From: Ktedonobacterales bacterium
GTDB taxonomy: Bacteria; Chloroflexota; Ktedonobacteria; Ktedonobacterales; JADMIN01
Direction: 5' to 3'
DNA length: 32,000 nucleotides
Assembly (NCBI GenBank): GCA_030167145.1
Contig: CP126532.1
Coordinates: 4,410,001-4,442,000 of the forward strand
Part shown: positions 1 to 32,000 of the stretch, one piece after another
How the letters are laid out: every line of letters begins with the position of its first letter
Numbering within the stretch: the stretch's first letter is position 1
The notes under the pieces: model-generated
Told to the model about the DNA's origin: nothing
What the model saw: the letters and a program-made list of their open reading frames with translations, nothing else
The model's database searches: none
Position numbers and translations under genes: made by a program

Positions 1-212
1 AGCAGCGCGAAGATGTAGAACGCCAGCGGATACTGAATCCACGCGGAGCCAATCGGCGTCTCACCGGACTCGTAGATCGCGTACTTGGATTTGGCGGGCC
101 GCTTCTTGAGCAGCAGGGCGTTGAGGACATTGGCGAATGTCAGCGACGCCACGACGAAGCCCGCGCCACCCAAGAAGAAAATGGCGGCGTTGAGATATCC
201 AACAGCGGCCAC
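1..212 (-). CDS. nuoA: NADH-quinone oxidoreductase subunit A, N-terminal part (gene runs off the left edge)
   Basis: Absent from the ORF track because it has no stop in the window. Reverse-strand translation from GTG at 212 gives VAAVGYLNAAIFFLGGAGFVVASLTFANVLNALLLKKRPAKSKYAIYESGETPIGSAWIQYPLAFYIFALL. This is one TM helix followed by the K..YE(S/C)G..P.G.A....F...FY signature of NuoA/ND3. GGAGG (218-222, minus) lies 5 nt upstream of the GTG. Confidence 0.8.
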   Translation of the reverse strand, partial: MAAVGYLNAAIFFLGGAGFVVASLTFANVLNALLLKKRPAKSKYAIYESGETPIGSAWIQYPLAFYIFAL

Positions 213-425
213 GCGCACCTCCAGATGTGTAGATGTCTGCCGCGACGAGTGCGTTCCCCTACGCGGTGGGCGCGCTGCCGAGCGGTAGCCAAATGGGCGG
301 CGCCAGCGCGGCGCGAGGCGGCATCAATGCGTATAATATGGGGTATGCTGCCACTCATCCGGCGCAACGTATGAGACGATGTGACGGGAAGACGCAGCGG
401 CGCGGCGGAAACCGCGCCATCGCTG

Positions 426-454
426 ATTATACCATAGCTGTTTCGGCCAGACAA
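426..454 (-). promoter_or_regulatory. Putative sigma70-type promoter for nuoA: TTGTCT, 17-nt spacer, TGgTATAAT (extended -10)
   Basis: The minus strand reads TTGTCT (454-449), a 17-nt spacer, then TATAAT (431-426) preceded by TG (434-433). This would give a leader of about 200 nt to the nuoA GTG at 212. Confidence 0.5.
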
Positions 455-559
455 CGCGCTTGCCGCTTGTTCAGCCGGTCTGGGACATTCGTACTCTCCA
501 CCGTTCCCATTGTGCCAACGGTCAACAGAGACGAGAACGCTGCCAGGATTGAGGGTAAG

Positions 560-1183
560 ATGACGCTACTGGAAACCGAAACCATAGATGGGCTGAATGT
601 CCTGTTGGAAGATCAGCGCGCCAGTGTCGAGATTCTGCTGGCGCTGGCGAACGGCGCAACCGAGCGCGCCGAACGTGAAGTCTTTCAGGCGATGGGCGGC
701 GAAGCGGTTCTGGGCTGCTGTGTGCTGCGCGAGTATCTGGACGGTGCGGAAGGCGCATCGGTAAGCTGGCGCGTCAACGGTATCGTCTTCCCCATAGTCG
801 GCCAAGAAACCTACGATGAGCGCCTGCGCGCGTATGCCACCTTTCTGAAGGATATATGTGATCGCGTCGAGGGATTCGTGCCCGACATTCCAGATGTCGC
901 GGTGCGGCAGATATTGCGCGACATCTACACCGCGAATCTGCTGGCGGCGCGCTGGTGCTCGCAACGCGCGGAGGTCTTTGCCGAGAGCCGCACGATGGAG
1001 TTTAGCAAAACCAGATCGCTGATTACCGGCGTCACCCCGATTACTGAGGAAATGGAACTGGAACGCGCCGCACTGACACAGGAGCCAGAGACTGCGCCGT
1101 TCGCGCGCCCCCATCGCCCCGACCGCGCCGCCGAAGAGGCCGAATATCTTGGCGAGCAGGGCGAGATGCCCGATACGTTTTAG
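560..1183 (+). CDS. Hypothetical protein (207 aa); the N-terminal helical half loosely resembles ferritin-like DUF6306 proteins
   Basis: Track ORF 233..1183. I prefer ATG 560 (MTLLETETIDGLNVLLEDQRASVEILL...) because GAGGG (551-555) precedes it and the upstream 109 codons are Arg/Ala-rich low-quality sequence in a promoter-like region. In-frame GTG 512 is an alternative start. The family assignment is weak, by eye only. Confidence 0.55.
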   Translation: MTLLETETIDGLNVLLEDQRASVEILLALANGATERAEREVFQAMGGEAVLGCCVLREYLDGAEGASVSWRVNGIVFPIVGQETYDERLRAYATFLKDICDRVEGFVPDIPDVAVRQILRDIYTANLLAARWCSQRAEVFAESRTMEFSKTRSLITGVTPITEEMELERAALTQEPETAPFARPHRPDRAAEEAEYLGEQGEMPDTF

Positions 1184-1269
1184 TGCGTCTCTCAAAGCCT
1201 TACCGTGTGGTAGATTGATGGCATGAGTTAGCCATTGGGATGTGCCGTTCTCTCGAAAGATGGGTATAG

Positions 1270-1635
1270 GTGATGGCGAACGTTCGCGTCGGCTCAATTG
1301 TTCTGCGCGTAGACAACCTGCAGCGCCAGACGGAATTCTGGGCGGCGGCTCTCGACTACGTCCCCCGCGAAGAGCAGAGCGACGACTTTATGCTGCTGCG
1401 CCCCCGCAATGGTGTCGGACCCAACCTTTCTCTCGACCAGGTCCACTCGAAGGTCCAGGTGCCGCCACGCATTCACCTTGACCTGTATACAGACGATCAG
1501 GTTGGGGAGGTCAAGCGCCTGATCGCACTGGGCGCCACCGAGGTACATTGGAGCAAGCGACCACCAGATGCCGACTACGTGATCCTCGCCGATCCTGAGG
1601 GCAACCGCTTCTGCGTCGTGGACACAACTCGATAG
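1270..1635 (+). CDS. VOC (glyoxalase/bleomycin-resistance/dioxygenase) family protein
   Basis: 121 aa. The ends read MANVRVGSIVLRVDNLQRQTEFW ... HLDLYTDD ... ILADPEGNRFCV. This is the typical paired beta-alpha-beta-beta-beta VOC fold pattern, with H/E metal-ligand positions. Confidence 0.8.
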   Translation: MMANVRVGSIVLRVDNLQRQTEFWAAALDYVPREEQSDDFMLLRPRNGVGPNLSLDQVHSKVQVPPRIHLDLYTDDQVGEVKRLIALGATEVHWSKRPPDADYVILADPEGNRFCVVDTTR

Positions 1636-1856
1636 CCGTTTGGCGCCTTGCGCTCATTCCAGCAGCGCCGCGAAGGGGCCGCAGCTATCGGTTTCGCCAG
1701 GCGCGGTCAGGAAAGTCAAGAGATAGCCACCTGGCCTGAATGGCTTTGCTGTGCTATATCTCTCCTATATATCCCTGGCATTGGCGACCAAGCAAACGCC
1801 CGATTACGGATGCGAGCGAATGGCAACCCTGGCAGAGCCGGATGGGAGGGAAGCGC

Positions 1857-4382
1857 ATGGCGATACAATCGGCACACCACCCGGCGGAGAACACGCCTCC
1901 CATCCCGTTGCGGCTCTTCAATACGCTCACGCGGCAGCGCCAGACCTTTGAACCCCTAGAGCCAGGCCGTGCGCGCATGTACAGTTGCGGGCCGACCGTA
2001 TACCGCTACATCCATATTGGCAACCTGCGCACCTTTGCTATGGCGGATTGGCTGCGTCGCACGCTGATCTACCAGGGCATCACGGTGACGCATATCAAGA
2101 ACATTACCGATGTGGGGCATATGCGCCAGGAGGTGCTGGATCGCGGCGAGGACAAGATGATTGCTCAGGCGCTGCGCGAGGGCAAGACTCCCTGGGAGAT
2201 TGCGGAGTTCTATACCACAGCCTTCCATCAGGATGAGGCCGCGCTGAATATCCTGCCCGCACAGGTCTTCCCCCGCGCGACCGATCATATCCCTGAGATG
2301 ATCGCGCTGGCCCAACGCCTCCTCGAACGCGGCTATGCCTACGAGGCGGAGGGCAATGTCTTCTTCTCTGTGCAGGCGTTTCCCGGCTATGGGCAGTTGA
2401 GCGGCAACCGGCTGGAGCATATCGGCCAGGGCCTGCGCACCGAGACCGAACTGAGCGGACTAAAGCGCGCCCCTGAAGACTTCCCGCTGTGGAAGCTGGC
2501 CGAACCGGGCCGCATGATGGCATGGGATAGCCCGTGGGGACGCGGCTTCCCTGGCTGGCACATCGAATGTAGCGCGATGAGCGCGAAGTATCTGGGCGAG
2601 CAATTCGACATCCACACCGGCGGCATTGACAACTTGTTTCCCCATCACGAGGACGAGCGCGCGCAGAGCGAGGCAGCCAGCGGCAAGCAATTCGTGCGCT
2701 ACTGGGTACACGCACAGCATCTCCTCGCCGACGGCCTGAAAATGGCAAAATCCACCGGCAACGCCTACACCCTGGCGGATATTCAGGCGCGCGGCTTCGC
2801 GCCACTAGCGTTGCGCTTCTTCTTCACCACGGCGCACTATCGCAGCCGCATCAATTTCACATTTCGCGGATTGCGCGCGGCACAGACGGGACTCGAACGC
2901 CTATATGAGTGTGCGTACCGGCTCAGCGCCGAAGCGCATGGCGCTTCCGATGCAGCCGGTGAGTTACGCCATCATCTCTACGCGCGGGCATTTCTGACCG
3001 CAGTGAATGACGACCTGAACCTGCCACGCGCTATGGCGGTGGTCTGGGCAATGGTGCGCGACCAGAACACGCCACCCGAAACGCGGCTCGCGCTGCTCTA
3101 CCTCTTTGACAAGGTGCTCGGCTTCGGGCTGGCGGACGCCGTGCGGCAGCGCGACGCGGACCGGCGCGTGTGGGCTGCTGGCGTAGACTCAACAGGCGCA
3201 ACGCTCGAAGCCAATGAGGATATACCCACAGCGGTGCTCACTGTGGCGCGAGAACGGGCCTCGGCGCGAGCACGCCGCGATTTCGCGGCGGCAGACACGC
3301 TACGCGGCCAACTGGCGGAATTGGGATACTCCGTGGGGGATGGTGCGACTGTAACACGCCTTATGCCCATACGCGAGCGTGAAGAGCTGATGAGCAGTTC
3401 CACTGATGTCCCTTCCCAGCTAGAGGCGCCCGCACGCTTTGCCTTTTCGGTTCATCTGCTCGCGCACAACAACCGCGACGACCTGGAACGCTGTGTCGAG
3501 AGCGTCTGCCGCGCCGCTGGCGATCAGCGTATCGAACTGGTCATCGTTGATAATGGCTCGACCGACGAGACGTTGCCCTATCTGCGCCACCTGCAACGCC
3601 AGGGCGAGCGTCACGGCGTACCCCTGCGGGTGTTTTTCGCGGACCACGACATGGGCTTTGCGGCGGCGCGCAACGCGAGCGTGCGAGCAAGCCTGGGCGA
3701 GATCGTGGTGCTGTTGGATACCAGCATCGGGGTGACCGGCGACATCTGGACGCCGATCTCCACAGCGCTGGCAAATTCCACCATTGGGCTGGTGGGTCCG
3801 TTCGGATTGGTGACGACCGATCTCAAAGAGTATGCGGAGAGCAATGGGCCAGATGTGGACGCAATGGAGGGCTATCTGATGGCGTTCCGCCGCGACGCTC
3901 TTCTGGAAGTGGGGCCGATGTACGAAAAGTTTCGCTTCTATCGCCTGGCGGATGTGGATTATAGCCTCGAATTCAAGCGCGCGGGCTTTCGAGTTGTGGC
4001 GCTGCCAGAGCTGGCTGAGCGGATCGTTCAGCATCCACACCGCGAGTGGCACAGCCTGACGCCCGACGAACAGGCGACGAAGAGTAAGAAGAACTTCGAC
4101 ATCTATTGGAAACGGCGGCATCATGCGGAGAGCCTGCTTGTCGCGAACTACACCGCAGGTCAGGCCGCGCCGTGGGGCCACGACCACGAGATCACGCCAC
4201 CGGACGAAGCGGACCCACGATTTGAGCATGGCCCGACTCATGGTGACGAGTCGCTGCACGCGCATGAGCACAAGCACTGGCCGGACCACGCTCATACGCA
4301 CGCACATGTCCACACATCCGCGCTGCGCTGGCACGGCAACGAGCAGCGCGCGACCTATGCGGGAGGGCAGCGTGACCACTGA
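1857..4382 (+). CDS. cysS: Cysteine--tRNA ligase fused in frame to a C-terminal family-2 glycosyltransferase domain and a His-rich tail (841 aa)
   Basis: Start chosen at ATG 1857, with GGGAGGG at 1844-1850. The CysRS core spans about 1857-3390: [24 protein letters not shown] (HIGH-type), NITDVGH...[19 protein letters not shown] (KMSKS-type), and the C-terminal [13 protein letters not shown] helix. The GT2 region spans about 3436-4060: [21 protein letters not shown]....[14 protein letters not shown] ... VLLDTS. The His-rich tail spans about 4179-4340: [33 protein letters not shown]. It is one uninterrupted frame. Confidence 0.9.
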
Positions 4383-5139
4383 AACAGGCATACCGGGCGC
4401 ACTGGCGCTGGTGGGGTCGGGAGAGTATACGGATGCGATGCGGGATACGGATCGCCATCTGCTGGCGACACTCGGCGGGCCGAAAGCGGCGCGAGTGGCC
4501 TTGCTGCCAACGGCGAGCGGGCTAGAGGCTGATGGGCCACGCCACTGGAATGACCTGGGACAGCGTCACTTTGCCCAACTCGGCGTGCATGACATCCGTT
4601 CGTCGTGGATTCTCGACGCGAAAAGCGCGGCGGACCCAGAACAGGTGCGGCTGCTTGGTGATATAAACTTCGCCTACTTTTCGGGTGGCAGCCCGAATCA
4701 TCTGGTCGCCAGTATGCGCGGCTCGCCAGCCTGGGACGCGGTGACGCAAGCCTATCTGCGCGGCGGCGTGCTGGCTGGGTGCAGTGCGGGCGCGATGGCG
4801 CTGGGCGGCGCGACACTCTCCGTGCGGACGCTGCTCTCCGGTGGGCGCGCGGATTGGGTGGAGGCGCTGGGCATTGTGCCTCATCTCGTAGTGTTCCCAC
4901 ACTTCGACCGTTTCCTCGGCATGATGAGCAAGTCCGCGCTGCGCACCCATCTGCTCGCGCTGCCGCCCGGAATGATCGCCATCGGCATTGACGAAGATAC
5001 GGCGCTGGTACGGCTGACGCCGCCAGATGCCGCCACCGGCCGTGCCCACTGGCGCGTGATGGGCCGGCAAGGTGTCGCGCTGTTCCGGCGCGACGCGGAT
5101 ATGGAGCAACTTGCCACAGGCGACGAAGTAGAGTTGTAG
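4372..5139 (+). CDS. Peptidase S51 family protein (cyanophycinase / dipeptidase E-like, class I glutamine amidotransferase-like fold)
   Basis: LALVGSGEY...VALLPTAS...YFSGGSPNHL...GCSAGAM (nucleophile-elbow Ser)...PHFD. Start taken as GTG 4372, 4 nt after GGGAGGG (4361-4367); in-frame ATG 4357 is the alternative. Either start overlaps the 3' end of the cysS fusion (stop 4380-4382). The 5' part of track ORF 4123.. is a shadow of the cysS tail. Confidence 0.8.
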   Translation: MTTETGIPGALALVGSGEYTDAMRDTDRHLLATLGGPKAARVALLPTASGLEADGPRHWNDLGQRHFAQLGVHDIRSSWILDAKSAADPEQVRLLGDINFAYFSGGSPNHLVASMRGSPAWDAVTQAYLRGGVLAGCSAGAMALGGATLSVRTLLSGGRADWVEALGIVPHLVVFPHFDRFLGMMSKSALRTHLLALPPGMIAIGIDEDTALVRLTPPDAATGRAHWRVMGRQGVALFRRDADMEQLATGDEVEL

Positions 5140-5198
5140 CGCTGGCGTACTCAAGCGACTGATGTTCAAACACGACCTAGCGAGAGAGAAGTAGTACG

Positions 5199-6113
5199 AT
5201 GCGACTGGTCACATTTCGCGATGAGGCAGGCACGCGGCTTGGTGTGCTGCGAGAGCATACCGTGCTCGATCTTTCCAGGGCATGCCGGGTAGCAGGGCAG
5301 ATGCCGCAGGGGGATCTGTACAATATGCTCGCGCTGATTGACGCGGGCACGCCAGGTCTCGACAACGTCCGCCGCATCGTGGAAAGCGCCACGTCCGCAT
5401 CAGAACTGCCGCTGGACGCGGTGGAACTGCTCGCGCCGATTCCACGCCCGCGCAAGAATATCTTCTGCCTGGGCCGTAACTACGCCGAGCACGCGGCGGA
5501 ACTGTATCGCGCACTTGGCCAGGAGATGAAGCTGCCCGAATATCCCAACGTCTTCACCAAGGCCGTCACCAGCATCACCGGTCCCACCGCCGACATCCCA
5601 TACGACGCCAGCGTAACTCAGCAGTTGGATTGGGAAGTGGAGCTAGCCGCAGTCATCGGCACGGCGGGGCGGCATATCGCCAAAGAGGATGCGCTGGGGC
5701 ATGTCTTCGGCTATACCGTGCTCAACGACGTAACGGCGCGCGATCTTCAGCATCAGGCAGGGGTGCAGTGGTTCCAGGGCAAGAGCCTCGACGCTTGCTC
5801 GCCGGTGGGGCCATGCATCGTGACATCGGATGAGCTTCCCGATCCCCAGCGGCTGCGGTTGCGGCTCTACGTAAATGGCGATCTCAAACAAGACGACACG
5901 ACCGACCACATGCTCTTCGACGTGGCGACGATCATCGCCACCCTCTCGCGTGTGCTGACGCTGGAGCCGGGCGACATCATCGCCACCGGCACACCAAGCG
6001 GCGTTGGCTTCGGGCGCACTCCGCAACAATTCCTGCACCCTGGCGACCTGATGCGCTCCGAAATCGAAGGCATCGGCGCGCTGAGCAATCGCATCGTAGA
6101 AGTGCGGCGGTAG
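5199..6113 (+). CDS. Fumarylacetoacetate hydrolase (FAH) family protein
   Basis: 304 aa. Motifs: IFCLGRNYAEHAAE, DWEVELAAVIG, GYTVLNDVTARD, KSLD, GDIIATGTPSGVG. These are the characteristic FAH/HpcE-type motifs. Confidence 0.9.
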   Translation: MRLVTFRDEAGTRLGVLREHTVLDLSRACRVAGQMPQGDLYNMLALIDAGTPGLDNVRRIVESATSASELPLDAVELLAPIPRPRKNIFCLGRNYAEHAAELYRALGQEMKLPEYPNVFTKAVTSITGPTADIPYDASVTQQLDWEVELAAVIGTAGRHIAKEDALGHVFGYTVLNDVTARDLQHQAGVQWFQGKSLDACSPVGPCIVTSDELPDPQRLRLRLYVNGDLKQDDTTDHMLFDVATIIATLSRVLTLEPGDIIATGTPSGVGFGRTPQQFLHPGDLMRSEIEGIGALSNRIVEVRR

Positions 6114-6316
6114 GCTATCTCATATTTGTTTCAATCCTACAATCCAGTGCTAATAGCGCTCGCCCACGACTGGTCTATGATGTAGCGTTGGGCGACCCCC
6201 GTTGTCATCTCCTCGCCGTGGCCAGCAAAGAGTGCCTCGATTGTCAATGCCATCGTACTACCGGATAATAGTGTCGTTTTGCTAGATCAGACCCGTGTAA
6301 AAAGCGATTTGGGTGC

Positions 6317-6344
6317 TTGACAACTGAGCCATTTTTCCTATACT
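6317..6344 (+). promoter_or_regulatory. Near-consensus sigma70-type promoter: TTGACA, 16-nt spacer, TATACT
   Basis: TTGACA at 6317-6322 and TATACT at 6339-6344, in an AT-richer intergenic stretch about 70 nt upstream of the 6414 ORF. Confidence 0.55.
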
Positions 6345-6413
6345 GATTCTTGACTATGCATCTTTGGACGACTGGGGTTCATAGTCTTCGGTCTTATTGA
6401 AAGTGGGTGGTCC

Positions 6414-7166
6414 GTGGACAAGTTTTTGCAGTTTTTGGGCAACATCGGCGACACATTTCGCGGTTTGCTCGAACTCTGGGGTGGGCTGGCCTTCTTGGGG
6501 CACGCGGTGCTGTTCGGATGGCGGCGGTTGCGGGGTAAGGCGCCACTCGCCGCGGCAGCGGCTGTTACTGCCGCAACTGCCGCAACTGCCGCAACTGCTA
6601 CAGCCACCGCTGCTACCGCCTCGCCAGAGTATCGGCCTCCTGCTATACCGCAGCCTCCCGCTGCACTGCCAGCCCCTGCCCCTCCACCGATGGCAAAGCC
6701 TATGTCGCATAGGGAGACTCCGGTTACATCCTATCCGCCGGTTACGCCCTACCCTCAGGCCGCTCGCCCTGCTGTTCCTACCAGGGGCATCAAGCGCATA
6801 AAACGTCCCTGGCTGTCCCTCGTCGCGGGGGTAAGCTCTATACTATATCTAGGAGGATTTCTACTAGCCCTTGCATCCACCCCTACTAGTCCCGACCCTA
6901 CCACCGGTACATATGTCTATGGCCCCGCGTTCGGAATCGGCATTATCACAATGGTCCTTGGGTTTCTCCTTGCGCTGACGGCTGTCATCTGGGGGATAGT
7001 GAGCGCACTCAGAGCACGCCAATGGGGCTGGGCCGTAGGTATACTACTTGGCGCCATTGGCACATCTTTCCTGTTTCTCCCTGGCCTACTCCCGCTCCTG
7101 TATGCCATACTGGCGCCAACCGGCGTGCGGACTCCTAATCCAGTGCCGGTGATGGCTGGGCGATAA
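6414..7166 (+). CDS. Hypothetical membrane protein with an Ala/Thr repeat, a Pro-rich linker and C-terminal TM helices
   Basis: 250-aa ORF starting at GTG. The C-terminal half has clear hydrophobic helices (WLSLVAGVSSILYLGGFLLALA; FGIGIITMVLGFLLALTAVIWGIV; WAVGILLGAIGTSFLFLPGLLPLLYAIL). The N-terminal extent is uncertain; internal ATGs at MAKPMSH are possible starts. Codon choice (cta, ata, tct) is atypical for this window. Confidence 0.6.
   Translation: MDKFLQFLGNIGDTFRGLLELWGGLAFLGHAVLFGWRRLRGKAPLAAAAAVTAATAATAATATATAATASPEYRPPAIPQPPAALPAPAPPPMAKPMSHRETPVTSYPPVTPYPQAARPAVPTRGIKRIKRPWLSLVAGVSSILYLGGFLLALASTPTSPDPTTGTYVYGPAFGIGIITMVLGFLLALTAVIWGIVSALRARQWGWAVGILLGAIGTSFLFLPGLLPLLYAILAPTGVRTPNPVPVMAGR
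6567..6598 (+). repeat. Perfect 9-bp tandem repeat (ACTGCCGCA) x3.5, in frame, encoding (TAA)n
   Basis: Read directly: actgccgca actgccgca actgccgca actgc. It lies inside the 6414 ORF, in the protein segment AVTAATAATAATATA. Confidence 0.95.
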
Positions 7167-7192
7167 CCAATCTACTCCTGAATGACCGCTGA

Positions 7193-7214
7193 GGAGAGGC
7201 GCAATTGCCTCTCC
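7193..7214. terminator. Hairpin between convergent genes (possible bidirectional terminator)
   Basis: GGAGAGGC (7193-7200), loop gcaatt, GCCTCTCC (7207-7214): a perfect 8-bp stem 27 nt after the stop at 7166. There is no clear U-tract. Confidence 0.45.
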
Positions 7215-7328
7215 CCATCGCCCCGCAGTCCTGCCATCCAGATCCGTACAGTAACCGAAGCAGGTACACCTAGCGGCTCCAGCTTCGGACGTGTAGCGTA
7301 GCAGTTCCCAACAACGCTCGTGCTTTCA

Positions 7329-8885
7329 TCACCGTGAGCCAGCGTGGGGCTGACGACACCATTTGGTATGACACGTGAGCTGACTGCCGCCTGGCACAAA
7401 GGTGTACAGCGTGCCATCTGATCCACCCAGATACACCACACCGTTTGCGACAAATGGCGAAGACCATACCTGGTAGCCCGTCTTATAGCTCCACAATGGA
7501 GTGCAGGTTGCCGCGCCGCAGCCAGCCGCGGGAAGAGCGTACAGGTAACTGTCATTTGATCCGACGAAGACCACGCCATTCGCCACCGCTGGTGACGACT
7601 CGATCATATCACCGGTCACTGCCTTCCAAAGTGGCGCACACGTCGCCGCTCCACATCCAGAAGCATTGAAAGCGTAAAGGTTGTCATCTTCAGAGCCGAT
7701 GTAGAGGACGCCGCTAGCAACCGCGGGCGAGGACACAACGGCAGCGCCAGTCATATAACTCCATGCAGGAGAACACGTCGTGTTGCCGCAACCCGAGGCA
7801 TTGAACGCAGCCACCTCGCCATTTCGACCGCCCACAAATACCATTCCGTTGGCAACCACCGGCACCGATGCCACACCGCCGCCGACATCCGCACTCCACA
7901 GAACCGAGCCTGTCGAGGCATTCAGCGCATACAATCCTCCGGTATTGCTAGTGGTCACGGTGCCCACATAGAGTGTGCCCGCAGAAACCGCCGGACCACT
8001 CCACACGACCGGGCCAGGTAGCGTTGTCGTCCAGGTCAGTGTGCCAGATGTAGTGAAGGAGTAGACATTGCCGCCGCTGTCACCGAAGTATAGATACCCA
8101 TTCGCGAGCACTGGCGGATTGTGAATCAGGTAGTACGACTGGGGTAAATTGTAATACCATAGCAGACTCCCTGTGGTCGCGCTGGCCGCCTCGAATTGAC
8201 TGTACTGATTCCCGAAGTAGACCACGCCATTCGCAACGACAGGAGTATCCGTCGGGTTGACAGCTTCAAGCGGCCAGAGGAACTTGCCGGACGCCGCGTC
8301 AATCGCAGCAAAGTGCCCGTCCGAGTCCGAAAGCGCATATAAAACGCCATTCACCAGCACCGGAGCGGCATGGTTAAATGCGAACTGACCGGCAATCGTC
8401 CAGCCTGGTTTTAATGTGGAGACGTTGGAAGGGCTAATGACCGTCTCATAGGGGTTGTAGCGTCCGCCAGAGGAGGTGAAGCTGAACTCAGACCAGTTCT
8501 GATGCACCAGGATGGAAGCCTGCACCACCGCACCAGTTGTCTGGCCCACGGCCTTGATAATGTGGTTCCCAGGCACAGTATCACCCGACACCGTCATAGG
8601 GACCCTGAACCATCCTTCATTTTGCCCATAGATGCCCATAGGCCTCACCCGCGCTGGCCCTACTAACGTTGAGTCGAAGTAGACATTGACATATGCGTCC
8701 TGATTTGAATAGCCTGAGCCGTTGATCGTGATTGACGCCGTAGGGGCGATATAGCCCGTGACAGTGATCTGCGGACTGGCGGCCCGCGCGGCATGTGGAT
8801 AGGCCAGAAGAATCCCACCAGCGGCAACAAGCAGAATGAGTGCAATAAGACTGCGCGCAGATCGTCCGAGCGACCACCTCACCAT
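7329..8885 (-). CDS. Secreted PQQ-like (BamB/YVTN-type) beta-propeller repeat protein
   Basis: 518 aa. It has an N-terminal signal peptide (RSLIALILLVAAGGILLAYPHAARAA). An Ig-like N-domain is followed by many repeats of the ..P.VANGVVY.G..dg.lYA.. blade motif. Confidence 0.85.
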   Translation of the reverse strand: MVRWSLGRSARSLIALILLVAAGGILLAYPHAARAASPQITVTGYIAPTASITINGSGYSNQDAYVNVYFDSTLVGPARVRPMGIYGQNEGWFRVPMTVSGDTVPGNHIIKAVGQTTGAVVQASILVHQNWSEFSFTSSGGRYNPYETVISPSNVSTLKPGWTIAGQFAFNHAAPVLVNGVLYALSDSDGHFAAIDAASGKFLWPLEAVNPTDTPVVANGVVYFGNQYSQFEAASATTGSLLWYYNLPQSYYLIHNPPVLANGYLYFGDSGGNVYSFTTSGTLTWTTTLPGPVVWSGPAVSAGTLYVGTVTTSNTGGLYALNASTGSVLWSADVGGGVASVPVVANGMVFVGGRNGEVAAFNASGCGNTTCSPAWSYMTGAAVVSSPAVASGVLYIGSEDDNLYAFNASGCGAATCAPLWKAVTGDMIESSPAVANGVVFVGSNDSYLYALPAAGCGAATCTPLWSYKTGYQVWSSPFVANGVVYLGGSDGTLYTFVPGGSQLTCHTKWCRQPHAGSR

Positions 8886-9141
8886 TTGTCCACCTTCATC
8901 TGACAGGCTCTATCAAGCCAACGAACTATGTAACATAGTGATAGTTTATCAGACGATGCAGGCACCGTCAATCAACTACCCGGACAGTAGACAATTGCCG
9001 CGCACCCACGAAGCAGTGCCTGCGTACCTGCGGCCAGAGCAGATGGTTTTGGGCATACACATATAGAGGCGGATAGTGGGGTGATAAGGCAGAGGTTAGG
9101 GCGATACAACAGATGCGCGTGAGTGCCCATAAAATACAAGG

Positions 9142-9214
9142 TGAGGCCGGCGGGACTCGAACCCGCGACACGAGGCTTAAAAGGCCCCTGCTCTGCCAAC
9201 TGAGCTACGGCCCC
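9142..9214 (-). tRNA. tRNA-Lys (anticodon UUU)
   Basis: The reverse complement folds by hand into a cloverleaf. Acceptor GGGGCCG/CGGCCTC; D arm GCTC-AGTTGGCA-GAGC; anticodon arm GGGGC-CTTTTAA-GCCTC (anticodon TTT); variable GTGTC; T arm GCGGG-TTCGAGT-CCCGC; discriminator A. Genomic bases after the discriminator are CCT, so the CCA end is not fully encoded. Confidence 0.93.
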
Positions 9215-9246
9215 GTAATGGGGAGCGGCGAACACGCCACCAAAGC

Positions 9247-9276
9247 AGCATAGCACGCGGCACGGGTCTCTCGCAA
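9247..9276 (-). promoter_or_regulatory. Possible tRNA-Lys promoter: TTGCGA, 18-nt spacer, TATGCT
   Basis: The minus strand reads TTGCGA (9276-9271) and TATGCT (9252-9247), about 30 nt upstream of the tRNA 5' end. Confidence 0.35.
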
Positions 9277-9466
9277 GCGCAAAGCTCAGCGTTGCCACGT
9301 TGTTGCGGCGGTTAAGGAATGAGGAATCTGCATGTGATAGACTAAAGGCAGCCTCAGCGGTGACAGTGTACACACACTGCAAAGGCGCGGTTTGGTGAGG
9401 CGCTGGGATGCGCTAGATATAGAACAGAGAAGCGTGGGCATGCGCGGATGAGGAGGGCGGTTAGTT

Positions 9467-10513
9467 ATGCACTGGTTTGGCAATTCGCGTGATGAGCGGC
9501 AGGGAGCGCCCGCGGCAGTGAGTGATGTGGAGGCATTGGATGCCTACTCGAAGAGCGTCGTCAATGTCGTTAATCGCGTTGGTCCGGCAGTGGTGCAGGT
9601 TGGTGTCACCAAAACAGTCGCGGAGCCTGGAATGGGCGGTGTGCTGCGGCGCGAGGCGCAGGGCGCGGGATCTGGCGTCATCTTCGCGCCCGATGGCTAC
9701 ATCCTGACCAACGCGCATGTGGTAGATGGCGCGCGGCGCATCACCGTGACGCTGGCCGACGGCGCCGACCTCGAAGGCACCGTCGTCGGCGTGGACCAGG
9801 AGACCGATGTAGCGGTGGTACGTATCACGCCACCCGCAGGAAAAACGCTCCCCGCCGCGACACTCGGCGACTCAGATGCGCTCCAGGTGGGGCAACTCGT
9901 CGTCGCCATCGGCAGTCCGGCGGGCTTGCAGAGTACCGTGACCTCCGGCATCATCAGTGCGCTGCATCGCACCATCCCCAGCTACGGTGGGCGACAGGTC
10001 GAAGACATCATCCAGACCGACGCGGCCATCAATCCCGGCAACTCCGGTGGACCGCTGGTGAATAGCAAGTGCGAAGTGATTGGCTTGAATGTGGCGACAC
10101 TGCAAAGTACGCAGGGTCTCTCCTTCGCGGTGCCGATCAACACCGTCAAGTGGGTCGCCTCGGCGCTGATGCGCGAAGGCGTGGTGCGACGCGCGGCGCT
10201 CGGCATCGCCGGACAGACCGGCATGCTCCCGCAATCGCTGCGGCGCGGCCTGCATATCGAAAAGCCAACGGCGGTAGAGGTGGTGCAGATCGTGGGTGGT
10301 GGGCCAGCGGAGCAGGCGGGCATGCGACCCGGCGACGTGATCTACAAGATCAACGATCATGCCATCGGCTCCGTAGACGATATTCGCGCATCGCTCGAAC
10401 GGCTCGGCGACGGCGCTACCGTGCATGTCGGGCTGATCCGCATGACACGCGATGGGCCACGCGCGGGCGAAGCGACGGTGGTGGTGCGGCTGGCAGGCAA
10501 ACAGGGACGCTAA
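9467..10513 (+). CDS. HtrA/DegP-like S1C serine protease with a C-terminal PDZ domain
   Basis: Catalytic triad contexts TNAHVV (His), DVAVV (Asp) and GNSGGPL (Ser), followed by a PDZ-like segment (LGI..Q........GL......V..V..GGPAEQAGMRPGDVI..IN). GAGGAGGG lies upstream of the ATG. Confidence 0.9.
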   Translation: MHWFGNSRDERQGAPAAVSDVEALDAYSKSVVNVVNRVGPAVVQVGVTKTVAEPGMGGVLRREAQGAGSGVIFAPDGYILTNAHVVDGARRITVTLADGADLEGTVVGVDQETDVAVVRITPPAGKTLPAATLGDSDALQVGQLVVAIGSPAGLQSTVTSGIISALHRTIPSYGGRQVEDIIQTDAAINPGNSGGPLVNSKCEVIGLNVATLQSTQGLSFAVPINTVKWVASALMREGVVRRAALGIAGQTGMLPQSLRRGLHIEKPTAVEVVQIVGGGPAEQAGMRPGDVIYKINDHAIGSVDDIRASLERLGDGATVHVGLIRMTRDGPRAGEATVVVRLAGKQGR

Positions 10514-10532
10514 ACCTGCTTGCATAGCCTGC

Positions 10533-10555
10533 GCCAGCACACCTGACCTGCTGGC
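10533..10555. terminator. Hairpin between the convergent htrA-like and oxidoreductase genes
   Basis: GCCAGCA (10533-10539), 9-nt loop, TGCTGGC (10549-10555). No U-tract. Confidence 0.35.
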
Positions 10556-10582
10556 CGCATCTAGTCCATGCTGCTAGCCTGC

Positions 10583-11596
10583 TCAGGACCCGCTGGTGTC
10601 GCTGACTTGGCTGACAGTCAGGACAACGTTCCCTACTTTCTGCTGCGTCTCGACATATGTGGTTGCCTCGATCACCTGCTCCCACGGGTAGCAGCGGTCA
10701 ATGACCGCGCGGTATTTCCCCGCCTCGATCAACTCTTTGAGGAAGCGGATATCCTGCTGTCGGTAGTGTGGCGGCACATCGGACACCACTCGTTTGTCTC
10801 CGATCCGCGCGGTCCACGCGACCCAGAACACGTTCGCCCACCCATCCGTGGGGATATATTTGCCACCCTGCGCGAGGGAGCTGCGGCAGCGCCGGAACGA
10901 GTGCTTGCCGACCGCGTCGAAGATGACGTCGTACAGGTGGCCGTTCTTCGTAAAGTCCTCCTGCGTGTAGTCAATGACCTCGTCGGCGCCAAGCGACTGT
11001 ATAAGCGCGACGTTCTTCGTGCCGCACACGGCGGTGACGTGCGCGTCGAAGGACAGCTTGGCCAATTGCACACCAGCAGTGCCGATGGAGCCAGATGCGC
11101 CGTAGATGAGAATCTTCTGCCCCTGCCGCAGCCCTACCCGTCGCAAGCACCCAAGGGCCAGAATAGCTCCATCACAGACCGCCGCCGCTTCCTCGAAAGT
11201 CATGTTGGTCGGCATCTGCGCCAGCGGGGCGCGCTCCCGCATGCAAACGTACTCCGCATGTGCGCCGAAGTGGCCGGCATTGACGCCGAAGACGCGGTCA
11301 CCAACCTTGAACTGGCTGACCGCCGCGCCGACCGCCGCGACCTCGCCGGCCAGTTCTGTGCCGAGGATCCGCTGCGTCGGCCGTCGGAGCGCCGCAAAAG
11401 GATTGCCTGTCGTCACAATTGAGTAGCCGAGTCGGGTGATGAAGTCCTCGCCGCCGCGGATGGCGCAGTCGGTCCGGTTGACCGTCGTGGCGTGGACCGT
11501 GACCAGGATCTCGTCCTGTTTGGGGATGGGTGGCTCAACGTCTTCGATACGCAGGACGTCCGGCGGCCCGTAGCGGTCATAGACAACTGCTCTCAT
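10583..11596 (-). CDS. NAD(P)H-dependent MDR-family oxidoreductase (zinc-type alcohol dehydrogenase / quinone oxidoreductase-like)
   Basis: 337 aa. MRAVVYDRYGPPDVLRIEDVEPP.P...ILV.V.A..VN..D, a nucleotide-binding YGASGSIGTAGVQLAK motif, and the C-terminal GKVVL pattern (here GNVVL). Confidence 0.9.
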   Translation of the reverse strand: MRAVVYDRYGPPDVLRIEDVEPPIPKQDEILVTVHATTVNRTDCAIRGGEDFITRLGYSIVTTGNPFAALRRPTQRILGTELAGEVAAVGAAVSQFKVGDRVFGVNAGHFGAHAEYVCMRERAPLAQMPTNMTFEEAAAVCDGAILALGCLRRVGLRQGQKILIYGASGSIGTAGVQLAKLSFDAHVTAVCGTKNVALIQSLGADEVIDYTQEDFTKNGHLYDVIFDAVGKHSFRRCRSSLAQGGKYIPTDGWANVFWVAWTARIGDKRVVSDVPPHYRQQDIRFLKELIEAGKYRAVIDRCYPWEQVIEATTYVETQQKVGNVVLTVSQVSDTSGS

Positions 11597-11623
11597 TGGT
11601 TGCCCGTCGCTTTCTTATTCCTT

Positions 11624-11651
11624 GTTCTGGATTCACGGTTCCGGATTCACG
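11624..11651. repeat. Two tandem 14-bp direct repeats upstream of the oxidoreductase gene
   Basis: gttctggattcacg (11624-11637) and gttccggattcacg (11638-11651), with 13/14 identity. They lie 28-55 nt upstream of the ATG at 11596 (minus-strand gene). Confidence 0.9.
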
Positions 11652-11721
11652 AAACCTGGTACGATGGCACGTTACGATTACCAAGGCAGAATCCGTAGTG
11701 TGCGATGGATAGTCCAGCCGC

Positions 11722-12933
11722 TCAGCATTCGTTGGTATCACTCGCTTGCGTCGGCCAGATGTCGAAGACAAAGTGGCGGCGGACCAGACGGTGCGCGCCC
11801 AGAGGCGGCGCAGCCGTCGCCGTGCCGCGCGGCCTCGCCGCGATACGCCAGTTTTCGATAGCGCCCGTGCGCTGGTCCTTCAGTGTCTCGCGCGCCGCCT
11901 CCACTGCTACCTCAGCCGCCACACCACCATATGCCAGCGCCAGCGGCAGGCGCGGCGCGAACAGCACCAGCGATGGGCCATCCGCGCCTTCGGCGTAGAT
12001 GCCCCAGCGTGGCAGCGCACGCCGCTTGCGAAACGGCTGCTCCGGAGGGCTGAGCGTCACCAGGCGGTGGCCGAGCAGGCCAATGTAGGGCACGAGTTGC
12101 ACGCCAGGGAACGCCCAGAACCGGCGGCGCGGACGTGTGGCGAGGAGCCGCGCTACTGGTTCGGCGATGTCAGCCGCGCGGTCAGTGAAAAGCTTGCGCC
12201 CGTTTGGCAGCGCCACCCAGCGCTCGTCGCCCGCCTCGGCGCCGCGCAGCCGCATGAAGCCACAGGGCGCGAGCGAGAGGCCGAGCAGTCCGCCATCCTG
12301 TTTGCGAAATGCGACGCTCGCCTCCACACTACCCAGCCACAGTGGCAACACCAGCACGCCGTCGGCGGCAAGCTGCTCGACCCATGCGGGCGCGACATCC
12401 GCCGCGCCGACGGTCAGGATGATCCGGTCGTAGGGCGCGCCGTCCCGCCAGCCAGCCGCGCCATCAGCCGCGATGGCGCCCACCCGCGAGTAGCCTGCGG
12501 CTGTCAGATGCTCGACAGCCTCCGCGACAATCACGGGATCAATATCCAGCGAGATGACCGAGCCGCCAGCGCCGACCAGTTCGGCAAGCAATGCAGCATT
12601 ATAGCCGGTTCCCGCGCCAACCTCCAGCACGCGCATCCCTGGCTCGACCCGCAACTGCTGGAGCATGATAGCGACGATAGCTGGCTGCGAGGCCGAACTG
12701 ACCGCGATACCGCCTTCCCAGTGGGTTGCAACGGCGATGTCGGCATACGCTTGATCCAGCGCAATGCCCGGCAAGAAGAGATGTCGCGGTACGGTTCGCA
12801 GCGCGCGTTCGACCTCAGCATCGGTGACCGTACCGGCAGCGACGAGCAGATCTACCATACGCTGGCGCAGGACGGCTGGCTCCTCTGGTTGCGCGGGGGT
12901 GTCCTGTGATCGCCCATCGCCAGCGGGTCGCAT
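11722..12933 (-). CDS. Long-form protein-L-isoaspartate O-methyltransferase (PIMT/Pcm) homolog with a C-terminal extension of about 190 aa
   Basis: 403 aa. PIMT motifs: TVPRHLFLP, SSASQPAIVAIMLQQL, VLEVGAGTGYNAALLAELVG, VISLDID, PYDRIILTVGAADVAPAWVEQLAADGVLVLPL. About 190 further residues follow with no motif I recognise. The ATG is 12 nt after the purL stop, and GAGGA lies in that gap. Confidence 0.85.
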   Translation of the reverse strand: MRPAGDGRSQDTPAQPEEPAVLRQRMVDLLVAAGTVTDAEVERALRTVPRHLFLPGIALDQAYADIAVATHWEGGIAVSSASQPAIVAIMLQQLRVEPGMRVLEVGAGTGYNAALLAELVGAGGSVISLDIDPVIVAEAVEHLTAAGYSRVGAIAADGAAGWRDGAPYDRIILTVGAADVAPAWVEQLAADGVLVLPLWLGSVEASVAFRKQDGGLLGLSLAPCGFMRLRGAEAGDERWVALPNGRKLFTDRAADIAEPVARLLATRPRRRFWAFPGVQLVPYIGLLGHRLVTLSPPEQPFRKRRALPRWGIYAEGADGPSLVLFAPRLPLALAYGGVAAEVAVEAARETLKDQRTGAIENWRIAARPRGTATAAPPLGAHRLVRRHFVFDIWPTQASDTNEC

Positions 12934-12945
12934 GCGCTTGTCCTC

Positions 12946-15258
12946 TCACTCCATCACTGGCACGCCCGCCCCAAGCGCTCGCGACAACCCGTTGCGCCAT
13001 GCGGCATGTAGCTCAGCAGCGGGCACATCCAGCAGCGGCGACAGGGCAAGCCGGTCGCCAGCGACGACGCCCATCCGCGTGACTGGAACGCCAGCGGCCT
13101 TGGCGCGTGTCAGTACTTCATCTTCGGCTTCCGGCGCGAGCGAGACAACGATCCGCGACGGCGCTTCGCCGAAGAGCAGCGCAACGGCTTCCAGTGGCGC
13201 AGCCGTCTCCGCGAGTTGCCCGCGCAGGCCAAGCCCCGACCAGATGCAGCATTCGGCCAGCGCGACGGCCAGCCCGCCATCGGAGCAGTCGTGTGCGGAA
13301 CGGATCAGACCGGCGGCGATAGTGTCAAGCGTCAGCCGTTGCAGCGTCCGCTCGCGGTCCAGGTCCAGTGTGGGCGGGCGACCGGCGACAGTATCGTAGA
13401 GCGCGGCGAGATAGGCGCTGCCGCCGAGTGTGGCCAGATCACGCGAGGCGTCGCCCAGCAGCACCACGACATCGCCTTCGCGCTGAAACGCGCTGGGCGT
13501 TGGCGCGCGGCCCTCGATTAACCCGACCATACCAACGACCGGAGTGGGATAGATAGCCTTGCCGAAGCTCTCATTGTACAGGCTGACATTGCCGGAGATC
13601 ACCGGCGTTTCTAGGGCGTGGGCAGCAGCGGCCATGCCGTCTATCGCCTGCGCGAGTTGATAATAGACATCGAGCTTTTCTGGATTGCCAAAGTTGAGGC
13701 AGTTAGTGAGGGCCAGTGGCGTTGCGCCAGAGCAGACACAGTTGCGCGCGGCCTCGGCCACGGCGAGCGCGCCGCCATTGAACGGATCGAGATAGGTCAG
13801 GCGCCCATTGCCGTCGGTGCAGACGGCAATCGCTTTGCCCGTATCATGATCGCTGGCGTCGCGCACCCGCAGCACGGCGGCGTCGCTGCCAGGGCCAATA
13901 ACGGTATTCGAGCCCACCATCGTGTCGTAGGTGCGGTAGACATCCTCGCGCGAAGAGAGGTCAGGCGACGCGAGCAGGCGCAGCAGCGCATCATGCGCTG
14001 TAGGAAGGCGCGCGGCGAGCGAAGTCATATCAAAGCGCCACAGATCGTCGAGCGCGTCTGGGCGTTCGCCCTCGCGGATGTAGGCGGGAACAGCATCGGT
14101 TAGCAGCGTCGTCGGCACGTCCGCCACGACCTGTACACCCTCGCGGACACGAATCACTGGCTCGGCGATCACCTGGCCGATGACCTCAGAATGCAGACCC
14201 CAGCGGGCGAAAAGCGCGCGCACGTCTTCTTCATGCCCATCTCTGGCGATGACGAGCATGCGTTCCTGCGATTCGGAGAGCATGATGTCGTAGGGCGTCA
14301 TACCGGCTTCACGACGCGGAACACGCAGCACATCCAGGTCAATGCCAGAGTTGCCTTTGTGGGCGCTCTCGACGGTGGAGCTGGTCATTCCCGCCGCGCC
14401 GAGATCCTGCATGCCGACGATCCAGCCCTTGTCGCGCAGTTCGAGGCAGGCTTCCATCAGCAGCTTTTCGGTGAAGGGGTTGCCCACCTGCACAGCGGGG
14501 CGCCGCTCTTCGGAGGCTTCATCCAGTTCGACGGAGGCGAATGTCGCGCCGTGGATGCCGTCGCGGCCCGTGGATGCGCCGACAACCAGCACCGGATTGC
14601 CCGCGCCCTCAGCACGGGCGGGAATGAGCGTATTCGTTTCGATGAGTCCGACACACATCGCATTCACCAGGGGGTTGCCGCTGTAGCTGGCGTCGAAGTA
14701 GATCTCGCCGCCGACGGTGGGGATGCCGAGGCAATTGCCATAGCCGCCGACGCCGCCGACAATGCCCCGGAAGAGATAGCGGTTGCGCGGCTCGCTGAGC
14801 GGGCCAAAGCGCAGCGAATCGAGCAGGGCGATAGGGCGCGCGCCCATCGTGAAGATGTCGCGTACAATGCCGCCAACTCCCGTCGCCGCGCCCTGATACG
14901 GCTCGATGGCGCTGGGGTGGTTGTGGCTCTCGATCTTCATGACCACGGCCAGGCCGTCGCCAATATCCACCGCGCCCGCATTCTCCGCGCCCGCCTTGAG
15001 CAGCACACGCGCGCCATTGACCGGAAAACGCTTGAGCAGCGGGCGGCTATTTTTGTAGCCGCAGTGCTCGCTCCACATTGCGCCGAAGAGGCCCAGTTCG
15101 AGCCGGTTGGGCACGCGGCCAAGCAGGCGCACGATCTCTGTGTATTCATCGCGGGTCAGCGCCACTTCATCCAGCGCACGCTGATCTATGGTGAGTGGGT
15201 CGTTGGCTGCGTTGTGTGGGGTGGCGGCGTTCGTCGTCGGTGCGGAATCGGCGGGCAC
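12946..15258 (-). CDS. purL: Phosphoribosylformylglycinamidine synthase subunit PurL
   Basis: LELGLFGAMWSEHCGYKNS, ESHNHPS, GAATGVGGIVRDIF, two AIR-synthase-like repeats. Start set to GTG 15258 (VPADSAP...), which is in frame with the track ORF. AGGAG (15269-15265) lies 6 nt upstream, and there is no ATG between the track start and the conserved core. This gives 770 aa, typical of PurL. Confidence 0.9.
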   Translation of the reverse strand: MPADSAPTTNAATPHNAANDPLTIDQRALDEVALTRDEYTEIVRLLGRVPNRLELGLFGAMWSEHCGYKNSRPLLKRFPVNGARVLLKAGAENAGAVDIGDGLAVVMKIESHNHPSAIEPYQGAATGVGGIVRDIFTMGARPIALLDSLRFGPLSEPRNRYLFRGIVGGVGGYGNCLGIPTVGGEIYFDASYSGNPLVNAMCVGLIETNTLIPARAEGAGNPVLVVGASTGRDGIHGATFASVELDEASEERRPAVQVGNPFTEKLLMEACLELRDKGWIVGMQDLGAAGMTSSTVESAHKGNSGIDLDVLRVPRREAGMTPYDIMLSESQERMLVIARDGHEEDVRALFARWGLHSEVIGQVIAEPVIRVREGVQVVADVPTTLLTDAVPAYIREGERPDALDDLWRFDMTSLAARLPTAHDALLRLLASPDLSSREDVYRTYDTMVGSNTVIGPGSDAAVLRVRDASDHDTGKAIAVCTDGNGRLTYLDPFNGGALAVAEAARNCVCSGATPLALTNCLNFGNPEKLDVYYQLAQAIDGMAAAAHALETPVISGNVSLYNESFGKAIYPTPVVGMVGLIEGRAPTPSAFQREGDVVVLLGDASRDLATLGGSAYLAALYDTVAGRPPTLDLDRERTLQRLTLDTIAAGLIRSAHDCSDGGLAVALAECCIWSGLGLRGQLAETAAPLEAVALLFGEAPSRIVVSLAPEAEDEVLTRAKAAGVPVTRMGVVAGDRLALSPLLDVPAAELHAAWRNGLSRALGAGVPVME

Positions 15259-15315
15259 GGTGCGCTCCTGGCCACGAGGGCGATAGGTATGAGGTGTCTC
15301 GCTGACACAAGAATG

Positions 15316-15324
15316 ATTATACCA
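15316..15324 (-). promoter_or_regulatory. Extended -10 element TGGTATAAT upstream of purL
   Basis: The minus strand reads TGGTATAATC, about 58 nt upstream of the proposed GTG. No good -35 is present. The identical 10-mer occurs upstream of nuoA (434-425). Confidence 0.45.
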
Positions 15325-15452
15325 GCAGCGAAGGCAATCCTCATTCCCGCCACATCGCCCAATCCAGAGTGGCGGAATCTGGTGGCTGGCCCATATAATC
15401 GGTGAGGCGCAGAGATGAGCAGCATCGGTGTGTGTCGTTCGCTTGTCGCAGC

Positions 15453-15481
15453 TTGACACAACGCCATGTCTTGTTTATCAT
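15453..15481 (+). promoter_or_regulatory. Near-consensus promoter: TTGACA, 17-nt spacer, TATCAT
   Basis: TTGACA at 15453-15458 and TATCAT at 15476-15481. It faces the MEDS gene and implies a leader of about 200 nt. Confidence 0.5.
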
Positions 15482-15691
15482 AAAGCGCCAGAAGGCTTCC
15501 TCCGTGTGGCGGGGGTGAGCGTGCGCGCTCCAGGGCAAGTTCGCCAGGTGCCGCGCATATTCGTTGTTGTGAGATTTCACGGGTGAACGGGTGCGGCTGC
15601 TGCCAGCCACTGGCATGGCAGAAGCACTCACCGAGTCAGAAGCGGGGGCGCGAGACACGGTCCCTTCACCCTCGTGAGCGGAGGTAAGAGC

Positions 15692-16339
15692 ATGGATTTG
15701 AGCGTCGAGGGGAAATCAGAACGGATTCCGCCAGGGTCGCACATCCTCCAGCTATACAACAAGGTGAACGAGATCGCGGGAGTGACGGCCCGATTGTTGA
15801 GCGTGGGGCTGACCTCGTCTGAGAAGTGCCTCTTCGCGGGCACCGAGGCGACGGTGGAAGAGATCGCACAGGCGCTGACCAAAGAGGGCATAGACATTAC
15901 CGCCGCGCAAGAAGCGGGACAACTGGTGCTGACCTCTGACCGTGAGGCCTTCCTCGTCAATCATCGTTTTGATCCCTACCATCTTCTCTCCACCCATCAA
16001 ACCTTTATCGCCCAGGCATTGCGCGAAAGCTGGACGGCGGTCCGCATCTCAATTGATATGTCGTGGCTGACGAGTGAAGTGGCCACACCGGAGGCAGTGC
16101 TCAAGTACGAAGCGGCTTCGGATGCGGTCTTCACGTTCCAGAATGCGCCGATCATCGCGCTGATGCACTACGACTATTCCAAGCTACCAGGGCAGTTGGT
16201 GGTGGAAATGCTGAAACTGCACCCCATCGCCGTCGTAGGCAAGTTCATCAAGCGCAATCCGTACTATCTGAACTCCGAGCAATATTTGCTGAAGATCCTG
16301 CGGGTGAATCGCGAAAAGGGGCGAGTCGTGGCGATGTAG
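15692..16339 (+). CDS. MEDS domain protein (stand-alone)
   Basis: PGSHILQLY....E.......LL..GL...EKCLF.G......I..AL...GID......AGQLVL ... RISIDMSWL ... LKYEA..D.VF......IALMHYD......G.LVVEMLKLHP. This matches the MEDS (DcmR-like sensory) domain pattern end to end. ATG 15692 follows GGAGG (15680-15684). Confidence 0.8.
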   Translation: MDLSVEGKSERIPPGSHILQLYNKVNEIAGVTARLLSVGLTSSEKCLFAGTEATVEEIAQALTKEGIDITAAQEAGQLVLTSDREAFLVNHRFDPYHLLSTHQTFIAQALRESWTAVRISIDMSWLTSEVATPEAVLKYEAASDAVFTFQNAPIIALMHYDYSKLPGQLVVEMLKLHPIAVVGKFIKRNPYYLNSEQYLLKILRVNREKGRVVAM

Positions 16340-16478
16340 CCGCGACAACTCCGCGCGCAAGCAGCGCGATGCTGTGGCAGCGATGCCGTGACGATGTAGT
16401 GGCGGGCGCAACGAGTGCGCCGCCGGAATAGCCGCGTGTGTATGATTGAGAGGATGCGGGCGCGGGCCGCGATAGACT

Positions 16479-16973
16479 ATGCCCAAAACGCCCAAGCAGC
16501 GAACAGTTCAGGCTTTTTCGGCGGGCGGTGTGCTGTTCCGGCGCGTCGTGGGCGCAAGTAGTGACGCACAGGAGCCAGAGGCCACGACGATGAGCGCCCA
16601 GCATCAGGTGGAAATTGTGCTGGTAGGTCGGGCAAGCGAGAACTTCTGGGTGCTGCCGAAGGGGACGCCGAAAGCAGGCGAGACCCGCGAGCAAGTGGCG
16701 CTGCGCGAGGTGAGCGAAGAGACTGGCGTCACCGGGCGAATTCTGGGAGAGATTGGCAGCATCCACTACTCGTTCGCACGCAAGGGCACGCGCTTCAATA
16801 AGGAAGTGCTCTACTATCTGATGGAAGCGACCGGCGGGGATGTGTCGCTACATGACCACGAGTATGATGATGCGGGATGGTTTCCGCTCACGCAAGTCCC
16901 ATCATTACTGGCCTACGCCAATGAGGCCGAACTCGTGACACGCGCCGCCGCGATGATTTCGGCGCGCGGATGA
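16479..16973 (+). CDS. NUDIX hydrolase
   Basis: Nudix box: LPKGTPKAGETREQVALREVSEETGV (GX5EX7REUXEEXGU pattern). 164 aa. Confidence 0.9.
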   Translation: MPKTPKQRTVQAFSAGGVLFRRVVGASSDAQEPEATTMSAQHQVEIVLVGRASENFWVLPKGTPKAGETREQVALREVSEETGVTGRILGEIGSIHYSFARKGTRFNKEVLYYLMEATGGDVSLHDHEYDDAGWFPLTQVPSLLAYANEAELVTRAAAMISARG

Positions 16974-17050
16974 TCGCGCAGACCCGCGTCATACGCGCCG
17001 TGGGGTAGTCCGGCGACGCATACCACGCGGGCCTTACGGCGGCTGAGCGC

Positions 17051-17257
17051 TCACGAGCGATTCGATGCGGAGAGCGCCAGCTCACCAACCAGATCCTGAA
17101 TTTCGCGCAACTTACGCTCGGCAAGCTCAACGTTCTCCAGCGCCTGCGCCAGAATGCGCTCTTCGAGCGTGGCGAAGGACTCCTCGATTTCGGGATCAAG
17201 GCGGTTGTCAAGCAATTCGAGTGCGCGCGAGAGCCGTCCGTCCAACACAGAGGTCAT
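17051..17257 (-). CDS. Small hypothetical coiled-coil protein (68 aa)
   Basis: MTSVLDGRLSRALELLDNRLDPEIEESFATLEERILAQALENVELAERKLREIQDLVGEL. It has heptad-like acidic helices, and GAGGTG lies 8 nt upstream of the ATG. No family recognised. Confidence 0.55.
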   Translation of the reverse strand: MTSVLDGRLSRALELLDNRLDPEIEESFATLEERILAQALENVELAERKLREIQDLVGELALSASNRS

Positions 17258-17515
17258 TACCGTGTCACCTCAACCATAGTGTTGCCTGAGGGAGGAGCCT
17301 GTGCTTCTCCATGACTCGCCAATCTATCGCCACGCCCGCCTGTATGGGAGCGCAAACGTCACTCAAGCGCCTGAATCGCGACCTTTTCGTTGCCACTGCG
17401 TCCGTGCTATCACCTATTCTAACGGCTCTCGCGTCATGCTGTCTAGCGTCTTCGCTTGCCATTTCGCCATGTCGTGTGAGATTGACACAACCGGCCTAGC
17501 CAGGACGGGGCAGTG

Positions 17516-17914
17516 TCACTGTACGGTAATCGTCACGACCATACCGGGGTGGATCGTGCAGACCACCGTGTAGACGCCAGCGGTTGGAAACGTCACATCC
17601 AGGGTGGGGTCGCCGGGCTGGAACTGCACGCCGTCGCTCACATTGAGCTTCGCGGGCGCATCCGTCTGGGGCACACATTGCTCATCTTTGCCGAAGCACA
17701 GCACATGCACGCCGCCACCGTTCATCGGGTCCACAAAGTGAACAGTCTCACCAGCCTTGATGGTGAGCGCGTGCTGCTTGAAGTCCGCAACACCCATATC
17801 CACTTCATTGGCCGCGCCACTGCCGCCCGACCCGCCGCACGCGCTGAGCAACAGCGTCAGCGCGCAGACGACCATCGCCAGGCTCAGCAGCCACCACGTC
17901 TTCTGGACCTTCAT
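17516..17914 (-). CDS. Cupredoxin-like (type 1 copper) lipoprotein
   Basis: Start at ATG 17914 gives MKVQKTWWLLSLAMVVCALTLLLSACGG, a signal peptide plus lipobox L-S-A-C. The C-terminal Y.VVCTIHPGM motif supplies Cys-x2-His-x2-Met copper ligands, with an upstream His in GGGVHV. Confidence 0.8.
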   Translation of the reverse strand: MKVQKTWWLLSLAMVVCALTLLLSACGGSGGSGAANEVDMGVADFKQHALTIKAGETVHFVDPMNGGGVHVLCFGKDEQCVPQTDAPAKLNVSDGVQFQPGDPTLDVTFPTAGVYTVVCTIHPGMVVTITVQ

Positions 17915-17994
17915 GTATTTTCCACCTCCACACGGTCTATACGCATGAGGTACCGCATCGCTCACATCACGCACCGTTCAGGCCATCTGTTCGG

Positions 17995-19008
17995 CTATCC
18001 AGCTCGCTCGCTCTCACTGGATGGTAGCATGTTCGTCGCGTTGCCTGGCGATGCGGTGGGGATGTCGGCATGCGCCTGGCTGGCCAGATGGCTCGTGAAG
18101 AACTCCGCGACCCGCTGACAGTACGCCGGGCGGTCCGCGAAATATGCGCCGCAGTGCGGTGCGCCATCCGCAATCCATAGCTCTTTCGGCTCGTGCGCCG
18201 CCTCATAGACCCGATGTGCGTGTTCCACGGGCACTGTGGCATCCTCCGCGCCATGGATTAGCAGTACGGGGCGCGGCGCGATTGCCGCGACCTCACGCAC
18301 CGGCGCGACATCACCGCCGCGATAGCCAGCGCGCCGCGCGAGAAAGATGTCGGCGGCGCGGGCAACCGCGTGGCCGGAGACATGCAGCACACGCGCGACA
18401 TTGTGTGCGACGACATCGGTATGCGTGGCGAAGGGGCTGTCCGCGACGATGCAGCACACTTCGGACCGCCGCGCCGCGCCGATGATGGCCACCGATGCGC
18501 CCATCGAGAAGCCAATGACGCCGATGCGCGCCTCCGGGACGCGCTGCCCTACATAGTCCAGCGCGCTATAGAAGTCGTGTAGCTCCTGATAACCCAGGGT
18601 GACGGGCGAGCCGATGTCCGCGCCGTGGCCATGGAAATCGAAGATCAGCACATTGAAGCCCGCGCGCCACAGCGCCGTGCTGATGCCGATCAGTTCGGAT
18701 TTTCCGCCCCGGAAGCCATGGCAGCCGACGATGACCTGGTTAGTTTCCGGGCGCGGGAACCACCAGCCGTGCAGCGTGTGGCCGCCTCGCGTGGCCGTAA
18801 ATGCGACTTCTTCGTACTCCGCGCCGGTCTCGAAGGGCGTCATGACATAAGCGTCCATCGGTCCGGGACGCTTCGGCGCCGTAAGCGTATACGCGACATA
18901 ATAGGCGACGCCGAGCGTCGCCAGCGCCGATCCACCGGCCACCATCGCGGCTGCGGTTGCCGCGCGCCGCGCACCATGCTTCCATTCAGTGATAGAGCGC
19001 TTCGCCAT
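17995..19008 (-). CDS. Membrane-anchored alpha/beta hydrolase (S9/S33-like)
   Basis: One N-terminal TM helix (AATAAAMVAGGSALATLGVAYYVAY). HGFRGG oxyanion region, nucleophile elbow GFSMGA, and late D and H residues (HGAEDATVP, APHCG). ATG 19008 is preferred because GGAAGGA lies 7 nt upstream; ATG 19035 is the alternative. Confidence 0.85.
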   Translation of the reverse strand: MAKRSITEWKHGARRAATAAAMVAGGSALATLGVAYYVAYTLTAPKRPGPMDAYVMTPFETGAEYEEVAFTATRGGHTLHGWWFPRPETNQVIVGCHGFRGGKSELIGISTALWRAGFNVLIFDFHGHGADIGSPVTLGYQELHDFYSALDYVGQRVPEARIGVIGFSMGASVAIIGAARRSEVCCIVADSPFATHTDVVAHNVARVLHVSGHAVARAADIFLARRAGYRGGDVAPVREVAAIAPRPVLLIHGAEDATVPVEHAHRVYEAAHEPKELWIADGAPHCGAYFADRPAYCQRVAEFFTSHLASQAHADIPTASPGNATNMLPSSESERAG

Positions 19009-19225
19009 TCGTTTTTCCTTCCGTCTGCCATACATAAACTATGGACCACTATATATCCATATTCTAAAGTGTTCTACGAACACAGCGCTCAATCCGGTCA
19101 TGAGCAGACCCAACCAACAGCATCTCGCCTAGCCATATTTACACAATGAGACCTAGCGCGGTATCGTTTCAAGTGACATCGCAACGGCATATTTGCGCGC
19201 ATATCCGCGCGCTTCGTAAAGGTTG

Positions 19226-20278
19226 ATGGCACGTATGCGAGAAGAAGGGCAAGCGCCCGCGCGCTCTGGCATCATGGGAGCATTGGGCCGTTTAGCGGAG
19301 CGGGGATTCACGCCGCGCAACGTGCGCTGGCTGGCGACGATCACCGCGATCACGATGTTTCTGGTCTACGCCCTGGGCACACTGGTGACGACCACCGCGT
19401 CGGGCCACGGCTGCGGCAATTCGTGGCCGCTTTGTCACGGGCAGTTCATTCCCTCATTCGCGGTCCACACGGCGATTGAATTCACTCATCGCGTCGCCAC
19501 CGCGCTGGTGACGCCGCTGATTTTGCTGCTAGCAGCGGGCGTGCTCTGGCTCTGGCGCTCACGGCTGGAGTTCCGCGTTCTCGCGCCAGTGATGGTCGTC
19601 GCGCTCTTCGCCGAAGCCGGACTGGGCGCGGCGCTCGTGCTGGCGCGGTCGTCGGCGTTGCTGCTGGCGATCCACTTCGGCACATCGCTGGTGCTCTTCA
19701 CCAGTGTCTTGCTCATCGCGCTGATGGTCAACGAACTGGGGCGCTCTGATGCGCTGCGCGACCGGCCCGTGCCCAATGGCTTTCGGCTGCTGGTCTTCGG
19801 TCTGGCGCTCTATACCTACGTCGTCGGCTACCTCGGCGCGTATATGCGGCTGCGCGGCGTGGAGCTTGCCTGCCGCCAGTGGCCAACCTGCAACCAAGGC
19901 TCATTTTTCCCCACTACGTCAGGGGCGGGCATCGTCTTCGTACATCGTGTCGCCGCATTTCTGCTGCTGGCAGGTACCCTCTGGCTCTTCCTTTGGGCGC
20001 GCAGGCTGCGCCGCGGGCGGCCCGACCTGTATCATGGCAGCCTGTGGGCGCTGGGGCTGGTGATCACGCAGGCGCTGGTCGGCGCTATCGTGGTCTTTAG
20101 CATGGTGGCGGAATACAGCCAGATGCTCCATGCGGGGCTGGTGGCGCTGCTCTTCGGCACACTCAGCTACGTCTGCCTGCATACCCTGCGCCGTCCAGTG
20201 CAACAAAAAGCCGCTCAGCCACGCGCCGCGCTGGATGCTTCCGCCACATCGGCGTCGGCCAGCGCTTCAAGCCGGTAA
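19226..20278 (+). CDS. ctaA: Heme A synthase (COX15/CtaA family)
   Basis: TTASGHGCGNSWPLCHG, EFTHR, and a second-half repeat LACRQWPTCNQG ... FVHR, with about 8 TM segments. The start is uncertain (19226, 19235 or 19274 are all in frame). Confidence 0.85.
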   Translation: MARMREEGQAPARSGIMGALGRLAERGFTPRNVRWLATITAITMFLVYALGTLVTTTASGHGCGNSWPLCHGQFIPSFAVHTAIEFTHRVATALVTPLILLLAAGVLWLWRSRLEFRVLAPVMVVALFAEAGLGAALVLARSSALLLAIHFGTSLVLFTSVLLIALMVNELGRSDALRDRPVPNGFRLLVFGLALYTYVVGYLGAYMRLRGVELACRQWPTCNQGSFFPTTSGAGIVFVHRVAAFLLLAGTLWLFLWARRLRRGRPDLYHGSLWALGLVITQALVGAIVVFSMVAEYSQMLHAGLVALLFGTLSYVCLHTLRRPVQQKAAQPRAALDASATSASASASSR

Positions 20279-20285
20279 GCGCGCG

Positions 20286-21233
20286 CTAGACCGACGACAC
20301 TCGCGCGCGAAACACCCCAGGCGCGCAGCGCAGCGCCAGCGCAGCGCCATCCAGCCGCCACGGCGCGTCGAGCGTCGCCTCGGCGTCGAAATCCAGCGGC
20401 GCAACGAGCCGGAACTCGCGCTCAGGCGTGGCGATCACGATTGGCTGGCCGCGCGCCAGCACGCCCGAGGCGAAGTTATACGCCCAGCGCGCCGGGCGGT
20501 CTGGCGTGATGCGATAGTCCTCCGCGCTGGGCAGCGAATAGCTGGTCGCGCGGCTCTCGTCCTGGGGACGCGGCGCGAGCGTGCCAGCGGCCAGGCCCTT
20601 GAGGCTGGCAATGAGCAGCGGCCCCGCGACCTCAGCGCACATCCGCTCCAGCCGCGCCTCCGAGACGCCATCGCGCATGATGATCGTTTCTTGCGCGAGC
20701 ACTGGCCCGCTATCGAACCCCTCGTCCATCAGATGAATCGTCACGCCAGTCTGCGCGTCGCCGCGTTGAAACACCCAGAACAGCGGATCGGGTCCGCGAT
20801 TGTCTGGCAGCAGCGACGGATGGACATTCAGGCAGCCGAGCCGGGGCAGCCGTAGCACATCGGGAGGCAGGCGGCGCGGAAAGCATGAGACGCAGATGGC
20901 GTCGGGCGCGAACCCGGACAGCGTCGCCAGCGTTTCGCGAGCGCGCAAACGCGCCACCTCGAAGACCGGAACGCCAGTATCGGCGGCGATTTGGCGGATG
21001 CCGCGCTCCACCGGCAGCAGCGCCCGCGCTTTCCGGGACGCGCTCGCGGGTGGTGGAAGCTCGCGAGTCGGCGGCGTTTCCGGCCTCACATCGCCACTCA
21101 GCGCCGCCATCACCACCGCGCGCACATCAATACCCGCTCGCAGCAACGATTCCAGCGGCAGCGCCGACAGCACGCCCGACATGCCGAAGAACACGACACT
21201 CAATTGTGGCCGCAAAGCAGGCTCAGCGCTCAT
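20286..21233 (-). CDS. Formyltransferase-family protein (methionyl-tRNA formyltransferase-like paralog)
   Basis: 315 aa. LNVHPSLLPDNRGPDPLFW (the canonical HxSLLPxxRG motif), TGVTIHLMDEGFDSGPVL, and a C-terminal Fmt-like domain (PQDESRATSYSLP). The N-terminal third carries an atypical Pro/Ala-rich insertion in place of the usual TQPDRPxGRG segment. Confidence 0.75.
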   Translation of the reverse strand: MSAEPALRPQLSVVFFGMSGVLSALPLESLLRAGIDVRAVVMAALSGDVRPETPPTRELPPPASASRKARALLPVERGIRQIAADTGVPVFEVARLRARETLATLSGFAPDAICVSCFPRRLPPDVLRLPRLGCLNVHPSLLPDNRGPDPLFWVFQRGDAQTGVTIHLMDEGFDSGPVLAQETIIMRDGVSEARLERMCAEVAGPLLIASLKGLAAGTLAPRPQDESRATSYSLPSAEDYRITPDRPARWAYNFASGVLARGQPIVIATPEREFRLVAPLDFDAEATLDAPWRLDGAALALRCAPGVFRARVSSV

Positions 21234-21336
21234 TGTGATAGTGTCCTTCGCTCATCAGTGGCGGCGCACGATCTGCCGTCTGATATAGTATCTTACAGAG
21301 ACGACCGCGCGTACGGACGGAGAGGAGCGTGTTCTC

Positions 21337-21675
21337 ATGGCGCATATGGTAGATTGTGTGAAACTTGGCCGCAGGCTGCCGGGGCTGGAAAAGCCGCCCA
21401 TGCCCGGCGAGTTTGGCAAGCGCATTTACGACAACATCTCGCAGCAGGCGTGGGATATGTGGCAGGAACAGTCGCGGCTGATTATCAACCACTACGGCCT
21501 GAATCTCGGCGACCCGGACTCGCGCCAGGTGCTTCGCCAGCAGATGGAAGAGTTCCTTTTCGGCGAAGATGCGCGCATGCCCGAAGGCTGGGTGCCCGAA
21601 GGGCAGGGCGGCAAAGGCGGTGGCGCGCCCGCCAGCAAGGGTGGCGCTCCAGCGGCGGCCCCGCGCAAGAAATGA
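21337..21675 (+). CDS. yggX: Fe(2+)-trafficking / oxidative-damage protection protein YggX
   Basis: V.C.KLGRRLPGLEKPPMPGEFGKRIYDNISQQAWDMWQEQSRLIINHYGLNL.DP..R..L.QQMEEFLFGE aligns by eye along the whole of E. coli YggX. A Gly/Ala/Lys-rich tail follows. Confidence 0.9.
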   Translation: MAHMVDCVKLGRRLPGLEKPPMPGEFGKRIYDNISQQAWDMWQEQSRLIINHYGLNLGDPDSRQVLRQQMEEFLFGEDARMPEGWVPEGQGGKGGGAPASKGGAPAAAPRKK

Positions 21676-23162
21676 TGGACGTGCCCGGCGAGATTCTACT
21701 GGTTTCCTGCTACGAGCTAGGGCACCAGCCGCTAACCCTCGCTTCGCCGCTGGCGCTGTTGCGCGCCGATGGTTTCGCTCCCGTCTCGGTGGACACCTCG
21801 GTGAGCGAGCTGACGGACGAGGTGATACGCGCCGCGCGGCTCGTGGCGATCTCCGTCCCCATGCATACCGCGCTACGGCTGGGCGCGCGTGTAGCTGAGC
21901 GCGTCCGCGCAGCCCATCCATCGGCGCATATCTGCTTCTACGGCCTCTACGCCTCGCTCAACGCCGACTACCTCTTGCGCGAACATGCCGATTTCGTCAT
22001 CGGCGGCGAGTACGAGGCGGCGCTGCTGGGGCTGGCCCGCGCGCTTGCCAGCGGCGATGTATCGCCATCCGTCCCTGGCGTCCGCACGCGCGCAGTGGAT
22101 GCGCCACCAGTGCTGGCGCGCCTGCCATTCGTCCAACCGGAGCGCGCGAGCTTGCCGACAGCGAAGTCCTACGCGCATCTGGTGCGCGGCGACGAAGTGG
22201 TGCCAGCGGGCTATGTCGAGGCCAGTCGTGGCTGCCTGCACACCTGCCGTCACTGCCCGATCACGCCAGTCTACGGTGGGCGCTTCTTCATCGTGCCGCG
22301 CGGCGTCGTCCTCGCCGACATCCGCGCCCAGGTCGCGGCGGGCGTCCGCCACATCACCTTCGGCGACCCCGATTTCCTCAACGGTCCGGGCCACTCGCTG
22401 GCAATTGTCCGCGCGCTGCATGCCGAGTTCCCCGATGTCACCTTCGACGCGACGATCAAGATCGAGCATATTCTGGAGCGGCGCGACGTCTTCCCTGAGC
22501 TTGCCGCACTGGGCTGCGCGTTCGTTGTCTCAGCCGTGGAATCGCTGAGCGCGGAGGTGCTACGCCACCTGAAGAAGGGCCACACCCGCGCCGACGTGGC
22601 TGAGGCGCTGACGATTCTCGATGACGCGGGCATCCCGATGCGCCCAACCTTTGTCGCCTTCACTCCCTGGACCACTGCCCGCGCCTACGTGGACGTGCTG
22701 GACTTCATCGCCGAACATGACCTCATCGAACACGTAGACCCCGTGCAATACACCATCCGGCTGCTCGTCCCCCCTGGCTCCGCTCTGCTCGAAGAAGCTG
22801 ATGCCACCACCTGGCTTGGCCCACTCGATGAGCCAAACTTCACCTATCAGTGGGCTCACCCCGACCCGCGCATGGATGACATGCAGCGCGCGGTGGCGGC
22901 GCTGGTGGAGCGCGAGACAGTGGCGCAGCGCGACAACGCGAGCATCTTCGCGGCGATTCGCGCGCTCGCCGAAGAGATGCTCGGCGTCCCCGCCAGCGCC
23001 CGCACCTGGGGCACACAGCGTGGCGGCGTCGCGACGAAGCGCCGACCCGTCCCCCACCTCACCGAAGCGTGGTTCTGCTGAGCGGAACCCACCGCGGAGC
23101 AGTTGGCTCCCCACGATTCATCCACGCCAGTACATTGGCGTCCGTTCACCCCAGAATTATAG
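21672..23162 (+). CDS. B12-binding-domain radical SAM protein with an in-frame UGA (selenocysteine) in a C-U-A-E-P tail
   Basis: Start ATG 21672 overlaps the yggX stop (ATGA). MMDVPGEILLVSCYELGHQP... is a B12-binding-like N-domain, and SRGCLHTCRHC is the CX3CX2C rSAM cluster motif. The track ORF stops at TGA 23079-23081, straight after ...EAWFC. The next codons are GCG GAA CCC (AEP) and the frame stays open to TAG 23160-23162. If TGA is a true stop the CDS is 21672..23081. The 681-nt 5' extension in the track (from 20991) overlaps the fmt-like gene and yggX and is rejected. Confidence 0.8.
23082..23110 (+). promoter_or_regulatory. Candidate bacterial SECIS: two hairpins immediately 3' of the UGA
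   Basis: Hairpin 1: GCGG (23082-85), loop aaccca, CCGC (23092-95). Hairpin 2: GGAGC (23096-23100), loop aguug, GCUCC (23106-10). The second apical loop contains G and U and starts 19 nt after the UGA. Folded by hand only. Confidence 0.5.
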
Positions 23163-23470
23163 GGCGGCGGTGGGCTTGGTTGTTCACCGTCGTTCGTCGT
23201 TGTTCGTCCTGGGTGGGGTCGGCATTGGGGTCACAGATGTTTTGTTGGCTGCTGATGAAAAGTCCCCTGGATGGGCCCATCACTGCTTGACAGTGCCAGT
23301 CAATGCTGAATTTTTCACGCCTTGATATCGCCGTTTGCCTGCCAGTGTTTATGGGTGTTCACTCTGTTGGCTACCAATTAGGCTGTCAAGATTTATGCGC
23401 CTTGTTGAGATACGTGCTGAGATACGTCTAGAGTGCCTGCGAAATCTGAGTTCCCACCTGCTGGTGGTTA

Positions 23471-23944
23471 CTAAGGTATTTGTGCGCGAGTAGTGGGTAT
23501 CGCGAGCAATTGTGACTCTGGTACACCGAGTATCTGGGCTAACTTGGACCAAAATGCCTCGGTGGTCAGCCGCCCTTCCGAAGTGTCCCACGAGATGGTA
23601 CCGCATCCCTCCGGTGAGGCGACTGCCCTCATAAGAACCTGAGAACTGCGGGAAAATGTCAACTCAAATCTTAGGCCGAAATCAACGGGACAACTCACAT
23701 CACCCTTAGGCCCGAACGGCAAAGACGGAATGAGAGTATACAGAGATTGGACTAAAGTACTCGTTACGGTGCGATCAAGTGGGGCGGCTTCATTGCTTGG
23801 CAAGATAACGTAGCGCACAACGCGAAGGGACGAGGGCATAGCAGTGGAATGGCCAAGCACACTACTTGGATCAGTATGGCCGCATGCAGTCAACAAGATG
23901 GGCATGCAGATCATCAGGAGAACAACCCATCGCCGGGCTAACAT
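23471..23944 (-). CDS. Hypothetical lipoprotein (157 aa)
   Basis: ATG 23944 follows GGAGG (23955-23951) by 6 nt. MLARRWVVLLMICMPILLTACGH is a signal peptide plus lipobox L-T-A-C. No family recognised. It lies in a lower-GC segment. Confidence 0.65.
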   Translation of the reverse strand: MLARRWVVLLMICMPILLTACGHTDPSSVLGHSTAMPSSLRVVRYVILPSNEAAPLDRTVTSTLVQSLYTLIPSLPFGPKGDVSCPVDFGLRFELTFSRSSQVLMRAVASPEGCGTISWDTSEGRLTTEAFWSKLAQILGVPESQLLAIPTTRAQIP

Positions 23945-24298
23945 GAGATACCTCCACTTGTGCGGGACCAGTGCGGATACTGCAGCCGCTAGGCCATGCG
24001 TGACGTTGAGCACTAAGGCTGAATCATCTGCGCTCCTTACTCGTGGTGAGCTACCCATAACGCGAGCGCCCTCCACCACAGATAATTACGTTGTGACACC
24101 ATCATCACAGGTGTGAAATGAAGCATACCCTGGCAAGGTGCCTGGGCCAGTAGGCAAGGTATACATGTAGAGCCCAGGCACGCTATGAACTCAATCCTCC
24201 GGTGCCGAACTCATACAGATCAGCGCAGAGCAAGGACACCACACCTATTCCGGACGAGTTCGGCGTCCAATGTTGGCCTCACCCACGCTTCGGCATGG

Positions 24299-25324
24299 CT
24301 ACGAACAGTAATAGCCGTCGTTCCCGGTAAAGATCCAGGAGTCGGTAAAGATGGTGCCATTATTCATCAGGCCGCTTACCGAGGTCATCTGAGCACCAAG
24401 TGTATCGTACATCGTGAGTTGGTCGTTTGGCCAGCCAGAGATACCGTGATTCGTGGACCCCTGGGAGGCATCTGCCTTTGTCCACGCCACTTGATCGATT
24501 TGCTCATAGTAGTGAGGATGGGTGACCCCACTTATTGTGCATGAGGGCCGTTCCTCAACCCATTCTGCACTCTGCTGATTCGGCCGCACCTTGTAAGTAA
24601 CGGAAGTGTACTTGTTTGTGTACTCATTGACGACGACAAAATAGGAGTACCCAGAAACGTTGACACTCCAGTCAGCTTCAGCGTAAGTTAGCTGACGGCA
24701 CGTCGGAGCGATATTGGCGAAGTACTGTATGTTGTTGTTCGGGTACATCTCCCACCAATACCGATATCCGTTGACAGCATCAGACTCGCTTCCTCCTTGC
24801 CAAAGAGAAGTTGTAGGATATCCGCCAAGGCCGACCCACGAGACTGCTAAGGGCTTCCCGCCAGACCCTCCCTGGTAGCAGGGTACCACCCATGTGCCTT
24901 CCACGAGCGTGAATCCGGAGCCAGTCGCTACGTAGCCTGACCAAATGGTATTGGTTCTGTAAGAAGTGCTGTAGGGTTGCAATTGGAAATTCGCTGGTGC
25001 CGATTGTGAAGCATCGCAGACCCTATGTTTTGAGTGATGCATAGCTTGCACCCAATCGGCCAACTGCGCACTTGATCCTCGTGGGCGGCGAGGCAACCCA
25101 TAAGTGAGCAACTGCTGATCTGAACTGCTCAAGGGATCAAAAGTTGGCGGGGGTTGCAAGCAAGTCTTCTGGCCTTGAAAGTACGCTGTGACCATAGGAT
25201 CAGAAGTAGTTGCTATATATCCCCGTGTCGCATGTGCTTGAATGAGCGAAGCGCTGGGGATGGCCGCCACTGACGATATCAGTGCAAGAAGGAAGGCTAA
25301 TACCGCGTTCTTGGACGTCTGCAT
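24299..25324 (-). CDS. Secreted glutamic peptidase homolog (peptidase G1 / Pfam Peptidase_A4, eqolisin-like)
   Basis: Signal peptide MQTSKNAVLAFLLALISSVAAIPSA and a pro-region of about 110 aa. Then TIWSGYVA.G..F..V.G.W.VP, AVSWVGLGG, LWQGG (candidate catalytic Gln), YRYWWEMYP, SAEWVEERP (candidate catalytic Glu). The order and spacing match scytalidoglutamic and aspergilloglutamic peptidases. ATG 25324 lies 8 nt after GGAGG. Confidence 0.7.
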   Translation of the reverse strand: MQTSKNAVLAFLLALISSVAAIPSASLIQAHATRGYIATTSDPMVTAYFQGQKTCLQPPPTFDPLSSSDQQLLTYGLPRRPRGSSAQLADWVQAMHHSKHRVCDASQSAPANFQLQPYSTSYRTNTIWSGYVATGSGFTLVEGTWVVPCYQGGSGGKPLAVSWVGLGGYPTTSLWQGGSESDAVNGYRYWWEMYPNNNIQYFANIAPTCRQLTYAEADWSVNVSGYSYFVVVNEYTNKYTSVTYKVRPNQQSAEWVEERPSCTISGVTHPHYYEQIDQVAWTKADASQGSTNHGISGWPNDQLTMYDTLGAQMTSVSGLMNNGTIFTDSWIFTGNDGYYCS

Positions 25325-25337
25325 TCCTACCACCTCC

Positions 25338-25376
25338 GAAATAACTCAGCCTTGAGGATTCTCCTCAACAAGGCTG
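25338..25376 (-). terminator. Terminator-like hairpin plus U-rich tail directly upstream of the G1-peptidase RBS
   Basis: CAGCC-TTGAGGA-ttc-TCCTCAA-caa-GGCTG (25347-25376). On the minus strand it is followed by AGUUAUUUC (25346-25338), then GGAGG (25337-25333). Confidence 0.4.
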
Positions 25377-25797
25377 CTCAAACAGCGACATGCCTATGAT
25401 AGCATCTGTATACTAGAGGTCCAGAATAGTAATCACATATAGTACTATTTGGCAGGTACAGGGTACGGGTGCAGAAACTCAAATCCTAGATGGACTGAGA
25501 TGCCTTGATTATTGGGTACGCGAAATATAGACACGGATATAGATACACAGGCGGTTGTTGGAAAGCGTGTAGACTGATCAGTACTGATGAGGCAACGGCC
25601 GCTTTCGGGGTGGTGTGTGGCAGATGGCTTAGTTACGGGAGGGATGTTCAGAGAGCACTGTATCTCAGATTCCTTGGAAGTTCTTTAGCATATGACTGGC
25701 TGTTAGACGCTGATTGCAACGTGCAATGGCAAGCGCATAGTATGGTGCTGCTCGGCTATCGGCTTGAGTCACCACATGGGATGGACCGTAGCGGTAT

Positions 25798-27111
25798 TTA
25801 ATCTCTGCGTCGCGCGCCGAAGCCGAACCACACGATCAGCAGCACCGCGCTCAGCGCGTAGAACGGCATCGCCGCGAAGAACGACGCCTGATAGCCCGCC
25901 AGCGCGATCAGCCAGCCGCCCACCCCCGCGCCCAGCGCGCCGCCAACCTGAAAGCTCACGTTGTACGCGCTGCTGGCGTTCACACGCGACTTGTCGGGTA
26001 CTGCCCCCATCAGATAGGTCTGCAGCGGTGGCGTCGTCACGGCCATCAGGAAACCGCGTATCAGATACGCCAGCGACGCAATCACCACCACCGGGAACGC
26101 GCCGATAGCCACCAGAAACGGCAGCGACGCGACCTGCGCCGCGATACCCGTGCGCATCGTGCCCCACCGCCGCGCCAGCGGGATCGCCACCAGCGCCGCC
26201 ACCGCTATCGCCACCGAATACACCGTCGTCAGCACGCCGAAATACGCCGTCGAAACGCCTAACTGGTTGACGAAATACAGATTGGCATAGGGAAAGAAGA
26301 TGCCCGCGCCGAAACCGACCAATCCCTCCGCCACCGCGAACCGTCCCGCCACGCCCACCGCTCCCACGCGTACCGCCCGCAGCCATGCTCCCATCCGCGC
26401 CCTGAGCGGCGGCGCGAGCATATCATCTCCAGCGCTTCCTGTCGCGGCTGTCGCCTTGCGCGGCTCCTCGCGCATCATAAATACCGGAATGATCGAGGGC
26501 ACGGCGATCACCCCCGTCGCCAGCAGCGCCAGTTCGTAGGCCTGCGCCTTTGCGCCAGAGACGAGCAGTGGCTGTAGCGCCTGCATCCACGCCGAGGACT
26601 GCACCTCCGCGCTCAGGAACCACCCAGGCAGGAATCCGCCAAGCAGCGTCCCGATGATCGTCGCCAGGAACACCAGCGCGTTATTCAAGCCAAAGAGCGA
26701 GATGCGCTGCTCGGCAGTGCTGTAGGTCGTCAGCAGCGGCGTATTGATCACCAGGAACAGCGCCAGCGAGATCCCCACACCTAGCGTCGTCACCAGCACC
26801 ACCGGCGGCGTCGGCACGATCAGTTGCGCGGCGATGGAGAAGCCGCCGATGAAGTTCGACCAGAGCAGGAAGGCGCGATACCCCGCGCGATGCGCCAGCG
26901 GGCTGGCGATGACGATGCCCAGCGCCGCGCCAATAGCGCCCACAACCGTGACGATGCCGATGAACTTGGTGCTATAGCCCAGCGCGTTGAGATACAGCGT
27001 ATACAGCACCACGGCTGCCCCGGCCGTTGGCGCCTGCATCGCATTCGAGATGAGATACAGCCGCGCGTTGCGCTGGAGCGCGCGAAAGCGCGCGAGCAGG
27101 TCACTGAGCAT
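25798..27111 (-). CDS. MFS transporter
   Basis: About 12 hydrophobic segments with an MFS-like loop pattern (LAHRAGYRAFLLW, PLARRWGTMRTG). ATG 27111 (MLSDLLARFRALQRN...) is preferred; it overlaps the upstream gene's stop by 11 nt. The track start at 27201 would overlap by 101 nt. Confidence 0.85.
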   Translation of the reverse strand: MLSDLLARFRALQRNARLYLISNAMQAPTAGAAVVLYTLYLNALGYSTKFIGIVTVVGAIGAALGIVIASPLAHRAGYRAFLLWSNFIGGFSIAAQLIVPTPPVVLVTTLGVGISLALFLVINTPLLTTYSTAEQRISLFGLNNALVFLATIIGTLLGGFLPGWFLSAEVQSSAWMQALQPLLVSGAKAQAYELALLATGVIAVPSIIPVFMMREEPRKATAATGSAGDDMLAPPLRARMGAWLRAVRVGAVGVAGRFAVAEGLVGFGAGIFFPYANLYFVNQLGVSTAYFGVLTTVYSVAIAVAALVAIPLARRWGTMRTGIAAQVASLPFLVAIGAFPVVVIASLAYLIRGFLMAVTTPPLQTYLMGAVPDKSRVNASSAYNVSFQVGGALGAGVGGWLIALAGYQASFFAAMPFYALSAVLLIVWFGFGARRRD

Positions 27112-27637
27112 CGCGGGCGCGGCGGTCGTCGGGGCCGGTATCGGGGCGGTCCTCGTCCGGTCGGGGCTGATGGCCGTTGTGCCCGTTGAGCGCGTGGCCA
27201 TTCACCGCCGCATCGAAGACGTTGACGTGTGGCGTGGCCTCCTCGCCCATCGCGGGCAGGTCGGCGGCGCTCGCGGTAATCAGTTGCAGTTCCTCAGAGG
27301 CGCGGATGCGTCCTTCCTCGCGCACCCGCTCTGCCGCCCGCCTGCCAAAGAGTAGCACGCTGATGCTCGTCCGCACCTGCTGGCGTCGCCCATAAAACTC
27401 CGCGACACCGCCCACGACTCTATCGCTGCCCTGCTGCGCGATGGTCATCGCCTGCTGCGCCCTGGGCGCATACTCCTGAAGCACCGGCGTGACATGCGTG
27501 TGCAGCCACCGCGCGCCGAGCGCCAGGGCGATCATCAGCGCGCAGACCACGATGAGCACCAGCCCCAGCTCTATCGTGAGGATGACGCCCGCAATCTGCG
27601 CGGCGGTGTGCAGCCACTCCGGCTCAGCGATTACCAT
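27101..27637 (-). CDS. Hypothetical membrane protein (178 aa)
   Basis: One strong TM helix (IAGVILTIELGLVLIVVCALMIALALG), then a charged, helical, low-complexity tail. Its start overlaps the upstream gene by 14 nt and its end overlaps the MFS start. Confidence 0.6.
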   Translation of the reverse strand: MVIAEPEWLHTAAQIAGVILTIELGLVLIVVCALMIALALGARWLHTHVTPVLQEYAPRAQQAMTIAQQGSDRVVGGVAEFYGRRQQVRTSISVLLFGRRAAERVREEGRIRASEELQLITASAADLPAMGEEATPHVNVFDAAVNGHALNGHNGHQPRPDEDRPDTGPDDRRARDAQ

Positions 27638-28091
27638 CTAGCTGCCCCTCTTTCGCTAGCTGGCGTTCGATCTCCATGCGCCGCTTCTGACGCTTATCAG
27701 CACGCTTCTGCGCTTTGCCCCTGCCGAAGAGGATTGTCGCCATCTCACCCGCGCCCGCCAGCGCGCTGGCCGTGCGCACCGCTGGCGACACACCAAACGA
27801 CGTGGCCGTCTTCGCGCTCTCGCGCACCGCGCTGGTCGTCGTCTTCAGCGAGTTCAGCACCGGAATCAGTTCATCCTTCACGTCCAGCAGTGTGCGAGTG
27901 AACGAAATCACCGCGTAGATCAGCGCACCAAGCAGCCCCATACTCACCAACGCCGTCACGATCAGCACGATATCCAGCAACACCGGCCACCAGCCAAATA
28001 TGGTCGCAACCACGGCGAACGCGATGATGAGCACCGCCAGCACCACGCTTATGCCGATGATAAGATTCTTGTTCTGTAGCAAGGACTCCAT
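27624..28091 (-). CDS. Hypothetical membrane protein (two TM helices plus a helical soluble part; DUF948-like, uncertain)
   Basis: MESLLQNKNLIIGISVVLAVLIIAFAVVATIFGWWPVLLDIVLIVTALVSMGLLGALIYAVISF, then TRTLLDVKDELIPVLNSLKTTTSAVRES..., and a Lys/Arg-rich C-terminus. ATG 28091 has GAGGA just upstream. Confidence 0.6.
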   Translation of the reverse strand: MESLLQNKNLIIGISVVLAVLIIAFAVVATIFGWWPVLLDIVLIVTALVSMGLLGALIYAVISFTRTLLDVKDELIPVLNSLKTTTSAVRESAKTATSFGVSPAVRTASALAGAGEMATILFGRGKAQKRADKRQKRRMEIERQLAKEGQLDGNR

Positions 28092-28423
28092 CGGTCCTCG
28101 GTCCTTTCTCCCATGCCGCATCGTCAGCGCTGGTATGGCGCGCGGGAAAATGGGATGCCCGCCGCTGGCAACCGCGAACGCGACCGCACTCGGCGGGTAT
28201 GCGCTGGCCGCGAGACGAAGCGCTCCTCATCGAGTAGTGTACGCGAATAGAAGGGCTTCGGTTGCCTGGCGCTCGTTCGCGCGTCTACGTCCGCGATGAA
28301 GGCGCGGCGCACGAATTGTGCCAGGTATGCGTTGGGGAGTTCGCGCGGCCACCGGTCATTTCTCTCTACTACAAGCGAATGAGAGCGCCATGGAGTTGCG
28401 TATTCGGCGGGAAGGGGAAAAAG

Positions 28424-28461
28424 GGCACAACAAAACGGAGCCTGCTATGTAGTGGCTCCGT
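28424..28461 (-). terminator. Rho-independent terminator of rpsT
   Basis: ACGGAGCC (28435-42), 11-nt loop, GGCTCCGT (28454-61). On the minus strand the stem is followed by UUUGUUGUG (28434-26). It lies 78 nt after the rpsT stop. Confidence 0.7.
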
Positions 28462-28538
28462 ATGTTGTTGCGAGTCACGCATCTTTCCTGTGCCAAGCGG
28501 CGTCGCGTGAATGCCGCTTCGGGCCAGCGTCGCGCGGT

Positions 28539-28826
28539 CTATGCCTTGGCAGCCGCCTCAGCTTCCACCTTATGCAGGCGGGTCATCAGACGCGACTTAC
28601 GGCGAGCGGCGTTGTTGCGATGCAGCACACCCTTGGTCACGCCCATATCCAGCGCGCGGATCGCGTCGCGGATCGCCTCAGCGGTCTCTGGCTCGGCGGC
28701 GTGCGTGTCAATGGAGATGCGGGCCTGCGTCACCTCGGTGCGGATGCTCGATTTGATGGATTTGTTGCGCGCGCGCCGCTTCTCTTCGATGCGCATGCGC
28801 TTCTGGGCCGAGCGTAGATTCGGCAT
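28539..28826 (-). CDS. rpsT: 30S ribosomal protein S20
   Basis: MPNLRSAQKRMRIEEKRRARNKSIKSSIRT ... GVLHRNNAARRKSRL. Canonical S20 sequence, 95 aa. Confidence 0.95.
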   Translation of the reverse strand: MPNLRSAQKRMRIEEKRRARNKSIKSSIRTEVTQARISIDTHAAEPETAEAIRDAIRALDMGVTKGVLHRNNAARRKSRLMTRLHKVEAEAAAKA

Positions 28827-29004
28827 GTGAGACTGCTACCTCCCGTGCGGCAAGCGCCGCGACTGTCTGCGGTTCAGGCGAAACTCCGGCGCGATGCCGG
28901 TGAATCATGGGCGACATGAGCGCACTCGATACCGTCGGAACCGTCAGGCGTCTGGGAGCGCGCATGGGGCGCGGCGCACGTGATAGCGCGCCACAATCCG
29001 AACT

Positions 29005-29033
29005 AGTATACCAAATCGCGGGCGCTCCGGCAA
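29005..29033 (-). promoter_or_regulatory. Putative rpsT promoter: TTGCCG, 17-nt spacer, TGgTATACT
   Basis: The minus strand reads TTGCCG (29033-29028) and TATACT (29010-29005) preceded by TGG (29013-29011). This implies a 5' leader of about 170 nt. Confidence 0.45.
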
Positions 29034-29201
29034 GCATCACTCGATTTACGTACCCGTTTTGGGCACTGTGTTTTCTGCCTCGGCGGGTTATACTTGCGAG
29101 ATACACCGAAGTCAGAAGCCGATCCATGGAATGGAGTACGCAATGGCCGCACCACAAGCGCGCTATTGCACAGCAATCTGGATGCCATGAAGGAGCAGCC
29201 C

Positions 29202-29624
29202 ATGTTTACTCGCGCAATGCGCTGGACGTACCTCGTGCTCGCCTGGATCATCCTGGCGGCGGTCGTCGCACAGGTCTTTCTGGCTGGCCTGGGTGTCTTC
29301 GCTGGCCCAAGCAACTTTGAAACGCACCGGCTCTTTGGCTATATGCTCTCCTATGTGATGCTCATCGCGTTTATTGTGGCCCTTGCTGCGCGGCTCTCAC
29401 GGCGGCTCATCATTCTGGCTGCGCTGCTGCCCATCCTGGTCTTCCTGCAATCCGTGTTCATCCTCTTCAGGGAGAATGGCCAGTCCGCTCTGGCGGCGCT
29501 GCACGTCGTCAACGCCCTGGCCATCTTCGCGCTCTCAGGCTACCTGGCGCTTCAGTCGCTGCGCTACGTTCCCGCTGGCGCCAGCAAGTCCGCGCCATCA
29601 GCCGCGACACCTGAGCCATCATAG
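29202..29624 (+). CDS. Small integral membrane protein (four TM helices; DUF6220-like, uncertain)
   Basis: ATG 29202 lies 6 nt after AGGAG (29191-95). MFTRAMRWTYLVLAWIILAAVVAQVFLAGLGVF...H..FGY...; four hydrophobic helices. Confidence 0.7.
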   Translation: MFTRAMRWTYLVLAWIILAAVVAQVFLAGLGVFAGPSNFETHRLFGYMLSYVMLIAFIVALAARLSRRLIILAALLPILVFLQSVFILFRENGQSALAALHVVNALAIFALSGYLALQSLRYVPAGASKSAPSAATPEPS

Positions 29625-29731
29625 TGCGCGGCGTACCCGCATTGTGATATGACATGAGCTGTGGCCCGCGCAAAGTGTGTGGCGCATAGGGTGTGACGTG
29701 TCGCATACGAAGCAGCCGGAGAGAGCGTATC

Positions 29732-30118
29732 ATGGCATCACGAGACGGATCGCGGGTCGTCTGGAGTAGTGGCATCGGGCGGATACGCTACTGTCCAACA
29801 TGCCATCAACCAGAGGACGAGTGCCGCTGCGCGGCGCAGCGCGCGACGACCGAGGTGCGCCCCGGCCTGCCGCGTAACGATGGCACTGTGCGTATCGCCC
29901 GCGACCGCAAGCATCGCAATGGCAAAGTCGCCACGCTCATCGTCGGGCTGCCCAACGATACCGCGCTGCTCACCGATCTAGCGAAGACGCTGAAACGGCT
30001 CTGCGGTGTCGGAGGCACGGTCAAGGACGGCGTCATCGAACTGCAAGGCGATCACGTCCCGGTGATACAGAAGAAGCTCACCGAACTGGGCTATCGCGTC
30101 AAGGTCGCGGGCGGCTGA
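29732..30118 (+). CDS. yciH: SUI1/eIF1-family translation initiation factor homolog YciH
   Basis: VVWSSGIGRI..C..C......C.C ... DGTVRIARDRKHRNGKVATLIVGL ... LAKTLKRLCGVGGTVKDGVIELQGDH...I...L.ELGYRVKVAGG aligns by eye with E. coli YciH. ATG 29732 follows GGAGAG. Confidence 0.9.
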   Translation: MASRDGSRVVWSSGIGRIRYCPTCHQPEDECRCAAQRATTEVRPGLPRNDGTVRIARDRKHRNGKVATLIVGLPNDTALLTDLAKTLKRLCGVGGTVKDGVIELQGDHVPVIQKKLTELGYRVKVAGG

Positions 30119-30135
30119 GACAGCCTGCGATTTTC

Positions 30136-30165
30136 TTGACACATCCGGCACAAAGGGCATACACT
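30136..30165 (+). promoter_or_regulatory. Putative promoter: TTGACA, 18-nt spacer, TACACT
   Basis: TTGACA at 30136-41 and TACACT at 30160-65. The leader of about 150 nt contains hairpins GCGCAAC-cactgcc-GTTGCGC and GGCTCC-tcaaggcgcg-GGAGCC. Confidence 0.45.
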
Positions 30166-30322
30166 CAGGGGAAGGCTCTCGCAGATCCGCCAGCCTGACG
30201 CAACCACTGCCGTTGCGCAGTGTAGCTGGCTCCTCAAGGCGCGGGAGCCGTGGCACAGCGCCACCTGGCGCTTGCGCTGTAATGTGACGCGAGACACGAG
30301 TCTCCGTGAGGTGAGCAAGAGC

Positions 30323-30889
30323 ATGTTGAGGAAAGATCCCGCACAAGATATGGACCGCCCCCACTACTACTCACAGTATTGGATTGACGTTGCCTTTGGC
30401 CAGACCGCCGGGGCCGCCGACAGCGTTGACGCCGCGCCATCTATCGTGAGCGACCATGATGCGTTCGACGAAGACGCCTTCGAGGAAATCGCCAGCAAAC
30501 CCGCTCCACGTGCGAAGCCGCCCAAGGCCCCGGAAAAGAAGCCTGAGCCAACCCGCCCAGTGCTCACATCCCTGGCCGACCTCGCCAATATTGACCAGCT
30601 CATGAAGAGTTCGGCGGAAATGGGCGCCGAAACTATCCCCGATATCGAGTCGGGCGAGATGGAAGACCTTGAGCCATTCGGCCAGGAGCCGCTGGTTGCG
30701 GGCAGCGCGCTGCCGTCCGGCTATAGCTTCGACGATGGCGACACCATGCAGGCGTCAGACGAAGACCTGGATGACGAACTCGAGTTCGATGACGAGGAAG
30801 AAGAAGAAGACGACGAGTGGGGTGGCGGACGCAAGCCCCACAAACCGCAGAAGCCGCAACGTCCGAAGCGCGAACGCCGCCCCTATTAA
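30323..30889 (+). CDS. Hypothetical acidic, probably disordered protein with a basic C-terminal tail
   Basis: ATG 30323 lies 9 nt after GAGGTG. MLRKDPAQDMDRPHYYSQYWIDVAFGQ..., then long D/E-rich sequence (DEDLDDELEFDDEEEEEDDEW), ending GGRKPHKPQKPQRPKRERRPY. A strong terminator follows. Confidence 0.6.
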   Translation: MLRKDPAQDMDRPHYYSQYWIDVAFGQTAGAADSVDAAPSIVSDHDAFDEDAFEEIASKPAPRAKPPKAPEKKPEPTRPVLTSLADLANIDQLMKSSAEMGAETIPDIESGEMEDLEPFGQEPLVAGSALPSGYSFDDGDTMQASDEDLDDELEFDDEEEEEDDEWGGGRKPHKPQKPQRPKRERRPY

Positions 30890-30940
30890 GGGATCGTCCA
30901 CGGGATAACCGAGTGCGATAATCCCAGTCGGCGTAGCAAT

Positions 30941-30985
30941 ATGGAGAAGGGTGGCATTCACGCCGTCCTTCTCCATTTTTCTCGT
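30941..30985 (+). terminator. Rho-independent terminator
   Basis: ATGGAGAAGG (30941-50), 16-nt loop, CCTTCTCCAT (30967-76): a perfect 10-bp stem, followed by TTTTTCTCG. Confidence 0.8.
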
Positions 30986-31037
30986 ATGATTTTTCTCGCA
31001 TGCGCGGCGTTTACCCGCCAGAAAGGCGCGAGCAACC

Positions 31038-31577
31038 ATGGCTGAGCGACTCGACGGCAAGACCATTGGCATATTCGTCGCCCCTGGCTTCGAAGACCTT
31101 GAGTTCTGGGTGCCGGTGATGCGCCTGCGCGAAGAAGGCGCCCGTGTGTTGGTCATCGGCATGAACGGCGACACCGTGACGGGCAAGCACTGCCTCACCG
31201 CGACACCCGATGTTGCCGCGAGCGACGTAGCCTCCGAGAGCCTGTTTGGGCTGGTCATCCCCGGCGGCTGGGCGCCTGATAAGCTGCGCCGCGACCCCGA
31301 TGTGTTGCGGCTCGTGGACGAATGCCACACCGCTGGCAAAACCATCGGCATCATCTGCCATGCGGGTTGGGTGGCGGCCTCAGCGGGCATCGTGCGCGGC
31401 ATGCGCTTCACCGGCTCGCGCGGCATCAAAGACGACCTGGAGAACGCGGGCGCGATCTGGGTGGATGAGCCAGCGTTCCGCGAGGGCAATATCGTCTGGG
31501 GTCGCGTGGTCGAGGATATTCCCGCTTTCTGCCGCGAGCTGGTGGCGGCGTTTGGCGAGCAGGCAGAGCGCACATAG
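31038..31577 (+). CDS. DJ-1/PfpI family protein (class I glutamine amidotransferase-like)
   Basis: GFEDLEFW.P...L.E.G..V ... LVIPGGWAPD.LR ... KTIGIICHAGW (nucleophile Cys-His elbow). 179 aa. Confidence 0.9.
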   Translation: MAERLDGKTIGIFVAPGFEDLEFWVPVMRLREEGARVLVIGMNGDTVTGKHCLTATPDVAASDVASESLFGLVIPGGWAPDKLRRDPDVLRLVDECHTAGKTIGIICHAGWVAASAGIVRGMRFTGSRGIKDDLENAGAIWVDEPAFREGNIVWGRVVEDIPAFCRELVAAFGEQAERT

Positions 31578-31596
31578 CGTGCGACCTGCAAGTGGC

Positions 31597-31625
31597 ATGA
31601 GGACCGTATGAGGATGGCATGAGGA
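31597..31625 (+). repeat. ATGAGGA repeated three times at an exact 11-bp period, upstream of the tRNA-binding protein gene
   Basis: ATGAGGA at 31597-603, 31608-614 and 31619-625. See the finding on the chained mini-ORFs. Confidence 0.9.
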
Positions 31626-31638
31626 CGGGGCACAGCGT

Positions 31639-31989
31639 ATGAGCGAGCGCGGCGATGAGATCACCATCGCGGACTTCGAGAAGGTGGACATTCGCGTAGG
31701 GCGCGTGCTTTCCGCAGAGCCATTGGCAGGCGCGCGGAAACCAGCTTACCAGCTTCGCATTGATTTTGGGCCGGAGCTTGGCGAGAAACAGTCTAGCGCG
31801 CAATTAACCGCGCGCTATCGTGCGGAAGATCTGGTGGGACGGCTGGTGCTGGCGGTGGTCAACTTCCCGCCCCGGCGCATCGCGGGATTCCGCTCAGAGG
31901 TGCTGACGCTTGGTGTGGCCGACGCGAACGGCGATGTCGCCCTCATCACGCCAGACGCCGATGTTCCGCTTGGCGCGCGCTTATTCTAG
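31639..31989 (+). CDS. tRNA-binding domain protein (CsaA / EMAP-II-like OB fold)
   Basis: ITIADFEKVDIRVGRVLSAEP...ARKPAYQLRIDFG.ELG.KQSSAQLT..Y..EDLVGR.VLAVVNFPPRRIAGF.SEVL.LG. This is the typical CsaA / MetRS C-terminal-domain-like sequence. Confidence 0.9.
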   Translation: MSERGDEITIADFEKVDIRVGRVLSAEPLAGARKPAYQLRIDFGPELGEKQSSAQLTARYRAEDLVGRLVLAVVNFPPRRIAGFRSEVLTLGVADANGDVALITPDADVPLGARLF

Positions 31990-32000
31990 GTCACCACAAG

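Follow-up and report, generated by a model that had tools for sequence, protein, structure and literature searches.

A cysteinyl-tRNA synthetase gene that continues into a glycosyltransferase-like GT-A module and a conserved histidine motif

The gene described here lies on the forward strand of a window of 32,000 nucleotides, the window being the whole stretch of DNA that was analysed; its host is a soil bacterium. Positions 1740 to 4382 form a single open frame, which would give 880 residues from its first ATG. We place the start at the ATG at 1857, because a Shine-Dalgarno sequence lies at 1844-1850, because in the alignment the N-termini of homologues open just ahead of LRLYNTLTR, and because a gene with exactly this 841-residue product has been called on a public contig of 5.07 Mb, a finished genome that probably belongs to a cultured strain. 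A first-pass annotation had read a cysteinyl-tRNA synthetase (CysRS) and a family-2 glycosyltransferase (GT2) in one frame. This holds: 1857-4382 is uninterrupted over 841 codons, the Pfam domains are all present, and every motif quoted earlier for the CysRS, the GT2 part and the His tail was found in the protein. Two figures needed adjustment. The glycosyltransferase (GT) domain, put at about 210 residues, is present and spans about 238 (528-765), and the tail, said to hold some 14 His in about 50 terminal residues, is His-rich with 12 in the last 50 and 15 in the last 75 by hand count. The features of the locus are the following.

1844-1850, plus strand: Shine-Dalgarno sequence GGGAGGG, 6 nt 5' of the ATG at 1857 (direct sequence reading).
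1857-4382, plus strand: whole gene, coding for the protein made of CysRS, CysS_C, GT-A module and His motif, 841 residues plus stop (ORF list, Pfam, NCBIfam, homologues).
1908-2882, plus strand: CysRS catalytic core, residues 18-342 (PF01406, E 7e-98; motifs invariant in 17-43 homologues).
2883-3218, plus strand: helical-bundle region of the CysRS, residues 343-454 (weak DALR_2 match; helices confident in the AF2 model; aligns to 1u0b).
3219-3368, plus strand: CysS_C anticodon-binding mini-domain, residues 455-504 (PF23493; aligns to E. coli CysRS 414-458).
3369-3437, plus strand: linker, residues 505-527, a conserved SSSxDxPxxLxEP strap into the GT module (intermediate pLDDT).
3438-4151, plus strand: GT-A, GT2-like module, residues 528-765 (PF00535 above gathering; AF2; Foldseek).
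3549-3566, plus strand: DNGSTD nucleotide loop, within the GT-A module.
3717-3725, plus strand: D621-T-S623, replacing DxD, within the GT-A module.
3729-3731, plus strand: G625, Glu in relatives, within the GT-A module.
3951-3953, plus strand: D699, putative catalytic Asp, within the GT-A module.
4032-4049, plus strand: HPHREW, within the GT-A module.
4173-4187, plus strand: W-G-H-D-H motif, residues 773-777 (in 17 homologues the D has at least 90% conservation and the other four positions are invariant).
4257-4313, plus strand: alternating-His motif, residues 801-819 (predicted beta-hairpin, low confidence).
4393-5139, plus strand: Peptidase_S51 (cyanophycinase-like) gene, 10 nt downstream (Pfam; NCBIfam below cutoff).

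Residues 1-504 correspond to a complete bacterial CysS, as known from E. coli (1LI5, 1U0B) and from 3SP1 and 6UJD, with Rossmann core, Zn ligands, KMSKS-type loop, helical bundle and C-terminal anticodon-binding mini-domain. Pfam places tRNA-synt_1e at residues 31-342 (E 7e-98) and CysS_C at 455-496. The cysS model TIGR00435 gives 423.2 bits, which passes its equivalog cutoff of 340; the alignment to the E. coli and Coxiella enzymes is full-length, C-terminal domain included, and the AF2 model can be superposed on tRNA-bound E. coli CysRS (1u0b_B) over its entire 461 residues with a TM score of 0.82. The core holds HIGN, KMAKS at 295-299, W234, the Zn ligands C44, C238, H263 and E267, and an 11-residue insert following NITDV. 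W234 and the four ligands are aligned and invariant in homologues, the ligands corresponding to C28, C209, H234 and E238 of the E. coli enzyme. CGPTVY, HIGN, WHIEC, HHExE and KMxKS are retained in all but one of 126 fusions. A degenerate CysRS, which the reading HIGN for HIGH and the insert might have signalled, was rejected: HIGN plus insert is a normal CysRS subtype, also seen in the solved structures 3sp1 (Borrelia) and 6ujd (Elizabethkingia) and in the unfused actinomycete CysRS of locus L013.

The CysRS part had been called complete, and its catalytic, zinc and anticodon-domain signatures are indeed all kept. We infer from these signatures that the gene product is a working cysteinyl-tRNA synthetase, and very probably it is the CysRS of the cell. 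A genome scan with very specific patterns, whose reach does not extend to divergent paralogues, found 14 loci with one cysS copy apiece. Of the options offered by the first-pass annotation, the best supported is that of an appendage on the housekeeping CysRS. What distinguishes the protein from CysS are about 340 additional C-terminal residues, comprising the GT-A module and the His motif; to our knowledge, no characterised CysRS has this extension.

Within the appendage, PF00535 (Glycos_transf_2) matches residues 531-621 with an E of 1e-15 and 58.4 bits, against a gathering threshold of 23.3, and Glyco_tranf_2_3 matches residues 667-724. The AF2 model of the module has a pLDDT of about 97, and Foldseek returns GT-A matches down to an E of 1e-12. 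The nearest GT2/GT-A enzymes are the uncharacterised Leptospira glycosyltransferase 6P61, the mycofactocin glycosyltransferase MftF, K4CP and the ppGalNAc-Ts; a specific structural homologue was sought and none emerged, the structural neighbours being generic GT-A enzymes only. With these enzymes the module shares the fold, the DNGSTD loop and the Asp at the catalytic-base position of K4CP: D699 aligns to the Asp of the K4CP 'ED', the usual GT2 catalytic-base position. Its C-terminal HxH recalls the additional His that ligates metal in some GT-A enzymes, and a basic helix is a further key element of the module. It differs from them in having D-T-S for DxD, in having no transmembrane segments, and in the CysS_C uniquely placed upstream. 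The D-T-S is found in all fusions, aligned to the DSD or DAD of K4CP and 6p61, and at position 625 Glu stands in 41 of 42 relatives and Gly in this window's copy. Among the fusions, 118 of 125 have the DNGSTD loop and 122 of 125 the first Asp, and in the close fusion family DNGSTD, D699 and HxH are invariant. A degenerate GT2 domain, a concern raised at the outset, was checked for, and taken as a whole the GT2 part shows no degeneration. In fusions and standalone proteins alike the module has an acidic pI of 5.4-5.8 and a net charge of about -8. PADLOC models of anti-phage defence matched neither the GT module nor its standalone members.

The protein ends with the motif HxHxHxHWPDHxHxHxHxH, of which all nine His and the WPD are invariant in a 17-sequence alignment. 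The pattern H.H.H.HWPDH.H.H.H.H occurs in 110 of 125 fusions and in none of 128 standalone proteins, and it is confined to the Ktedonobacteria/Chloroflexia clade; a tail-less clade keeps the GT module without it. Mean pairwise identity, which is 0.75 in the CysRS core and 0.42 in the helical and anticodon region, reaches 0.74 in the His motif and 0.68 in the GT core, and the alignments show purifying selection on the GT module and the His motif to be of about the same strength as in the CysRS core. Homologues of the tail were sought in the PDB and in Pfam, and none was found. The tail had been proposed to bind or store Zn or Ni. As read from the sequence, a metal site is plausible, because the motif is invariant and alternating and not a loose low-complexity stretch. 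His-rich metal-binding tails are found in the metallochaperones HypB, UreE and SlyD and in COG0523 proteins, which resemble the present one in their very high His density and in alternating HxH suited to Ni or Zn. However, the metallochaperone tails vary in length and sequence, whereas the 19-residue pattern here is invariant across two bacterial classes and comes together with two further conserved elements, WGHDH and RRHH. It is a candidate for a new metal-binding element.

A survey of the distribution of the fusion, as the first-pass annotation had advised, found it again in more than 120 full-length homologues from Ktedonobacteria and Chloroflexia, with 55-70% identity and the same architecture. 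An exhaustive profile search returned these fusions together with proteins of 300-345 residues that open with the CysS_C motif. Such standalone CysS_C-GT proteins, of about 310 residues, number at least 1,433 and come from Limnocylindria and Actinomycetota; among those listed, most have PF23493 and PF00535. A set of 500 proteins contained about 140 with CysRS, CysS_C and GT and about 182 with CysS_C and GT, and its GT-only entries were mostly fragments or giant generic multi-GT2 proteins. Full fusions of CysRS and GT were found in Ktedonobacteria, Chloroflexia and a Dehalococcoidia-like clade. At the loci examined, the standalone genes do not adjoin cysS and have no space upstream for a catalytic domain. 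The N-terminal part of the standalone proteins matches E. coli CysRS 414-458 and, in the cysS models, roughly the final 45-50 positions. We define the CysS_C-GT family by a CysS_C directly upstream of a GT-A module bearing DAxEGY, FxFYRxxD, HxHRxW and SK(K/R)N, a description that residues 455-765 of the window's protein fit.

In 123 fusions and also in 132 standalone proteins, although these latter have no aminoacylation domain, the mini-domain positions equivalent to R423, R427, the aromatic residue 432, D436, R439, G446 and D451 show a conservation of at least 98%. In 1U0B, R427, W432, D436, R439 and D451 reportedly touch the GCA anticodon. The standalone GT modules, by comparison across divergent lineages, are just 30-57% identical. 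One orthologous fusion at a syntenic locus (P0246) has lost the aminoacylation motifs with its full length and GT module intact, and in three deep-branching fusions (P0260, P0275, P0290) CysS_C is not detectable. A neighbour-joining tree of fusion and standalone GT modules resolved the His-bearing clade alone. Among the standalone members only 5 of 128 have the DNGS loop and about a quarter are without the first Asp, so that some family members may be non-catalytic. These comparisons show the GT module to be an uncharacterised family, whose complete members, as far as their sequences tell, almost always have CysS_C immediately upstream. They also support an evolutionary coupling of the module to the anticodon-binding mini-domain and not to the Cys-activating site. 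This coupling of CysS_C and GT, inside full CysRS and in standalone proteins, is newly seen here, and it suggests that in at least 1,400 proteins the anticodon-binding mini-domain of an aminoacyl-tRNA synthetase (aaRS) has been put to new use in targeting a GT-A enzyme.

The reading that we favour, tentatively and somewhat short of an even chance, is a working CysRS that carries a GT-A module directed at tRNA(Cys) along with a His hairpin that binds metal, the second activity of the protein being exerted on tRNA(Cys) or gated by it. CysS_C would grip the GCA anticodon of tRNA(Cys); the GT-A module would thereby sit beside the anticodon stem-loop, and would therefore have its task on that tRNA, acting on it or being gated by it. 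Most likely, the module would modify a nucleoside of the anticodon loop or its vicinity in a nucleotide-sugar-dependent reaction and, in the fusion, one tRNA-binding event would serve both charging and the second activity. The His hairpin would bind a divalent metal (Zn, Ni or Mn), which would serve the GT site that lacks DxD or else a role in metal supply or sensing. A tRNA-dependent glycoconjugate had been among the first suggestions for this gene; the idea has gained support, but in another form, as the GT is coupled to the anticodon mini-domain and not to the Cys-activating site.

Several observations count against a role on tRNA. An acidic GT module is atypical of an RNA-handling domain, D-T-S stands for DxD family-wide with G625 in this window's copy, CysS_C is undetectable in the three deep-branching fusions, the structural neighbours are generic GT-A enzymes, and neither a tRNA-Cys gene nor a conserved partner gene was found near the fusion. 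We know of no glycosylated nucleoside in bacterial tRNA(Cys).

Comparable logic exists elsewhere. GluQRS (YadB), a paralogue of GluRS, glutamylates Q34 of tRNA(Asp), and vertebrate QTGAL (B3GNTL1), a GT2 enzyme, galactosylates Q34 of tRNA(Tyr). An aaRS-derived tRNA-recognition element in the one case and a GT2 enzyme in the other thus work on an anticodon loop, and the standalone CysS_C-GT proteins merge the two ideas. The likeness drawn is one of logic, and it is the domain architecture that points to a tRNA activity here; tRNA(Cys) is not known to carry queuosine. A more specific form of the favoured reading, which we regard as unlikely, makes the GT-A module a tRNA(Cys)-specific, nucleotide-sugar-dependent nucleoside modifier guided by CysS_C, with the standalone proteins working in trans and the His hairpin supplying metal. 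If true, it would be the first bacterial tRNA glycosyltransferase of GT-A type and the first aaRS to modify, in cis, the anticodon loop of the tRNA that it charges. The free CysS_C-GT proteins of Limnocylindria and Actinomycetota would act likewise in trans, and the invariant His hairpin would provide the catalytic metal in place of the absent DxD.

Alternatively, the CysRS could be an ordinary one whose GT-A module glycosylates an acceptor other than tRNA (a small molecule, a protein or a glycan), CysS_C being a remnant of a duplication or fission boundary, or a structural partner. The best matches of the module among curated subfamilies are small-molecule and polysaccharide GT2s (MftF, EpsD and TuaG), all far below cutoff (for MftF, TIGR03965, 42-64 bits against 280), and its structural neighbours include peptide and polysaccharide GT-A enzymes. 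The acidity of the module and the few fusions without detectable CysS_C point the same way. However, a passive remnant fails to account for the conservation of CysS_C, at least 98% in 132 standalone proteins whose GT modules are only 30-57% identical. It also leaves unaccounted for the full-length scaffold of the pseudo-CysRS P0246, and no sugar or glycan genes are conserved near the fusion or standalone loci examined. We give this alternative a minor but appreciable probability.

A non-catalytic GT-A module, a binder of nucleotide-sugar, metal or tRNA with a regulatory or stabilising role for the CysRS, has in our judgement a rather small probability. It could, for instance, tie the supply of Cys-tRNA to metal or sugar-nucleotide status, with the His hairpin as a Zn reservoir or sensor for the Zn site of CysRS. 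The D-T-S in place of DxD in every member, G625 in the window instead of a near-invariant Glu, the loss of the DNGS loop in standalone proteins, and the strict conservation of the His motif on what is a zinc enzyme would all fit. Yet the fusions retain the DNGSTD loop and the first Asp almost throughout, together with HxH and the catalytic-base Asp, and within the close family none of these varies; the constraint on the GT core matches that on the CysRS core, and the tail-less clade maintains its GT module in the absence of a His motif.

Far less probable is a new mycothiol- or bacillithiol-like pathway for a low-molecular-weight thiol, as proposed in the first-pass annotation, in which the fused GT makes a glycoside and the CysRS-like domain ligates Cys to it. 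The logical precedent is MshC, the Cys:GlcN-Ins ligase (3C8Z, 8HFM), a CysRS paralogue with a homologous Cys-activating Rossmann core and Zn site, in which cysteine activation is conceptually tied to a glycoside; here a Cys-activating domain is covalently joined to a GT, and a gene of the PIG-L family (MshB/BshB-type deacetylases) lies 3.3 kb from one standalone gene (L017). Against this, the profile scores are those of cysS and not of MshC (TIGR03447, 217.7 bits against a cutoff of 485.1). MshC is not known to have an anticodon-binding domain, consistent with its matches stopping near query residues 396-403, whereas the fusion has kept and conserved that domain as part of the full tRNA-binding apparatus. 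HMM cutoffs and domain content led us to reject an MshC-like ligase. The GT follows the anticodon domain, being present in standalone proteins that have no activating domain and in the pseudo-CysRS. Moreover it is a GT2 of GT-A fold and not a GT4 like MshA and BshA, MshA being in mycothiol synthesis a separate enzyme of another fold class. Nor do the fusions have conserved neighbours from a thiol pathway, be it a deacetylase, an acetyltransferase or another gene.

That a frameshift or an assembly chimera has joined two distinct genes has a negligible probability, for although L011 and L019, two related loci taken from MAG or long-read assemblies, show an apparently split gene (in L019 through one frameshift), the frame is continuous in this window, 13 of 14 genome loci have the domains in an unbroken frame with no stop or frameshift, the same architecture, junction and conserved linker motif recur in more than 120 independent full-length homologues from many samples, and the identical 841-residue product lies on the 5.07-Mb contig.

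Domains appended to aaRSs usually serve tRNA binding or the editing of mischarged products. A conserved, apparently catalytic GT fold on a bacterial synthetase is undescribed as far as we checked: no aaRS-glycosyltransferase fusion was found in a literature search of thin coverage, which makes this a weakly checked claim, and public annotation names the fusion plainly 'cysteine--tRNA ligase'. The family offers a testable entry to what may be an unknown modification of tRNA(Cys), or tRNA-gated glycosylation, in Chloroflexota and Actinomycetota.

The fusion loci examined share no conserved operon that would reveal function, and the standalone genes sit in unrelated contexts. An Rfam scan of the window for a T-box or other upstream RNA element gave tRNA-Lys only. 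The Peptidase_S51 gene is probably co-transcribed with the fusion; it is conserved downstream in the three closest loci only (L001, L002 and L011), and the upstream ORF is likewise common to just the three closest loci.

The gene at 1857-4382 (+) occupies one ORF without interruption (1740..4382, +), in which cysteinyl-tRNA synthetase (CysRS), glycosyltransferase (GT) and histidine tail follow in a single frame as the first-pass annotation had it, with every motif quoted there present. ATG 1857 is the true start of the fusion gene, because a Shine-Dalgarno sequence (GGGAGGG, 1844-1850) lies upstream, aligned homologues begin shortly ahead of a conserved LRLYNTLTR, and a gene for exactly this 841-aa product has been called on a public 5.07-Mb contig (NCBI/IMG). 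Pfam domains are found in this order:

aa 31-342, tRNA-synt_1e (E 7e-98)
aa 455-496, CysS_C
aa 531-621, Glycos_transf_2 (E 1e-15)
aa 667-724, Glyco_tranf_2_3

In a search space of 5.8 billion proteins, more than 120 full-length homologues were obtained (coverage 89-100%, identity 55-70%, 776-913 aa), all carrying PF01406 and PF00535 and all named 'cysteine--tRNA ligase' only. Where named, their sources are Ktedonobacterales or Ktedonobacteraceae MAGs and one Kouleothrix. These homologues, the intact fusion in 13 species-representative genomes and a linker motif conserved in the alignment at the CysRS/GT junction (SSSxDxPxxLxEP) exclude an assembly or frameshift artefact, whose probability is practically nil. 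The gene model is already public, annotated as CysRS only; a literature search of limited reach turned up no account of a fusion of this kind. The gene looks split in two related assemblies, MAG or long-read (loci L011, ~7470, and L019, ~7950), in L019 by a single frameshift inside FPHHE; these splits are probably assembly errors, not real gene fissions.

The synthetase part is a complete class-I CysRS. Against the equivalog model for cysS (TIGR00435, cutoff 340) it reaches 423 bits, and its alignment to the CysRS of E. coli and Coxiella covers the whole length, C-terminal mini-domain included. In structural superposition, the AF2 model of the entire protein (pTM 0.75) matches tRNA-bound E. 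coli CysRS (1u0b_B) over its full 461 residues at a TM of 0.82. CGPTVY, HIGN, WHIEC, HHExE and KMxKS are kept in 125 of 126 fusions, and the catalytic core is the best-conserved section of the protein (mean pairwise identity 0.75). The HIGN variant of HIGH and an 11-residue insert after NITDV are shared by 3sp1 (Borrelia) and 6ujd, both solved structures of CysRS, and by an unfused actinomycete CysRS. In all tested features the protein belongs to the CysRS family, and from sequence and model we conclude that this part is a predicted functional CysRS, probably the housekeeping one. In one orthologous fusion (P0246, 745 aa, L020 8001-10238), all catalytic motifs of CysRS are lost (HIGN to DINQ, WHIECS to PDIECL, KMAKS to KMATR), while full length and intact GT motifs are kept and the locus is syntenic with that of a normal fusion; its genome must have another CysRS.

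The partner of the GT module emerged when 1.84 billion representatives were searched exhaustively with a profile of the module. The 673 matches at E<=1e-30 comprised the fusions, a number of giant, generic proteins with multiple GT2 domains, and many complete proteins of 300-345 aa, whose module follows 50-80 residues bearing the motif of the CysRS C-terminal mini-domain, R..AR..KD[WFY]..AD.LR..I...G..V.D. Searching further brought the number of these CysS_C-GT proteins to at least 1,433. Most of the 120 matches listed were pre-annotated with PF23493 (CysS_C) and PF00535; among them, named sources of the short proteins are Limnocylindria/Chloroflexota and Actinomycetota, and their name is 'glycosyltransferase' only. 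They are genuinely standalone, because in three long contigs no cysS lies nearby and there is no space upstream for a catalytic domain. Among 500 proteins, ~140 were CysRS+CysS_C+GT and ~182 CysS_C+GT; the 'GT-only' entries were mostly fragments. Within one standalone coding sequence (L016, 6683-6774), ARAGORN calls a 92-nt tRNA-Arg(tct), probably a false positive.

The standalone N-termini align with E. coli CysRS 414-458 and with the final ~45-50 positions of cysS HMMs. In 132 standalone proteins, as in 123 fusions, conservation is 98% or higher at the equivalents of E. coli R423, R427, aromatic-432, D436, R439, G446 and D451. We take R427, W432, D436, R439 and D451 to be the residues reading the GCA anticodon in 1U0B, and Pfam itself describes PF23493 as an anticodon-binding domain. 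We conclude that what the GT module is coupled to is the element binding the tRNA(Cys) anticodon rather than cysteine activation. Three deep-branching fusions with intact catalytic cores (P0290, P0260, P0275; 709-735 aa) are apparent exceptions, as no CysS_C was detected between their helical bundle and GT module.

The GT module has a GT-A fold of the GT2 type (AF2, pLDDT ~97), and DNGSTD (the nucleotide loop), D621, D699, HPHREW and a basic helix are invariant in the fusion family, D699 aligning with the 'ED' catalytic-base position of K4CP. The DxD motif of GT2 enzymes is always replaced by D-T-S, and two residues further the window protein has Gly (G625, codon GGG), a position held by Glu in 41 of 42 relatives; its three other departures from the ~305 columns conserved at 90% or more are conservative. 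The relatives found by Foldseek and profile searches are all generic GT-A proteins (6p61, uncharacterised, from Leptospira; ppGalNAc-Ts; PcManGT; K4CP), and no curated GT subfamily was reached, the best, MftF, being far under cutoff. Mean pairwise identity of the GT core (0.68) shows constraint near that of the CysRS core and far above that of the CysRS helical/anticodon region (0.42).

The histidine-rich tail was confirmed, with 15 His in the last 75 residues and 12 in the last 50, where the first-pass annotation counted 14 in about 50. HxHxHxHWPDHxHxHxHxH is invariant in a 17-sequence alignment, with conserved WGHDH and RRHH elements ahead of it, and as a regular expression the motif matches 110 of 125 fusions. 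AF2 predicts a beta-hairpin at low confidence, and no relatives were found in PDB or Pfam. His-bearing fusions form one clade in the tree. A deeper, Dehalococcoidia-like CysRS-GT clade (GT modules ~42% identical) stops directly after this module and has no tail, which indicates that the fusion is older than the tail. In a 331-aa protein on a 1.7-kb contig (P0222), an N-terminus of the OmpR/AfsR Trans_reg_C type is followed by the C-terminal half of the GT module with the His motif; either the assembly is chimeric or the protein is a recombinant.

The most economical reading, which we favour tentatively, is that CysRS would charge tRNA(Cys), CysS_C would hold its anticodon, and the adjoining GT-A module would either act on the tRNA so held, with the anticodon stem-loop as the likeliest site, or be gated by it; the His hairpin might supply or sense metal. 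GluQRS and QTGAL/B3GNTL1 are the nearest functional analogues. Against this tRNA-directed action stand the acidity of the GT module (pI 5.4-5.8), the missing DxD, a DNGS loop kept in just 5 of 128 standalone members, the three fusions lacking a detectable CysS_C, and the finding of neither a tRNA-Cys gene nor a conserved partner gene nearby. Transfer to an acceptor other than tRNA, CysS_C being a structural remnant, is rather doubtful beside the conserved anticodon positions of the standalone proteins. A non-catalytic, regulatory or metal-sensing GT module is unlikely: it can be set beside the D-T-S replacement and the His motif on one side, the invariant D621 and D699 on the other. The MshC-like cysteinyl-glycoside thiol pathway proposed at first is very improbable, as the protein is not MshC (218 bits, cutoff 485) and its GT module goes with the anticodon element. 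PADLOC gave no anti-phage defence matches for the GT module or standalone members.

Other features of the window are:

233-1183, +, 316-aa ORF upstream of the glyoxalase and cysS genes, without Pfam or NCBIfam match
4393-5139, +, Peptidase_S51 (cyanophycinase-like, under NCBIfam cutoff), starting 10 nt past the fusion stop codon
6414-7166, +, 250-aa ORF, no Pfam match
9140-9214, -, tRNA-Lys(UUU), the sole RNA gene found
20991-23081, +, 696-aa B12-binding radical-SAM protein with a ~230-aa N-terminal extension lacking a domain match
23471-24079, -, ORF in a low-GC region, no Pfam match
24299-25333, -, ORF in the same region, no Pfam match

No T-box or other Rfam element was found upstream of cysS in the window. 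L001 and L011 also have the 316-aa ORF (41% identity) upstream of their fusion genes, and the S51 gene is kept downstream only in the three nearest relatives (L001, L002, L011). A 34%-identical S51 gene (L017, 8412-8841) sits in a PIG-L / PLP-decarboxylase / S51 cluster, 5.5 kb from an actinobacterial standalone gene; its presence near both gene types may be coincidence. The region 23000-26000 has a GC content of 0.53-0.55 versus 0.60-0.69 elsewhere and may be acquired DNA. In the 250-aa ORF the N-terminal half is Pro-rich and carries Ala/Thr repeats, the C-terminal half is hydrophobic, and the kilobase in which the ORF lies has a strongly negative AT skew.

Follow-up and report, generated by a model that had tools for sequence, protein, structure and literature searches.

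The window, i.e. the whole stretch of 32,000 nucleotides that was analyzed (contig CP126532.1, positions 4,410,001 to 4,442,000), comes from the genome of a member of the Ktedonobacterales (Chloroflexota) and contains the genes for YggX, a radical SAM selenoprotein and a formyltransferase paralog, named here FmtL (Table 1). The coordinates, the ATGA overlap, the in-frame TGA and the insertion in the Fmt-like protein that had been described in a sequence-only reading of this DNA were each re-read from the sequence and all of them were correct. The stop codon of yggX (TGA, 21673-21675) overlaps the start codon of the radical SAM gene (ATG, 21672-21674) as ATGA (21672-21675). The arrangement of the genes is far from chance, and the same 4-nt overlap was found again in at least 21 related loci. 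Actually, the layout is kept in many genomes, consistent with yggX and the radical SAM gene forming an overlapping operon, as had been proposed. Upstream there are two annotated genes, ctaA and a hydrolase. In the spacer common to FmtL and yggX, direct reading identified an extended -10-like element TGATATAGT at 21281-21289 (forward strand) and GGAGAGGAG in front of the ATG that starts yggX, and there is a weak palindrome at 21305-21320. An alignment with four close relatives showed little conservation of the spacer, save for the -10-like and Shine-Dalgarno-like elements, and no conserved operator. A promoter scan of the spacer did not find a -35/-10 pair. The Rfam search of positions 21100-23500 gave one match only, at chance level, so that the divergent spacer contains no riboswitch by this search.

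Table 1 Features of the locus and the unlinked ligase gene
Feature	Position	Strand	Length	Remarks
FmtL (Fmt-like, two-domain N-formyltransferase paralog)	20286-21233	-	315 aa	
Divergent intergenic region, common to FmtL and yggX	21234-21336	.	103 bp	
yggX (Fe(2+)-trafficking / oxidative damage protection protein)	21337-21675	+	112 aa	
CUAEP-tail radical SAM selenoprotein	21672-23162	+	496 aa with Sec470	TAG stop 23160-23162
In-frame TGA, Sec codon	23079-23081	+		Sec/Cys alternation in relatives; tRNA-Sec, selA and selB present in the genome
ATP-grasp ligase	G000:C1:4919808-4921079			488 kb from the other three genes

By its profile scores, the radical SAM protein is a full member of NCBIfam NF040546 (CUAEP/CCAEP-tail radical SAM selenoprotein), with 710.3 bits for the 469-aa part located before the TGA (cut-off 500) and 725.6 bits in a search of the genome with the TGA read through. 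The C-terminal tail reads WFC-U-AEPT (23070-23093). In 75 relatives, the residue that follows the invariant Cys (position 470) was U, encoded by TGA, in 55 and C in the other 20, and AEP(T) was conserved after it. Hairpins were predicted around and after the TGA, at 23071-23089 and 23096-23110. To our knowledge, few selenoproteins have a Cys-Sec pair as this family does. The only cysteines invariant in the relatives were C188, C192 and C195, that form the CxxxCxxC motif, and C469 in the tail. An auxiliary Fe-S cluster was also considered and is unsupported, the extra near-conserved cysteines being only C13, C88 and C282, none of them invariant. The AF2 model of the ortholog from locus L051 had a pLDDT of 92.6, with the far C-terminal end disordered and the tail Cys pair at low confidence. 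The sole paper naming NF040546 calls the family uncharacterised, points out that the rare CU motif might be a site for heavy metals and makes no mention of YggX, ATP-grasp or formyltransferase neighbours (10.1101/2022.07.06.499078). Neither did we find any account of the module in the literature on CUAEP, on YggX with radical SAM or on DUF169/ATP-grasp/radical SAM.

The second-best family was ArsL (NF040542), with 310.8 bits, below its cut-off of 450, in a match that covers positions 1-412 of the 423 of the profile. As judged from this comparison, ArsL is the nearest characterised relative of the enzyme family. ArsL is reported to transfer 3-amino-3-carboxypropyl from SAM, in a reaction that depends on the three cysteines of its tail, which are the ligands of the arsenic substrate (10.64898/2026.04.29.721666; 10.1101/2024.02.01.577332). 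The plan of the two is alike, with a Rossmann-like domain at the N-terminus, a single CxxxCxxC cluster and, at the C-terminus, a Cys motif by which ArsL holds the substrate atom. Besides, the ArsL product is an amino acid, what fits the amino-acid ligase found as a partner of the enzyme studied here (see below). In contrast, the tail of the NF040546 enzyme is C-U/C-A-E-P, with two ligands and often selenium, while that of ArsL is RCCLKC, with three Cys. Since the score is below the ArsL cut-off and the tail motif differs, ArsL chemistry would apply to this enzyme by analogy. The partners (ATP-grasp ligase, YggX or Nfu, FmtL and DUF169) also differ from those of the arsQML arsinothricin cluster, and no arsM, other arsenic gene or methyltransferase was present among the annotated conserved neighbour clusters (ten annotated by Pfam, the rest being antisense to annotated genes). 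Furthermore, unlike ArsL, the NF040546 enzyme is vertically conserved over whole families of soil bacteria, a pattern to be expected of a housekeeping function rather than of a sporadic antibiotic cluster, and one that counts against the proposal made below for the module.

FmtL gave 93.6 bits to PF00551 (cut-off 26.1) and 118.1 bits to TIGR00460 (fmt), below the cut-off of 201.5. The Pfam domain Formyl_trans_C (PF02911) was not detected in FmtL, although the C-terminal barrel is present in its AF2 model (pLDDT 94.9), for which the best Foldseek matches were Fmt (4iqf, 1fmt) and the formyltransferase domain of ArnA, with TM 0.74-0.76. The catalytic Asn, His and Asp (N136, H138 and D174) were invariant in 25 FmtL orthologs, and the motif region, LNVHPSLLPDNRGPDP, keeps the SLLP motif. 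FmtL thus shares with Fmt and with the N-formyltransferase domain of ArnA the two-domain fold, the catalytic residues and this motif. It differs from Fmt in scoring under the fmt cut-off and in having a variable Pro/Ala-rich insertion at the place where the canonical Fmt of this genome has the basic loop RPDKPAGRGRQVAYAPVK. In canonical Fmt, the basic loop is believed to contact the acceptor end of the tRNA. The separate canonical fmt is located at G000:C1:3810923-3811858, adjoins rlmN, contains both Formyl_trans_N and Formyl_trans_C and reaches 284.6 bits against the same cut-off of 201.5. Its presence agrees with the proposal that the Fmt-like gene is a paralog and rules out FmtL as the housekeeping fmt.

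The YggX protein scored 128.1 bits with NF003817 (cut-off 74) and 120.2 bits with PF04362 (cut-off 27), residues 1-88 being covered, and the YggX profile matched the solved YggX structures 2mzy (122 bits), 1t07, 1yhd and 1xs8. The gene is single copy in the genome. Like enterobacterial YggX (1yhd, 1xs8, 2mzy), the protein belongs to the same fold family and has the conserved Cys7, which is invariant in the YggX proteins of the module. It departs from them in a longer Gly-rich tail, flexible and variable and ending in RKK, and in having as partners the radical SAM selenoprotein, FmtL and the ligase and not mutY, since the enterobacterial context is a mutY-yggX-mltC operon. Three loci code for tandem YggX domains, and no new conserved motif was found in the module YggX proteins.

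The comparison of 80 related loci and 301 Chloroflexota genomes indicated that the neighbourhood is conserved in other genomes. Clusters c12, c13 and c20, as well as one formed by an apparently conserved 159-aa neighbour, were left aside, since they probably arise from the antisense strand of the ligase and FmtL genes. In 36 of the 80 loci yggX was directly upstream of the enzyme on the same strand, including loci from Gemmatimonadota, Polyangia and Latescibacterota. FmtL appeared in 26 loci, all of them from Chloroflexota and always with yggX, leaving ten yggX-enzyme loci without it, among them all three from other phyla. An ATP-grasp ligase was found in 25 loci, Nfu in 12 and DUF169 in 14. 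Among the 301 Chloroflexota genomes, the enzyme was detected in 75, the ligase in 89, a strong YggX in 54 and FmtL in 50, and 47 have all four genes together. Of the 75 genomes with the enzyme, 72 also have the ligase, and 50 of the 54 genomes with strong YggX contain the enzyme. The tightest link in the whole collection is that of FmtL, divergent from yggX in 49 of these 54 genomes, so that the notion of a YggX that usually stands alone is inexact, the gene being nearly always paired with FmtL in Chloroflexota. In the rearranged loci L086 and L087 the genes are still clustered, in the order FmtL, YggX, ligase, enzyme. In other genomes the FmtL-YggX-ligase cluster is kept with the enzyme on another contig (G172, G181) or distant on the same contig (G094), and in G271 the enzyme was not detected. 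One Chloroflexota family has the enzyme in 16 of 17 genomes and the ligase in all 17, with YggX and FmtL absent, indicating that these last two are dispensable accessories.

Four genes make up the conserved module, FmtL, YggX and the radical SAM selenoprotein at this locus and an unlinked ligase. The three-gene module of the sequence-only reading stands as a conserved unit but was incomplete, since a fourth gene, more widespread than these, codes for an ATP-grasp enzyme of the L-amino-acid-ligase type. This ligase has the architecture ATP-grasp_4, LAL_C2 and ATPgrasp_N, and its best named matches are BacD and DdaF, ligases of dipeptide antibiotics. Its scores with them (37-73 bits) are so far below their cut-offs (840-850) that it belongs to a separate, unnamed subfamily. 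Weak matches to the RimK/LysX type (26-34 bits) were also obtained. No obvious pathway link appeared in the neighbourhood of the ligase in this genome, that includes glutamate dehydrogenase, a DUF512 radical-SAM-like gene, a PTPS-family gene and an aminotransferase.

In 12 loci from Acidobacteriota, Planctomycetota and Nitrospira an Nfu_N+NifU protein is coded directly after the enzyme, and never together with YggX. This protein is not homologous to YggX and gives 88 bits to NfuA (TIGR03341), below the cut-off of 269, but it fills the accessory place held here by YggX. Among radical SAM enzymes, LipA is one whose cluster is restored by NfuA, and MiaB is also served by repair of this kind. In Blastocatellia, Atg22-type transporters accompany the module. 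By tblastn, this genome has none of the DUF169, Nfu, Atg22 or 144-aa proteins of the other phyla.

Taking all this together, the gene set probably makes an amino-acid-derived compound. The radical SAM enzyme would act like ArsL, with SAM being cleaved by the single [4Fe-4S] cluster and an alkyl fragment, most likely 3-amino-3-carboxypropyl, being transferred to a soft atom held on the flexible C-terminal Cys-Sec pair. The product of this step would be an unusual amino acid, which the ligase could couple to another amino acid, and in Chloroflexota FmtL might N-formylate an amino group of the product. YggX would load or repair the oxygen-sensitive cluster of the enzyme, a task that may correspond to Nfu in other phyla. 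We consider the whole proposal, i.e. ArsL-like alkyl transfer, ligation, N-formylation and cluster upkeep by YggX or Nfu, the best explanation for the module, although we would put its likelihood somewhat short of even.

The part of YggX is where this proposal meets its strongest competitor. A dedicated supply or repair of the cluster by YggX had already been suggested from the sequence, and it gains indirect support from the Nfu found beside the enzyme elsewhere. Salmonella strains with defects in thiamine synthesis, a process dependent on Fe-S and radical SAM, are rescued by overproducing YggX. Nevertheless, the link of YggX with FmtL is even tighter than that with the enzyme, and the FmtL-YggX-ligase cluster persists where the enzyme is distant or undetected, which a helper role for the enzyme alone explains poorly. 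YggX could instead work in the pathway side by side with FmtL, as a carrier, scaffold, substrate protein or donor of the metal or other atom alkylated by the enzyme, and its link to the enzyme would then come from the pathway and not from Fe-S repair. The fact that in the 49 genomes mentioned above both are always divergent neighbours would agree with this, as would the FmtL-YggX-ligase clusters with the enzyme elsewhere (L088, L089, L091-L094) or undetected (G271, L097), and the tail, Cys7 and tandem domains could be read in the same way. On the other hand, this is an ordinary YggX over the whole fold, with no new motif and a tail that varies, and one family retains enzyme and ligase without it. 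The presence of Nfu in the neighbouring place in other phyla fits a helper better, and this analogy supports the Fe-S helper reading without proving it. We thus regard YggX as a pathway component as unlikely. The prediction of the YggX:radical SAM complex, run for the natural Cys-Cys pair of L051 with alignments A1 and A2 and without controls, gave 0.16 against a mark of 0.32, a score that favours neither binding nor its absence.

FmtL might also be a long-standing neighbour with an unrelated job that only has the promoter region in common, the true unit being YggX and the enzyme, with or without the ligase. Its restriction to Chloroflexota loci and the ten yggX-enzyme loci that do without it point in this direction, no full-length ortholog was found in five enzyme-carrying genomes of other phyla, and a conserved operator, as mentioned above, is missing from the intergenic region. 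But the adjacency to YggX survives across at least 10 Chloroflexota families, with FmtL identity falling to 30-40%, and also several rearrangements of gene order, and just one of the 247 genomes without YggX has FmtL, what makes a bystander rather improbable.

Another reading takes the radical SAM enzyme for one that depends on cobalamin (class B) and catalyses a methylation or rearrangement, with FmtL supplying or transferring a C1 unit for the acceptor on which the enzyme acts. This is close to what the sequence-only reading had in mind in describing the enzyme as B12-type and naming C1 transfer with radical methylation or rearrangement as one possibility. The N-terminal Rossmann-type domain could suggest so, together with weak matches to the B12-binding domain (PF02310) and to the class B methylases HpnR, PhpK and the MCR glutamine methylase (35-46 bits) and with the Foldseek matches to TsrM, OxsB, MgmA, CysS and TokK (TM 0.57-0.71). 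However, the PF02310 match (29.0 bits) is below the threshold of 32.1, and the best class B family reached 46 bits for a cut-off of 650, very far behind the 311 bits of ArsL. The best Foldseek match was AprD4, that has the same N-terminal domain and is not known to need cobalamin. Outside Chloroflexota, most versions of the module lack FmtL, and cobalamin is given no role in ArsL (10.64898/2026.04.29.721666; 10.1101/2024.02.01.577332). We found the B12-type description unsupported and consider this chemistry very unlikely.

Finally, a module that modifies a protein or ribosomal peptide and not a free small molecule, as in the diphthamide-type 3-amino-3-carboxypropyl transfer or RimK-type tailing, would be in line with Dph2, given in the ArsL literature as the only other known generator of this radical and acting on a protein, with the weak resemblance of the ligase to RimK/LysX-type enzymes, that act on protein tails, and with a small gene apparently coupled in translation to the radical SAM gene, but it is highly improbable given the lack of a conserved short precursor ORF among the neighbour clusters, the LAL_C2 domain of the ligase and its best named matches to ligases of free amino acids, and the Atg22-type transporters of Blastocatellia.

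YggX has long been known as a stress protein, but what it does at the molecular level has been unsettled for two decades, and the conserved overlapping operon offers a candidate client for it, belonging to a family of Cys-Sec selenoproteins that is the closest relative of ArsL, an unusual enzyme that forms C-As bonds. Along the lines of the ArsL-like proposal, a widespread path of vertical inheritance could be envisaged in aerobic soil bacteria, by which a selenoenzyme would make a bond between carbon and a heteroatom, adding a SAM-derived 3-amino-3-carboxypropyl radical to S, Se or a metalloid held on the Cys-Sec pair as on a swing arm, followed by dipeptide formation and, in Chloroflexota, N-formylation. 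Such a path is conceivable but on the doubtful side; if true, the enzyme would be the first defined client of YggX and the amino acid formed would be a so far unknown one. The module is testable, since its four partners can be co-expressed and all of them are carried by cultured Thermogemmatispora, Dictyobacter, Ktedonosporobacter and Thermosporothrix. Many database entries label FmtL as methionyl-tRNA formyltransferase, a label that is probably wrong.

The neighbourhood of the CUAEP-tail radical SAM selenoprotein (hereafter the enzyme) is real and conserved. Searching one genome per species gave 587 relatives of the enzyme, and neighbours were detected at the 80 most similar loci by tblastn and ORF clustering. 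Among these best 80 of 587, 36 loci have yggX immediately 5' of the enzyme gene, with both genes on one strand; most belong to several classes of Chloroflexota, and one each comes from Gemmatimonadota, Polyangia and Latescibacterota. In the window the enzyme ATG and the yggX TGA stop overlap as ATGA, and this 4-nt overlap recurs in at least 21 of the 36 loci. The divergent formyltransferase paralog (FmtL) was found in 26 of the 80, all of them from Chloroflexota and all containing yggX. We also examined 301 evenly drawn Chloroflexota genomes, where the enzyme was present in 75, a strong YggX (>95 bits) in 54 and FmtL in 50; of the genomes with a strong YggX, 50 contained the enzyme and 49 had FmtL as divergent neighbour of YggX. 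The p-values from Fisher tests of co-occurrence were very small; as related genomes are not independent and the counts ignore kinship, the recurrence that we rely on is that across at least ten families and in rearranged gene orders. Four genomes flagged as unpublished are included in the counts (G038 with all four genes of the module, G173 with only the ligase described below, G227 with a weak YggX and G145 with only a canonical fmt match), and without them each count shifts by at most one.

A sequence-only reading had grouped the three genes in a module with yggX almost certainly coupled to the enzyme gene. The module holds and the coupling is probable, the recurrent 4-nt overlap arguing for it, and all coordinates of that reading agreed with the ORF list and the window sequence. 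With the neighbourhood conserved and a separate canonical fmt in the genome, neither of the two objections foreseen in that reading (a neighbourhood lacking in other genomes, or the Fmt-like gene being the only fmt) applies. Downstream, a terminator-like hairpin that begins at the final base of the enzyme stop codon is compatible with the end of an operon there.

Location of the module genes, RNA signals and related loci (plain numbers are window positions; G000 is the genome of the window, G271 another Chloroflexota genome, L numbers individual loci)
Feature	Location	Strand	Basis or remark
FmtL, 315 aa	20286-21233	-	ORF list and sequence
Spacer, 103 bp	21234-21336		ORF list and sequence
yggX, 112 aa	21337-21675	+	ORF list and sequence
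Enzyme frame	ATG at 21672 to TAG 23160-23162	+	Sequence, TGA read as Sec
Stem of 8 bp, loop UGA	23071-23089		W-F-C codons pair with A-E-P codons
Second small hairpin, GGAGC / loop AGUUG / GCUCC, SECIS-like	23096-23110
Terminator-like hairpin, 14 pairs then T-rich run	23162-23195		Sequence downstream of the enzyme gene
Ligase in this genome	G000:C1:4919808-4921079		488 kb from the other module genes
Cluster of FmtL, double YggX and ligase	L097 (G271:C1:151000-161000)
Double YggX	L029:5423-6004
Double YggX	L065:1951-2544
Double YggX	L097:4906-5475

FmtL is not the housekeeping formyltransferase. It has a Formyl_trans_N domain and reaches 118 bits with the fmt model (cut-off 201.5). A canonical fmt with N and C domains (284.6 bits) adjoins rlmN elsewhere in the genome, indicating that FmtL is a paralog, as suspected from the sequence. 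The FmtL model was confident (pLDDT 94.9) and its fold matched Fmt and the formyltransferase domain of ArnA equally (TM 0.74-0.76). All of 25 orthologs compared keep Asn136, His138 and Asp174. A Pro/Ala-rich stretch, variable in length and sequence among orthologs, takes the position of the basic loop of canonical Fmt. This distinction from fmt and the near-obligate pairing of FmtL with YggX in Chloroflexota are new here.

The small protein is an ordinary YggX (NF003817, 128 bits; PF04362, 120 bits), with profile matches to the solved structures 2mzy, 1t07, 1yhd and 1xs8. The genome has no other copy. In three relatives, Thermosporothrix hazakensis (L029), a Ktedonobacteraceae MAG (L065) and G271 (L097), a single frame upstream of the module encodes two YggX domains, by tandem duplication or fusion. 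A second, weaker YggX-like group (49-70 bits over ~75 aligned residues) was found in 19 genomes of the Chloroflexota sample (e.g. G007, G032, G185 and G259); it is unlinked to the enzyme, which only one of the 19 contains, and two of its members have an in-frame TGA.

The three-gene module stands as a conserved unit and is incomplete. Across phyla the commonest conserved neighbour was an ATP-grasp enzyme (ATP-grasp_4, LAL_C2 and ATPgrasp_N) with the architecture of L-amino-acid ligases, whose best named matches, BacD and DdaF, were far under their cut-offs. Of the 75 Chloroflexota genomes with the enzyme, 72 contain this ligase, as do 25 of the 80 loci, making it a fourth member. Where yggX does not adjoin the enzyme gene it sits between FmtL and the ligase (L086-L094 and L097). 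In one Chloroflexota family the ligase (17 of 17 genomes) and the enzyme (16 of 17) form an operon and both YggX and FmtL are absent, which makes ligase and enzyme the core and YggX and FmtL an accessory pair. In the genome of the window, and throughout its family, the ligase is unlinked. In the former it is flanked by genes for glutamate dehydrogenase and a PDZ/DUF512 radical-SAM-like protein, and the surrounding region also encodes a class III aminotransferase and a PTPS-family protein (L098, G000:C1:4913000-4928000).

The enzyme is a full member of NF040546, the 'CUAEP/CCAEP-tail radical SAM (seleno)protein' family of NCBIfam (710 bits, cut-off 500), and its second-best family was ArsL (NF040542, 311 bits over nearly the full ArsL length). 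The B12-type methylation suggested from the sequence is not supported: the Pfam B12-binding match was below threshold, cobalamin-type methylase families gave at most 46 bits, and the top structural match was AprD4. AprD4 has a Rossmann-like domain and is not known to use cobalamin, which argues against that chemistry. Invariant cysteines in the 75 full-length relatives are confined to the CxxxCxxC triad and one tail position, with no sign of an auxiliary cluster. When a natural Cys-Cys ortholog was modelled, the Cys pair of the tail lay in a stretch where confidence dropped to 58, and disorder was predicted for the final 12 residues.

ArsL, the sole studied relative, has a single cluster with which it splits SAM; the resulting 3-amino-3-carboxypropyl radical becomes attached to arsenite bound by three C-terminal cysteines, whose mutation or removal abolishes activity (10.1101/2024.02.01.577332, 10.64898/2026.04.29.721666). 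The layout of the enzyme family is alike, with a tail that offers two ligands, Cys-Sec or Cys-Cys, instead of three cysteines. From this layout and the AprD4 match we tentatively favour a model, quite possible and somewhat short of probable, in which the enzyme would transfer an alkyl group to a soft atom held on the tail, giving an amino acid that the ligase and, in Chloroflexota, FmtL would further process. We regard the module as a putative radical SAM pathway of ArsL-like type whose partners are new. The sole paper naming NF040546 calls it uncharacterised, considers whether the rare CU motif might be a heavy-metal site and makes no mention of YggX, ATP-grasp or formyltransferase partners (10.1101/2022.07.06.499078); literature searches covering YggX with radical SAM and DUF169/ATP-grasp/radical SAM brought up no account of the module.

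That YggX assists the iron-sulfur cluster of the enzyme, as proposed earlier, is plausible on circumstantial grounds, the best of them being that two unrelated iron or iron-sulfur proteins occupy the same accessory place. An Nfu_N+NifU protein (88 bits to NfuA, under that model's cut-off) follows the enzyme in 12 loci, from Acidobacteriota, one Planctomycete and one Nitrospira, and never together with YggX. A DUF169 protein follows the enzyme in 14, mainly from Nitrospirota and some from Planctomycetota. A helper would also suit these lineages, most of which are aerobic, as oxygen may endanger a [4Fe-4S] radical SAM enzyme there. YggX could alternatively be a component of the pathway itself, and we keep this explanation because two findings fit the favoured model less well: FmtL and YggX are the tightest pair, and G271 has a cluster of FmtL, YggX and ligase although the NF040546 search did not find the enzyme in this 98% complete genome. 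That cluster is flanked by a 994-aa RCC1-repeat protein and an alanine-racemase-like/D-serine dehydratase gene. Blastocatellia loci have an additional Atg22-type transporter. Six loci from Nitrospirota and relatives (L044, L049, L052, L053, L062 and L064) combine enzyme, DUF169 protein and ligase with a conserved 144-aa protein that has no Pfam or NCBIfam match.

Reading TGA as Sec, the enzyme frame yields ...WFC-U-AEPTAEQ..., and tRNA-Sec, selA and selB were all found in this genome. The residue after the invariant tail Cys is encoded by TGA in 55 of the 75 full-length relatives and is Cys in 20, with Glu-Pro kept downstream; Dictyobacter and Thermogemmatispora are among those with a natural CCAEP form. 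The 8-bp stem with UGA in its loop could belong to the recoding signal. All eight pairs are kept in 52 of 55 Sec-type and 13 of 20 Cys-type loci, and the Ala codon is GCC in none of the 55 versus 6 of the 20, kinship being uncontrolled in both comparisons. The second hairpin starts 15 nt past the UGA, and Sec-type loci have the more stable fold over the 45 nt behind the codon (mean -14.5 versus -9.4 kcal/mol in Cys-type). In Thermogemmatispora (L035 and L036) the enzyme tail is longer past CCAEP, and two extra Cys-Cys pairs, in ...SCCG... and in ...GCCS..., precede a TGA, which could mean more ligand pairs or a second potential Sec site.

Follow-up and report, generated by a model that had tools for sequence, protein, structure and literature searches.

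A probable selenocysteine codon and a compact SECIS hairpin in the CUAEP-tail radical SAM gene of a Ktedonobacterales bacterium

Here we report that an in-frame UGA in a radical SAM (rSAM) gene of a Ktedonobacterales bacterium is very probably translated as selenocysteine (Sec) within a 496-residue CUAEP protein. This reading is drawn from comparative sequence data and would entail both selenium incorporation and dependence on SelB. The UGA occupies positions 23079–23081 of the window (the whole stretch of DNA that was analysed, 32,000 nucleotides in length, numbered from its first letter). The gene itself is an ordinary instance of a known, already catalogued family, and its public annotation is truncated.

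Results

A CUAEP-tail radical SAM gene that runs past its annotated end

The rSAM gene reads ...TEAWFC-TGA-AEPTAEQL... and stays in frame up to the TAG (Table 1). The local codons, GAA GCG TGG TTC TGC TGA GCG GAA CCC, correspond to E-A-W-F-C-UGA-A-E-P, with TGC TGA GCG GAA CCC at 23076–23090. The first-pass annotation, made from the letters of the sequence, had read the TGA straight after ...WFC and the GCG GAA CCC that follows in just this way. It was also right that the frame is open from the TGA to the TAG, but its count of 27 codons for this stretch includes the UGA itself; the sense codons number 26. Its expectation that a standard gene caller would shorten the protein is borne out by the public record of a Ktedonobacterales MAG (P0001; NCBI/JGI ‘Radical SAM domain protein’), which contains 469 aa, has ...WFC as its last residues, and is exactly the window protein as far as WFC. 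The RefSeq CDS of the cultured Thermomicrobium roseum likewise ends at the UGA; the TGA-form gene of strain DSM 5159 (NC_011961.1, 796591–798027) runs on beyond that point, with the predicted reading ...LTESWFC-U-AEPLEDPSGP....

Table 1 Features of the CUAEP locus, with positions in the window
Feature	Positions	Strand	Basis or remark
Fmt-like formyltransferase, divergently transcribed	20286..21233	-	PF00551; TIGR00460 118 bits, under cutoff 201
YggX-like Fe(2+)-trafficking/oxidative-damage-protection protein	21337..21675	+	NF003817 128 bits vs cutoff 74; PF04362
Full-length CUAEP-tail radical SAM gene, predicted selenoprotein	21672..23162	+	496 codons including the UGA; 469 aa if ended at the UGA
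Radical SAM cluster motif C188-x3-C192-x2-C195 (CLHTCRHC)	22233..22256	+	Invariant Cys residues and PF04055 match
8-bp palindrome GGUUCUGC-UGA-GCGGAACC, UGA in triloop	23071..23089	+	In MFE fold
In-frame UGA, predicted Sec, residue 470, right behind invariant Cys469	23079..23081	+	Orthologue column TGA/TGC/TGT
C-terminal tail AEPTAEQLAPHDSSTPVHWRPFTPEL, 26 sense codons	23082..23159	+	Conserved in Sec and Cys forms
Predicted SECIS hairpin: stem GGAGC (23096-100)/GCUCC (23106-10), apical loop AGUUG (23101-05)	23096..23110	+	Covariation
True stop TAG	23160..23162	+	Sequence
Terminator-like hairpin with T-rich tail, abutting the extended ORF end	23162..23195	+	Weak: 1 site vs 1.4 chance-expected in the scanned region

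The NCBIfam model NF040546 (‘CUAEP/CCAEP-tail radical SAM (seleno)protein’, rSAM_CUAEP) matches the protein with 732 bits, well above its curated cutoff of 500, so the family that the first-pass annotation had named is real and the gene is a member of it. The alignment places protein residues 8–479 on model positions 1–467 of 468 and spans both the U and AEPTAEQL. PF04055 (radical SAM) matches with 48 bits, and Cys188, Cys192, and Cys195 show no variation in alignments of 25 and 120 sequences. The C-terminal C-[U/C]-A-E-P motif is present in the window protein and conserved in 78 orthologues. Nothing essential distinguishes the window protein from the NF040546 family: the CxxxCxxC motif, the W-F-C-U-A-E-P tail, and Sec/Cys alternation are common to both, while the window tail after U is longer (26 aa; family range 10–38, median about 15). 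One scan of species-representative genomes returned 586 stretches matching the family. It has been named as an uncharacterised CU selenoprotein (bioRxiv 10.1101/2022.07.06.499078), and it is absent from the main text of a selenoproteome review of 2026.

The UGA falls in a Sec/Cys column

Orthologous loci were obtained by a search of genome contigs, in which the best match was 75% identical. Among 78 loci, drawn from about ten phyla, WFC is followed by TGA in 61, TGC in 9, TGT in 8, and TAA or TAG in none. Behind this codon, Ala is found in 74 of the 78 loci, and Glu and Pro in all of them. The alignment thus supports the first-pass proposal that the UGA is read as Sec, and the homologue column is either TGA or a Cys codon (17 TGY) with E-P behind it. 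Sec forms and Cys forms alike retain the peptide [A]EPTxxQ(L/F) downstream of this codon. Most database homologues finish at WFC, and a minority run on as WFCCAEPT(S/A)(D/E)QL. This split into Sec-type and Cys-type homologues at one column is how a Sec/Cys pair should behave. Moreover, the true terminator, ~15 codons further on, is itself TGA in 25 of 59 Sec-form genes, indicating that recoding is position-specific.

A covarying hairpin downstream of the UGA is specific to TGA forms

The first-pass annotation had described two hairpins behind the UGA and taken the second, with its loop about 20 nt downstream, for a bacterial SECIS. This second hairpin is present as described, and folding of the RNA downstream of the UGA returned it at −8.0 kcal/mol in context (−6.9 kcal/mol for the bare 15-mer). 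A stem of 5–8 bp with an AGUU(N)-type loop occupies the same place in 57 of 58 TGA orthologues. Across these 58, pairing in the core 5-bp helix reaches 95.9%, and four of its five pairs show compensatory changes; its covariation score was matched by none of 500 shuffles, and slid controls were paired at 31–51%. For the extended seven-pair helix, pairing amounts to 84.5% in TGA forms and to 41%, the chance level, in 17 Cys-form orthologues. Within the loop, G33 is invariant and A32 and T35 are conserved at 90% or above in the 58 TGA orthologues; the AGUU(N) sequence is encoded by the conserved Gln-Leu/Phe codons CAG-UUN. A lone 5-bp hairpin in sequence of 65% GC is by itself not significant, and it is the comparative data that carry weight.

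The published bSECIS consensus specifies an apical loop of 3–9 nt on an upper stem of 4–16 bp, a G at loop position 1 or 2 with G or U as the next base, and an MFE of at most −7.5 kcal/mol (PMC13188914). The window hairpin agrees with this consensus on all four counts, namely loop and stem size (5-nt loop AGUUG on a 5-bp stem, the minimum of the family range), loop sequence (A-G-U-U-G, with G-U at positions 2–3), spacing (19 nt, 23082–23100, from the UGA to the first loop base), and, marginally, energy. Covariation and dependence on the UGA were found as well. Its conservation marks the second hairpin as a genuine SECIS, which SelB would presumably bind. Like the fdhF-type bacterial SECIS, it is an intra-coding hairpin just 3′ of the UGA with G-U in the loop and a stem of at least 4 bp, although it is very compact at 5 bp (5–8 bp across the family). 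An Rfam scan of 22800–23400 at E ≤ 10 gave two chance-level matches and no SECIS family; Rfam models bacterial SECIS poorly.

Two other elements near the UGA were considered and rejected. The first of the two hairpins in the first-pass annotation, GCGG 23082–23085 with CCGC 23092–23095, exists in the sequence, but its pairing in orthologues is only 64.7% and its covariation slight, and it therefore lies outside the conserved element. Pairing of the palindrome that places the UGA in a triloop stands at 98.7% for TGA forms and at 95.6% for Cys forms; since the two forms share it alike, it is a by-product of coding, a consequence of the invariant W-F-C-[U/C]-A-E-P codons, and not a Sec signal.

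Sec machinery in the window and at orthologous loci

ARAGORN detected no tRNA-Sec in the window and none in the 80 orthologous loci, and E. coli SelA, SelB, and SelD, used as tblastn queries, found no selA, selB, or selD within the 32-kb window. In the window and all loci together, these tblastn searches returned selD only, at three Blastocatellia loci. At one of them (L048), the selD gene lies ~8 kb from a TGA-form rSAM gene and has a TGA followed by a hairpin at the Cys17-equivalent position. The selD gene of a second (L080) has a TGA as in L048, and the C-terminus of its rSAM protein is lost at the contig end. At the third (L029), selD adjoins the rSAM operon and both genes have Cys codons. 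The Sec/Cys states of selD and the rSAM gene can therefore be compared at two Blastocatellia loci only, L048 and L029. These loci lend indirect support to Sec decoding in TGA-form genomes.

A plasmid collection, which does not include the T. roseum chromosome, was queried for selA and selD of the T. roseum megaplasmid with E. coli SelA, E. coli SelD, and a Blastocatellia SelD; Thermomicrobium was absent from the 40–60 matches listed out of ~150–170. Literature searches for Ktedonobacter or Thermomicrobium with selenocysteine or selenoprotein found nothing relevant.

Three accounts would dispense with Sec at this codon. The gene could be a selenoprotein gene in decay, a functional pseudogene in a genome no longer able to decode Sec, with the family itself being real. 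Sec/Cys switching is frequent in the family, and Sec loss thus does occur in such lineages. However, the UGA, the AEPTAEQLAP tail motif, and the hairpin are all intact here; the four closest relatives (L001, L003, L004, and L005; 71–75% identity) are all of the TGA form as well; and lineages that abandoned Sec switched the codon to Cys. We regard decay as very unlikely. Even harder to credit is a genuine stop, which would leave a protein of 469 aa ending in ...EAWFC and make the downstream similarity a relic of an ancestral Cys-form gene. Public gene calls do end at the UGA, and the window holds no Sec machinery. Nevertheless, 61 independent lineages keep TGA, with no TAA or TAG, together with the [A]EPTxxQ(L/F) peptide and the covarying hairpin. 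The fall of that hairpin to chance-level pairing where the codon is Cys indicates that relics do not persist, and ArsL, the relative discussed below, makes no product without its tail. Finally, readthrough of the UGA without selenium, by hairpin-promoted near-cognate suppression with Trp- or Cys-tRNA or in a reassigned code, is just as hard to credit: downstream hairpins in general can stimulate readthrough, but TGA is the ordinary stop of 8 of the 15 confident, Pfam-supported genes in the window and is therefore not reassigned genome-wide, the sole alternative residue is Cys (the classic Sec signature), the loop has the G-U demanded by the bSECIS consensus (PMC13188914), and a Sec-type selD gene accompanies the TGA-form rSAM gene at L048.

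An AprD4-like fold with doubtful B12 binding

The first-pass description of the protein as ‘B12-binding’ appears to be nominal: the PF02310 score is 28.9 bits, below the gathering cutoff of 32.1, and the fold matches that of AprD4, which is without cobalamin. For structural comparison, we used the AlphaFold model of a Cys-form homologue that is 72% identical to the window protein (P0008). Its best match among solved structures is the radical SAM diol dehydratase AprD4 (PDB 6FD2; TM 0.66–0.70, E 2e-18). According to a review, cobalamin is bound neither by AprD4 and ArsL homologues nor by the N-terminal Rossmann-like domain of AprD4 (PMC12931638). Despite the similar fold, AprD4 shares 22% identity with the window protein, has no Cys-Sec tail, and performs other substrate chemistry. 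Confidence in the tail of the P0008 model is moderate, with pLDDT ~68 for residues 461–470 and <50 past residue 472.

ArsL is the closest characterised relative

The closest characterised relative is ArsL, the arsinothricin C–As bond synthase. The window protein is 38% identical over 407 aa to a protein of the RCCLKC-tail/ArsL family, and the aligned region takes in the Rossmann-like domain at the N-terminus as well as the radical SAM core. It is not an ArsL itself, as it scores 310 bits against the cutoff of 450 for the ArsL model NF040542 and its tail is CUAEP instead of RCCLKC. In both proteins the CxxxCxxC motif is canonical and a variable linker leads to a vicinal-Cys motif at the very C-terminus, and an ATP-grasp gene lies nearby at both types of locus. 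In ArsL, SAM is cleaved to a 3-amino-3-carboxypropyl (ACP) radical despite the canonical CxxxCxxC. The Cys-rich tail of ArsL, which binds As(III), is needed for product formation, not for SAM cleavage (bioRxiv 10.1101/2024.02.01.577332; 10.64898/2026.04.29.721666). The tails differ in that C-U-A-E-P contains Sec and offers two chalcogen ligands, whereas R-C-C-L-K-C offers three.

The neighbourhoods also differ. ArsL loci contain ArsR, ACR3, ArsC, MIP, and GNAT genes, whereas CUAEP loci contain YggX or Nfu, ATP-grasp, DUF169, and Fmt-like genes; unlike ArsL loci, the orthologous CUAEP loci show no conserved ars or other metalloid-resistance genes. In the window, the stop codon of the YggX-like gene overlaps the rSAM start (ATGA at 21672–21675, with the rSAM ATG at 21672), and a YggX-like gene lies immediately upstream on the same strand at 32 of 80 orthologous loci in several phyla. 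An ATP-grasp gene of the L-amino-acid-ligase type is often adjacent to the CUAEP gene (36 loci), Nfu lies downstream of it at 19 loci, and the Fmt-like gene is a conserved neighbour at 22 loci, nearly all of which are Chloroflexota-labelled. None of the conserved CUAEP neighbours was found at the T. roseum locus.

Discussion

The likeness to ArsL (38% identity) supports an ArsL-like mode of action for the CUAEP protein. By analogy, we infer that the Cys-Sec tail is a substrate-binding or redox tail resembling that of ArsL. A survey by Haft found CU motifs to cluster in organometallic enzymes and listed NF040546 among those named (bioRxiv 10.1101/2022.07.06.499078). CUAEP is the sister family of ArsL, and our leading, though tentative, suggestion is that its tail presents a soft-atom substrate to a SAM-derived radical. 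Counting against an ArsL-like function are the lack of ars genes at CUAEP loci, the presence of two soft ligands as compared with three in ArsL, and the moderate confidence with which AlphaFold places the tail.

The same tail, with recoding accepted, could instead work as a redox-active selenenylsulfide that quenches a substrate radical by supplying electrons or a hydrogen atom. A vicinal Cys-Sec pair by a flexible C-terminus is the hallmark of thioredoxin reductase, whose Gly-Cys-Sec-Gly tail (GCUG) sits, like the CUAEP tail, on a C-terminal extension. Thioredoxin reductase has an unrelated fold, belongs to another domain of life, and is served by a eukaryotic SECIS in the 3′UTR; the CUAEP protein of the window additionally has 26 residues after the Sec. 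Bacterial selenoproteins are mostly redox enzymes (PMC13188914), metalloid-resistance genes are not conserved around CUAEP genes, and AprD4, the best structural match, catalyzes a redox-neutral radical dehydration that requires a partner reductase. On the other hand, the Cys tail of the nearest characterised homologue serves to bind substrate and not for redox chemistry, and CU motifs are tied to metal–carbon chemistry in the Haft survey (bioRxiv 10.1101/2022.07.06.499078). A redox tail appears rather unlikely on balance.

We propose the following course of events for decoding and, with less confidence, for catalysis. With the UGA in the ribosomal A site, the hairpin, whose stem starts 14 nt past the UGA, would stand just beyond the mRNA channel. 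Its AGUUG loop would then recruit SelB·GTP·Sec-tRNA(Sec) and thereby beat release factor 2. After Sec insertion, 26 further codons would be read before termination at the TAG, yielding a product with a vicinal Cys469–Sec470 pair on its C-terminal tail. The Cys-Sec tail may swing into the active site and offer a metalloid, metal, or chalcogen to the SAM-derived radical. The translationally coupled YggX-like protein (Nfu-like in other phyla) might supply or protect the [4Fe-4S] cluster in aerobes.

In practical terms, the gene model is corrected and regains 27 residues, including a probable catalytic Sec, that are missing from public records. The family SECIS consensus (a 5–8-bp stem with an AGUU(N)-type loop, starting 13–15 nt past the UGA) provides a handle for annotation pipelines, and further handles for annotation and experiments come from the T. 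roseum gene and from the Cys forms, which act as natural controls. The family also combines a rare vicinal Cys-Sec motif with a sole characterised relative that makes radical C–As bonds. More speculatively, and with considerable doubt, CUAEP proteins may constitute a second branch among the non-canonical radical SAM enzymes of the ArsL type, in which an ACP radical would be transferred to a soft atom gripped by a claw. If this is true, the atom on the Cys-Sec claw would be Se, Te, Sb, Hg, a methylated metalloid, or a persulfide, and the resulting hetero-atom amino acid would be processed by the adjacent L-amino-acid ligase and Fmt-like formyltransferase. The pathway would then yield an organo-element metabolite or metallophore, undescribed and widespread among aerobic soil bacteria, with hosts among the Chloroflexota, Acidobacteriota, Nitrospirota, Rokubacteria, and Planctomycetota.

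Probable recoding of the in-frame UGA in the radical SAM gene

On the plus strand of the window, positions 23064-23090 read GAA GCG TGG TTC TGC TGA GCG GAA CCC (E-A-W-F-C-UGA-A-E-P), and the UGA is followed by 26 open codons (AEPTAEQLAPHDSSTPVHWRPFTPEL) before a TAG. The window reading thus confirms the Cys-UGA-Ala-Glu-Pro tail and open frame described in the first-pass annotation. The true start is an ATG (MMDVPGEILL...), and the 469 residues through Cys469 are identical to the protein's public entry, P0001. That record, named 'Radical SAM domain protein', belongs to a Ktedonobacterales MAG (5,069,607-bp contig), and its gene call stops at ...WFC; in the mechanical ORF list, too, the gene closes at the UGA (23081). 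The last base of the TAG opens a terminator-like hairpin followed by a T-rich stretch, a position that fits a gene end at 23162 better than one at 23081, although the scan would yield 1.4 such sites by chance.

When a residue is entered for the UGA, the protein matches NCBIfam NF040546, 'CUAEP/CCAEP-tail radical SAM (seleno)protein', at 732 bits (cutoff 500), residues 8-479 aligning to positions 1-467 of the 468-position model. Because this alignment runs through C-U-A-E-P-T-A-E-Q-L, the family named in the first-pass annotation is the right one. The sole literature trace of NF040546 that we found is one sentence in the Haft preprint, which lists it among uncharacterised proteins bearing the rare CU motif (bioRxiv 10.1101/2022.07.06.499078); the family is absent from the main text of the 2026 prokaryotic selenoprotein review.

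Among the 120 best database homologues, ...WFC is the exact end of 105, and 14 continue as WFCCAEPT(S/A)(D/E)QL...; the remaining one (P0120), which matches the contig of orthologous locus L005, ends differently, apparently through a frameshift. Moreover, 80 orthologous loci were drawn from species-representative genomes, including Chloroflexota (with Ktedonobacterales and Thermomicrobiales), Blastocatellia, Nitrospirota, Rokubacteria, Planctomycetota and Gemmatimonadota, and 78 extend to the UGA column. At the codon directly after WFC, 61 loci have TGA, 9 TGC and 8 TGT, and none has TAA or TAG; Glu and Pro stand at the second and third codons after it in all 78, with Ala in 74, and the motif [A]EPTxxQ(L/F) is common to TGA and Cys forms. 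The column is therefore either TGA or Cys with AEP conserved after it, the pattern that the first-pass annotation had singled out as telling. A reassigned genetic code is excluded because TGA terminates 8 of the 15 Pfam-supported window genes, including the one immediately upstream. Recoding would be local, since 25 of the 59 TGA-form genes that are complete end, ~15 codons on, at a TGA that does act as the terminator. Taken at the sequence level, these comparisons support the interpretation of the UGA as a selenocysteine (Sec) codon.

Directly downstream of the gene, GC content is 0.53-0.55, against 0.60-0.69 in the flanks, and two minus-strand ORFs in this stretch have no Pfam match; it may be an inserted island between the radical SAM gene and a convergent MFS transporter.

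Features of the window around the UGA and elsewhere
Feature	Position	Strand	Detail or basis
ATGA overlap	21672-75	+	radical SAM ATG 21672-74; YggX-like TGA 21673-75
Radical SAM gene	21672-23162	+	UGA 23079-23081; TAG 23160-62
Palindrome	23071-89		UGA in triloop
First hairpin	23082-95		GCGG 23082-85 / CCGC 23092-95
SECIS hairpin (predicted)	23096-110	+	stem GGAGC 23096-100 / GCUCC 23106-10, loop AGUUG 23101-05; orthologue conservation
Terminator-like hairpin	23162-23205	+	
Low-GC stretch	23300-25800		
ORFs in low-GC stretch	23471-24079; 24299-25333	-	
MFS transporter	25798-27201		convergent
AIRS-domain gene	12946-15459		PurL-like
880-aa ORF	1740-4382	+	

A TGA-specific hairpin as the predicted SECIS element

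Both hairpins that the first-pass annotation placed after the UGA are present in the window sequence, and the second is well supported as a predicted bacterial SECIS. In 57 of the 58 aligned TGA loci, a 5-8 bp stem with an AGUU(N)-type loop occupies one codon-locked position, the loop varying in a few (e.g., GGAAA or CGUCG). Pairing in the core 5-bp helix reaches 95.9% across these 58 sequences, with compensatory double changes at four of its five pairs (e.g., G-C/A-U at 29:39 and C-G/U-A/G-C at 30:38), a level of covariation reached by 0 of 500 column shuffles; sliding the 3' arm lowers core pairing to 31-51%. The loop is built by the conserved Gln-Leu/Phe codons CAG-UUN, and variable codons on either side give the covarying stem. 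The bSECIS consensus calls for 3-9 loop nucleotides, with an early G followed by U, a stem no shorter than 4 bp, a distance of 16-37 nt from the UGA and an MFE of at most -7.5 kcal/mol (PMC13188914); the window hairpin, 19 nt from the UGA, agrees with it on every point, marginally so for its MFE in context (-8.0 kcal/mol).

Importantly, an extended seven-pair helix is 84.5% paired in TGA forms versus 41% of cells in 17 Cys-form orthologues, where pairing is no better than in shuffles despite the same encoded peptide motif. This decay indicates that the hairpin is tied to the UGA rather than to the protein sequence, and makes the Cys forms a decisive control for the putative SECIS assignment. 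A few of them keep a near-perfect hairpin, as in Thermogemmatispora carboxidivorans PM5 (L024, TGT; 11384-11437, CGGGACC-AGUUC-GGUCUCGG), apparently a fossil of recent Sec-to-Cys conversion.

Two other structures were rejected. The first hairpin pairs in only 64.7% of the cells of the orthologue alignment and hardly covaries, so it is not part of the element. The MFE fold also shows an 8-bp palindrome, GGUUCUGC-UGA-GCGGAACC; its pairing (98.7% in TGA forms) is also seen in Cys forms (95.6%), so it is a consequence of the invariant W-F-C-[U/C]-A-E-P codons and not a Sec signal. Its only Sec-specific trace lies in the codon after the UGA (23082-23084, almost always Ala): a purine fills the wobble position in 58 of 61 Sec forms versus 11 of 17 Cys forms (Fisher p = 0.003, without correction for phylogeny), perhaps because sequence context affects UGA decoding or because the base pairs with U23076.

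Sec machinery

The 32-kb window contains no selA, selB or selD and a single tRNA (Lys); its AIRS-domain gene is PurL-like. None of the orthologues has a tRNA-Sec within 10 kb. A minus-strand selD does lie near the radical SAM gene in three Blastocatellia loci: L048 (818-1786), L080 (1966-2991) and L029 (3995-4912). In L048, selD is ~8 kb from a TGA-form radical SAM gene and has a TGA in place of E. coli Cys17 and, after it, a 10-bp hairpin capped by a GUG loop; judged from these genes, at least one TGA-form genome is therefore demonstrably a Sec decoder. In L080 and L029, selD stands beside an ATP-grasp-radical SAM operon; the former has the same Cys17-position TGA with a strong hairpin, on a contig that ends before the radical SAM C-terminus, and the latter has Cys codons in both genes. 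For Sec decoding of the radical SAM UGA, these data are indirect support.

Conserved gene neighbourhood

The stop codon of a YggX-like Fe(2+)-trafficking gene overlaps the radical SAM start, which suggests translational coupling of the trafficking protein with the Fe-S enzyme. In 32 loci, spread over several phyla, this gene is the immediate upstream neighbour, and an Nfu-type Fe-S carrier occurs in 19, just downstream in all but one. Also nearby are an L-amino-acid-ligase-type ATP-grasp (PF13535 + PF18603; 36 loci), an Fmt-like formyltransferase (22 loci, almost all labelled Chloroflexota) and DUF169 (13 loci). Elsewhere in the window, an 880-aa ORF combines a PF01406 class-I Cys-tRNA-synthetase-type catalytic domain (aa 70-381) with a family-2 glycosyltransferase (aa 570-763), which may mean a fusion of the glycosyltransferase to an MshC-like Cys ligase, or two genes read as one.

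A TGA-form gene (61.5% identity) is also found in a cultured organism with a complete genome, Thermomicrobium roseum DSM 5159, on its megaplasmid (NC_011961.1 796591-798027). It reads ...TESWFC-TGA-AEPLEDPSGP..., with the hairpin GGACC-CGUCG-GGUCC; the RefSeq CDS stops at the UGA, and the frame runs on as AEPLEDPSGPVASQVRMVDQPLR. It is flanked by a PLP aminotransferase and an MFS transporter, with no YggX, Fmt-like, ATP-grasp or Nfu gene beside it.

Relation to ArsL and proposed function

The second-best family of the radical SAM protein is ArsL (NF040542; 310 bits, below cutoff), and a Bacillus cereus ArsL-family protein with an RCCLKC tail shares 38% identity with the window protein over 407 aa. 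Despite a canonical CxxxCxxC motif, ArsL cleaves SAM so as to give the 3-amino-3-carboxypropyl radical; As(III) is bound by its C-terminal RCCLKC motif, without which C-As bond formation is lost whereas SAM cleavage is kept (bioRxiv 10.1101/2024.02.01.577332; 10.64898/2026.04.29.721666). The B. cereus locus (pBFR_2, NZ_CP009606.1 227016-238221) encodes an ATP-grasp, two ArsR, an MIP channel, a GTP-binding protein, GNAT, ACR3 and ArsC. In contrast, no conserved ars genes surround the CUAEP loci; ATP-grasp is common to both, at 24% identity, a generic family level.

An AlphaFold model of P0008, a Cys-form homologue (72% identity to the window protein), has an overall pLDDT of 91.7, moderate (~68) at the CC segment, with the residues beyond disordered. 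Its best solved match is AprD4 (TM 0.66-0.70), ahead of the cobalamin enzymes QCMT, TsrM, OxsB and TokK. The earlier label 'B12-binding' is probably a misnomer, because PF02310 scores under threshold, AprD4 is the best fold match, and a review places AprD4 and ArsL homologues outside the cobalamin binders (PMC12931638).

Based on the likeness to ArsL and the gene context, we tentatively favour a function in which a SAM-derived radical would act on a soft-atom substrate presented by the Cys-Sec tail, and YggX or Nfu would service the cluster. The main rival, a TrxR-like redox tail, seems less likely. The gene belongs to a selenoprotein family that is already catalogued, and its public annotation is truncated; to this our analysis adds a SECIS definition backed by covariation, with the Cys forms as natural controls, the rejection of two decoy structures, the conserved neighbourhood, the quantitative link to ArsL, and a culturable test organism.
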